From IMG/VR virus record IMGVR_UViG_2867339791_000001, positions 71,046-112,121 of that record: 41,076 bases of DNA. The stretch is one strand, 5' to 3'. Origin of the DNA: a virus. The notes below the pieces were generated by a model. The model was given only the letters and a program-made list of their open reading frames with translations. It made no database searches and was not told the origin of the DNA. Numbering within the stretch: position 1 is the first letter of the stretch; each line of letters starts with the position of its first letter. Shown in pieces: positions 1-41,076 of this stretch. A program made the translations under genes and the position numbers.

Positions 1-2
1 TG

Positions 3-152
3 GGCGTCTCCGTCGGCACCGCCCGCAACTACTTCGACGCCGGAGCGTTTCGCAAGGACAAGACTCGTCGCCTGGCACACGGCGACCGCCGCGTCCGGTC
101 CGAAGAGGTCGACCGCTACCTACGCGAGCTGGACGAGCAGCGCGGCGAGTAG
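3..152 (+). CDS. 3' part of a small excisionase/MerR-like HTH protein (5'-truncated by the window)
   Basis: Manual translation GVSVGTARNYFDAGAFRKDKTRRLAHGDRRVRSEEVDRYLRELDEQRGE* fits the HTH_17-like pattern. Confidence 0.55.
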   Translation, partial: GVSVGTARNYFDAGAFRKDKTRRLAHGDRRVRSEEVDRYLRELDEQRGE

Positions 153-211
153 TGCCCCCGCGCGCTTCGCGGCGGTCTCCTTGTCGCGGTCGCGTTCTAC
201 GCTCCGCCACC

Positions 212-667
212 ATGGACACACACACTGTCGACCGCCGGGCGCGGTCCGCACGCCGCTTCGCCCACCGCGCCACCATCGCCGCCTGGGCGTTCTCGATCCC
301 AGTCACCATCTTCGGCACGCTCGCCTGGGCGCCGAAAGCCACCTTTGACGACTGGTGGTTCAACGCCATCCTGCTCTCGATGGTGCTGTTCCCCCAGGGG
401 ATCGCCGCCGGCCTCCCCCATCACCGGCCGCTCCGGCTGCCCGACATCGCCCTCACGGCCGCGGCGATCGTGCTGATCCTGCTGGTGCTCGCCGGGTACG
501 CCAACGTCGTCGTCACGTGGGCTGAGGCTGCCGGGGCGGGGCTCGGCGACGGCGCCGGCCGGCTGGAGCTGGCGGTGATGGTCGCGGTGCCGCCCGGGGG
601 CGGTGCGTGGGCGGCGGGCCTGCTCGCCCGTGACCGGTGGCGGCAAGCTGTCGGCGACGATGAGTAG
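212..667 (+). CDS. Hypothetical membrane protein (about 4 TM)
   Basis: ATG at 212; four hydrophobic segments. Confidence 0.65.
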   Translation: MDTHTVDRRARSARRFAHRATIAAWAFSIPVTIFGTLAWAPKATFDDWWFNAILLSMVLFPQGIAAGLPHHRPLRLPDIALTAAAIVLILLVLAGYANVVVTWAEAAGAGLGDGAGRLELAVMVAVPPGGGAWAAGLLARDRWRQAVGDDE

Positions 668-676
668 GCTCGGAAT

Positions 677-877
677 GTGAACGTGCTGCTCAGCGGGGGT
701 CCCGGCCACGGCCAGGTCGTGGAAACGGCCGGCGGGGAGACGCTGCTGTGGCGGGCCTGCCTGTACGAGCGCACCGGCGAGACGGGCCGCGCCCGCCGCG
801 AGGAGATGCGCGTGTACGCGCACCGGCAGGACTGCTGCGAGCCGTACGGGCGCGGCGCCGAGGACGGCTGCGAGTAG
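677..877 (+). CDS. Small hypothetical protein
   Basis: 66-aa ORF directly after the upstream gene, GC-rich third positions. Confidence 0.5.
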   Translation: MNVLLSGGPGHGQVVETAGGETLLWRACLYERTGETGRARREEMRVYAHRQDCCEPYGRGAEDGCE

Positions 878-997
878 CCGCCGGCCGGTCCGAGTGGCCC
901 CGCCACCAGGCCGGGCTCTCGTCGGGTGCACGACACGTCACCGTCCGTTCGGATGGTGTTCAGTCTTGAACCGGCTGGCCACACTCAGCGCGTGGGC

Positions 998-1498
998 ATG
1001 TATCAGCGACCCGTGAGCGGCAAGCAGTGGGCGGCGATCATCCTGGGGCTGGCGCTGTTGTGCAGCTGTGGCGGCATCGCCTCCGCCCTCGATGACGGCA
1101 GCGGGGACAAGAAGCCGTCGGCGAGCACGTCGACAGACGCCAACCGGCTGAGCGATCCGGTCGATGGGCTTGGCCCCACCTCGGCCAGCCCCGCCGCCAC
1201 GTCGGCCGCCCCGGCTCCCACCTCGGCGAAGCCGACGCCCTCGCGGTCGGCCAGCCCGCGGCCGACGGTCAAGCGCACCAGCAGCCCGACGCCCACCGCC
1301 AAGCGGACCAGCAGCCCGAAGCCGACGACGAAGCGCACCACCAGCGCGCCGCGGACCACCGCGCCGAGCATCAAGACGGGCGTTCACCCGGGGGCGTTCT
1401 GCAAGCCGGCCGGCGCGATGGGGCGTACCAGCACCGGCAAGCTCATGACGTGCAAGCGCACTGCGGACGATGAGCGCCTGCGGTGGCGGGCGGCCTGA
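998..1498 (+). CDS. Membrane-anchored/secreted protein with S/T/P-rich linker and small Cys-containing C-terminal domain
   Basis: N-terminal hydrophobic helix with LCSCGG, repetitive linker, C-terminal VHPGAFC...LMTC...RWR. Confidence 0.7.
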   Translation: MYQRPVSGKQWAAIILGLALLCSCGGIASALDDGSGDKKPSASTSTDANRLSDPVDGLGPTSASPAATSAAPAPTSAKPTPSRSASPRPTVKRTSSPTPTAKRTSSPKPTTKRTTSAPRTTAPSIKTGVHPGAFCKPAGAMGRTSTGKLMTCKRTADDERLRWRAA

Positions 1499-1579
1499 CG
1501 GCGGCGTGGAACGGATGCGAGTAGCCGAGCCGGCGCGGGCGACCAACGCCGCCCGCGCCGTCACCGGTGTCGCCACCGG

Positions 1580-1780
1580 TCAGTCGAGGACTTCGTGGGC
1601 GGCGACGAGCACCGTAGCGCCCGCACCGATGGCGGCGAGCGGTCCCCCGACGAGATAGCCGACGATGGCGGCGGCGGCGGTGACCATCGCGATGATGGCC
1701 CAGCGCTGCGGCAGCCGTGGCGGCTCTGCCGACTGCCGCGCCTGGTCAGCCTGCGGCGGAGGTGGAAGTAGTCTGGACAC
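1580..1780 (-). CDS. Small 2-TM membrane protein
   Basis: GTG start after AAGGAG RBS; hydrophobic hairpin. Confidence 0.55.
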   Translation of the reverse strand: MSRLLPPPPQADQARQSAEPPRLPQRWAIIAMVTAAAAIVGYLVGGPLAAIGAGATVLVAAHEVLD

Positions 1781-2139
1781 GCGGAACTCTCCTTGGTCGA
1801 ACACACGAGGCTGGTCCGCACCGCGGCCTCCGGGGGCTCAGCCCGGGGGCCGTCCGCGGTACCGACGGACGGCTGTCGCAGTGCGGCGTGCGGCGAGGTT
1901 GGTCCGGCTGGTTGTCGGTCCCTGCCACGGCCGGGGCGGTGATCGCCCGGCTGATGTTCATAGAAGCGCGGACAGTGCGGCCGGCCAAGTGGATCAGGTA
2001 CCATGGTCAACACGTTCTGGTCCGCCCGAACGTACAACTCAGATCCGAAGACGCGGAGATGGCGCTACAGACGGATCAAAACGTTCAGCACATAACCTCC
2101 GAACGCCCGGGCGCTGGCCTCTGCAAGGGCAGGTTGACC

Positions 2140-3165
2140 ATGGCCACGACCATCCTTTTCGACCCGACCAAGCCGCCGTCCCCAGCGGGCCGCAAAGAAC
2201 TGGACCGCCGCCTCCGCCGCCTCTACGAGGCGGAGAAGTCCTATGACACTGCTAAGGCGAACATGGCCAAACTCGCCAAGAGCAGCATCGCCGGCAGCCC
2301 TGTCGCAGATGGAGAGGTGTGGGTCCGCGACGCATTCGTCTTCCGCCGCGACCCGGCTCCGGGTGACGGGTCTGACCGGAAGCTCCCGCCGAAAGAGTTC
2401 TGGCCACCGGCCGGCCGGCTAGTGACCCCGCGCGGGTCAGCGTTGCGGTTCATGCTCATCGCGCTGTTCGAGGCGCAGACACGCACGAAGCCCGGCAGGC
2501 GGCCTGACAACCCACGCCCGTTGCAGGGCGAGGGTGACGAGATTGGTTGGGCGGACCTGCTCGCTACTGACGCGAAGCAGGCCGGGGATGGCCGCTCGTT
2601 CATGAGTGTCCCGGCCAAGAAGGGCCGGCATCTGTTCAGCGCCCTGGACCTGATGCACGCGGAAGACCTGGTGTCGCTGCCGAACGTCGAGGAGCGCAGG
2701 GGCAAGCACAAGGGCTTCCTACTGAACCACGAGGGCGGCAAGCGGATCAGCGGTCCCAACGACCTCTACTTGGTCCCGCACAAGGCGGACAAGACCTACT
2801 TCAGACTTCCGCTCGGGTTGTTCACGCAGGGCTGGATCCATGCGCTGGATGACCGCGATCTGCGGTACCTCCTGATGCTGTGCTACTTCGATCAGGGGCA
2901 GCCGGACGGATTCCAGGTCATATCGCGGACGCGATACCTGCACATGGCCATCGGGCCGGACACCTACGAGAAGCACATCTGGTTTACACGGTTCGACCTC
3001 AACGACGTCACGCTCGACGGGGCCCGCCACTTCAACGGCACTGTGGACGACTACGGCAAGGGCGGCAAGGCGATCCCGCACACGCTGAAACTGCTGCGGG
3101 AGGGGTTCGATCGCGACGGGATGAAGGTCGTCACGACCGCGATCGAGCAGCAGTTGGCCCGCTAG
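2140..3165 (+). CDS. Hypothetical protein (about 341 aa; start uncertain)
   Basis: Long ORF with normal globular composition; no recognised motif. Confidence 0.75.
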   Translation: MATTILFDPTKPPSPAGRKELDRRLRRLYEAEKSYDTAKANMAKLAKSSIAGSPVADGEVWVRDAFVFRRDPAPGDGSDRKLPPKEFWPPAGRLVTPRGSALRFMLIALFEAQTRTKPGRRPDNPRPLQGEGDEIGWADLLATDAKQAGDGRSFMSVPAKKGRHLFSALDLMHAEDLVSLPNVEERRGKHKGFLLNHEGGKRISGPNDLYLVPHKADKTYFRLPLGLFTQGWIHALDDRDLRYLLMLCYFDQGQPDGFQVISRTRYLHMAIGPDTYEKHIWFTRFDLNDVTLDGARHFNGTVDDYGKGGKAIPHTLKLLREGFDRDGMKVVTTAIEQQLAR

Positions 3166-3348
3166 CCCACCGGGTCGACCTGTGGCCGCGCTCGCTGCTG
3201 CTTCGATACCTGAGTGCGCCGGTTCGCCCGCTCGGCGCGGTGCAGTCCCGCCGGTGATGACCGCCCAACCCCTGACGCTCCTAGCCCCCTAGCTCCGGCC
3301 GCCGCTGGCGTGCCGAGCCGCACCGAAGACTGAGCTGCCGCCAAAGAG

Positions 3349-3975
3349 CTAGTCGTCCTCCCACAAGGAGTCGACGACCTCCCGGTCGTGAACCGCCTGC
3401 GCCTCCTTGACCGCCTCCCTCTCCTTGGCGAGGGCGGTCAACGCCTCCGCCAGGGCCTCAAATTCGCGGACCTGCTCTCTCTCGCTGTACAGCCACGTTT
3501 GGGGCAGGATCAGGCCCTGCGATCGTTGGGCGTTGTCGTCTTCAATGTTGAAGCCGTGCCGCTTCAAGATTGCCGCCAATGTGTCGCAGCGGCGACCGTG
3601 GAGGAACTCGAAGAGCGCCGAATGGATCTCTCGGCTCTTGACGGGTGAAATCGCCGGCATGACCCACGCGTTGCTCGTGCCGGTCGTAAGCGGCATCGGC
3701 CACTTGATCTGATCTGCCGCCGCTCTGATCTCGGTCGCCAGCTCGGTAGCCTGGTCAAGCAGCTCGGACCGGAACTTCTTGATGCCGTCCTTCCCCAGCG
3801 CCTTGGTGACCTCCGGCTGGGCTTGCGCGGTGCTCTTCGCCCGGCTCTCGACCCGGGCGGGAAGGTCGCGGGCGATGGTGTCGAGCAGTTCCCGCTTGCG
3901 GTTGTCTGCCTCGCCGCTCGCCTGCGACGCCCGCGCACGGGCCTCTCTCAGCCTGCGAGCCGTCTCTTCACTCAT
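3349..3975 (-). CDS. Hypothetical helical/coiled-coil protein
   Basis: ATG 7 nt after a TAGCCT -10-like hexamer (leaderless-type); protein-like composition. Confidence 0.7.
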   Translation of the reverse strand: MSEETARRLREARARASQASGEADNRKRELLDTIARDLPARVESRAKSTAQAQPEVTKALGKDGIKKFRSELLDQATELATEIRAAADQIKWPMPLTTGTSNAWVMPAISPVKSREIHSALFEFLHGRRCDTLAAILKRHGFNIEDDNAQRSQGLILPQTWLYSEREQVREFEALAEALTALAKEREAVKEAQAVHDREVVDSLWEDD

Positions 3976-4553
3976 GGCGATCAGGCTAGGGGACGGCACC
4001 GACAATGCTCGACTCCAAACTTGCACTAGAACACGAGATGTCCCTGGCGGATCTCGGGCACCGACGCCCCGAAACACGGACAGTTATGCCGGGTCGGCGT
4101 GTCGAGTGACTCATCTCACATCGCCGACACGCCCGGTTCCGGCTTTCTCCGGTCCGACCTGCGGTTTTGCCAGCAGCCGCCAGTCGAACGCACGTGCGGA
4201 GAGGTGCTCAACGCACCACTGTGCACTACCCGATCGCACGTGCCGCTCACATCTGCCCTGGATGCGGTGTGGCCTCGCTATACACAAGCGCGGTGCCCCA
4301 CTAGAGTTTTCCTCCAGCGGGACACCGCACCAGCATGAATATCCCCGAACCCGAGTTGGGAGCTCGGACGGGACCGACGCGGAGGTGTTGGGAGCACCTT
4401 GTGCGTCAGGCACAACTTAGCGCTGTGCATCACGCGTTGCCAGTAGGCGACGTCGCATCAGCTGGCTACGGCTGGCAAAGGCGGGAGATCCGCTACGCAG
4501 CGTGACGTGCCACCGTCCGGTGACTCGGGGCGGGACGACCGAAGGGTTGCCCG

Positions 4554-4931
4554 ATGGCATCGAACCGTACGTCCGACAGCACCCGGCCCGCGGGGCTCGC
4601 CCCCAGCGTCTACTGGCCCGGCCGCCGAGACGGCGCCGCGGGCGCGGATGACAGCTCCGCGCTCCGCTCCTGCCGCGACAACATCGATGGGCCGCTGTGC
4701 GCGCCGGACAACCGCTGCCCCGCACACCATCTCGGCAGCGACCTTGCCGCGCTCCGGTCACTGCGCGCCCGCGTCAACAATGGCTGGGTGCCCGCGAACG
4801 ACGCCGAGCTCAGGGCCTGGGCGGAAGGCTATACGGCCGGCTGGAACCAGGGCTACTTGGACGGCCAGGAGGCTGTGGTGCCGGTCCGCAAGCGCCCGGT
4901 TCGCAAGCCGCCATTCCGCAAGCCGCATTAG
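4554..4931 (+). CDS. Hypothetical protein
   Basis: 125-aa ORF convergent with the PRTase gene. Confidence 0.45.
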   Translation: MASNRTSDSTRPAGLAPSVYWPGRRDGAAGADDSSALRSCRDNIDGPLCAPDNRCPAHHLGSDLAALRSLRARVNNGWVPANDAELRAWAEGYTAGWNQGYLDGQEAVVPVRKRPVRKPPFRKPH

Positions 4932-4932
4932 G

Positions 4933-5685
4933 TTACCGCCAGGTCTGTCGCGCGAGCGTCAGCCCATACACGGCAGCGGCGCCCGCCGCCTTCAGGCGGC
5001 GGGCGACGGCGTTGAGAGTACTGCCGCTGGTAAACACATCGTCGTAGACCATGATCTCTCTGCCTCTGACACGCTCCGCGTCAGGCACCACCAGGGACTC
5101 GAACAGCTGATCGGACACCGCGCGTCGGTCAGCCGCGCTGGACGTGTTCCGCATCTTGTCGGTGGCGCGTGTCTTGATCAGCAACGGCGGGTCGACCACG
5201 AACGGCAGCCCTCGTTCGTCCTGCTCCATGGCCTGCTCAATAGCGAACCGGGCATGGTCGGTGCGGGGATCAGCCCCAGCCGGCAGCAGCGCCGGCATAG
5301 GGATGATCGCGTCGACACCGTCGATTTCCTCCATGTTGTCGTACAGGAATCCGAGGATGACGCGGGAGAAGACAGTCCCCCAGGCCCAACGCCCCTTCTT
5401 CACCCGCCAGATCATCTGCTCAAGCTCTCCGCTCTTGAGCGCAATGGAGGCGTTCCACACGAAAGCCCGGTCCGTGGAGCTGCATAACGCGTTGCTGCAC
5501 ACAGCGACGGGGTTAGTCAGCGCCTGGTCGCACACATCGCAGCGGTGCTCGGGCGGAGGCCGCATCTTGTCATTGGCGCAGCTGTAGCACAGCGCAATAG
5601 ATCCGGTCTCGAAGAAGGCACACGACCGGCAGCTTCCGAACCCAGCGGGCTCAGGCCCGCCGATGACGGTTGGAGTTGGGGGCAT
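4933..5685 (-). CDS. ComF-like phosphoribosyltransferase with N-terminal Zn ribbons (ShosT/PRTase-like)
   Basis: CxxC pairs at the N-terminus; PRPP-binding motif VYDDVFTSGSTL. Confidence 0.9.
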   Translation of the reverse strand: MPPTPTVIGGPEPAGFGSCRSCAFFETGSIALCYSCANDKMRPPPEHRCDVCDQALTNPVAVCSNALCSSTDRAFVWNASIALKSGELEQMIWRVKKGRWAWGTVFSRVILGFLYDNMEEIDGVDAIIPMPALLPAGADPRTDHARFAIEQAMEQDERGLPFVVDPPLLIKTRATDKMRNTSSAADRRAVSDQLFESLVVPDAERVRGREIMVYDDVFTSGSTLNAVARRLKAAGAAAVYGLTLARQTWR

Positions 5686-5705
5686 GAGGGGGGTGGCCTC
5701 CGGGG

Positions 5706-6647
5706 TCAGAACTGGAATGCGAGCTGCGCCCGTCGGTTGTCCGCGGCGTGAATGCGCTCTGGGGCGGCCAGGAGGCGCACGACGTCATCTACCTCGTCCA
5801 CCATTACGGCTCCGCGCTTCTCGACGTACGTCCGCGCCCACTCTTGCGACTCGGTGAGGCTCTTGATGAGGAACACCTTCTTGCCGTGCTCCAGCGCCAG
5901 CCGGGCCTGCATCTTGGCGCCGGAGGTGCTGGACGCCTCGATGACGACGGTGCCCTGCGCGATGCCGGACATGGTGACGTTACGGCGAGGAAAGGTGTAG
6001 GTAGCGCCGGGCGCGTCGGGCCAGAACTGAGAGACCAGCGCACCGTGGGCGGCGATCTCTTCGGCAAGCTGGCGATTCTCTGCTGGGTAGCATTTGCGGA
6101 TCCCAGTGCCAATTACGGCGATGGTGCGACCGCCGGCGTCCAGGGCCGCGCGGTGGGCAGCGGTGTCGATGCCTCGGGCGAGGCCGGACACGACGGTGAC
6201 GCCCCGCTCTACTAGCAGCCGTGCCATCTTGCCGGATCGCTTCACACCGTCCGCCGAGGCCCTGCGGGTGCCGACGACGGCCACGCTGCGGAGGTCCGCC
6301 TCGTCGAACTGACCTCGAACAAACAGGAACGGTGGGAGATTGAAGATCAGACGCAGCGTGGTGGGGTAGTCCTCGTCAAGTACGGTGATCAAGCGTGCGT
6401 CTATCGCCTGCGCCTTGTCGATCTCCCGCTGCGCCTCGTCCACCAGAGCCGACCTTTGGGGCAGGGCGTCTCGAATTGCCTCAGCGGCCGCGACAGCTTC
6501 GGGCGAGCTCTCGGTCACCTCGCCGTGCAGCAGGCGGGCCAGCCCGCCGAGGCGTTGCGCCTCGCGTGCCAGCAGGTACCAGTTGACCTTTGGGATCTTG
6601 CACAGCGCCAGAAGCGCTACGCGATCCTCGTTCGCGGGGGGGGTCAT
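5706..6647 (-). CDS. dprA: DprA/Smf-family Rossmann-fold protein
   Basis: Motifs VAVVGTR, VVSGLARGIDTAAH, FPRRN, VIEASSTSGA. Confidence 0.92.
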   Translation of the reverse strand: MTPPANEDRVALLALCKIPKVNWYLLAREAQRLGGLARLLHGEVTESSPEAVAAAEAIRDALPQRSALVDEAQREIDKAQAIDARLITVLDEDYPTTLRLIFNLPPFLFVRGQFDEADLRSVAVVGTRRASADGVKRSGKMARLLVERGVTVVSGLARGIDTAAHRAALDAGGRTIAVIGTGIRKCYPAENRQLAEEIAAHGALVSQFWPDAPGATYTFPRRNVTMSGIAQGTVVIEASSTSGAKMQARLALEHGKKVFLIKSLTESQEWARTYVEKRGAVMVDEVDDVVRLLAAPERIHAADNRRAQLAFQF

Positions 6648-6663
6648 CGCATTCTACTCCTGT

Positions 6664-6679
6664 TCGATCGTATGTTCGA
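6664..6679. promoter_or_regulatory. Actinobacterial LexA (SOS) box upstream of dprA
   Basis: TCGATC-GTAT-GTTCGA, one mismatch to TCGAAC-N4-GTTCGA, adjacent to the AGGAG RBS. Confidence 0.65.
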
Positions 6680-7235
6680 ATGCGAGTAACGTTGTATCAG
6701 GCGAGTGTGACAGAGACTCGGGCACCGTACGTAGGCCCTGTATCCGAATTGAGTCCGCCGCAACCCGTTCGGCCCGTATCCAGGTGCCTCTGACGCTCGT
6801 TGGCAAGGCCGCAGGCCAGAGTTTGATTACCCGGGCGTAGGCAGGTCATTGCGGGGTGTACAACGAGCAACCTCCGGGACCGATACCGGTCCGCATCTAT
6901 CAAGTTCGCTACGCGGACCCGGGGGTCCGGACGGGCCGGAGACGGCCATACAGCCGTCTAGCCCTTTTCGTCGAAACGGGTGTGCCCTGGCGCTCCAGCC
7001 GCGCCCGAACTTCGGCGGCGTGCACCGCGGCCACCTGCATGTCGGCGCCTGCCGCCTCCAACAGGGCGATGGTCGATCGGCCATCGCGGTGCCCGCCTGG
7101 ATACCCAGCAGCTCAGGGTCGGTGGTGACTACGCCGACGGCGGCGACTGCCTTAGCGGCAAGCAGTGACCCACCGGTGGGACATCTACCAAGTTTCCGGC
7201 CGTGTCACCCGAACGGGTGACCGCCGGCGGCAGAC

Positions 7236-7883
7236 CTACAGACTGACCCCCGCGTCGATCACCCGCTGCGCCGCCGACGCGTACTCCCGCGCCCGGGTCT
7301 TCGACATCTCGAACGCTGCCACCAGGGCGTCAACCACCGCCGCCTGGGCGCGCGGGTGCTCCTGCCGCAGCTCCACCGCTCGCCGCAGGATCAGGGCCTC
7401 GAACGTCCGGGTCCGCCCGGCCGCCGTGACCTCAACCGCGCCGCGATTCCGCTTCACCGTCACCGACGGCACCACACGCCGCACCGGCTGCTCCGCGGCC
7501 GGCTGACGGTCAGCCTTGCGCCGGGCGCCGCCGATCCCGTCACCCGGCCGGCGACGCGGGTGCCGCTCAAACCAGGCCACGATCTCCTGCTCGCGCTCCA
7601 ACGCCCACCACGGCTTCTTCTTCGCCCCGGCGTAGGCGTCCGGCGGCGGGAACGGGTCGTCGGCGAACTTGCCCCGACGAGTGCCGCCAGCTTCCAGCGG
7701 GATCTCCTTGCGGGACTCGAACAGGTGCTGGGAGATTGTTTTGGGCTGCATCGACTCGACGCCCTGCACCCGCGCCCCGATCACCGCGATGTCGGCGGGC
7801 GTCAGGAACGGCTGGTCTGGCATTTCGTCGTCCCCCAGAACTTGGTAGTCGTCCGGGGAACCATACGTCAATGCGGCTGTCAT
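7236..7883 (-). CDS. Hypothetical phage-type protein, possible C-terminal HTH
   Basis: AGGAGG RBS before ATG; GC-rich third positions. Confidence 0.75.
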   Translation of the reverse strand: MTAALTYGSPDDYQVLGDDEMPDQPFLTPADIAVIGARVQGVESMQPKTISQHLFESRKEIPLEAGGTRRGKFADDPFPPPDAYAGAKKKPWWALEREQEIVAWFERHPRRRPGDGIGGARRKADRQPAAEQPVRRVVPSVTVKRNRGAVEVTAAGRTRTFEALILRRAVELRQEHPRAQAAVVDALVAAFEMSKTRAREYASAAQRVIDAGVSL

Positions 7884-8053
7884 CGGGGGCACTCCTCCTG
7901 GTGGTTTTGGTACGCGTCACGTACCAGCCCGGATACATCTGGCCGGTACGCGTGGTCAGGTTGCCGGGTCGGCGCGGATCGTCTCGATCGCCGACAGGAC
8001 GGCGGGGCTCGGACGTGCGGTCATGGCGGGCTCCTCGTGTTCGCGGTCACGAT

Positions 8054-8120
8054 TTCAGTAGCGGTTACATCTATCAAGCTACGTCACCAGGGGTAGGTGA
8101 GCAATTACTTCTACCGAATT
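8054..8120 (-). promoter_or_regulatory. Element promoter-operator module, copy A
   Basis: AATTCGGTAGAAGT..TTGCTC-17-TAGCTT-GATAGATGTAACCGCTACTGA. Confidence 0.8.
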
Positions 8121-8156
8121 CCAGGTGTCGACCTGGCTCCCCCGGTGTGGCCCGCC

Positions 8157-9821
8157 TCAGCGGGCCACACCGACCGGCTTGCCGCACGGGCACTTCGGGT
8201 TGCGGTAGATCCGGCACCGGTGGCACAGGCTGCCGAACACGCCCGCCTGGGCCGGCGGCTCCACCAGCGCTTCCACCGGGACGGCCGGCGCCGGCACAGT
8301 GACGGCCGCCTCGACGAGCGCCGGGATCACCGGGGCCGGCACGGCGGGGACGGCCGGCGCCGCGCCCTCGATCCAGTTGTCGACCCAGGCCAGGCCCTCC
8401 CGGTCCAGCACCCGCTGCGCCCGGGTCACCGCCACGTACGCCAGCATGGCGTCCTCGCGGGGCACCTGGGTCTCCTTCTCCGGGTCGTCCGACTCCTTCG
8501 GCTCCTGGAAGTCGGTGGCGATTTGGACGTTGCGCCACTCGCGGCCCTTGGACTTGTGCGCGGTGCTCACCACAACATCGGCGTACCGCTCGTCGGCAAG
8601 CCGGTCGACCAGCGTCGCCAGCTCGTCCGCGCCGTACCGGTCGATCAGGTTGACCAGCACCTTCAGGTCCGAGCCCTCGCCGGCCTGCACGTACTCCTGC
8701 ACCTCGGACCAGTAGGAGAACGCCATCAGCTCCGGGTGGTCGCAGGGCTTGCCGGCCATGAGCTGCTGAGCGGCGTGGGCGAACGCCTTGATGTCCTTGC
8801 CGCCGCCGACGAGGGCGGTACGGCGACCCTTGCCCAGCTCGGCGATGACCCGGCTGATCGCGCCCCCGTTAGAGCGGCACAGGATCGCGTCGGGGGCATC
8901 GAGGTCATCGAGGCGGGAAGGAATCTGGTCGAAGCCGCGCAGCCGCAGGTCGGTGCCGTCGACCAGGGACAGCCACTTGTTGGCCTCGTCGGCGACGGCC
9001 TGCCCGAACCGGAAGCTCTGCGAGAGGTAGAAGCGCTGGCCGTCGAACTTCTGCATGGCGTCGACCGCGCCGCGCCAGCCGTAGATGGCCTGGGCGCGGT
9101 CGCCGACGAGGATCTGCTGGGCGTTCTGTCGGGCGACGAGGCCGGCGACGGCGGGGTTGGAGTCCTGGGCCTCGTCGAGGAGGACGTAGTCCGCGTGGAG
9201 CTGCGGGTCCAAGAGGATCCACATCTTCAGGTACATGTCGTGGGTGAACCGCAGGCGGCCGTTGGTCTGGGTGAGGTCGGTGTCCCAGGCGCGCTGGGCG
9301 ATCGGGGCGAGGTGGCGGGCCAGCTCCCGGTGGGCGGCGCGCTCGACGCCCTGTACGAGGGGAACGTGCCACGGGGTGATCTCCTGGTCGTCGCTGTAGC
9401 AGAACTTCTGGACCGTCTCGCCGACGATGCGGGCGAGCTGCTTCGGGCTCAGGGTGATCTCGGAGGCGGGGACGACGCCCGCGAGCTTGATGGGCTCGTG
9501 GATGCCGAGGATGACGGCGGCCTGGTGGGCGGGGAGCCGCGGGCCGTCGAGGCGGGCGCGGAAGTTCCGGCCGACCGCGCCGAAGGCCATGCTGTGGCCG
9601 GTCTTGCACATGACCGTGCTGGGGAACTTCTTGGCGGCGTCGCCCGCGATGCTGCGGTTGTAGGCGAGGTAGACGCCGCGCTTGCGGCCGAGGGCGTCGG
9701 CGAGGAACTGCAAGGTGCTGGTCTTGCCGGTGCCGGCGCCGGCTTCGATGGTGAGGTTCGCGCCGGTCGCGGCGGCGTCGATGATGGCCTGCTGCTCGGC
9801 GGTCGGGGCGAAGCCGGTCAT
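8157..9821 (-). CDS. UvrD/Rep-like superfamily 1 helicase
   Basis: Walker A AGAGTGKT, DEAQD, VGDRAQAIYGWRGA, SFRFG, TAHKSKGREW, YVAVTRA. Confidence 0.95.
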   Translation of the reverse strand: MTGFAPTAEQQAIIDAAATGANLTIEAGAGTGKTSTLQFLADALGRKRGVYLAYNRSIAGDAAKKFPSTVMCKTGHSMAFGAVGRNFRARLDGPRLPAHQAAVILGIHEPIKLAGVVPASEITLSPKQLARIVGETVQKFCYSDDQEITPWHVPLVQGVERAAHRELARHLAPIAQRAWDTDLTQTNGRLRFTHDMYLKMWILLDPQLHADYVLLDEAQDSNPAVAGLVARQNAQQILVGDRAQAIYGWRGAVDAMQKFDGQRFYLSQSFRFGQAVADEANKWLSLVDGTDLRLRGFDQIPSRLDDLDAPDAILCRSNGGAISRVIAELGKGRRTALVGGGKDIKAFAHAAQQLMAGKPCDHPELMAFSYWSEVQEYVQAGEGSDLKVLVNLIDRYGADELATLVDRLADERYADVVVSTAHKSKGREWRNVQIATDFQEPKESDDPEKETQVPREDAMLAYVAVTRAQRVLDREGLAWVDNWIEGAAPAVPAVPAPVIPALVEAAVTVPAPAVPVEALVEPPAQAGVFGSLCHRCRIYRNPKCPCGKPVGVAR

Positions 9822-9833
9822 GTCGTCTCCCGT

Positions 9834-9902
9834 ATCTCAGTAGGGGTTACATCTATCAAGTTAGGGCATCGGGGGGACCTCTGCAACAACTTCTACCGAA
9901 TT
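9834..9902 (-). promoter_or_regulatory. Element promoter-operator module, copy B (drives helicase)
   Basis: AATTCGGTAGAAGT..TTGCAG-17-TAACTT-GATAGATGTAACCCCTACTGAGAT. Confidence 0.8.
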
Positions 9903-9950
9903 CGCCCGGCGAGTCTCAGCCGCAGGTCAGCGGCGCACCCGGCCCCGCGA

Positions 9951-10238
9951 TCACCGGCCGGAACACGAGACAGCCGCAGCCATCCGCGCCGCACTACCCA
10001 TTGCCCACACCGGGCACCCGCGAGTAGTCCGCGGCGGCCGTTCCGGGCCACTCGGCGTGCACCCGCACGGGCACACCCACCGGCAGGGCGCACCGGACCG
10101 CCACACCTCGGCCCTCAGGACGTCGCGGGTGCCGACGACGTAGCTGCGGGCGTTGGTGACGTAGGTGTCGCTGTGGGGCGCTCCACCCCATGCGACGACG
10201 CTGCACCGGTTGTGGCGGCCGGCCCGACAATGTCGCAT
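9951..10238 (-). pseudogene. Probable 5'-truncated Cys-rich phage gene remnant
   Basis: HCRAGRHNRC...VWRSGAPCRWVCPCGC with no RBS; abuts a lower-GC insert. Confidence 0.35.
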
Positions 10239-10303
10239 TTGCCGGGCAGCAAACGAGCACAGTGGACTGCTAGGGTGCCTGCCAACCTAGAAAGGGAGCT
10301 GCA

Positions 10304-10798
10304 TTGAAGAGGCTGATGGGCAAGCTTGTAGCGATATTCCTAATCGTTACTGCGTCGGTTGCCACCGTAGGCGTTCCTGCACACGCCGCTGACGCGGTCA
10401 TCCAACGGAATGATATTTTCCTAGGCGCGAGCAAGGACCCTTCTCACGGATTGATGACTCTCCCGAACGGCATAAGCAGGGAGATCCGCTTGGCGAGGGG
10501 CGACTACCGCCTCACCAACAAGTGGCAGGGAACCATCAACACCTTCGAAAACTACCGCAACGTGTTCCTTGAGGAAGACACTTACTACTGGGGCTGCTGG
10601 ACCGTGCCGAGAGAAAGCAACTACGGCACCTACTTGAGCCAGTGCTTCGTCAACCGGAAGACGGATAACTCCCAGGTCTGGACCGCGAACATTCTGGTGG
10701 AGCCGATGGCCAGGGATTCATACAACGGCGAACTTGGAGAGTGGTTCGTTTATTGGCAGAGTAGGCTCATTCGCTGCTCGGAGTCGTCGGAGTGCTGA
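10304..10798 (+). CDS. Secreted hypothetical cargo protein
   Basis: Signal peptide ending AHA; AAAGGGAG RBS; lower GC than flanks. Confidence 0.8.
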   Translation: MKRLMGKLVAIFLIVTASVATVGVPAHAADAVIQRNDIFLGASKDPSHGLMTLPNGISREIRLARGDYRLTNKWQGTINTFENYRNVFLEEDTYYWGCWTVPRESNYGTYLSQCFVNRKTDNSQVWTANILVEPMARDSYNGELGEWFVYWQSRLIRCSESSEC

Positions 10799-11296
10799 TC
10801 AGTCAGCGACAAACAACCCTGGGAAATAGCGTAACAGGCATCGAATAAACACCCGTCCCGGATGCTGGCGGCCCGTCATCCAATGAGCGGGCCGCCCGCC
10901 GCCAGCCGTAAAGACGGCAACATCGCCCCACCTCTCGCCCACCTCCCAGGCGGAGGGACCGCGCGGCCCCCTCATTGAGCGGCCAGCACCACGGCCGCGT
11001 GGTTCAGCAGGGGCGATCGCAACCTGGTTCAGCAGGGCCTCCGCCTGTCTCGCTCGCCCCTGACCGGCGTTCGTGGCGACGTACGGGCTGCTCTGGTGCC
11101 ACGACTCCACGTCCTGGGTCAACAGGGCCGTCCACGTCAGCGACGGGGTCAGGACTTCCGCAACGGCGTGGCTTTGCTGCCGGTAGAGGTCCCGCTTGAC
11201 GCGTACATGGACCGTATGGCTGCTGTCGAGCTTGCAGATGCGAGCCAGCTTGTAACCCTGGCCGTAGACGGTGAATTCGTTGTCGATGGTGCGCAA
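10799..11296 (-). CDS. Hypothetical protein; C-terminus probably disrupted
   Basis: GAGGAG RBS and TTG start; first ~95 aa protein-like, tail reads into the lower-GC insert. Confidence 0.5.
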   Translation of the reverse strand: MRTIDNEFTVYGQGYKLARICKLDSSHTVHVRVKRDLYRQQSHAVAEVLTPSLTWTALLTQDVESWHQSSPYVATNAGQGRARQAEALLNQVAIAPAEPRGRGAGRSMRGPRGPSAWEVGERWGDVAVFTAGGGRPAHWMTGRQHPGRVFIRCLLRYFPGLFVAD

Positions 11297-11359
11297 CGGT
11301 GCTCCTCGGTACGTGATCCGGCGGTGGTGTCGGCTCGCACGGGGCGGGCCGGCGGCGGG

Positions 11360-12244
11360 TCAGCGGGTGGCGGGGCGGGCGATCTGCCGCAGCTTCTTGT
11401 CGACCTTCAGCTGCAAACGGGCCTCGACGTCCTCGACAGTGACGCCGTCCTTGGCGGCCAGGGCCTCGGCGATCTGTCGCGCGAACGTGCGGTAGTCGTC
11501 GCCGGTCCAGCCGAGCCCGACGTACTCCATGTAGCGGACCCACTCGATCTCGGCGGTGCGCTTGGTCTTGATCTCGGAGCGGTCGACCTTCAACACCTCG
11601 CCGGTGGGAGTGCCGATCAGCCGGGGGTCATCGATACGGGCCTTGCGGGCGGCGTCATCGGCCATCCGCTGGTGCTTGTGCTTGCGCAGGTTGCCCAGGC
11701 TGGTGACGGCCACGCCCCGGGCGCCGCACTCGCCGCAGCCGCCCCACGCGGTCCAGCCGCGGTTGTTGACGTAGGTGGGGACCTTGTTGAGGCAGTCACC
11801 GTTGGCGGCGGCTTCGGCGGCGGCGTAGGTGCCGGGGGTGCGGAAGCCGTCGAGGACGGGGGCGTTCGGCACGCAGACGGCACAGACGTGCCAGCCGTAC
11901 CGCTTAACCACCTGGGCGTCGTCCATCCCGGACGCGGCGGCGGTCAGGTTCCGCTCGGTGCTGGCGTAGAGGGTGGAGCAATCGCCTTCGCGGTGGAGGT
12001 GGCCGTTGGGTACCCACCACCAGCGGGGCCACTGGCGCTCGCGGTAGGCGGCTTCCAGGGGCTCGGCCTCTTCGGCGGCTTCCCGGGCGGCCTGGTTCGC
12101 GGCGTCGCGGACGTCGTCGCTGAGCCGGTCGGATTCGGCGATGGCGCGGTGGTGGGCGTAGGTCATCCACAGCTCGATGAGCCGGCCGTCGATCTCGGCG
12201 GGCGTGCTGTCGACGGTCACTGTCCTGGTGGTCGCGCCGGTCAT
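11360..12244 (-). CDS. Hypothetical protein with Cys/His (Zn) motifs
   Basis: AAGGAG RBS; HLHREGDC, CAVC, CGEC. Confidence 0.85.
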   Translation of the reverse strand: MTGATTRTVTVDSTPAEIDGRLIELWMTYAHHRAIAESDRLSDDVRDAANQAAREAAEEAEPLEAAYRERQWPRWWWVPNGHLHREGDCSTLYASTERNLTAAASGMDDAQVVKRYGWHVCAVCVPNAPVLDGFRTPGTYAAAEAAANGDCLNKVPTYVNNRGWTAWGGCGECGARGVAVTSLGNLRKHKHQRMADDAARKARIDDPRLIGTPTGEVLKVDRSEIKTKRTAEIEWVRYMEYVGLGWTGDDYRTFARQIAEALAAKDGVTVEDVEARLQLKVDKKLRQIARPATR

Positions 12245-12256
12245 CGCAGGCTCCTT

Positions 12257-12324
12257 ATCTCAGTAGTGATTACATCTATCAAGTTACGGCACGGAGGTCT
12301 GTCTGTCCACGACGTCGCCGAATT
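12257..12324 (-). promoter_or_regulatory. Element promoter-operator module, copy C
   Basis: TGGACA-17-TAACTT-GATAGATGTAATCACTACTGAGAT. Confidence 0.8.
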
Positions 12325-12457
12325 GACCCCGGCGCGTTTCCCCCGGGGTACGGCGGAGCGCCCGAGGGAGGGCACACCTCGCGCGACCCTGGTGTCACGC
12401 GACGCAGGTGAGGCCGCATGACCTAGGGGTGTCGCATCGACGCCCTACCCTGGCCCA

Positions 12458-13012
12458 GTGCTCGCCGCAGAAGAGATCCCGAAGATCACCGACTGGATGC
12501 AGGCGTGGGGAAGCCTGGCCGGCCTACTGATGTCCACGATCGCGGTCGTGTTCACCGGGCTCCTGCTGCGTCACGAGATCCGGGTACGGCGTGACGAGCA
12601 GCGCGACAACGAGGCGGCGCTGGCTCGGCTTGTGGTCGCAGAGTTCCGGTTCGCGAACGGTCCCAAGGTGAACCACGAGGGTGTCCTGACGGGGCAACTC
12701 ACGTATGTCGAGTACCGAATTCGGAACCTCAGCTCGTCCCCGATCTTGAACGTGTCCTTCGCGGTGATGAACGGGACCGACGGCAAGGTGTACTCGTCGC
12801 CGGAGCAGAAGTCGGTGGTGGTATCCGAGGCTGACATGGGCGTGCCATTCAAGCCACCCCTCCACCCAGAGCAACCCGGCGGTCCTCATCATCTGATGTC
12901 GATCATCAGGTTCACCGACGCAAACGGCTTGCAATGGATACGTGAAGGCACAACAAGTCCGGTCCGTTTCGTCACCAGGCGGAAGCGCCACCTCCTCTTC
13001 TTTCGCGACTGA
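12458..13012 (+). CDS. Single-TM cargo protein (ITDWMQA type)
   Basis: N-terminal TM helix, C-terminal FTDANGLQWIRE; opposite strand to neighbours. Confidence 0.8.
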   Translation: MLAAEEIPKITDWMQAWGSLAGLLMSTIAVVFTGLLLRHEIRVRRDEQRDNEAALARLVVAEFRFANGPKVNHEGVLTGQLTYVEYRIRNLSSSPILNVSFAVMNGTDGKVYSSPEQKSVVVSEADMGVPFKPPLHPEQPGGPHHLMSIIRFTDANGLQWIREGTTSPVRFVTRRKRHLLFFRD

Positions 13013-13045
13013 AGCTAACCAGGTCAGGCTTCGCGAGATAGAAGG

Positions 13046-13459
13046 TCAGTCTTCGTGCGGCAGGCCGATGGTGATGACGGGCTCTCCCTCGTCGCCGGGG
13101 CCGATCATCAGCGCCAACGTCACCTTGCGGGCGGTCACGCCCCGGCCGACTACCGGTACCCGGACGAGGTCGAACGGCACTCGCTGCCGGCCTCCGGCCC
13201 GGCGGGCAGCGTGGAAGGCCATCCAGAGGACGTCCCACAGCCGGCCCGGCTCGTCCTGCCAGGTGCCCTTACGCTTGTTGTCGGCGTCGGTCCATGCGAC
13301 GCAGTCGACCCACGCGGCCTGGGTCAGCGCGACGGGCATCCGGAACCCGGCTTCGCGGGCTGCCGGGCCGGCGTCCACGAGGGTGCCGTCTTCGAGGGCC
13401 TGGGCGCGGGTGTAAGCGTGGATGATCTCGGCATCGGCGAACAGCTCAGCGAACGACAT
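13046..13459 (-). CDS. DUF6573-like mobile-element protein
   Basis: IHAYTRAQALEDGTLVD...GRLWDVLWM...IGPGDEGEPVITIGLPHED. Confidence 0.8.
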   Translation of the reverse strand: MSFAELFADAEIIHAYTRAQALEDGTLVDAGPAAREAGFRMPVALTQAAWVDCVAWTDADNKRKGTWQDEPGRLWDVLWMAFHAARRAGGRQRVPFDLVRVPVVGRGVTARKVTLALMIGPGDEGEPVITIGLPHED

Positions 13460-13486
13460 GGCGTCTCCTTCAGGTGGTGGGCGGGG

Positions 13487-13789
13487 TCAGGCGGCGGCGA
13501 GGGCTTCGCGGAGGGCGACGTCGAACGGCACGACGCCCATGGCGGCCTCGTGGACTTCCTGCGCTCGGGCGTCCCAGTAGCCGCGGTCTTCCAGGGCGCG
13601 CTCGTTGGCCAGCTCGGCGGCGTACTCGGCTTGGGCGTCGGCCTCGATCTCCCGCCAGCGGCGGTAGCACTCGCGGACGGCGGCGACGGTGGCGTGGCGG
13701 ATGGTGTCGGCGGTGTAGTGGTTGCCGCAGCGGACGCCGGTGGCGGTGGCGACGGGGAATCCGAAGTCGTCATAGGCGATGGTGGCCAT
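13487..13789 (-). CDS. Small hypothetical protein
   Basis: GAGGGGG RBS downstream of promoter copy D. Confidence 0.7.
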   Translation of the reverse strand: MATIAYDDFGFPVATATGVRCGNHYTADTIRHATVAAVRECYRRWREIEADAQAEYAAELANERALEDRGYWDARAQEVHEAAMGVVPFDVALREALAAA

Positions 13790-13802
13790 CCCTGCCCCCT
13801 CT

Positions 13803-13860
13803 AGCTCAGTAGCTCTTACGTCTATCAAGTTACGGCAGCACAGCTTCCCCCGCCAGCAAA
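13803..13860 (-). promoter_or_regulatory. Element promoter-operator module, copy D
   Basis: TAACTT-GATAGACGTAAGAGCTACTGAG; weak -35. Confidence 0.7.
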
Positions 13861-13911
13861 TCGAAAACTCACCCAGAACTAGACCGGTGACTTGCGCTCA
13901 GTCCCGGATGT

Positions 13912-14601
13912 TCACAATCCCTCGCCGCAGTCAGCAGCCGCCTCCCGCGTGTCTGGCACCTCGCTCGCCCACGCCATGTTCTGGATGTCAAACACGCTAT
14001 ATCGGTGATACTGCTCGCTGTCGTCTTCCAGCCCGCCCTCCCGCAACACCCACCTGTGGGTCGTATCGGCGAACTCCAACATCAATTCGTGGCCGTGGCG
14101 CTCGCCCCAGAATGCGTCATCGTCGATCAGCGCGGGAAGGGCGATCGTGAGAACCGAGCAGGGCGGCGCATCCACCGTCAACCGGTAATCGCGCACCCCG
14201 AAGCTGCCTCCGTAGGGTTTGACCAGGAGAGCCATGCGGGTGATCGGCACGGGCGATCGGTTCTGCACCTTGATGCGGGACTCCCTCATTTGCCCGGGCC
14301 GTCCGCCGTAGAGCGGACCAGGCAAGGGCGGGCTCTCCCACCAGAACGCGACGCGGGAGGCGTACCTCCTCGCGTACCGCTCGCGCTCAAGCTGCGCCAT
14401 CTCCAACTGAGACCGGTTGATCTCCTGCTGGTCTCTGTAGGTCACGACAGCAACCCCCAGCGCCGGCAGGGCGACAGCCATGGCTAACAGGGCCGAGCAC
14501 GCCTGCATCCAGTCAGTGACCTTTGCCCGCTCACGCGGAGCCGACTGATGGCGACGCCGACGCCGGGGCATCACACGGCGTCGCGCTCGTGATCGCGGCA
14601 C
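13912..14601 (-). CDS. Single-TM cargo protein (VTDWMQA type; start uncertain)
   Basis: Resembles 12458..13012: KVTDWMQA, TM helix, FADTTHRWVLRE. Confidence 0.7.
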   Translation of the reverse strand: MPRSRARRRVMPRRRRRHQSAPRERAKVTDWMQACSALLAMAVALPALGVAVVTYRDQQEINRSQLEMAQLERERYARRYASRVAFWWESPPLPGPLYGGRPGQMRESRIKVQNRSPVPITRMALLVKPYGGSFGVRDYRLTVDAPPCSVLTIALPALIDDDAFWGERHGHELMLEFADTTHRWVLREGGLEDDSEQYHRYSVFDIQNMAWASEVPDTREAAADCGEGL

Positions 14602-14696
14602 AGTGGTCCTCCATGAGTCCGGGACCCTCCATCCTGGTCGAGAGCGGCAAGGGCCTGGTCGGTCCTCCGGCCGGCACCGCCCTCACCCGTCCAGCG

Positions 14697-14915
14697 CTAC
14701 CTGCGACCACGGCTCAGCGTCTGCCCGCGACGGCGCACCATCACCTCCTCGTCGGAGACGTCGACCGGCCACCAGCCGCGCCCCCAGTCGGCCACCGACA
14801 GCATCGGCGGATCGTTCGCGGCCAGAGCAGCGGCGACCACGCCGACCAGCTCGGGCGCCGTGGCCGGCTCGCGACGGCCACGCCGCCGGGTCCGGGTCAG
14901 GGTTGATGTGGTCAT
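14697..14915 (-). CDS. Small hypothetical protein
   Basis: GGAGG RBS; end of leftward operon. Confidence 0.5.
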   Translation of the reverse strand: MTTSTLTRTRRRGRREPATAPELVGVVAAALAANDPPMLSVADWGRGWWPVDVSDEEVMVRRRGQTLSRGRR

Positions 14916-14985
14916 CGGCGCGTACCTCCAACGTGTGCGCGCGGATGCTTCCGGTGCTCAGGGGCCCCAGGTCGGACGGTTGCGG

Positions 14986-15213
14986 TCAGGGCCTCGCGTC
15001 GCGGCGGTTCGCCGCGTCGAGGCAGACCTTCGCGATCAGGACGGCGACGATCGCGGTCGGCACTCCGGCCGGCACGTTCCAGGTGCCGACCCGGATGTCG
15101 GGCAGCGCGCCGCCGGTGACGGCGTCCAGGCCGACGAGGAAGATGCCGAACACGGCCAGGAGCCCGAACAGCAGCCCGGTGACGCGCAGGCCGCCCGGCG
15201 GTCGGCCGGCCAT
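14986..15213 (-). CDS. Small 2-TM membrane protein
   Basis: ATG overlapping the upstream stop; two hydrophobic segments. Confidence 0.65.
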   Translation of the reverse strand: MAGRPPGGLRVTGLLFGLLAVFGIFLVGLDAVTGGALPDIRVGTWNVPAGVPTAIVAVLIAKVCLDAANRRDARP

Positions 15214-15752
15214 CAGCGGCCGGCCGTGACGACGCTGGCGGGCGCCGGCAGCGCGCGCACCTGGGCGGCGGCCCGCTTCCCGACGACGGGCAGCACGGAG
15301 TCGTGCAGCGCGCCGAGCAGCCGCAGCCGGCCGCCGAGGTCGGGGGTGGCGGCCATCCGGTCGAGGACCGGCCCGGCCGTCTCCTCGATCTGGTCCATGC
15401 CCCTCGCTCGGGGCGTGTGGTAGACGTGCGCGGCCTCGACGTCGCACAGGGCCTCGTACAGGTCGGCCTCCCACAGCATCGACAGGTCGGCGGTGGTGGT
15501 CTCGCCTTCGAGCTGGTGGACGCCGTGGACGCTGGCGTACAGGACGGCGCGGCGGTGCAGCGACGTGGCCAGCCGGCGGAGCATGTCCGCGCGGTCGCCG
15601 GGGTCGACGACCCGCGCGAGGTGCGCCCTGATGGTGCGGCACTGCGACTCGTGGAAGGCGTACCTGCGCTGGTTCGTGCGGATCTGTGCGCGGCGGGCCA
15701 GCCAGCCGCGCAGGCCGCGACCCGGACGCCCGGGTCGGTACTCTTCGGCCAT
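15213..15752 (-). CDS. Hypothetical protein
   Basis: AAGGAGG RBS; GC-rich third positions. Confidence 0.75.
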   Translation of the reverse strand: MAEEYRPGRPGRGLRGWLARRAQIRTNQRRYAFHESQCRTIRAHLARVVDPGDRADMLRRLATSLHRRAVLYASVHGVHQLEGETTTADLSMLWEADLYEALCDVEAAHVYHTPRARGMDQIEETAGPVLDRMAATPDLGGRLRLLGALHDSVLPVVGKRAAAQVRALPAPASVVTAGR

Positions 15753-15881
15753 GGTTGGCCTCCTTCGGTGGTCGGCCCACCCCGTGCGTCGCTCCAATCG
15801 CGACGGTCGGGGTGAGTCCTCGTGGTTGGGGACTGCGGGGGCGGCCAGGCTTGCCGGCGGGCCGCGCCCGCCAAACCGGGG

Positions 15882-16337
15882 TCAGAGCTGGGTCAGAACG
15901 ACCGTGAGGGCACCCGCGGTGAACCCGGCGGCCACGGCGAGCGCCGTGACGATGTAGTGGCGCCGGGTCTTCTGGGCGGCGGCCTCCGCCGCGTCAGCCT
16001 CGGCCTCCTCGCGGACCTGCTGGTAGCGGCGGGCGAGCCGCAGCAGCTCCGCCAGCGCCCGCTCTGCGTACACGCGGGTGACCGTCTCCCGCCCGACGCG
16101 GGTCAGCTTCAGCACGGTGCGGTCCAGCTCGCCGACGCGAGCGACAAGGCCGGCGTCGAGGGCGACCCGGGCCAGCCACGACACGTCGATGACCCACCGG
16201 CCGCCGACGTTGGCGACGCGTACGTCCCGGACGGCGGTCAGCATCTCTGCCATTGACTCGGTGACGTCGCCTCGGACGGCCTGGTCGGTAGCGATCTGCT
16301 CGACCGTCGGGGCGAGGGCCTGTGCCTTGCCGGGCAT
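15882..16337 (-). CDS. Hypothetical protein with C-terminal TM helix
   Basis: TGATG coupling to the upstream ORF. Confidence 0.7.
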   Translation of the reverse strand: MPGKAQALAPTVEQIATDQAVRGDVTESMAEMLTAVRDVRVANVGGRWVIDVSWLARVALDAGLVARVGELDRTVLKLTRVGRETVTRVYAERALAELLRLARRYQQVREEAEADAAEAAAQKTRRHYIVTALAVAAGFTAGALTVVLTQL

Positions 16338-16525
16338 CAGGCGATGCCCAGCTGCGACGCGGCGATGGCGGCCCGGTCGGCGGTCTGCCGGGACGGCCGG
16401 CGCGGCTTCACCCGGCGGGTGACCGGGGTGCCGTCGTCGGCGGTGACCTCGACGGTGACGGCGCGGCGGACGCTGCGGGCGGCGACGCGGGCGGCCCGGC
16501 GAGTGGTGGCTGTGAGGCGGTCCAT
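16337..16525 (-). CDS. Small basic hypothetical protein
   Basis: AGGAG RBS. Confidence 0.6.
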   Translation of the reverse strand: MDRLTATTRRAARVAARSVRRAVTVEVTADDGTPVTRRVKPRRPSRQTADRAAIAASQLGIA

Positions 16526-16634
16526 GACGTGCTCCTGACGTGGGTTGATGGACGCGTTCAGGTGGGCCGCCGGCCCTGCCCCTTGCGGGACCGGCGGATG
16601 CTGCTGGTGGGTGAGGTCGCCGGGGTCTGGCTGG

Positions 16635-17054
16635 TCAGAGGACCGAGCCGTAGACCGCGTCGGCGAGCGCGTTGAGCTCGGCGGTGGCGCTGGACAGGTC
16701 GGAGGTGAAGGCCAGGCGCTCGACGCGGTCGAGGGCCCGGTCCAGCTCGTTCACGCGGGGCTCGTAGCCGGCCCGGCCGCGCAGCGGGGCGGCGATGTCG
16801 ACCAGCCGCTCCCGGACCTTCTCGGCGATGTCGGCGAGGCTCATGCCGGCCAGGCCGCCGTCGCGGATGTCGCGGTACACCTCGGCGGCGTCGAGCCGGC
16901 TGGTGAAGGTGAGGCCGGACAGTTCGGCGATGCGCTCGGGGCCGGCGAAGGTGTTGAGAGCGACGCCACCGTCGACAGTCAGGCTGGCGACGAGGGTGAG
17001 CGTGCCGGCGGCGGTGGTGTGGGCCTCGCCGGGCTTGGTGAGCTTGGTGACCAT
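16635..17054 (-). CDS. Hypothetical protein, first gene of leftward operon
   Basis: GGAGAGG RBS downstream of promoter copy E. Confidence 0.75.
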   Translation of the reverse strand: MVTKLTKPGEAHTTAAGTLTLVASLTVDGGVALNTFAGPERIAELSGLTFTSRLDAAEVYRDIRDGGLAGMSLADIAEKVRERLVDIAAPLRGRAGYEPRVNELDRALDRVERLAFTSDLSSATAELNALADAVYGSVL

Positions 17055-17112
17055 GTCGGGGACCTCTCCCGATCGTGGGGCCGGTGGTGTTGGTAGCACC
17101 GCTCCGAACCGC

Positions 17113-17175
17113 GATAGCTCTTACAACTACCAAGTTACGGGCAGGGTTTGCCCACGTCAACCGACTTGCCCAACA
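17113..17175 (-). promoter_or_regulatory. Element promoter-operator module, copy E
   Basis: TTGACG-17-TAACTT-GGTAGTTGTAAGAGCTATCG. Confidence 0.8.
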
Positions 17176-17213
17176 TGGTTGGAACTTTCTGGAAGCTGTG
17201 TGATGATCGGGAC

Positions 17214-17450
17214 ATGACCGACCACCAGGCCCGACTACAGGAGACGGGTGAGGCGTATCAGCGAGCCAAAGAAGAGGCGAAGCAAATCGTCCGGAAGCCC
17301 CGCGACGAACTCGCCGAAGCAGCGCGCCAGGCATACGCCGACGGCGTGAAGAAGGCCGACATCCTGCGATGGAGCGGCCACGCCTGGTCCGACACCTGGC
17401 TCAACACCATCCTCGATGGCGTCGAGCGAAAGACCGACCAGACGACCTGA
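17214..17450 (+). CDS. Small putative HTH regulator, divergent from promoter E
   Basis: Leaderless-type ATG; AARQAYADGVKKADILRWSGHAWSDTWLNTIL resembles small actinophage HTH proteins. Confidence 0.6.
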   Translation: MTDHQARLQETGEAYQRAKEEAKQIVRKPRDELAEAARQAYADGVKKADILRWSGHAWSDTWLNTILDGVERKTDQTT

Positions 17451-17605
17451 CCGACACCAGAAATGGTGCGGCCCGGACGGTGCTACCAACACCGCTACCC
17501 GGGCCGACTAACCCAGAGAGGCCCTGGGCTGTGCACGAGGGTAACAACACCGCTACCCCGACCGCGTGTTCGATCAACGACACCACGCGGGACGGGCGGT
17601 AGCCC

Positions 17606-18409
17606 ATGGGGTTCAAGCTCCGCCGCGAGATCCGCGACCACCTGCCGCCAGGTCTCCTCACGGCCAACGAACGGTGCGTCGTGCTCGAACTCGCGGACTA
17701 CTGCAACGACGACACCCGCGCCGGAGCCCCCGGCGTGGACTGGCTCGCCCAGGCCGCCGATGTGCCCGTAGGCAAGGTCGGCGAAATCCTGGCCCGCGTC
17801 GCCCGGAAGTGGACCGAGCTACGCGTCCCGCTGGGTGTCGGCTCGGACGGGCGGCCGTACTACTCGCGGACCGGCCAGCGCACCAGCTACCGATTCCCGG
17901 CCCTCGCCGACTCGCCTGAGGCACCCCAAAACGGGGGACCTGCCGAGGACGCGGAGGCCCCCCAAAACGGGGGCCCTGAGGTACCCCAGAACGGGGGACC
18001 TGAGGCCACCCAAAACGGGGGACCTGCCAGCGCGCGGAGGCCCCCCAAAACGGGGGACCCATCTCCTCACCACCCTCAGAGAGAGCCCTCATCTCTCTCC
18101 CCCACCGGCGAGAGAGACACCGCGCAGCCGAGCATCGCCCACCAGGTGCTCACCGCGGCCGGCGCCGACCCGGCCGAAGCGGACCGGCTGATACCGGTGA
18201 TCGAGCGGACCTGCAACGTCCGCACCCCGGGCGCGTGGTGGCGGGCCGTCGCCGCCGCCGGTGACGGCCGGCAGGTGCTCGACGCCGGCCGCAAGGCCCT
18301 CGCCAACCCGGGCCGGTTCGACCGGCCGCCGGCCGGATCGCCGTACCGTAACCAACCCGACCAGGACTACCTGAGCTGGGCCGACGCAGGATCGGAGGCA
18401 GCAGCATGA
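17606..18409 (+). CDS. Phage-type replication initiator (N-terminal wHTH, internal iterons)
   Basis: LTANERCVVLELADYCND N-terminus; central 24-bp direct repeats as in lambda O-like initiators. Confidence 0.75.
   Translation: MGFKLRREIRDHLPPGLLTANERCVVLELADYCNDDTRAGAPGVDWLAQAADVPVGKVGEILARVARKWTELRVPLGVGSDGRPYYSRTGQRTSYRFPALADSPEAPQNGGPAEDAEAPQNGGPEVPQNGGPEATQNGGPASARRPPKTGDPSPHHPQREPSSLSPTGERDTAQPSIAHQVLTAAGADPAEADRLIPVIERTCNVRTPGAWWRAVAAAGDGRQVLDAGRKALANPGRFDRPPAGSPYRNQPDQDYLSWADAGSEAAA
17918..18060 (+). repeat. Five 24-bp direct repeats (putative iterons/origin)
   Basis: GAGGyvmCCCArAACGGGGGmCCy at 17918, 17954, 17978, 18002, 18037. Confidence 0.9.
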
Positions 18410-18591
18410 CCACACCGCCGACGCCGACCCGCGGCCCACTGGTCCGCGACCTGGTCGCGGACCTCGGCGACGCCGTCGAGGACTACGAACGCGTCACCGC
18501 CGACCCCGATGGCGAGGTCAACGAGGCCGCGCAGCGCGTCGCTGACGCCTGCGTGGCACTGCGCAAGGCACGAGGCTGGGTGACCCGATGA
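18406..18591 (+). CDS. Small hypothetical protein
   Basis: ATGA overlap; GGAGG RBS. Confidence 0.65.
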   Translation: MTTPPTPTRGPLVRDLVADLGDAVEDYERVTADPDGEVNEAAQRVADACVALRKARGWVTR

Positions 18592-18860
18592 ACGAACCTT
18601 CGCCGGCCGAGCTGATGTCCGCCCTCGACACGGCCGGCTTCACGCTGGCCGGCGAGGGTCGGCACTACCTCCGCTACCACTGGCCGGCCGGCCTACGTGA
18701 CGGATCCCTCGTCGTGTTGCGCGACCAGGACGCCCCCGAGTACCCGACGATGGTGGCCGCCCTGATCGCCCAGTTGGACGGTGCCGAGCGGTGCGGCCAA
18801 GCCGCGACCGCCGTGCTCGAACAGCTCGCCCCGACCGTGACACCGAGGAGCCCCGCGTGA
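18588..18860 (+). CDS. Hypothetical protein
   Basis: ATGA overlap. Confidence 0.65.
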   Translation: MNEPSPAELMSALDTAGFTLAGEGRHYLRYHWPAGLRDGSLVVLRDQDAPEYPTMVAALIAQLDGAERCGQAATAVLEQLAPTVTPRSPA

Positions 18861-19354
18861 CACCTGGATACCTGGCCGGCATGCTCGTCGACCTGCTCCC
18901 CCGCTCCGCGCACCCCGGCGTCGCTGCGGTCGAGCCGTGGCGGGGAATCACCGGCGGGGAGGACGAACGCGGCCTGGTGGTGCGGTTCCGCGACGGCGCC
19001 CAGTTCGGGCTGAAGGTGGTAGCCGGGTCCCCGAACGGCGGGAGCCCGACGGGTCCGGACGAGTACGAGCCGGCTGGCGGGCCGCCCGGGGACGTGTCCG
19101 GGGTCGGCGGGGACGGCCCGACCGGGGCAGAGGCGTTCGCCGGCTACCTCGCCGCCGTGGTCGAGGCAGCGGGGCACCCGGAGGTCACCGCGGCGCTGAC
19201 GTCGCAGACCGAGATTTCTCAGCCGATGCAGCGGTCTGTGCGGGTCGACCTGGTCGACGGGAAGGTGCTGCTGGTGCTGTTCGCCCGCGCGGCCGGCCCG
19301 GGTGACCGGCGGCTGCCGGACTGGGACGTGTCGAAGTGGGGAGCTATGGCCTGA
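18857..19354 (+). CDS. Hypothetical protein
   Basis: GTGA overlap; GAGGAG RBS. Confidence 0.7.
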   Translation: MTPGYLAGMLVDLLPRSAHPGVAAVEPWRGITGGEDERGLVVRFRDGAQFGLKVVAGSPNGGSPTGPDEYEPAGGPPGDVSGVGGDGPTGAEAFAGYLAAVVEAAGHPEVTAALTSQTEISQPMQRSVRVDLVDGKVLLVLFARAAGPGDRRLPDWDVSKWGAMA

Positions 19355-19757
19355 GCCCACGGGCGCGGCGTTGGAGGACGAGGCGGCGCATCTGCGCCGC
19401 CAGCTCGGACGGCGCTTGCTCAGCGGGTGCAGCGGCGACAGCCTGGCCCGGTCGGGGCTCCTGCCGCGCTTCGGCGAGGAGCCGCAGGAACGCCAGCCAG
19501 CCCCACGCCCCGCACAGCACGACCACAGCGAATCCCCACCACCGCACGTCACCCGGCAGGCCGAGCACCCAGAACGCTGCGGCCAGCACCGCGCTGCGGG
19601 CAGCGACACCCGCCCACCGCCGCCAGCCGCGCGCCGGATCGCGGAGCACCGTGTACCCGCGCAGCCACCACCAGCAGCCGACCAACAACCCCACGGTCAG
19701 CAGCGCGGGCCAGACGATGAACAACTTGCGATCCACGTCCCAGCTAAATTTCAGCAC
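19344..19757 (-). CDS. Hypothetical membrane protein (start uncertain)
   Basis: Three Trp-rich hydrophobic segments. Confidence 0.6.
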   Translation of the reverse strand: MLKFSWDVDRKLFIVWPALLTVGLLVGCWWWLRGYTVLRDPARGWRRWAGVAARSAVLAAAFWVLGLPGDVRWWGFAVVVLCGAWGWLAFLRLLAEARQEPRPGQAVAAAPAEQAPSELAAQMRRLVLQRRARGLRP

Positions 19758-19854
19758 GGTTGGATTCTCGCCGGTCGACGTCCGCTCGCGGGCCCCCCGA
19801 ACGTCGCTTGTCCGCCGTACCCTCCACAGACAACGGCCGGGAAGGGGTGGGCGG

Positions 19855-20211
19855 ATGAGCATCGACTACGACGAGAACCCGATGACCGACGACGAGCTGC
19901 AAGACGCGGCCAGGCACATCGCGGAGCGGTTCACGGACCACGACAGCCGGTTCCTGGCGTTGATGACGCCGGAGGAGCGCGCCGGCCACATCCGCGCCCT
20001 GTGGATGCTGTACCACCACATCGACCGGATCTGGGAAGCCCCGAAGAAGGCCGGCGGCCCGCACCCGGTCGAGCTGGGCGGGTACGGCGCGGTCGCCGGG
20101 CTCCGGGACATGGTGGACGCGTTGATCGGTCACGCCGAGCAGGTGCAGCACGACGCCGGGGACGAGCCGGAGCGCTACTCCGCTCAGATGGTCGTCGAGA
20201 CCATCGAATGA
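19855..20211 (+). CDS. Hypothetical protein
   Basis: ATG after GAAGGGG; GC-rich third positions. Confidence 0.7.
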   Translation: MSIDYDENPMTDDELQDAARHIAERFTDHDSRFLALMTPEERAGHIRALWMLYHHIDRIWEAPKKAGGPHPVELGGYGAVAGLRDMVDALIGHAEQVQHDAGDEPERYSAQMVVETIE

Positions 20212-20726
20212 TGCCGCGGGCAGGTCCACGGGTCGTCGAGGTTCGAGGCGACGACCCGTGGCAGGTGTGTTCGCTCGCGCTTCCGGTCCGCGCGTTGGGC
20301 CGACATCGGATCACCGCCGACCGGTACCGCGAGCTGCGCGCCGCCCAGGACGGAGTGTGCGCGATCTGCCAGCAGGCGAACCTACGCGGTCCCGGCGCCG
20401 TTCCCCTCTACATCGATCACGACCACGTCTGCTGCCCCGACCACCACCGCACCTGCGGCCAGTGCATCCGCGGCCTGCTGTGCTCCGGCTGCAACGGCTC
20501 GCTCGGAGAGTTGGAGCTGTGGGGCCGCCTGCCGTACGGCGATGACGGGACGTGGGAGGCGGCTGCGTTGCGGTACCTGGCCGGGGCCGGCTGCGACCCG
20601 TTCGACCCGCAGCGGCGGCAGGCGGTTGAAAGCCGACACCGCGAGCGGGTCGCGAAGTGGTCGGAGCCGTGCCGCTGCCGCGTCTGCCGCCCCGCCGAGC
20701 CGCCACCGGATGACGTAACTCGGTAG
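20208..20726 (+). CDS. Recombination endonuclease VII-family protein
   Basis: QDGVCAICQ...IDHDH...IRGLLCSGCN. Confidence 0.88.
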   Translation: MMPRAGPRVVEVRGDDPWQVCSLALPVRALGRHRITADRYRELRAAQDGVCAICQQANLRGPGAVPLYIDHDHVCCPDHHRTCGQCIRGLLCSGCNGSLGELELWGRLPYGDDGTWEAAALRYLAGAGCDPFDPQRRQAVESRHRERVAKWSEPCRCRVCRPAEPPPDDVTR

Positions 20727-20783
20727 TTGTTATTGCCACCGCGCCAGGGTTGCCGTACCGTCGGTGATGTCAGCGCTACTCGG
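20717..20783 (+). promoter_or_regulatory. Putative tRNA-array promoter (degenerate copy F of the element module)
   Basis: AACTCGGTAGTTGT-TA-TTGCCA(20733)-17-TACCGT(20756)-CGGTGATGTCAGCGCTACT. Confidence 0.65.
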
Positions 20784-20874
20784 CGGGCGGGCCGGTGGAC
20801 GGAAACTCCGTTGCTGGTTTGCCCGCCGGGAGCCTACGGTCTTCACGAACCGATCCACTGAGGAGTAGCCGGTC

Positions 20875-20991
20875 ATGATGCGCCACACGACCCCAGAACC
20901 GCAGCAGCGGGTGTCGCTGCGCGGTGGGTGGTGCGTGGACATCGCCGCAAGCTCCGTCGACAACTTCAAGCTCGGTAGGTGGCGCGGCTGA
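20875..20991 (+). CDS. Putative 38-aa leader peptide (uORF) of the tRNA-array attenuator
   Basis: GAGGAG RBS at 20860; MMRHTTPEPQQRVSLRGGWCVDIAASSVDNFKLGRWRG*. Confidence 0.7.
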   Translation: MMRHTTPEPQQRVSLRGGWCVDIAASSVDNFKLGRWRG

Positions 20992-21011
20992 CCGCGAGTC
21001 CCCCAGGACAC

Positions 21012-21056
21012 GGAAGCCGCCCACCCAGCCAAGGGGTAGGGCGGCTTTCTCGTTCT
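21012..21056 (+). terminator. Intrinsic terminator/attenuator hairpin before the first tRNA
   Basis: GGAAGCCGCCC(21012-22)/GGGCGGCTTTC(21039-49) with TTTCTCGTTCT tail; alternative pairing with 20978-20989. Confidence 0.75.
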
Positions 21057-21070
21057 CGGCACAAGTCCAT

Positions 21071-21142
21071 AGGGGTGTAGCTCAGCGGCAGAGCAGCGAT
21101 CTCCAAAGTCGTGAAGCGCAGGTTCGAGTCCTGTCACCCCTG
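21071..21142 (+). tRNA. tRNA-Trp(CCA)
   Basis: Cloverleaf; gcgat-CTCCAAA-gtcgt. Confidence 0.92.
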
Positions 21143-21176
21143 CTCAACGTCCCGGCCCTCGCGGTCGGCTCGGCGA

Positions 21177-21199
21177 TGATCATTGAGAACTCCACAGCG
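21177..21199 (+). promoter_or_regulatory. rrn-like boxA antitermination element
   Basis: TGATCATTGAGAACTCCACAGCG resembles the actinobacterial rRNA-leader TTGAGAACTCAACAG; preceded by a small hairpin. Confidence 0.65.
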
Positions 21200-21262
21200 G
21201 ATGGCATACAGACGACACCCGGCCGGCGGCAGCACCGCCGTCGCCGGCCGGGGAGTCGGAAT

Positions 21263-21335
21263 GGGCTTGTGGCGCAGCTGGTAGCGCGCCGCTCTGGCAG
21301 AGCGGAGGTCCCCGGTTCGAACCCGGGCAGGTCCA
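21263..21335 (+). tRNA. tRNA-Ala(GGC)
   Basis: Cloverleaf; G3:U70. Confidence 0.93.
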
Positions 21336-21343
21336 CACATCAT

Positions 21344-21416
21344 GCCCACCAAGCTCAGGTGGTAGAGCGCGCCCCTGAAAAGGGCGAGGCTCCCGGTTCG
21401 ACGCCGGGGGTGGGCA
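21344..21416 (+). tRNA. tRNA-Phe(GAA)
   Basis: cgccc-CTGAAAA-gggcg. Confidence 0.92.
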
Positions 21417-21466
21417 CGTTGGCGGGGTCCGCTGGCTGCGGACGGCGGAACCCCGCCAGCTCCAAT

Positions 21467-21541
21467 CGGCCGTTGGAGCTGCCTGGAAAGCTCGTCACGC
21501 TCTCAACGTGAAGATCACGGGTTCAAATCCCGTACGGCCGA
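21467..21541 (+). tRNA. tRNA-Glu(CTC)
   Basis: tcacg-CTCTCAA-cgtga. Confidence 0.88.
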
Positions 21542-21553
21542 CGCAACGCCCAT

Positions 21554-21626
21554 GCGGTCCTGGTGAACTCGGCGGACACGCCGGTCTTCCAAACCGGAGA
21601 AGCGGGTTCGATGCCCGCGGGCCGCT
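21554..21626 (+). tRNA. tRNA-Gly(TCC)
   Basis: ccggt-CTTCCAA-accgg; U73. Confidence 0.88.
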
Positions 21627-21755
21627 CGGAGGGCAGGGAAAGGGGGCGGCGGACGCCGCGAAACCCGAGGCCGGGTTGCGCAGCCCGGTCAACGGCCGCG
21701 CGGGGTCGCTCCCCGTGGCAGCGCGGAAGGTCACCGCCCCTGCTCCCTGCCCCGA
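21626..21755 (+). ncRNA. Unassigned ~130-nt structured RNA within the array
   Basis: Closing stem GGGCAGGGA..AGGGGGCGG/CCGCCCCT..TCCCTGCCC enclosing two hairpins. Confidence 0.45.
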
Positions 21756-21761
21756 CCACGA

Positions 21762-21833
21762 TGGGGGCTCGGCTAATCGGCAGGCCGCCTGATTTTGGCT
21801 CAGGTCGTGGGGGTTCGAGTCCTCCGTCCTCAG
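21762..21833 (+). tRNA. tRNA-Gln(TTG)
   Basis: cctga-TTTTGGC-tcagg; U1:A72. Confidence 0.9.
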
Positions 21834-21838
21834 CTCTC

Positions 21839-21913
21839 GCCCTGCTACCCCAACTGGCACGAGGGCGCCAGCTCAAACCTGGTGTGTTGGCGGTTCGAGT
21901 CCGTCGCAGGGCA
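21839..21913 (+). tRNA. tRNA-Leu(CAA), short variable arm
   Basis: gccag-CTCAAAC-ctggt. Confidence 0.88.
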
Positions 21914-21918
21914 CTCAT

Positions 21919-21996
21919 GCCGTCGTAACTCAGCCTGGCCAGAGCGCCGACCTGGTACGTCGGAGGCCGCCGGTTCGAATCCGGCCGTCGGCTCCA
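21919..21996 (+). tRNA. tRNA-Thr(GGT)
   Basis: ccgac-CTGGTAC-gtcgg; encoded CCA. Confidence 0.9.
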
Positions 21997-21997
21997 T

Positions 21998-22070
21998 GCG
22001 GTTGTAGCGCAGTTGGTAGCGCGCCACCTTGCCATGGTGGAGGTCGCCGGTTCGAACCCGGTCAGCCGCT
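21998..22070 (+). tRNA. tRNA-Gly(GCC)
   Basis: ccacc-TTGCCAT-ggtgg. Confidence 0.93.
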
Positions 22071-22074
22071 CTCG

Positions 22075-22093
22075 TTGACAGATCATCTGTCAA
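22075..22093. promoter_or_regulatory. Perfect palindrome upstream of the HNH gene
   Basis: TTGACAGAT-C-ATCTGTCAA. Confidence 0.5.
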
Positions 22094-22170
22094 TTCGTCA
22101 ACCACCGTTGGAACGTCACCCCGGCGCTCCAACACCACCGCCGGTCCAGTTGGAAGAAGGGAGGGACCTG

Positions 22171-22614
22171 GTGGACGTCGTACTTGTCATCAACGCCGAC
22201 CTCGGGCCCCTCCACCGGGTCACCGTCGCCCACGCGATCCGGATGCTGTGCCGCCGGGTCGCCGAGATCCACGAAGCCGAGCCGGACCGGCTCATCGGCG
22301 TGTTCCCCATGCCGAAGGTCGTGCGGCTCGTCCGTTACGTGGTCACCCGGTGGCGGTACAGCAAGGGTCCCGCCTGGTCGAAGTCGGGCGTGCTGGCCCG
22401 TGACGGCCGTCGGTGCGGCTACTGCTCCGGCCCGGCCGCGACCGTCGACCACATCCTGCCCCGCTCGCGGGGTGGGCAGAACACCTGGCGGAACACCGTC
22501 AGCGCGTGCGCGCCCTGCAACCAGGCGAAGGGCGACCGGACCCCGGCCGAGGCCGGCATGGTGCTGCGCATCACGCCGCTTGTGCCGTCGTGGGGGTCGC
22601 TGGCGCAGCGCTGA
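22171..22614 (+). CDS. HNH endonuclease
   Basis: AAGGAGG RBS and GTG; RDGRRCGYC...TVDHILPRSRGG..TWRNTVSACAPCNQAKGDR. Confidence 0.93.
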   Translation: MDVVLVINADLGPLHRVTVAHAIRMLCRRVAEIHEAEPDRLIGVFPMPKVVRLVRYVVTRWRYSKGPAWSKSGVLARDGRRCGYCSGPAATVDHILPRSRGGQNTWRNTVSACAPCNQAKGDRTPAEAGMVLRITPLVPSWGSLAQR

Positions 22615-22648
22615 CCCGGCCGGCGGGCCATCACCCCGCCGGCCCCGA

Positions 22649-22722
22649 TGCGGGCTGGTGCAATCTGGCAGCACGTCCGGCTCTGGACCGGAAGGTTGGA
22701 GGTTCGAGTCCTCCGCCCGCAG
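22649..22722 (+). tRNA. tRNA-Gln(CTG)
   Basis: tccgg-CTCTGGA-ccgga. Confidence 0.92.
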
Positions 22723-22728
22723 CTCAAT

Positions 22729-22804
22729 GCCCTCGTAGCCCAGCGGTAGAGGCGACGGTCTGAGGGGCCGTACAGGGCAGGTTCGAGTCCTGCCGAGGGC
22801 ACCA
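22729..22804 (+). tRNA. tRNA-Leu(GAG), short variable arm
   Basis: acggt-CTGAGGG-gccgt; CCA. Confidence 0.9.
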
Positions 22805-22805
22805 T

Positions 22806-22880
22806 GCCGGCGTAGCTCAGCGGCAGAGCAACTGCCTTGTAAGCAGCGTCGCGCCGGTTCGACTCCGGCCGCCGGCTCCA
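22806..22880 (+). tRNA. tRNA-Thr(TGT)
   Basis: ctgc-CTTGTAA-gcag; CCA. Confidence 0.9.
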
Positions 22881-22985
22881 CAACCTGCGCATTCGTTGTC
22901 GCGGATGTCCGCCCGGGGCGGGTGGCCGCTCCCCCACGATGACGTCGGGGGGCGAGATGAGCGGCGTTCGCAGCGAGCGCGGGCG

Positions 22986-24056
22986 GTGAGCCCGGCCCGG
23001 CGCCGGGCGGAGGGGCCAGCCGACCCGAGGCTGCGCCGCCCGGTTGCGCCGATGCTCGCCGCGCCCGTCGACCAGGTGCCCGAAGGGCCCGGCCTCATCC
23101 ACGAGCCGAAGTGGGACGGGTGGCGGGCGATCGCCTTCCGGGACAGCGACGGCGTGTACCTCCAATCGCGCGCCGGCCGGAACTTGACCACGTACTTCCC
23201 GGACATCACCCGGGCGATCCGGTCGGCGATCCCCGCAGGGGCGGTGCTCGACGGCGAGCTGATCGTGTGGGAGCGGGGCCGGACCAACTTCGCCCAGCTC
23301 CAACGCCGGATCACGGCCGGCCGCGGCCTGCTGCGGCTGGCCCGCGACTGCCCCGCCCACTACGTGCTGTTCGACGTGCTCGCCGACGCTGGCGGGGAGG
23401 TGGTCCTGGACCTGCCGCTGTTCGAGCGGCGGGCCCGGCTGGAACGGCTCCTCGCCGACGCTCCCCCGACGCTGACGCTCACGCCGCAGACCACCGACAT
23501 GCGGCAGGTGTCTGACTGGCTGATCCACTGGACCGTTGCGACGGGCATCGAGGGGGTCGTGACGAAGCGGCTCGCCGGCAGGTACGAGCCGGGCCGCCGG
23601 GGCTGGTCGAAGTTCCGCACCCGGGTCTTCACGGAGGCCATCGTGGGCGGGGTGACGGGCAGCCTCCGCAACCCGGACACGGCTCTGCTGGGCCGGTTCG
23701 ACCGGCGCGGGAAGCTCCGCTACACCGGCCGCACGCACCCTCTGACCGTCGAGCAGAGGGCCGACCTCGCCGCGGCGCTCTCCCCGCTTCGGCCGTTGCA
23801 GCGTCGCGGCGGAACCGTGGTGCACCCGTGGCCGCAACCGCTACCGGCCGCCTGGTCGGGGCAGCTCGACCGGCCCGAACCGCTGCGGTACGTGCAGGTC
23901 GAACCGACCGCCGTCGTCGAGATCGACGCTGACGTGGCGTTCGAGCACCAGCGGTGGCGGCACAGGGTCAGGTTCAGCAGGACCAGACCGGACATGTCGA
24001 TCTACGACGTGCCGTTGGTCCTCGGTGAGGAGAAGGGCTACTACGGCGAGGCGTAG
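22986..24056 (+). CDS. ATP-dependent DNA ligase (LigC-like; start uncertain)
   Basis: PMLA, EPKWDGWR (adenylated Lys), LDGELIV, FDVL, EGVVTK, YEPGRRGWSK. Confidence 0.93.
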   Translation: MSPARRRAEGPADPRLRRPVAPMLAAPVDQVPEGPGLIHEPKWDGWRAIAFRDSDGVYLQSRAGRNLTTYFPDITRAIRSAIPAGAVLDGELIVWERGRTNFAQLQRRITAGRGLLRLARDCPAHYVLFDVLADAGGEVVLDLPLFERRARLERLLADAPPTLTLTPQTTDMRQVSDWLIHWTVATGIEGVVTKRLAGRYEPGRRGWSKFRTRVFTEAIVGGVTGSLRNPDTALLGRFDRRGKLRYTGRTHPLTVEQRADLAAALSPLRPLQRRGGTVVHPWPQPLPAAWSGQLDRPEPLRYVQVEPTAVVEIDADVAFEHQRWRHRVRFSRTRPDMSIYDVPLVLGEEKGYYGEA

Positions 24057-24080
24057 CCGGCCCTCGATCACTGGGAACAT

Positions 24081-24153
24081 GCCGGCGTAGCTCAACTGGC
24101 AGAGCACGCCCCTCGTAAGGGTGAGGTTGCGGGTTCAACTCCCGCCGCTGGCT
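24081..24153 (+). tRNA. tRNA-Thr(CGT)
   Basis: cgccc-CTCGTAA-gggtg. Confidence 0.92.
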
Positions 24154-24158
24154 CTCAC

Positions 24159-24232
24159 GCCGACGTAGCTCAGGTGGTCAGAGCGCTCCGCTCATAACGG
24201 AGAGGCCCCCGGTTCGACACCGGGCGTCGGCA
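24159..24232 (+). tRNA. tRNA-Met(CAT), elongator (Ile2 not excluded)
   Basis: ctccg-CTCATAA-cggag; paired 1:72. Confidence 0.88.
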
Positions 24233-24243
24233 CGCAACATCAC

Positions 24244-24327
24244 GCGCTCGTGGTGGAACTCAGGTAGACACGCCGGATTCAGGATCCGGTGCCGGAAGGC
24301 GTGGGGGTTCGACTCCCCCCGAGCGCA
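24244..24327 (+). tRNA. tRNA-Leu(CAG)
   Basis: ccgga-TTCAGGA-tccgg; long variable arm. Confidence 0.93.
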
Positions 24328-24332
24328 CGCAT

Positions 24333-24408
24333 GGGGTCGTAGCTCAGTTGGTAGAGCATCCCGTTCGCACCGGGAAGGCCAGCGGTTCGATTCCGCTCGG
24401 CTCCACCA
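24333..24408 (+). tRNA. tRNA-Ala(CGC)
   Basis: tcccg-TTCGCAC-cggga; G3:U70; CCA. Confidence 0.93.
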
Positions 24409-24409
24409 T

Positions 24410-24485
24410 GCCCTGTCGGTCCAGTCAGGAGTGGACGCCGGATTGTCAATCCGGAGATTCGCGGGTTCAAATCCCGTACGGGGCG
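24410..24485 (+). tRNA. tRNA-Asp(GTC)
   Basis: ccgga-TTGTCAA-tccgg; G73. Confidence 0.92.
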
Positions 24486-24490
24486 CGCAT

Positions 24491-24581
24491 GGAGGGGTGG
24501 CATGAGCGGTCTATGGCGCTGCCCTGCTAAGGCAGACCGGAGGCAACTCCGGCCCGGGTTCGAATCCCGGTCCCTCCGCCA
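24491..24581 (+). tRNA. tRNA-Ser(GCT)
   Basis: ctgcc-CTGCTAA-ggcag; long variable arm; CCA. Confidence 0.92.
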
Positions 24582-24582
24582 A

Positions 24583-24658
24583 GCCGTCGTGGCCAAGTCC
24601 GGTTAAGGCACCTCGCTGATAACGAGGAGATGCGCTGGTTCGATTCCAGCCGACGGCA
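24583..24658 (+). tRNA. tRNA-Ile(GAT)
   Basis: cctcg-CTGATAA-cgagg. Confidence 0.92.
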
Positions 24659-24673
24659 CGCAGCAATTTTCTT

Positions 24674-24746
24674 GCCCCCGTAGCTCAGCGGACAGAGTGT
24701 CTGGCTACGAACCAGAAGGCCGCAGGTTCGATTCCTGCCGGGGGTA
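24674..24746 (+). tRNA. tRNA-Arg(ACG)
   Basis: tctgg-CTACGAA-ccaga. Confidence 0.93.
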
Positions 24747-24751
24747 CGCAT

Positions 24752-24823
24752 CGGGACGTGGCGCAGGGGTAGCGCGCTGGTCTGGGGGACCAGAGGACGG
24801 GAGTTCGAGACTCCCCGTCCCGA
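24752..24823 (+). tRNA. tRNA-Pro(GGG)
   Basis: ctggt-CTGGGGG-accag; C1:G72. Confidence 0.9.
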
Positions 24824-24828
24824 CTCAA

Positions 24829-24902
24829 CGGGTACTAGCTCAGCTTGGGAGAGCGCGCCCTTCGGGAGGGCGAGGCCGGGGGTTCAATTCCCTCGTACCC
24901 GA
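24829..24902 (+). tRNA. tRNA-Pro(CGG)
   Basis: cgccc-TTCGGGA-gggcg. Confidence 0.92.
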
Positions 24903-24907
24903 CTCAT

Positions 24908-24990
24908 GGAGGGTAGCGCCCAGTGGTGGGCAACCGGCCTCGAAAACCGGGCCGCTGGAAACGGCGAGGGTTCGACTCCTTTACCTTCCG
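24908..24990 (+). tRNA. tRNA-Ser(CGA)
   Basis: Anticodon loop CTCGAAA; long variable arm; G73. Confidence 0.87.
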
Positions 24991-25829
24991 CGTTTGCCGG
25001 CGAGGCAGATCAACGCCCGATCGACGGCTCCACAGCGGCGCGACTTCAACCACGGCCGCAGTTCCGGGAGCAGTTCGCGCAGCTCGTTGATGCGGCACAC
25101 GTTCCACGTCGCGGTTGGACGCCACTTCTCGTTCCGTGACGGCCGCTCATAAACGCGCCCCATGCCGGTCGCTGAGTGAAGCCGAACGATGGTGTCTAGA
25201 TCGGTCGAGTTCACTCCGAGAGACACGTCACCTCGGGCGGAGACGCTGATGCAGCCCTCACCTTCGACGATGCCGGCGACCCACGGGATGTGTTCGGCAG
25301 ACGTCAACTCCCGCCGGGCGGGGAAGGTGGCGACTGGTTGCCCTCCGGCTAACCAGAGGCCGACGGCAGCCGAACGGCGACGATGACCGAGTAGCGGTGC
25401 GACTTCCGCGACCAGCCAAGCCGTGTGCGAATGAGCGTTGACGGTCCAGTACCACGAGGGCTTATGTGCACGGTTCCTCGGTGTGTACGCATTGACCGTA
25501 CCTACCCCCGTCATCTGGTGGGCGTCGCTGATGACGTCCTGGTCCGTCATCTGGACCCGGACGCGGGGTGCACCCTCCTTTACCAGGAAGGTCCCTTCGC
25601 CTTCGAGGAGCCCAGCCAGCCACGCTCGCTGGTCTGCACGTAGTTTCTGCGGGGCTGGTCGCTCGCGGTTGCAGGTCGCGCACTGTACTGACTTGCGGTC
25701 CATCGGTGCGCCACACGCGCACCGCCACTTCAGCTTCAGACGCTGGTAGCGGCAGGGCTCGCATTCACGCCGCCGGTCAGCTGACCAGTAAGGCTTGCCG
25801 CAGGTAGCGCATCTGGGCTGGTTTGTCAC
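24981..25829 (-). CDS. Zn-ribbon plus double-motif LAGLIDADG homing endonuclease 1
   Basis: CxxC repeats; AWLAGLLEGEGTF and PWVAGIVEGEGCI; GTG 6 nt after a TATTGT -10. Confidence 0.88.
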   Translation of the reverse strand: MTNQPRCATCGKPYWSADRRRECEPCRYQRLKLKWRCACGAPMDRKSVQCATCNRERPAPQKLRADQRAWLAGLLEGEGTFLVKEGAPRVRVQMTDQDVISDAHQMTGVGTVNAYTPRNRAHKPSWYWTVNAHSHTAWLVAEVAPLLGHRRRSAAVGLWLAGGQPVATFPARRELTSAEHIPWVAGIVEGEGCISVSARGDVSLGVNSTDLDTIVRLHSATGMGRVYERPSRNEKWRPTATWNVCRINELRELLPELRPWLKSRRCGAVDRALICLAGKRGR

Positions 25830-25874
25830 CCATACACAATACCCTATGCGTGAGGGCCTTTCCCTCTCCGCCAA

Positions 25875-25946
25875 GCCTCCGTAGCTCAGAGGAAGAGCAA
25901 CCGACTCTTAATCGGTGGGCCGGGATTTCGAAATTCCCCGGAGGCA
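25875..25946 (+). tRNA. tRNA-Lys(CTT)
   Basis: accga-CTCTTAA-tcggt. Confidence 0.92.
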
Positions 25947-25952
25947 CAGTAC

Positions 25953-26025
25953 GCCCCGCTAGCTCAGGGGATAGAGCAGCAGTTTCCTAAACTGCGTGTC
26001 GCTGGTTCGATTCCAGCGCGGGGCA
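25953..26025 (+). tRNA. tRNA-Arg(CCT)
   Basis: gcagt-TTCCTAA-actgc. Confidence 0.93.
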
Positions 26026-26031
26026 CAGCAC

Positions 26032-26103
26032 GGGCCGCTAGCTCAGTGGTAGAGCTGCCGACTTTTAATCGGAGTGTCCAGAGTTCGATCCTCTGGCGGC
26101 CCA
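26032..26103 (+). tRNA. tRNA-Lys(TTT)
   Basis: ccga-CTTTTAA-tcgg. Confidence 0.92.
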
Positions 26104-26105
26104 CT

Positions 26106-26180
26106 TGCGGGATGGCGCAGTTATGGAAGCGCGCTGGGCTCATAACCCAGAGGCCGCCGGTTCGAATCCGGCTCCCGCTC
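26106..26180 (+). tRNA. Initiator tRNA-fMet(CAT)
   Basis: ctggg-CTCATAA-cccag (three G:C pairs); unpaired 1:72. Confidence 0.88.
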
Positions 26181-26182
26181 CC

Positions 26183-26254
26183 GCCCCGGTAGTTCAGTGG
26201 GAGAACGCCGCCTCGACAAGGCGGAGGTCGCTGGTTCGACACCAGCTCGGGGCA
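26183..26254 (+). tRNA. tRNA-Val(GAC)
   Basis: ccgcc-TCGACAA-ggcgg (C33). Confidence 0.9.
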
Positions 26255-26259
26255 CGCAA

Positions 26260-26333
26260 CGCGCGTTCGGTTATGGGTAGGCCCTGGGTCTTTCAAGCCC
26301 ATGAAGCGGGTTCGAGTCCCGCACGCGCGACCA
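26260..26333 (+). tRNA. tRNA-Glu(TTC)
   Basis: tgggt-CTTTCAA-gccca; CCA. Confidence 0.88.
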
Positions 26334-26334
26334 T

Positions 26335-26411
26335 TCCGGTGTCGCCCAATCGGTAGGGCAGCGGACTGTTAATCCGTACAGGTACAGGTTCGAGTCCTGT
26401 CGCCGGAGCCA
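26335..26411 (+). tRNA. tRNA-Asn(GTT)
   Basis: gcgga-CTGTTAA-tccgt; CCA. Confidence 0.92.
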
Positions 26412-26412
26412 A

Positions 26413-26484
26413 GCCCGTGTAGCTCAGCGGCAGAGCACCGCTCCCACACAGCGGGTCGCCCTGGTTCGAGTTCAGGTACGGGTA
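26413..26484 (+). tRNA. tRNA-Val(CAC)
   Basis: ccgct-CCCACAC-agcgg (C33). Confidence 0.87.
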
Positions 26485-26504
26485 CTGGCCTTCGGGCCGC
26501 AGTT

Positions 26505-26578
26505 GTGGCTGTAGCTCAATGGGAGAGCGGCGGGTTGTGGCCCCGCAGATGCCGGGTCAGTACCGGCCAGTCACCCCA
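26505..26578 (+). tRNA. tRNA-His(GTG), atypical
   Basis: gcggg-TTGTGGC-cccgc; C73 and CCA; T-loop GTCAGTA; no encoded G-1. Confidence 0.82.
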
Positions 26579-26579
26579 A

Positions 26580-26661
26580 GCGCGTCGTGAGCGGCTGGTC
26601 GCTCCCCCGTCTGTAAAACGGGCGCCTTACGGCACGCCTGGTTCAAGTCCAGGGACGCGCA
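26580..26661 (+). tRNA. tRNA-Tyr(GTA)
   Basis: cccgt-CTGTAAA-acggg; long variable arm. Confidence 0.88.
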
Positions 26662-27493
26662 CCGAGACCAAGCGATCGACAGCGATCGTCCGGCGAGACA
26701 GCATCCACGGCCGGATGGCGTCGAGGAAGGGCAGGAGGAGGCCCTTTCGATACAGCTGCCACCTGTGCGCGGGTCGGTGGTTCTCTTTGCCCCGCTTCGC
26801 GGCCGTGATCGAGCCACCACCTGCGAGCTGCGCCAGCCGCTCAAGGACGTCGAGGTCGGTCGACGTCACCTCCAGGTAGGGCGGCCCAATCCACCCCTCG
26901 CCTTCGACCAGCCCGGCCGCCCATGCCGCCCCCGCCGGATCACTTAGGGTGTACGGCCACGAAGGGCTGGGCAGGGTGGGCGGGTTAGTGAAGTTGCTGA
27001 CGAGGAGCGTTGCAGCCTCCCGTCGTCGTGCGGAGAGCAGCGGACAGATCTTGGTCACCAGCCAAAAGAGGTCGTCGCGCCGCTGAACGGTGAGGATCCA
27101 CGACGGCTTGTGATGGTCAACCTTCGGGGTATACGGCCGGACCCGGGGAGCAAACGGCAAGTGCTCGGCCAGTGTCTCGATCACGTCGAGGTCGGTCATC
27201 TGAACGCGGACTACGCCTCCTCCGGACCGCCTCCGCACGAAGGTCCCCTCGCCCTCGATCAGACCAGCAATCCAAGCCAGCCGGGCCTGATCGGGCTCAT
27301 CGACAATCGGCGTACTCCCGTACGCGCACGACCGGCACTGCTTGGCCTTCAGAGACTTCGGTGACCCGCACGAGCACGGGGCCTTCGCCTGCTGCCTTCG
27401 GTACTCACAGGCACTGCACAGGCGGTGCCTGCTGGTGCGGATGAATCGCCGAGAGCAGCCGTCGCAGACTCGCGTGCCGATTGAGTCGACCAT
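26627..27493 (-). CDS. Zn-ribbon plus double-motif LAGLIDADG homing endonuclease 2
   Basis: CxxC repeats; AWIAGLIEGEGTF and AWAAGLVEGEGWI; ATG 6 nt after a TATAGT -10. Confidence 0.88.
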   Translation of the reverse strand: MVDSIGTRVCDGCSRRFIRTSRHRLCSACEYRRQQAKAPCSCGSPKSLKAKQCRSCAYGSTPIVDEPDQARLAWIAGLIEGEGTFVRRRSGGGVVRVQMTDLDVIETLAEHLPFAPRVRPYTPKVDHHKPSWILTVQRRDDLFWLVTKICPLLSARRREAATLLVSNFTNPPTLPSPSWPYTLSDPAGAAWAAGLVEGEGWIGPPYLEVTSTDLDVLERLAQLAGGGSITAAKRGKENHRPAHRWQLYRKGLLLPFLDAIRPWMLSRRTIAVDRLVSVRVPGLEPGVP

Positions 27494-27535
27494 GGAATCA
27501 CTATAGGCGCAGCAGGTCCCCTTCGCCTGCACCAT

Positions 27536-27608
27536 GCCCTCGTAGCTCAGCGGATAGAGCACCGGCTTCCGGAGCCGGCGGTCGGCCGTTCGAATCGGTC
27601 CGAGGGTG
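27536..27608 (+). tRNA. tRNA-Arg(CCG)
   Basis: ccggc-TTCCGGA-gccgg. Confidence 0.92.
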
Positions 27609-27613
27609 CGTAC

Positions 27614-27687
27614 GGTCGCATGCCCGAGTGGTCAGGGAGCCGCCTGCAAAGCGGCGCACCGGGGTTCGAGTCCCCGTGCGGCCTCCA
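27614..27687 (+). tRNA. tRNA-Cys(GCA)
   Basis: gccgc-CTGCAAA-gcggc; U73 and CCA. Confidence 0.92.
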
Positions 27688-27703
27688 CGTGATGCCATCC
27701 GCT

Positions 27704-27853
27704 GTGGACATGCAGCGTAAATCGATAGACGCAACCTCTACCGAGCTGCTATCGTCAGACCTGCGGGGCCGGCTCCCGAGTGTGCTTCCTTCTAACCCTT
27801 TCAAATGGCTGAGAACTAGCGCGCTCAATCACCGGCCCCGCACTCATGTCCAC
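27704..27853 (+). ncRNA. Candidate ~150-nt two-module structured RNA upstream of the RING/TerD gene
   Basis: GTGGACATG/CATGTCCAC closing stem; TGCGGGGCCGG/CCGGCCCCGCA; GAGTGTGCT/AGCGCGCTC; CGATAG/CTATCG. Confidence 0.55.
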
Positions 27854-27888
27854 GTCCAGATCACCCCGACGAAAGGCCGGTGACCGGC

Positions 27889-30486
27889 ATGGCGACCCAG
27901 ACCCGCACCCAGACCGCCCGGACCCGGCCGGCCACCCTCGTCCGGGTGCTCCTGCGCCGCCGAGGCACCGTCTACGTACCCGCCGGCACCGACCAGTTCA
28001 ACCCGGACGCGCGGCCGGGCGTGACCCTGCTCGAAGCCGACCTGGCCGAGCGGGGCTGGCTGCTGTCCCAGCCGCTGCGCGACGCCCTGCTGCGTCTCGA
28101 CACCGTCGACCTCACTGCCCTCGGCTCTCGGCTGCTCGCCGACTGCGACGAGCTGGTAGGCGGCGGCCGTGACCACACGCCGCTGTTCCGGCGCTTCCCC
28201 GACCGGGTGCCCAACGACACCCTCGGCCTGTTCGTCGACCGGATCCTCACCGCCTGGTTCCAGGAGCCCACGCAGCCCTGCGTGCTGTGCTTCGCGGCCG
28301 GCACCGTCCGGCCGGTCAACCCGTGCGGGCACCTGGTGTGCGGTGACTGCTTCCGGCCGGCGGACTACTCGGCCTGCCCGATCTGCTACCGGCAGCTCGA
28401 CCCGGCGGACCCGTACCTGGCCGCCGGCGAGCCGGCCGTCGAGGACCGGCCGCGCGAGCCGCGCGAGGTGACCGGCCCCGCGCCGGCACGCCTCCGGGTG
28501 CTGCACCTCGGCGGCGGCCTGCTCGCCCAGGTGCGCGCCGAGGTGCTGTCCCTGCTCGCCCGCCCCACCGCGCTGCCGCCGGCCGACGCCGACGACCTGG
28601 CCGTCATGCTGGCCGGCCTCGACCGCACCGACGTGTCGTGGCTGCCCGCCGCCGTGCCGGGCCGGGAGACGAAGGCCCGCCTGCTGGCGTGGCTGCTCGC
28701 CGACCCGGTCGACCCGGCCGTGGTGGAGGCGCACGTCACCGCGCTGGTCGACACCGCCACCGACGTGCTGCGGTTCCTCGTCGCCCGTTCGGGCGGTGAG
28801 TCGCTGATCGACCGGCCGCGGATCGCGCCGGTCGCCCGGCCGCTGCGCCGGGTGCTGCTGGCCGCCCTCGACCGGATGGGCGTGGTGCAGCTCGTCGAGG
28901 ACATGCGCCGGCACCGTCGGGCGTGGATCGCCGTCGGTGAGCGGCTGCACCCGGGCGAGCACGCCGGCCGGTGGCCGAATGTTGCGCTGGCGTTCGCCGC
29001 GCTGCGCGGCACCACCCTGAACCAGGTGCAGGCCGCAGCGCTCATGCTCAACGACCGCACGGCGAGCGCGGAGCACGTTCATGTCCGTGACGGCCGGGTG
29101 CTGATCGCCGTCCGGGCCCGCCGGGTCGAGGAAGCCCTGGCGGCCCGTGACCTCACCGCCGCTCTGGGTGCCCTGCGCGCCCGTCCGGGTGAGCTGCTGC
29201 GCCGCGCCGACCACCTGCTGCGCATCGGCGCCGGCCGTCACAACGCGCTGGTCGAGGAGATCGGCCGCGCGGCCCGGCAGGCCGCCCCGGCGGTGATCCT
29301 GTCGGCCCTGGGTGAGATCCGCACCCGCGCGGTCGCCCACGACCAGCGGGTGTTCTTCCCCGCCGGCCGCACAGGCACCGCGCACGTCGTCGAGGACGCT
29401 CGCTCGCCGCTGGCCCCGCACCTGGTCGGGCAGGCGGAACGGGCGCTGAAGGCCGCCCTGTTCGAGCGTGCCGCTGCGCTGCCGGCCGTCGACCGGGCCG
29501 TGGTCGACACCGACTTGGAGGGCATCATCGCCCCGTTCACGGAGCGCACCGCCGCCCGCGCCCTGGTCACCCTGGCCCGCGGTTCGGTCCTGCCGATCCC
29601 GGCCGGCCAGGTCGTGCGTCTGTTCCTGCACTGGATGGAGTCGGAGCAGCGGGTCGACCTGGACCTGTCGGTGGCCGTCTACAGCAAGACGTGGGAGCAC
29701 GTTGGCACCTGCGACTTCACCAACCTGCGGCTGCCCGGGGCCGTGCACTCGGGTGACTTCACCAGCGCCCCGGCACCGCGCGGCGCGTCGGAGTTCATCG
29801 ACCTGGACGTGGACGTCCTCGCCAAGCAGGGCGGCCGGTACGCGGTCATGTCGGTGCTCAGCTACAACAACGTGCCGTTCCTCGACATGGCGGAGGCGTT
29901 CGCCGGGTTCATGGTCCGCGACCAGCTCGGCGGCCGGCGGGAGCCGTTCGACGCGCGTGCGGTGGAGCAGCGGTTCGACCTGACCGGCCCCGGCAAGGTC
30001 ACCATCCCGTTCGTCGTCGACCTGCACGCTCGGACGATGCGGTGGCTCGACGTCGCCGCGAAGGTGACCGGCACCAACCACGCGGTGCACCGCCACGCCG
30101 ACCAGTTCTCCACCGTGGCGCGAGCCTTGGTGGCCTCGTTCGAGGCGGGCGGCCGGGTCACCCTCGGGGAGCTGGGCCGGTGGATCGCCGCCGCCCGCGC
30201 CCGCGAGGTGATCGTGCGCAGCCCCGCGGGCATGACGCTGTTCCGGCGGGCCGACCACGAGTCGGTGTCGACATTCGCGCTGCGGCTGCGCACCGGGCTC
30301 AGCTCGTCGCCGGCCACGGCGGAGGACGCCGCGTCGGCCGCGTTGCAGTTCGTGGCGCGCGGTGACCTGCCGACGCCGGACGGCGCGGAGGTGTACGCGC
30401 TGCACCCCGGCCAGCTCGACGCGGGCCGGGTGCGGCTGCTGGCCGCACCGGACGTGCCGGCGATGCTTGCCCCTCCGGGGCCGTAG
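27889..30486 (+). CDS. Prokaryotic RING-finger plus TerD-like protein (MXAN_6230/SCO0854-like family)
   Basis: CVLC..PCGHLVCGDCF..YSACPIC RING; TATDVLR, RPGELLRR; C-terminal RVDLDLS..HSGDFTSAP..GASEFIDL TerD-like region. Confidence 0.85.
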   Translation: MATQTRTQTARTRPATLVRVLLRRRGTVYVPAGTDQFNPDARPGVTLLEADLAERGWLLSQPLRDALLRLDTVDLTALGSRLLADCDELVGGGRDHTPLFRRFPDRVPNDTLGLFVDRILTAWFQEPTQPCVLCFAAGTVRPVNPCGHLVCGDCFRPADYSACPICYRQLDPADPYLAAGEPAVEDRPREPREVTGPAPARLRVLHLGGGLLAQVRAEVLSLLARPTALPPADADDLAVMLAGLDRTDVSWLPAAVPGRETKARLLAWLLADPVDPAVVEAHVTALVDTATDVLRFLVARSGGESLIDRPRIAPVARPLRRVLLAALDRMGVVQLVEDMRRHRRAWIAVGERLHPGEHAGRWPNVALAFAALRGTTLNQVQAAALMLNDRTASAEHVHVRDGRVLIAVRARRVEEALAARDLTAALGALRARPGELLRRADHLLRIGAGRHNALVEEIGRAARQAAPAVILSALGEIRTRAVAHDQRVFFPAGRTGTAHVVEDARSPLAPHLVGQAERALKAALFERAAALPAVDRAVVDTDLEGIIAPFTERTAARALVTLARGSVLPIPAGQVVRLFLHWMESEQRVDLDLSVAVYSKTWEHVGTCDFTNLRLPGAVHSGDFTSAPAPRGASEFIDLDVDVLAKQGGRYAVMSVLSYNNVPFLDMAEAFAGFMVRDQLGGRREPFDARAVEQRFDLTGPGKVTIPFVVDLHARTMRWLDVAAKVTGTNHAVHRHADQFSTVARALVASFEAGGRVTLGELGRWIAAARAREVIVRSPAGMTLFRRADHESVSTFALRLRTGLSSSPATAEDAASAALQFVARGDLPTPDGAEVYALHPGQLDAGRVRLLAAPDVPAMLAPPGP

Positions 30487-30685
30487 TCCTGCTCCTGAAG
30501 GAGTTCGTTGCTCTCGGCCGGGGCCGCGCGAACGGCCGCAGTTCTGCGGTCAGCGCGTGGCGTTTCGGGTCGATGAGGGGTGAACATTAGGTCCCTGCCC
30601 GGAGCCGCCGGCTCGATGATGACGTTGGCGAGCGGGTTGGACGAGGGTCGAAGAAGCTCAATCGGCCCTCGTCCAACCCCGGTCG

Positions 30686-30940
30686 CTATCGCCGCGCCCT
30701 GGCCGATCGGCGCCGCAGCACAACCACGATTCCGCCGACGGCGCTGGCCGCGACCGTGCCGATCGCAGGGATCGCGACCGGAGCGATGCTGGCGATGGCC
30801 GGGCCGGTGGCCAGGGCGATCCAGAGCGTCGCCCCGATGGCGGTCAGAGCCACCAGCACAAGGGCCCCGATCAGGGCATAGTCCGTGCTGCCAGCAGCCC
30901 CAGTGTCGCGCCGCGGGGTAGCTCTCGTTACCGTTGTCAC
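30686..30940 (-). CDS. Small 2-TM membrane protein with basic tail
   Basis: AGGAGG RBS and GTG; hydrophobic hairpin, RRRSARARR tail. Confidence 0.65.
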   Translation of the reverse strand: MTTVTRATPRRDTGAAGSTDYALIGALVLVALTAIGATLWIALATGPAIASIAPVAIPAIGTVAASAVGGIVVVLRRRSARARR

Positions 30941-31540
30941 TTGGTCTCGTTCCTCCTGTTGTTCGGTCCATACGCGGGACTTGCAGTGGGCGTGACCGTT
31001 CAAGGCGGCCCCGGGGAGTGACAGTCCCCGGGCGCCAGCCGCCCTTGGCCGAGGTGCCGGCCGATCACGTGTGCCGATGCACCGTATCCGGCACCTTCGA
31101 CGAATGTGGCCGGAACCCAAGGAAAATTCGGGTCCGGTCTTTTGGAGCTTGAGGCGCACGGGCATGACTCCCGAACCGCCTGGGCGGCACGCGAGCAATG
31201 CACCTTGCCCCGGGAGCCCAACGGGTGGTTCGCAGCGGGGTTACCGGTACGGCCACCCGCCCGCGTTCCCGCCGGTAGGCGGGTGCCGCGGGGGGCAGTG
31301 CTACGGAATCACACGGACCCGACGGGGAGCCCGGCGTGACTCTCGATAAGCATGCGGGCGTGGTCTGAAGGACTGACGCTTTCGCACCGACACTGTGAGC
31401 TAGCCGACCGCGCAGGTGAGCAATGCGGGCAACGACCGACATGGAGGTCTTGCTCGGCCCAGTGCTGTATCGCCAGCTCAGACCGGTAGTTGGCGGCGGA
31501 CGTGGCACCACCAGCGCGCGGGCGTTCAGGAACCGATCCA

Positions 31541-31607
31541 TCTCGGTGAAGTCGTGTACGGAGAGGGCCCTATGCCGTATCTTGATAGTTGTAATCGCTA
31601 TTGAGAT
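31541..31607 (+). promoter_or_regulatory. Element promoter-operator module, copy G
   Basis: TCGGTGAAGT..TATCTT-GATAGTTGTAATCGCTATTGAGAT. Confidence 0.78.
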
Positions 31608-31617
31608 AGGGGATGCG

Positions 31618-31776
31618 GTGACGAGGATCGAGTACGACGAGATGGACGACGAGTTCTACTACATCTGCCACGAGCCGAAGTGCCCCCGCCGCACCGGCAA
31701 GGGCTGGATGCGCTGGAACGCCGCCAACCGCGACGCCGACTACCACGAGCAGCAGCACGCGGACGGGGTGATCTGA
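31618..31776 (+). CDS. Small C2H2-like Zn-finger protein
   Basis: ICHEPKC...HEQQH; directly downstream of promoter G. Confidence 0.6.
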   Translation: MTRIEYDEMDDEFYYICHEPKCPRRTGKGWMRWNAANRDADYHEQQHADGVI

Positions 31777-32036
31777 CATGCTCGGCGTCGCGACTCTGGG
31801 CACCTCGGCAGAGCAGCACATTGAGAATCGGAGAACGGCGAGGCCGGGCATCCCGGTGCTCGGGCGCCCTGTCGGCGCCCTGTCGGCGACCGCGACAAGG
31901 CTACTGACGCCTGCTCGCAGGCGTCGCTCCCCGGCTCGTGTCGGATACCGCCTCCGCCGTTCAGCCGTCATCCTTCGGGCGGTACCGACGGCGGGGTTTA
32001 GCGTGGTCGTCCCCTGGTCGAACGATTAGACCACTT

Positions 32037-33383
32037 TTACGGCGACGAAAGCCGGAGGTCCCGATAAAGGCGCAACGACGACGAGGTGGTCGCTGGGCCC
32101 TCCCACGGTTGGGGTGGCCCACCGTTCCGGGGGACGAGGTATCGTCCCGACCCGCCATGCGGAAGGCGTACCGGCGTATACGCGGGGCTGTTCACGGGAC
32201 CGACGTAGTTGGCGAAGCCCCTTATCCACTCGATGGATAGGTCGTGGAGTTTGTGACGGGATGGATCCTGCCACACGATATTGTGCCCGGCGCATTCGAT
32301 GTCGTACATCATTGCTTTACCTCGTCCGGCAATGGCCCGATAGAGGTGGTCCACCGAAAACGGTCCTCGGCCGTCAGTAGAATCCGCCTTCGCGCGAATG
32401 AGCACGTCCTCGGTCCCGGCGATGATGAGTACGGGAATGCCGATATCGGAGGTGGGGGCACCGCCCAGCGGTTCTTTTCCGAGTTGCGGATTTGTTTCTA
32501 CAAGTTTCTGGTTCCAGCCCCACCAGAACCGTGTCGGGTACAGGGCGATTTCTCCCTGGCCTGGGACTAGATTGGGGGTGCGCTCGTTCGCCATCATGGC
32601 GGCCCATAAGTCGTCAATGACGTAGTCGTTCCGTTCCGGAAGGCAGCCCTGCGGCTGCGGCACCGGCGGCTCCGGCCAAATTGTTTTCTTGGTGTGGACT
32701 CCCATCGGGGCGCCGTAGAACCTATCCGTGCGGGAAGGATCTGGCGCAGCGAATGGTCGTGGTAGGTCTGCGGGGCCGTTGGGCGGGAATATCGGCGCGA
32801 GCAGCAGAAGGGCCCACACCTTTCCCGGGTTCTGCATGGCGTAGGGGCCAACGACATAGGCTCCAGCCGAGTACCCGATCAGAATGACCCGTCCGGCACC
32901 TTCGCTGTACCAGTTCGGGTTTTCCTTTATTGCTTCGCTTCGGACATGGTCGACAACGGCGTCGAGTTCCTGCCACTCTGAATCTGAATCGTTGAGATGA
33001 TAGGGCCAGTTCGGCCCGTATAGCACTCGCCCGAAGGCTTTGATCTGTTCACCCTTCAGGATGTTGGTGAAGTCGGACATCGCATACACGCGGTTGGAGG
33101 CACCCATGCACTGTACTTCCATGATCCAAACCTCGGCCTGGCACCTGTCGGCAATCTCCCGCGCCCAGCTGTAATGCCCATCGTTAGCATTGCTCAACAG
33201 GTCGAAGGAAACGCGAGCCGGAATCGTCCTGCCGGCCACCATGACAATTTGGGCGGTCGGGGGCTTGCCTGGAGGAAGCGTTGAAGGCCGAATCCGCCGT
33301 ATCGCGATTTCGGCGGTCCCCCCGTAATTGGATCGATTCTTCGAATTAAGCACGTATACGGAGCTGTCAGTGCTGGTCGCCAT
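32037..33383 (-). CDS. Alpha/beta-fold hydrolase (lower-GC cargo)
   Basis: GYSAG nucleophile elbow, VLIIAGTED, AGHNI; AAGGAGG RBS. Confidence 0.88.
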   Translation of the reverse strand: MATSTDSSVYVLNSKNRSNYGGTAEIAIRRIRPSTLPPGKPPTAQIVMVAGRTIPARVSFDLLSNANDGHYSWAREIADRCQAEVWIMEVQCMGASNRVYAMSDFTNILKGEQIKAFGRVLYGPNWPYHLNDSDSEWQELDAVVDHVRSEAIKENPNWYSEGAGRVILIGYSAGAYVVGPYAMQNPGKVWALLLLAPIFPPNGPADLPRPFAAPDPSRTDRFYGAPMGVHTKKTIWPEPPVPQPQGCLPERNDYVIDDLWAAMMANERTPNLVPGQGEIALYPTRFWWGWNQKLVETNPQLGKEPLGGAPTSDIGIPVLIIAGTEDVLIRAKADSTDGRGPFSVDHLYRAIAGRGKAMMYDIECAGHNIVWQDPSRHKLHDLSIEWIRGFANYVGPVNSPAYTPVRLPHGGSGRYLVPRNGGPPQPWEGPATTSSSLRLYRDLRLSSP

Positions 33384-33630
33384 GCCGGCCTCCTTGGATC
33401 CCGGCGATGTCTCGCGGACGCGGGAGATTTCCCACTGGCGTCGCTCGTATGCGCGCATTGGAAGAGCCGGGCCGCCGCACCCGCGGCGGGCCTGCGGCCC
33501 AAAACAGACCCGCCGGTTCGCGTTGAGCAACGCCATCCCGACCACCGGGAGTAGGGCGCCGACCAGCGGGAGCGGGTGGCGCCGCCGCAGGCGCAGTCGA
33601 TGCTGCCGATCGGGTGACCCTCGCGGGGAT

Positions 33631-33696
33631 TTTGATAGAAGTCATGACTATCAAGCCACGGTGTCGTATCTTGGTAGTTGTAACCGCTACCGAGAT
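33631..33696 (+). promoter_or_regulatory. Element promoter-operator module, copy H
   Basis: TTGATAG-N9-CTATCAA; ATGACT-17-TATCTT; ATCTTGGTAG-N9-CTACCGAGAT. Confidence 0.82.
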
Positions 33697-33709
33697 CACG
33701 GAGGACGTC

Positions 33710-33964
33710 ATGGCCGACTACGCGACCCTCGCCGCCGCCCACCGCGCTGCCGTCTCCCGTGCGGCCGACGCCGGCAAGGCCCTGACGCTGGCACGGCACA
33801 GCCTCAACGCCGCAGGCGGCGCGGCCATCGACACCGTCCGGGTCCGGCAGCTCGCCAATGCCGCAGGCCGCGCCGAAGCCGCCTACCGGCAGGCGTGCCG
33901 CGAGGCCGACGAGGCGAACGCCGCCGCGACCGCGGCCAACCCGAACGCGGAGCCCCGCCGGTGA
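33710..33964 (+). CDS. Small Ala-rich hypothetical protein
   Basis: GGAGG RBS. Confidence 0.7.
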   Translation: MADYATLAAAHRAAVSRAADAGKALTLARHSLNAAGGAAIDTVRVRQLANAAGRAEAAYRQACREADEANAAATAANPNAEPRR

Positions 33965-34446
33965 CCGCGCTGACCTTCCCGGCCGTCGACCTGCGTGCGC
34001 TGGACGACGCCACCCTGACCGCGCTCGCCGCCTGGCACGCCGAAGGCGCCGCCGCGACCGCCGCCGAGCAGGCCCGCCGCGCCGCCGTCGCCGAGCGGGT
34101 CCGCAAGGCCGCCGCGTGGCGGCTCGCCGACGAGGCCGGGGACGACCCGCGGTGGACACCGCAGCAGTGGGATGGGGCGCGGATCTGCGTCGGCCCGAGG
34201 CGCGGGTTCCGAGGCTTCATCGTCGGCCGCTGCACCGACGGCTGCGAGCAGGTTGACGGTCGCCCCCACTGGCAGCTGTACCAAGGGGCGAGCCTGACCC
34301 GCGTCGACTGCATCCCCCGCGAGCACCTGCGGCCCGTCCCGACGGTGCGCCGTGCCGGCGGGCCGGGCCGCGTCCGCTGCGACTACCCGTGCCGCTGCTG
34401 CATGGGCGACCCCCGTACACGAAAGACCGAGAGGACACGAGCATGA
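33961..34446 (+). CDS. Hypothetical Cys-containing protein
   Basis: GTGA overlap. Confidence 0.65.
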   Translation: MTALTFPAVDLRALDDATLTALAAWHAEGAAATAAEQARRAAVAERVRKAAAWRLADEAGDDPRWTPQQWDGARICVGPRRGFRGFIVGRCTDGCEQVDGRPHWQLYQGASLTRVDCIPREHLRPVPTVRRAGGPGRVRCDYPCRCCMGDPRTRKTERTRA

Positions 34447-34778
34447 CCCTCACCGAACCCGCCACGACCGACATCACCCCGCAGACACCTGCCCTGATCG
34501 GACCGCTAACCGCCGAGGAATGGTGCGCCTTCCGGATGCGCGACGACGACGACCTGTTGCAGTGCTGCGGCGTCACATCGTCGTTCCGGGACGCCCTGTT
34601 CTACCTGCTGCGGATGGGCGGCGGCCGGGAGCACGCCCGGGGGTACTTCCGGGAGGAGTGGCAGGCCATGGAGGAACACGACTTCCCGGTGGGCGATGAG
34701 GTGACGCCGTTGCTGGACAAGCTGCGCGCCTACTACATCGACCCGCCGTCGGCGACAGCCGGATCGGCGGGTTCGTGA
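34443..34778 (+). CDS. Hypothetical protein
   Basis: ATGA overlap; GAGG RBS. Confidence 0.7.
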   Translation: MTLTEPATTDITPQTPALIGPLTAEEWCAFRMRDDDDLLQCCGVTSSFRDALFYLLRMGGGREHARGYFREEWQAMEEHDFPVGDEVTPLLDKLRAYYIDPPSATAGSAGS

Positions 34779-35380
34779 TGGGCGGGCTCGACGAGGACGG
34801 CCAGCCCACCGACGACCTGTTGATGCACTGGGCCGAGCACAACGCCCACGCCGACGGTGAGCGTCCCGACCCGGCCGACGGCGAGCACCCGATCCTCGGC
34901 GAGCTGTCCGCCCTGGTGGACCTCCTCGCGTCCGGGAAGGTACCCACGCCGCACGGCATCCACCTCAACTTCGAGGCGGGCGAGGCCGCCTGGGTGCGGG
35001 TGATCGCCGCCAACCCGGCGGTGGTCGAGCAGGTCGGGTTGCGCCCGCAGGTCATCGTCGCCGCCGGCCGGGTCTTCAACGGCACCGAGCACGTCGAGGT
35101 GCGCCTGTCGTGGGTGGCCGACCAGGACATCCCCGACCAGGGGCGGGTGGTTGCCGCGGTGCGGGCCCTGACCGGGCTGCTGCTGGCCGGTGGGATGCCG
35201 GTGCCGCTGCGGGTGGACGCGATGCACGCCCTAACGCGCGTGGGGCTGATGGCGCAGCGGATCGTCGACCAGACGGCCGCGGTCCTGGACGAGCGGCCGA
35301 CGTGGCACATGGGGTCGGTGTTCGTCGTCAAGCGGCTCGGGCGGTGGGTGTCGTACACGATGCACGGGTTCCTGCGATGA
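34775..35380 (+). CDS. Hypothetical protein
   Basis: Overlapping start/stop; GC-rich third positions. Confidence 0.75.
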   Translation: MMGGLDEDGQPTDDLLMHWAEHNAHADGERPDPADGEHPILGELSALVDLLASGKVPTPHGIHLNFEAGEAAWVRVIAANPAVVEQVGLRPQVIVAAGRVFNGTEHVEVRLSWVADQDIPDQGRVVAAVRALTGLLLAGGMPVPLRVDAMHALTRVGLMAQRIVDQTAAVLDERPTWHMGSVFVVKRLGRWVSYTMHGFLR

Positions 35381-35856
35381 GCGGCCCGTTGGAGCTGCTG
35401 GCCACCCGCGGACTCCCGGGGTCAGGCAAGACGTTTTTCTCCGCCGGCTGGGTGGCCGAGGACCCGGCCGGCCGCGCCCGGGTCAGCCGGGACGACACGC
35501 GGAAGATGCTGCACGGCGGCTGGCTGGGCACGGCCCGGCAGGAACGGCAGGTAACCGTCGTGACGCACGGGGCGATCCTCGACCTGCTGCGGCTCGGGGT
35601 GTCCGTGATCGAGGACAGCACCAACCTGGTCGACGAGCACCTGTTCGGGTTGTGGGACATCGCGCAGCGGGCGGGAGCCCGGTTCCGGGTGGTGGACCTG
35701 ACGCACGTCCCGTTCGAGGTGTGCGTGGACCGGGACGCGCGGCGGGAGGGCCCGGCGCGGCTGGGCCGGGCGAAGATCCACGCGATGTTTGAGCGGCATA
35801 TGCAGGGCCGGCCTCGGCCGCTGCCGCTGCCCATTGGGCTTCGGCCGGCTGGCTGA
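35377..35856 (+). CDS. P-loop kinase, polynucleotide-kinase (AAA_33)-like
   Basis: RGLPGSGKT, RVSRDDTRKML, IEDSTNL, CVDRDARR. Confidence 0.85.
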   Translation: MSGPLELLATRGLPGSGKTFFSAGWVAEDPAGRARVSRDDTRKMLHGGWLGTARQERQVTVVTHGAILDLLRLGVSVIEDSTNLVDEHLFGLWDIAQRAGARFRVVDLTHVPFEVCVDRDARREGPARLGRAKIHAMFERHMQGRPRPLPLPIGLRPAG

Positions 35857-35924
35857 AATTCGGTAGAAGTCGTGACAGCGGCCACCCCGTAACGTAGCTT
35901 GATAGATGTAACCACTACCAAGAT
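35857..35924 (+). promoter_or_regulatory. Element promoter-operator module, copy I
   Basis: AATTCGGTAGAAGT-C-GTGACA-17-TAGCTT-GATAGATGTAACCACTACCAAGAT. Confidence 0.82.
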
Positions 35925-35937
35925 TCGAGGGGGCGTC

Positions 35938-36151
35938 ATGGTCACCGCAACGCGCATTGGCCCCGCCGACTACGTGCTCCACACCCCCCCGCGTCGAGCA
36001 GGGCACCCGATTCACCGCGCACGGCGCGATGTTCGAGGTCGTCAGCGAGCCGATCACCGTCGGCTGGAACTCCGCGACCGCCCGCGTCCGCGAGGTCGGC
36101 GGCACCCACGACGGCAACGAATTTCCTGCCTACCTGCGAACGAGGAGCTGA
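35938..36151 (+). pseudogene. Small gene with apparent +1 frameshift in a C7 run (35984-35990)
   Basis: Removing one C joins MVTATRIGPADYVLHTP to RVEQGTRFTAHGAMFEV... Confidence 0.55.
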
Positions 36152-36156
36152 CCGCC

Positions 36157-36468
36157 ATGGCCCGCCGCGAACGCACCCCCCGCCGGATCGCCCTCGACGT
36201 GCTGCGCTCAGTCAAGAGCGACGTCGGTTCGCTGATCGCGCGCTGGGACGTCACCGGGAAGGTCTACCTGCACCCGCACGAGCGTGAGGACCCCAGCAGG
36301 TGGTTCCGGCCTCGCCAGCCGCACGAGTACCCCGAGAACGACCCGCAGGCGTGGACGCAGCTCGCGGCCGACGCCGAGGAGGTCGCCCGGACCGCGATGG
36401 CGCTGCGCCGGTTCGCGCTCGACCAGAAGGCGGACCTGCTCCGAGCGCGGCGGGGTGGCCAGCAATGA
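36157..36468 (+). CDS. Hypothetical protein
   Basis: GAGGAG RBS. Confidence 0.7.
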   Translation: MARRERTPRRIALDVLRSVKSDVGSLIARWDVTGKVYLHPHEREDPSRWFRPRQPHEYPENDPQAWTQLAADAEEVARTAMALRRFALDQKADLLRARRGGQQ

Positions 36469-36830
36469 CCACCCGCACTGCCGAGACGGTCACGCTGAAC
36501 CCCCGCTACGCGGTTCCGCTCGGCACCGGCCGGATCGCCTGCACTCAGGTCCCCGCCGGCATGTGGGCCGTCAAGGTCCGCCAGCGCGGCGACCACACCA
36601 TCGCCTACGTCGTGCCCCGCTACAGCACCGCCGGCAGGGCGTTCGTCCTCGCCGTCGGCGACGACCAGCGGGCCGTGTTCGGCGCGGCCATCCGCTGGAC
36701 CGGCCAGGCCAAGACCCTCGCCTGCCACATCGACCGGGTCGTGTTCGCCGGCTACGGCGACGCCACCTACGAGCAGTTGAGCGACCTCGACGGCCTCCCG
36801 GTCGTCTTCGACAGCCAGGAGGCCCGATGA
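36465..36830 (+). CDS. Hypothetical protein
   Basis: ATGA overlap. Confidence 0.7.
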   Translation: MTTRTAETVTLNPRYAVPLGTGRIACTQVPAGMWAVKVRQRGDHTIAYVVPRYSTAGRAFVLAVGDDQRAVFGAAIRWTGQAKTLACHIDRVVFAGYGDATYEQLSDLDGLPVVFDSQEAR

Positions 36831-37610
36831 GCCTGTACCCGACCAAGACCCGACTGCGGCTGCTCCGCGACGTCGCGGACGGCATGGTGTGGTTCTCCCC
36901 GCACCAGAACGCCGTACACAACCGAGCCACCACACCGGCGGCCAACGTGCTCTCGGCTACCGCCGAGCAGCGGGAGGCCGGCTGGATCACCGCGGACATC
37001 CGCGACAGCTCCGACACCCTCGGCCACTACCCGTACTCGCCCACCGCCGCCGGGCTGGAACCTCCTCGCCAAGCACCTGCCGGACGCCGGCCCCATCCCG
37101 CCCGTGTGGCTCCTGGATGTGGACGGCGTCATCAACGCGACCAGCCCGCAGTGGGGTGTCGAGCCCAGTACCGGTAAGGCCCGCGCCGCCGGCACCACCT
37201 ACCGCCTGCGCTGGGCCGCGCCGCTGGTCGACCGCATCCGCGAGCTGCACACCACCCACCAGGTCGAGGTTCGCTGGTGCACCACCTGGTGCGCGTACGC
37301 CGACGAGCTGGAACGGCTGTGGGACCTTCCCGCGCTGGGCCGCGCGTTCTGGGAGGACGTCAACGGCTACGCGGCGAAGGTGGCGAAGCTAGCCGCCGCG
37401 CGGCAGGTGCTCGCCGACGGCCGCCGCCTGATATGGACCGACGACACCGAGGTCCCGATGTCCGGCCCCGTGTCGGACGAGCTGACCGCCGACGGGAGGT
37501 CGCTGCTGATCCGCCCGGACGAGTGGTACGGACTACGGCCGGTCGACCTCGACGCGATCGAGGCGTTCGGCCGCGAAGCGCTCGAAGCGATCAAGGCGAG
37601 GACGGCGTGA
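36827..37610 (+). CDS. HAD-family phosphatase (HAD_SAK/RNA-repair-like); apparent +1 frameshift near 37061, HAD domain 37104-37610
   Basis: WLLDVDGVIN, WCTTW, IWTDD motifs; AGGAGG RBS at the upstream ATG. Confidence 0.7.
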
Positions 37611-37810
37611 TCGTCTTCCTGTGCCCAGACCGGGCCCGCCGCCGCCACCGCTGCACGGCGACGTTCCCCGTCCCGACCCGCGACCCGGACGCCGCGCTGA
37701 CCGAGGTGATCGCGCACCTCACCGGCGACCCACACCGGCACGAGCTGGCCGACGCGATGCGGCTGCTCACCAACGTCAAAGAGATCAAGACCGCGCGGGA
37801 GGCGGCGTGA
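37607..37810 (+). CDS. Small Zn-finger-like protein
   Basis: GTGA overlap; C..C..H..H. Confidence 0.55.
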   Translation: MIVFLCPDRARRRHRCTATFPVPTRDPDAALTEVIAHLTGDPHRHELADAMRLLTNVKEIKTAREAA

Positions 37811-38171
37811 ACGTACCGGAATACCTGCTCGGCTTGGCCACCCTGCCGGCCGCCCTCGGCGCCGGCTGGCTGCTGTGGCGGCTCGCCCGGCTGGTCAACC
37901 GAGTTGGCGACGACCTGCTCCGGCGGCTTCCCGTCGGCAGGCGCAGGAGCGGGCCGGGTTCGCGTCTTTCGCCGCATGCGCCCGCCGCTGCCACGTCGTC
38001 GCGTTCGGCGGGGTGGCCGTCGCGGTGATGGCCGGCTATGACAGCGGCGAGCGGCAGCAGGTCTACAACGCGGTCTACCCGGTGCTGGCCGAGCCCGCCC
38101 GGGTGCGGCTTCGGCGGCGGGCGGCTGGCCCGCAGGACCCGGGCATCGACTACACCGATCAGGAGGCGTGA
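37807..38171 (+). pseudogene. Single-TM gene with apparent frameshift near 37938; paralog of the next gene
   Basis: GGAGG RBS; RRLPVG|AQERAGFASFAACARR aligns with KRLPLH..RDRTAALVASARR. Confidence 0.5.
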
Positions 38172-38491
38172 TGTCCGATTTTTGGCTGGGGGTGCTCGCC
38201 GCCTTCGGGGTCGTCGGTGGCCTGGTCGTGGCGCTCGGCCTGGTGTGGTTGGTCGTGGTGATGCTGCCCGAGGGTGTGTGGTGGACGGTGAAGCGGCTGC
38301 CGCTGCACGACGAGTTCACGCGGGACCGGACAGCTGCGCTGGTGGCGTCGGCTCGGCGGGCGTACACCCTGCGCATCCCTCAGGGGGTGCGGCTGACGTT
38401 GACGCTCGGGGAGAACCGGGAGGGCATGCTGGATTTGCTGGATGACCTGGGCAGAAGCCGCCGGGCGGCCCGTGTGGAGGGGCGGGAGTAG
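38168..38491 (+). CDS. Single-TM hypothetical protein
   Basis: AGGAGG RBS; N-terminal TM. Confidence 0.72.
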   Translation: MMSDFWLGVLAAFGVVGGLVVALGLVWLVVVMLPEGVWWTVKRLPLHDEFTRDRTAALVASARRAYTLRIPQGVRLTLTLGENREGMLDLLDDLGRSRRAARVEGRE

Positions 38492-38678
38492 AACTGGCCA
38501 GCGAATCCGAGCGACACGGTAAATGCCTCATGTTCGCTCTATTTGACGCTTTTGCCCCGTGAAAGTTGCACACTGAAAACGTTCAGGGAACATCCATTCC
38601 CCGACCGAGCAACATCAACTCAACCCGAACGTCGCCGACCCGCACCCGCACGGCACCGGATCCAATGGGGAGGATCAG

Positions 38679-39428
38679 ATGCCCACCAGGCACCAACGCC
38701 GCATACGGTTGCTGCTGCTCGGCGTGGCGGCCGGCCTGGGGACCCTGATCGCGCTCGGCCACTCGGAAGACGCGCACGCCGCCGACAGCACCCCCTACCC
38801 GACAGCGGACCACATCGGCGACGTCGAGCCCGCACGCGCCGCCCTGGCCGGGATCAAGTCGCACCCGCGGGCGGTGGCCACGCAGCCGGTCCGACGTCTC
38901 ATCGAGACCACGGCAGCGATCGAGGGCACCACCGTTCGCCCCACCATCAACCGACTCGTCGGCGACACGGTCTCGGCGCGGATCCGTCTTCTGGACGCGG
39001 CACCGCGCGAGCCAGCGTTCGTGCGGGCCCGACCGCAGGCTCCACCGCCCCCGGCTGCCGACCCGAGGCACGCGCCAGCCAAGACGCAGCCGGCGCCCGC
39101 CCGCGCCCGCGTGAAGCCCGCCGGCACCCTTCACCTCGCCGGCCACCGCCGCCCGGCCGCCGCTCATCCACCGGCCGAGGGGGCGGCCCGCCGTCTGCCA
39201 CCGCCCGTTCCGCACGCGGCGGCTCTCACCCCCGGGGACTCCGGCTCGCACAGCCACTGGATCAACAGCGTCAGCAGCGACGATGCCGCGACGGCACCCG
39301 CGGCCAAGCCGTTCGACGCCACTACCACCGGAGTGTGGACGCCCCACAGCCTGCCTGACCGGCCGCTGAGGGGCCGCGACCAGCACCACGACGGCCGCAC
39401 CCATCCCCCGTCGCCCCCGTTCGGCTGA
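38679..39428 (+). CDS. Pro/Ala-rich putative secreted protein
   Basis: GGAGG RBS; signal-like N-terminus ending AHA. Confidence 0.55.
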   Translation: MPTRHQRRIRLLLLGVAAGLGTLIALGHSEDAHAADSTPYPTADHIGDVEPARAALAGIKSHPRAVATQPVRRLIETTAAIEGTTVRPTINRLVGDTVSARIRLLDAAPREPAFVRARPQAPPPPAADPRHAPAKTQPAPARARVKPAGTLHLAGHRRPAAAHPPAEGAARRLPPPVPHAAALTPGDSGSHSHWINSVSSDDAATAPAAKPFDATTTGVWTPHSLPDRPLRGRDQHHDGRTHPPSPPFG

Positions 39429-39580
39429 CTCTCACCGTCGCCTCGGGCACCAGCCAGCAGCACTGGCCGGCGCCAACCGCCGCACGCCTACCCGAGGGCT
39501 CTGCGGCGGGGAGACAGCAAAGCCCCCACGCGGTGCTGCGCGTCTCCGATCACCCGCAACTAGATCGGAGCACCACCACC

Positions 39581-40138
39581 ATGACGCACAACCTGAGCTA
39601 CCCCCGCGATCTGAACGACAACACGGAGCGGGAGATCCACGCGGCCCGTAAGCAGCGAGAACGCCGGATCTGTCGGCTCCTCGCGGAGCGGAGGCAGATG
39701 CGGCCCCCTCGGATCTACACCCGGGCCACCGTGATCGCCGGCATCGCTGCGGTCCTGGACTGGGTGATGGTCGCCTTCCACACCGCCAGCGTGCGAGGCC
39801 GCGCGCAGGACCCGATGATCGGCACCCATCAGGCGCTCGTGGCGACGCTCTCCATCATTGCCGCGTGCCTCGCGATCGGCTGGGCCATCATGGAGATGCA
39901 GCGCCGGTTCGAAGTCAAACGAGACGAGATCGAGGATCTGCGCCATCAGGACCGCACGGCGCTGGCCGAGTGGGCGATGGTCGTGGCGAGCAACCGGGAG
40001 TGGCAGAGCTACGCCGTCGGTGTGCGGGAGGGGCAGGGCTACAACCGCAACGCATCGACCGATCCGCACAACGCCGTCGTGCCGCTGTCGCAGCGCACCG
40101 CCGGCAGCCGGCAGCCCGGCCACCGGTACTACAGCTAG
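39581..40138 (+). CDS. 2-TM hypothetical protein
   Basis: GGAG RBS; two hydrophobic helices. Confidence 0.7.
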   Translation: MTHNLSYPRDLNDNTEREIHAARKQRERRICRLLAERRQMRPPRIYTRATVIAGIAAVLDWVMVAFHTASVRGRAQDPMIGTHQALVATLSIIAACLAIGWAIMEMQRRFEVKRDEIEDLRHQDRTALAEWAMVVASNREWQSYAVGVREGQGYNRNASTDPHNAVVPLSQRTAGSRQPGHRYYS

Positions 40139-41076
40139 ACGCCGCGCATCACGTCGATGTTGTCGTAGGCGCGCTGTGCCCGTCGTCCCCGGGCGGCCGA
40201 CCCGTAGTGCAGGAGCATCTGCCTGGACTCCCACCCGTTGAGTTCCATCAGGTCGCCCTCGGCGCCGCCCGCGTCCAGCCAGTTGTGGGTGAACGTGTGC
40301 CTGAACAGGTGCGGGTGGACCTTCAGGCCGATCCGTGCACCTCGCCGCTTGACGATCTGCCGCACCCCTGACGGCGTCATCGGCACGTTCCGGCGCACGC
40401 CGATCCACAGGGCTTTGGTGAGCTTCGCCGCCGAGTGCTCGGACCGCTTCCGCAGGTACCGGTCGAGGGCGAGGGCCGCCTTGGCGTCGAACTTGACGGT
40501 GCGTGTCCTGCCGCCCTTGCCGGTAACCACGGCGGTCCGCTTCGCCACGTCGACATCGTCGAGGTCCAGGCCGGTGATCTCGGCGAGTCGGCAGCCGGTC
40601 GCGGCGAACAGCCTCATGAGGGCCGCATCGCGGCGGTCCTCATAGGTCTTGCCCTTCTCCGCGTCCTTGATCAGCGCGGCGAGCTGTTCGGTCTCGATGA
40701 TCGGCTTCGGCTCGGCGCCAACCTTGACCGGCGGCGGGGGCTTGAACTTGTCGAACGGGTCGACCGTGTCCTCTTCCTCGGCGTACCACTTGAAGAACGC
40801 TTGCAACGCGCGGCCGATGTTGTTGCGGTAGCCGCGGGCGTACTCGATCTCCTGCATGTGGGCGAAGAACTGGCGCAGCTCGTCGCGGGTTACCTGCGCC
40901 CACGACCGGATGTCGGTTTCGCGCAGCAGCCAGCCGGCGAACCAGGATGCCGCGTCGGTGTAAATCTCCCTCGTGCGTTCTGACCGTTCGGCGACTTGGA
41001 GTGACAGCCGGAACGAGGCGATCCACGGGGCGAACGAGCCGAGGTCTTCTGGTAGGTCACCGCGCCGGCTGGCCAT
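40135..41076 (-). CDS. Tyrosine recombinase/integrase
   Basis: TGCRLAE (R), TGKG (K), HLFRH (HxxR), NGW, HY (Y); N-terminal SAM-like domain. Confidence 0.95.
   Translation of the reverse strand: MASRRGDLPEDLGSFAPWIASFRLSLQVAERSERTREIYTDAASWFAGWLLRETDIRSWAQVTRDELRQFFAHMQEIEYARGYRNNIGRALQAFFKWYAEEEDTVDPFDKFKPPPPVKVGAEPKPIIETEQLAALIKDAEKGKTYEDRRDAALMRLFAATGCRLAEITGLDLDDVDVAKRTAVVTGKGGRTRTVKFDAKAALALDRYLRKRSEHSAAKLTKALWIGVRRNVPMTPSGVRQIVKRRGARIGLKVHPHLFRHTFTHNWLDAGGAEGDLMELNGWESRQMLLHYGSAARGRRAQRAYDNIDVMRGV

Follow-up and report, generated by a model that had tools for sequence, protein, structure and literature searches.

Why mobile elements bear near-complete tRNA arrays, and when these arrays are expressed, are long-standing questions. 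They are raised again by the window analysed here, a stretch of 41,076 nucleotides of the IMG/VR virus record IMGVR_UViG_2867339791_000001 (positions 71,046 to 112,121), in which a tRNA array with its leader is carried by a prophage of a Micromonospora, a soil bacterium. The prophage comprises 114 kb of lower GC content, is bounded by a 47-bp att repeat with copies at C2:928558 and within tRNA-Val at C2:1042724, and has its terminase at C2:956257. A PHROGs search with ten ORFs of the window returned no match. The array and its surroundings contain the following features:

21071 to 27687, plus strand: array of 35 tRNA genes called by ARAGORN, Trp first, covering all 20 amino acids
22171 to 22614, plus strand: HNH endonuclease within the array (Pfam PF01844/PF14279)
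26580 to 26663, plus strand: tRNA-Tyr(GTA), anticodon loop read directly; homologous arrays have Tyr at the same position
40198 to 40698, minus strand: tyrosine integrase domain (PF00589) at the right end of the prophage, adjoining a copy of the att repeat

An earlier note, made from the sequence of the window, had described a complete set of 35 tRNAs. ARAGORN reproduced this number, but its call of Phe(aaa) at 26580-26663 was rejected because the anticodon is GTA, i.e. Tyr, and the array therefore covers 20 of 20 amino acids. It decodes 51 of the 61 codons and is redundant with the host, which carries its own tRNA set elsewhere in the genome. The array also harbours an ATP-dependent DNA ligase gene (23052-24056) and, between tRNA genes, two antisense LAGLIDADG-like genes (24981-25874 and 26627-27562, minus strand), which are missing in the compact 36-tRNA array of L216. 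A Prok-RING_4 protein of the MXAN_6230/SCO0854 family is encoded directly 3' of the array (27880-30486), as it is in L197. As a marker for arrays this gene was rejected, since the regions of up to 16 kb that were searched ahead of 11 distant homologues contained no array.

The single bacterial array that we found to have known control is that of Anabaena PCC 7120, which uses a repressor. There, the trn operon (L-array), rtcB and an HNH gene are repressed by TrcR, an RHH repressor with a direct-repeat operator that has been described for cyanobacteria, and the L-array is induced by translational stress and co-regulated with rtcB and the HNH gene (PMC8421152, PMC10272220). Like the system studied here, it is a silent, horizontally acquired array, and the same trio of trn, rtcB and HNH genes recurs, here joined by a common leader; in contrast to that leader, control in Anabaena is exerted by a DNA-binding repressor. 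The string 'attenuat' is absent from the text of PMC8421152, and a literature search covering few subscription journals yielded no publication on a tRNA array under leader-peptide attenuation. For mycobacterial array units, which resemble the window in being mobile arrays with HNH genes in Actinomycetota, no promoter or regulation has been described (PMC5966550), and the array of the Mycolicibacterium plasmid pCBMA213_1 does not possess the leader presented here. Judging from sequence comparison, we consider it likely that the prophage tRNA operon is gated by transcription attenuation under ribosome control, with a test sequence that is deliberately complete, and the array would then probably be made only during ribosome trouble. 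The leader comprises these elements:

20802 to 20840, plus strand: WhiB7/WblC-like promoter with the box GAAACT (20802-20807), 3 nt, the -35 element TTGCTG (20811-20816), an 18-nt spacer and the -10 element TACGGT (20835-20840)
20860 to 20865, plus strand: Shine-Dalgarno sequence (SD) GAGGAG of the uORF, ahead of the start at 20875
20875 to 20991, plus strand: leader ORF (uORF) of 38 codons, the candidate sensor, with 19 of 20 amino acids (no Tyr) and 30 distinct codons
20974 to 20989, plus strand: predicted 5' strand of the antiterminator in the last uORF codons, pairing with 21015-21030 according to folding and swap tests
20983 to 20996, plus strand: small hairpin over the stop codon, compatible with the terminator and recurring in homologues with changed sequence
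21012 to 21056, plus strand: intrinsic terminator with a stem at 21012-21049 and an imperfect U-rich tail; homologues mostly have 4-5 U

The SD-led uORF was found as the earlier note had claimed it, including its position, its length and its amino acid and codon counts. An Rfam search of the window gave only tRNA matches at the gathering score and no T-box or other leader family.

The published WblC consensus is GAAAWY-3nt-TKGMNN-TANNNT with a spacer of 16-19 nt (PMC7157823). In the window, five of six positions of the box agree with it, leaving one mismatch, and the other elements fit exactly. The promoter is conserved in the alignment of 17 same-genus loci, and we infer a transcription start near 20847-20848. 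An A/T-rich box was present in 27 of 31 lineages compared to 50 of 357 background sites (14%), whereby the most A/T-rich candidate was chosen per leader. The host encodes a WhiB7-like protein (wblC) at C3:364935, the promoter of which has a like form. Furthermore, rtcB of S. coelicolor is induced 320-fold, shows a WblC ChIP peak and ranks among the top WblC targets (PMC7157823). On these grounds it is rather probable that WblC controls the array promoter. It is possible but less likely that the same attenuator follows a plain sigma-A promoter which does not depend on WblC and has a proximal UP element. A proximal UP subsite nearly coincides in position with the WblC box, which in the window is one mismatch off GAAAWY, and the top ranks that these leaders reached with our promoter weight matrix are circular, as the matrix was trained on the same leaders. 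Against this stand the match of spacing, -35 element and spacer lengths with the published consensus, the shared form of the host wblC promoter and the position of S. coelicolor rtcB as a top WblC target.

Upstream of this promoter lies one further candidate:

20733 to 20761, plus strand: second promoter-like site with a -35 element at 20733-20738, a 17-nt spacer and a -10 element at 20756-20761 (promoter scan match C2:1022116)

This putative site is possibly a phage-controlled promoter. An inverted repeat surrounds the -35 element of the WblC-like promoter (20780-20828) and is retained with different sequence in L002 and L003; it could form an RNA hairpin in a transcript from the upstream promoter or serve as an operator. 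Elsewhere, at C1:1583328 (plus strand) in G000, a gene which we take, from reading its N-terminus, to be ribonuclease Z-like is preceded by a WblC-like promoter and a leader of approximately 290 nt bearing a very short ORF and a hairpin.

The RNA downstream of the promoter is predicted to adopt two alternative structures. The terminator hairpin (21012-21049) has a folding energy of −28.8 kcal/mol (z −4.5); its U-tract is imperfect, and a simple terminator scan missed it. Nascent RNA spanning 20962-21034, by comparison, folds into the antiterminator (−34.9 kcal/mol, z −3.8), which takes up the entire 5' arm of the terminator. The core of this duplex is formed by 20978-20989 with 21015-21025 and is extended by 20974-20976; pairing between tail and arm exceeds chance (p = 0.007). 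The predicted folds thereby confirm the mutually exclusive pairing of uORF tail and terminator arm that had been proposed for these positions. When lineages are compared, the terminator arm finds its best partner in the uORF tail in 30 of 35 cases, and the antiterminator test failed for L235 from Curtobacterium. In one leader alignment the stems hardly vary, so that pair counting gave only two double changes there; we therefore turned to a swap test across lineages. Tails pair more strongly with their own arm (−18.8) than with arms of other lineages (−17.4; p < 5e-5), the terminator behaves likewise (−21.5 for its own arms, −19.5 when swapped), and clear double changes in the stems occur in L255, L039 and L333. 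Both stems, in which the earlier note had suggested looking for covariation, thus covary in this test.

In a ribosome-footprint masking model, the antiterminator stays intact as long as the A-site codon is no further than about 31, is weaker at 32-33 and is gone from about 35. The idea that a stall at almost any codon frees the antiterminator is thus upheld for most codons; at the last 5-7, a stall would leave it unfreed. At equilibrium, the terminator is favoured by approximately 10 kcal/mol on the full-length RNA. As it always wins there, the choice of the switch must be kinetic. The host wblC leader, analysed as a control, showed the same equilibrium and masking pattern and the same geometry, including an identical distance of 23 nt between stop codon and terminator.

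This similarity extends to the known whiB7/wblC attenuator of Actinobacteria, whose transcription attenuation by a uORF was reportedly treated by Lee, Lee and Roe in 2022. Like the array leader, it has a WblC-type promoter, an SD-led uORF, an antiterminator in the uORF tail and a terminator approximately 20 nt past the stop codon, but it governs a regulator gene, whereas the array leader precedes tRNAs. The whiB7/wblC-like logic invoked by the earlier note is thus borne out in geometry and lacks a counterpart in sequence homology, as the array leader profile did not match the host wblC leader at E ≤ 10. The array leader would function like the wblC attenuator, without being its sequence homologue. 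Classical leader-peptide attenuators such as trpL, hisL and the multivalent thrL and ilvL contain runs of one to three amino acids and precede biosynthetic genes. They share with the leader of the window that the position of a ribosome chooses between terminator and antiterminator, but they rely on tandem control codons, while the window uORF holds about one copy per rare amino acid, contains no run of more than two identical residues and stands before tRNA genes.

Phage transcription could provide a different explanation: the terminator would act as a constant barrier, which phage antitermination or the upstream promoter would overcome in lytic growth, and the uORF would serve only to couple translation or to encode a small peptide with a function of its own. 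We regard this as very improbable. It would fit the location in a prophage, the second promoter-like site at 20733-20761, the prevalence of the terminator at equilibrium and the following motif:

21183 to 21197, plus strand: rrn-leader boxA/boxC-like motif after the first tRNA, which has TTGAGAACTC in common with the rrn-type leaders of the genome

However, this motif is located downstream of the terminator, the peptide is less than 30% identical between lineages apart from the tail dictated by the RNA, the tail covaries with the arm, and the leader persists at host rtcB and HNH genes without phage context. The same 15-mer also occurs in the array of pCBMA213_1, which is without a uORF attenuator, and a search of 300 other genomes found it in two of them. 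The motif may help polymerase processivity once the array is open.

We aligned 17 loci of the same genus over promoter, SD, uORF end and terminator and built a leader profile. It detected two more copies in the same genome:

C9:34295-32659: host rtcB leader (L038), followed by tRNA-Glu and then rtcB
C3:899586-900289: lone HNH paralogue (C3:899852) with its own leader (L039)

Both kinds of copies are widespread in Micromonospora. The earlier note had mentioned neither these host copies nor the WblC-like character of the promoter nor the location in a prophage. Further loci were chosen by their protein (rtcB or HNH) and not by the leader, so that no selection on the leader was involved. Of 34 same-genus rtcB loci picked in this way, 32 had the leader, compared to none of eight rtcB loci of other families. 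It also stood ahead of lone HNH genes in more than 20 genomes and ahead of most Trp-first arrays that were located through their HNH gene in metagenomes and on IMG/VR contigs. Plasmid arrays of Curtobacterium and Arthrobacter have the same layout without matching the leader profile. The expectation that homologous arrays carry uORF and antiterminator thus holds for most Trp-first arrays but not for all: no such leader was found in the Mycolicibacterium plasmid array, the IMG/VR arrays L332 and L337 and the phages Atuin and Nanosmite. Among the matches listed from a genome-wide pattern scan, those outside the Micromonosporaceae are mostly chance. The unpublished genomes G067, G591, G615, G650 and G662 entered search tallies only, and no claim is based on them.

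Each of the 91 parsed leaders has its first SD-preceded start 33-45 nt past the -10 element, in frame with a stop 13-24 nt before the terminator (GGAG ahead of the start, likewise present in 91 of 91, was a requirement of the parser). The position of the uORF, for which conservation had been predicted, is therefore conserved. As lengths vary from 25 to 69 codons and start, frame and stop position are kept despite indels, the fixed stop is the pattern that would be expected from selection for translation to a set point. The longest case, an rtcB uORF in L182, was extended to 69 codons by a 12-nt tandem repeat, with frame and stop position retained. Several arrays show further peculiarities. The Trp-first array of the Arthrobacter phage Atuin (L395), which is without the leader uORF, has an embedded Ro-like RNA-binding protein; the Curtobacterium plasmids L235 and L236 carry a WhiB-family gene 4-7 kb upstream of the array, L236 also an RNA ligase gene downstream of it; and in the IMG/VR array L334 an HNH-like ORF separates the leader from the first tRNA-Trp.

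In whiB7/wblC attenuators, the codon content of the uORF sets what is sensed, and the whiB7 uORF of M. smegmatis contains every amino acid except Cys (PMC10274678; reviewed in PMC11550727). We compared amino acid content with chance. The 19 types of the window uORF exceed the 14.7 in nucleotide shuffles (p = 0.002), the 14.6 in windows of host genes (p = 0.008) and the 16.4 in codon-position shuffles (p = 0.036). The number of distinct codons given the peptide shows no excess (30 versus 27.8 expected, p = 0.15), so that the diversity beyond GC-matched sequences anticipated by the earlier note exists for amino acid types in array leaders, but not for distinct codons in the window. That about 27 of the 30 codons are readable by array tRNAs turned out to be chance level, as 51 of 61 codons can be read by the array in any case. 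Isoacceptor switching was likewise not established for the window uORF alone (p = 0.08-0.15; tRNA classes covered, 27 versus 24.5 expected, p = 0.08) and emerged only across lineages, where uORFs of arrays cover 26.7 classes versus 25.0 ± 0.2 under permutation, a test inflated by the shared ancestry of the lineages. Over-dispersion of tRNA classes at the isoacceptor level thus has moderate support from these sequences.

Thirty-five array lineages with less than 55% peptide identity, including the Curtobacterium and Arthrobacter plasmids, were compared. Their uORFs contain on average 18.7 of 20 amino acids, and without the last six codons 18.5 types versus 14.6 expected, with p < 0.05 in 29 of 35 lineages. 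For rtcB leaders of 19 lineages, treated in the same way, the values are 14.2 and 13.0, with two of 19 significant; the excess over GC-matched nulls is therefore confined to the array leaders. All three uORFs of the Curtobacterium plasmid arrays reach 20 of 20 amino acids, those of Arthrobacter 19 and 20. Two predictions of the masking model also agree with the sequences. Trp in the ribosome-masked tail is duplicated upstream in 23 of 24 lineages versus 10.4 expected. An internal Met, which is decoded by elongator tRNA, is present in 29 of 35 array lineages versus 11.5 expected (rtcB, 4 of 19). Neutral decay from 20 of 20 types to 40% identity would leave 16.5 types, with 8% of simulated cases at 19 or more, compared to 21 of 35 observed, and rare residues are spread over 15-27 different alignment columns. 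Inheritance alone is thus insufficient as an explanation. Residue composition separates these leaders from the known ones as well: the wblC uORF of the host has 84 codons, 18 types and is Ala-rich, whereas array uORFs have 18-20 types in approximately 42 codons, no enriched residue and a mean of 3.8 Ala. Typical uORFs of the whiB7/wblC kind contain 25-40% Ala, the window uORF 2 of 38.

These observations have to be weighed against a real attenuator that is a generic translation-coupling sensor of ribosome antibiotics, in which completeness is ancestral or a by-product of the lower GC content of mobile DNA. Array uORFs have 69% GC, rtcB leaders 77%, and the residues absent from the latter are the A/T-rich ones; leaders with 11-17 types still have the switch at rtcB and HNH genes; and within a set of 19 close Micromonospora leaders, residues present once are conserved no better than repeated ones (19.3 types versus 19.1 expected). 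The excess nevertheless persists in GC-matched and codon-position-matched shuffles and tops neutral decay, rare residues change columns, and the specific expectations of Trp duplication and internal Met are borne out. We therefore consider the generic sensor improbable. In favour of the complete test sequence, the short clusters L010 and L016 (2 and 6 tRNAs) from the window's own clade have 12-13 types. Against it, the uORF of the Nonomuraea plasmid array with 35 tRNAs comprises 31 codons and only 15 types, and some short arrays retain 17-19 types. Taken together, the comparison indicates that all five elements, from promoter and SD to uORF, antiterminator and terminator, have been conserved jointly, and that a near-full stock of amino acids is kept where a stall would matter.

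The leader tree, rooted at its midpoint, places the main rtcB leaders as one clade (98/100) nested within array leaders. They are followed by few or no tRNAs and then rtcB, and L197 contains a full array that includes rtcB. The rtcB operon of Micromonospora would accordingly be a shrunken array in which the switch survived and the complete test sequence disappeared, a direction that we infer from the nesting. Diversity dropped separately in L010/L016, L061, L121 and the lone-HNH leaders, and the host rtcB and lone-HNH loci look like array remnants.

Under the attenuator with a complete test sequence, a ribosome trailing RNA polymerase to the stop codon would cover the antiterminator strand, the terminator would fold and transcription would end near 21050. 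If a ribosome is held up anywhere from about codon 2 to codon 31, be it by a cleaved, depleted or uncharged tRNA or by a ribosome antibiotic, the antiterminator would fold first, and the polymerase would enter all 35 tRNAs. The host WblC may boost initiation under the same stress, which would add a second layer of control. As extra tRNA is no cure for amino acid starvation, selection was more likely driven by tRNA loss or ribosome inhibition, and the sequence alone would fit both. The wider reading, to which we give an even chance, is that the uORFs of arrays on actinobacterial prophages and megaplasmids, approximately 42 codons long and with every amino acid and many isoacceptors, are a selected checklist of the entire tRNA pool. 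Any tRNA loss, e.g. through a host anticodon nuclease or toxin, would then call up a full replacement set, and Micromonospora would later have domesticated the switch for the tRNA-repair ligase RtcB.

What appears to be new is the application of an attenuator mechanism of the known whiB7/wblC kind to a tRNA array, with a complete test sequence. If the leader is indeed selected for every amino acid, the array would answer a failure to decode any codon. The idea of tRNA replenishment would thereby become testable codon by codon in cultured Micromonospora, Curtobacterium and Arthrobacter. The leader would represent a compact, general sensor of translation failure, for which high amino acid completeness in a short ORF may serve as a search signature, and it would allow the takeover of a phage switch by a host repair gene to be traced.

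Follow-up and report, generated by a model that had tools for sequence, protein, structure and literature searches.

Described systems closest to the array

The leader of the ribosomal RNA (rrn) operons, in E. coli as in the host of the element studied here, has a boxB-boxA-boxC arrangement and is associated with the rrnTAC complex (NusA, NusB, NusE, NusG, SuhB and S4). In the crystal structure of NusB-NusE-boxA, base-specific contacts are made to 8 nt only, ending at TT (PMC3177189), and mycobacterial boxC, the counterpart of the linker described below, is reported to bind NusA, as far as a citation in PMC2724277 conveys it. The leader-trailer helix of rrn is essential for 30S formation (PMC10250234), and the model of rrn transcription followed by our proposal has been published (PMC10250234; bioRxiv 10.64898/2026.03.17.712431).

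The lambda nut site (boxA-boxB with N) and the HK022 put RNA are early RNA signals of mobile elements that make the host polymerase resistant to termination, as is proposed for the present array; the array differs from both in that it mimics rrn and not nut, is coupled to a long-range helix, and has no defined boxB that we could find. In Bacillus subtilis, tRNA clusters reportedly lie directly behind rrn operons (a description said to go back to Rudner et al. in 1993, as cited in PMC5966550). In these clusters many tRNAs are transcribed by a polymerase already modified at the rrn boxA, which is also what we propose for the array; whereas the clusters borrow a chromosomal rrn promoter and boxA, the array has its own copy and its own closing helix.

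Mobile tRNA arrays on phages, plasmids and integrated elements have been widely catalogued. The units described in actinobacteria, phages and plasmids (PMC5966550, PMC4758250, PMC12803027) are, like the present one, dense blocks of at least 20 tRNA genes on mobile DNA, to which the rrn-type frame proposed here would be an added layer; in a term search of PMC5966550 and PMC12803027, no mention came up of promoters, terminators, boxA, flanking repeats or flanking complementarity. In a search of the literature, no paper was found in which tRNA arrays are connected with boxA, with antitermination or with flanking helices, nor one that describes an rRNA-precursor-like layout of a mobile tRNA array.

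The tRNA array and its setting

The window (the whole stretch of 41,076 nucleotides that was analysed) corresponds to G000:C2:1001385-1042460 of a 7.18-Mb, 73% GC actinomycete genome (Micromonospora). Using ARAGORN on the window, 35 tRNA genes were detected, all in one orientation (21071-27687), and the array is interrupted by HNH, ATP-dependent ligase-like and two LAGLIDADG genes. Since a tyrosine integrase and a phage-type helicase gene are present in the same window, the array is carried by an integrated mobile element. The features that frame and fill the array are the following:

20733-20761, + strand: candidate array promoter, read by eye (-35-like hexamer, 17-nt spacer, TANNNT-type -10)
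20876-21056, + strand: small upstream ORF (20876-20992), then a terminator-like hairpin with a T-run (the "attenuator"), upstream of the boxA-like site
21071-21143, + strand: tRNA-Trp(CCA), the sole tRNA outside the bracketing helix
21152-21168, + strand: hairpin 1, CCGGCC (21152-21157) with GGTCGG (21163-21168), one G-U pair
21177-21184, + strand: boxA-like octamer TGATCATT, putative NusB/NusE contact stretch
21185-21191, + strand: linker GAGAACT between octamer and helix, predicted to be single-stranded, its first 6 nt as in the host rrn leader
21191-21207, + strand: 5' strand of the helix, a perfect 17-nt inverted repeat with 27692-27708
21218-21253, + strand: hairpin 2, GC-rich stem of about 14 bp without a T-run, directly after the 5' arm
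21263-27687, + strand: 34 co-oriented tRNA genes within the leader-trailer helix, the last being tRNA-Cys (end at 27687)
22075-22614, + strand: HNH gene, inside the helix-bracketed block
22896-24056, + strand: ATP-dependent ligase-like gene, inside the block
24981-25874 and 26627-27562, - strand: two LAGLIDADG genes, inside the block
27692-27708, + strand: 3' strand of the helix; tRNA-Cys, the last tRNA, lies 5 nt upstream of its start
40135-41076, - strand: tyrosine integrase

Because protein genes lie within the bracketed transcript, the bracketed RNA is not purely non-coding; both LAGLIDADG inserts would be transcribed antisense relative to the tRNA array. A consensus promoter scan of positions 20300-28300 called no promoter, the candidate at 20733-20761 included. 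The upstream terminator hairpin is kept in relatives with changed loops, and tRNA-Trp is found immediately 5' of the module in 61 of 113 related arrays. Where tRNA-Trp(CCA) is present, it is placed between the terminator and the boxA-like site and always outside the helix; in arrays that have no tRNA-Trp, the boxA-like site follows directly 3' of the terminator T-run.

The boxA-like site is on the same strand as all 35 tRNAs and stands ahead of a long, mostly untranslated transcript. When the spacer between tRNA-Trp and tRNA-Ala was folded alone, positions 21180-21212 were left unpaired between two hairpins, and in this prediction boxA and the 5' arm are both locally unpaired. Hairpin 1 has a boxB-like placement, and a GC hairpin recurs at this place in many relatives; the sequence of hairpin 2 is kept in most close relatives and missing in some arrays (for instance L041). 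Hairpin 2 could be a boxB-like element, a pause site or a protective structure. An apparent "conserved motif" seen 3' of hairpin 2 in relatives was rejected, as it is tRNA-Pro. Comparison with Rfam gave only tRNAs at the gathering threshold, and nothing meaningful around the site at E-values up to 5.

Similarity to the boxA of the host rrn operons

The rrn operons of the host are collapsed in the assembly, and three contig ends carry rrn leaders. These three leaders read TGTTCTTT followed by GAGAACTCAACAG, the 16S-23S spacer reads CGTTTGTT followed by GAGAATTGCACAG, and the array reads TGATCATT followed by GAGAACTCCACAG. Over GAGAACTC plus ACAG the array is identical to the host rrn leader. 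In E. coli the 8-mer contacted by NusB/NusE corresponds to UGCUCUUU; the host has TGTTCTTT in its leader and CGTTTGTT in its spacer. The array octamer is identical to that of the leader at 6 of 8 positions: position 3 distinguishes it from all host rrn boxA sequences, and position 6 is a second difference from the leader. The rrn boxA strings are themselves invariant in the relatives compared, which belong to the same genus, to other genera and to another family.

The specificity of this match depends on the length that is considered. For the 10-mer core with at most one mismatch, the window has 1 match against 0.96 expected, which is not significant alone, and about 1.5 chance copies per 7.18-Mb genome are estimated from base composition. 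The exact 10-mer is found five times in the genome, in the three rrn leaders, at the array site and at one unrelated site outside the window (G000:C2:138708, minus strand), which is probably a chance copy, since an A-run precedes it and the ACAG core does not follow it. The 15-mer pattern TTGAGAACTCNACAG, with one free position, occurs genome-wide only in the rrn leaders and at the array site, for an estimated chance expectation of about 0.004. A degenerate form of the 15-mer was also searched in G159 and in three complete genomes (G005, G400 and G408): all its matches fall in rrn leaders or spacers or in tRNA arrays, apart from one or two at other sites between genes, and the reversed 15-mer used as a control gave 0 matches in the same genomes. 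The site is moreover at the same place in related arrays, which indicates more than chance.

A sequence-only reading of this DNA had described a small hairpin followed by an rrn-type boxA signal after the first tRNA. Both are present, the 23-mer lying exactly at 21177-21199, and the rrn sequence that it gave for actinobacterial leaders is exactly that of the host. The position claimed for the signal, past the attenuator and before long untranslated RNA, agrees with its place after the upstream terminator and ahead of 6.5 kb that are mostly untranslated, and the conservation that had been suggested as a check was found, the boxA-like site being positionally conserved in homologous arrays. Alignment to the host rrn boxA supports the claim for the flanking letters, identical to the leader; for the octamer it gives 6 of 8 identities to the leader, and across arrays only positions 1, 2, 7 and 8 are well kept. 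A boxA-like octamer is present where a boxA had been proposed, but the letters that were stressed are mostly outside the NusB/NusE contact site, as they comprise the last two octamer bases, the linker and the start of the helix.

Like the rrn leader, the array has a Y-G-...-U-U octamer, predicted to be single-stranded, followed by GAGAAC, downstream of a start region, before a long untranslated structured transcript and with a hairpin just upstream. It differs from the rrn leader in that its octamer, a putative Nus site, is relaxed (6/8), belongs to a mobile element that has integrated and would serve no RNAs other than tRNAs, and in that the site comes after a terminator-type attenuator and a tRNA.

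A putative leader-trailer helix brackets the array

The same reading had taken the motif as boxA alone, which does not hold: the motif provides, with its 3' half, the 5' strand of a helix bracketing the array, which had gone unseen. The duplex energy of the two arms is -36.1 kcal/mol, compared with a mean of -12.5 (sd 3.1) at all other positions in the array. Ten homologous arrays, from seven genomes of the same genus, one genome of another family, one IMG/VR contig and the window itself, have one order: terminator-like hairpin, tRNA-Trp, hairpin, motif, 5 to 35 tRNAs, and partner arm. In relatives the partner arm is mostly 4-7 nt 3' of the last tRNA.

A wider sample was obtained by a family-wide pattern search, a one-genome-per-species scan and a named plasmid. 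Tallies of homologous arrays include the unpublished genomes G031, G104 and G252; sequences and specific claims rest on the others. The sample contains 55 distinct arm pairs with spans of 0.4-6.9 kb, and 28 different variants of the 5' arm, each with its own complement. At least 2 types of Watson-Crick pair were observed at 6 helix columns (24 arrays), and L096 has a 2-nt insertion that is matched on both arms. Pairing at variable columns is 0.974 and fell to 0.684 +/- 0.019 when partners were shuffled; as the arrays are related, the shuffle overstates independence, and a stronger argument is how many different arm sequences there are. In three loci (L090, L095 and L098), no clear 3' arm was found within the DNA examined.

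The geometry was compared with that of the 23S flank of the host, in which the spacer boxA lies directly 5' of the pre-23S stalk, which pairs with the 23S trailer (-71.7 kcal/mol, contig C19). The start of the 23S stalk and the array arm have in common the nine-base core CACAG-GGA, of which one base differs in the window, and in L083 12 contiguous nt of the 23S arm are retained. In both systems boxA is immediately 5' of a helix strand whose first 9 bp form the same core, and the partner strand comes directly after the enclosed RNA. Since a sequence just 3' of the last tRNA matches the bases right after the boxA-like signal, the layout of the block resembles that of an rRNA precursor. The differences are that the array helix has 34 tRNAs and four protein genes within it where the stalk has 23S, that its core of 16-19 bp is much shorter than the 23S stalk, and that the 23S stalk also pairs over boxA, whereas the array helix ends one or two bases beyond the linker.

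Within 27703-27853, GTGGACATG, with which the 3' arm ends, can also pair with CATGTCCAC at 27845-27853, about 140 nt downstream, a pairing that would close the structured region ahead of a RING-finger gene. As the 3' arm has in this way two mutually exclusive partners, closure of the helix might be coupled to expression of the downstream gene.

Distribution and leaders devoid of tRNAs

With a 19-mer pattern, at least 119 stretches were matched in a collection of one genome per species, including genera of the Micromonosporaceae, Nonomuraea, Actinomadura, Streptomyces, Frankia, Cellulomonas, Gordonia and Pseudonocardiaceae; the closest related array is that of Micromonospora craterilacus. More than 100 arrays across Actinomycetota keep the position of the site, and a full tRNA array with its own arm pair is carried by a plasmid of Frondihabitans sucicola.

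Among 80 loci from the 19-mer scan (L140-L219), 56 have tRNAs within 400 nt downstream and 24 are tRNA-free and intergenic. In the tRNA-free leaders that were inspected, the motif comes after promoter- or operator-like sequence, often with a better octamer, such as TGCTCTTT or CGTTCCTT. Rhodococcus phage RGL3 and a Streptomyces plasmid also have such a leader without tRNAs, for which a partner arm was not found; the loci L135:6001 and L136:3001 are among the tRNA-free ones, which come from actinobacterial plasmids, the Rhodococcus phage and chromosomes. The tRNA-free leaders may be antitermination leaders that depend on host factors only and serve long operons of mobile elements.

In viral contigs, a scan with a 17-mer gave 21 matches, of which L040 and L041 are real arrays and the others look like chance, and most matches that BLAST returned for the 39-nt site in phages and plasmids were at the level of chance. 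The match in Streptomyces phage BRock was discarded, as it is inside a structural gene. At the right end of Mycobacterium phage Phantastic (L137:430-800), four near-identical promoter- or operator-like repeats head the leftward early operon, and a string similar to the array leader comes about 45 nt after each of the first two, with no partner arm found. As the short core also occurs within these repeated sites, the match in the Phantastic group is ambiguous between a boxA-like RNA signal and a repressor site.

Conservation of the octamer

Conservation within the octamer was evaluated on 38 modules assembled without selection on the letters of positions 7 and 8, and on a set of 113 array leaders. 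The constrained positions are:

Octamer position 1: pyrimidine in 35 of 38 and 97 of 113 modules
Octamer position 2: G in 30 of 38 and 93 of 113 modules
Octamer position 7: T in 32 of 38 modules (in the set of 113, fixed by the search pattern for most rows)
Octamer position 8: T in 35 of 38 modules (in the set of 113, fixed by the search pattern for most rows)

The flanks vary, and so do positions 3-6, with a preference for T at position 4 and for C at position 5. By its letters, the array octamer is a relaxed boxA of the form Y-G-N4-T-T, in which there is hardly any constraint on positions 3-6, even though base-specific contacts to each of the 8 nt are seen in the crystal structure. The AACT of the linker is invariant in all arrays found, most of which were found with a pattern containing AACT. 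Directly 3' of the octamer, CTC replaces GAG in 8 of 113 arrays, six of these eight in Micromonospora (L045-L050 and L040 are among the arrays concerned), and the hosts of these CTC arrays keep GAG in their own rrn operons. The presence of CTC arrays in hosts with GAG in rrn argues against strict mimicry, but the switch is outside the 8-nt contact region. CTC is the complement of GAG and makes the 7-mer its own reverse complement, and both forms are kept in several diverged arrays; inspection of the alignment revealed no covarying partner for the switch.

These data bear on the main rival to an rrn-type module, according to which only the helix matters, for processing, end protection or folding of the multi-tRNA precursor, and the boxA, inherited or copied from the 23S flank, is vestigial and recruits no Nus factors. 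The helix is indeed far better conserved than the octamer, and it covaries; the looseness of positions 3-6 and the change from GAG to CTC in hosts whose rrn keeps GAG point the same way, and in E. coli boxA mutations cost 2-3 fold only, when disruption of the helix is lethal for 30S function (PMC10250234). A mere leftover fits poorly with the retention of octamer positions 1, 2, 7 and 8 over 113 diverged leaders in which the neighbouring positions drift, and with the finding that the same boxA-like leader, devoid of a partner arm, heads tRNA-free regions. We thus regard a helix acting alone as the less likely explanation, though one to be taken seriously.

Repeats in DNA, internal promoter and chance

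The arms could also act as an inverted repeat at the DNA level, being double-stranded sites for a repressor or other dimeric protein, or sites for a recombination by which the tRNA cassette is moved or swapped. The core of the proximal arm is a 5-1-5 palindrome, which is typical of protein sites, the element carries homing endonuclease genes, and in phage Phantastic the similar string overlaps repeats resembling repressor sites. Scored symmetrically, helix mismatches comprise 39 G-U and 44 A-C, so that there is no G-U excess, no RNA-type strand signature, and mismatch types do not settle whether the constraint is at the RNA or at the DNA level; an excess of G-U seen under another scoring (27 versus 13) was an artefact and disappeared under symmetric scoring. 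Against sites in DNA, the non-palindromic distal arm varies freely while its complementarity is kept, for which a shared protein site would have no need, and the same core forms the RNA processing stalk of 23S. As for recombination, the arms are not terminal inverted repeats in relatives, since they are not at the edge of the conserved unit: the terminator hairpin and tRNA-Trp outside the 5' arm are conserved too. The enclosed tRNAs keep one orientation, with no inversion seen in any of the arrays examined. Overall, a role of the arms in DNA appears improbable.

The motif could further be read as the -35 box (TTGAGA or TTGACA) of an internal promoter starting transcription 3' of tRNA-Trp, and many relatives have TTGACA here. 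This reading was rejected as very improbable: a TANNNT hexamer 16-19 nt downstream was found in 0 of 113 arrays, the consensus scan of 20300-28300 called no promoter, and in rrn leaders and spacers the same string is within transcripts. Chance resemblance in a GC-rich spacer, which the expected frequency of the 10-mer (about one per window at 1 mismatch, about 1.5 per genome) might suggest, is scarcely credible for a 15-mer confined to rrn and the array, kept in position in more than 100 arrays and coupled to a covarying partner arm.

Proposed mechanism

On balance, we favour the reading of the locus as an rrn-type module, in which Nus factors would be loaded for termination-resistant transcription and a leader-trailer helix would serve to excise the tRNA block. 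The proposal builds on the match to host rrn, the complementarity of the arms, their covariation and the geometry in common with the pre-23S flank; Nus binding, antitermination and cleavage are steps that we infer by analogy with rrn. Transcription passing the upstream terminator and tRNA-Trp would produce the single-stranded relaxed boxA (21177-21184) and the rrn-identical linker, and NusB/NusE, with NusA, NusG and SuhB, would load on the boxA RNA. The Nus-loaded RNA polymerase would then be fast and Rho-resistant over the 6.5 kb of mostly untranslated array, and the Nus complex would retain the 5' strand close to the RNA exit until its 3' partner is transcribed, 6.5 kb later. The closed helix would be a substrate for a double-strand RNase (RNase III), cleavage by which would separate the tRNA block from both its leader and the mRNA that follows.

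Implications for mobile elements of Actinomycetota

Extended beyond this array, the proposal is more tentative, and we hold it as a plausible conjecture that falls somewhat short of an even chance. Mobile elements and phages of Actinomycetota might carry a portable frame that mimics rrn, in which a relaxed boxA recruits the host complex for rRNA transcription and chaperoning, and this complex takes the 5' strand along until its partner is made, kilobases later; tRNA genes placed between the arms would be transcribed without termination and excised as one unit, and the armless leader would be a nut site relying on host factors only, for long phage and plasmid operons.

If true, the rRNA machinery of the host would be borrowed twice, once to bring the polymerase through kilobases of untranslated RNA and once to cut out the product. 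The array would then be a natural and non-essential test bed for the debated model in which Nus factors bound at boxA hold the two ends of a transcript together, for which the corresponding mutations in rRNA are confounded by ribosome defects. The paired arms also provide a simple signature with which mobile tRNA arrays may be found and delimited in actinobacterial genomes.
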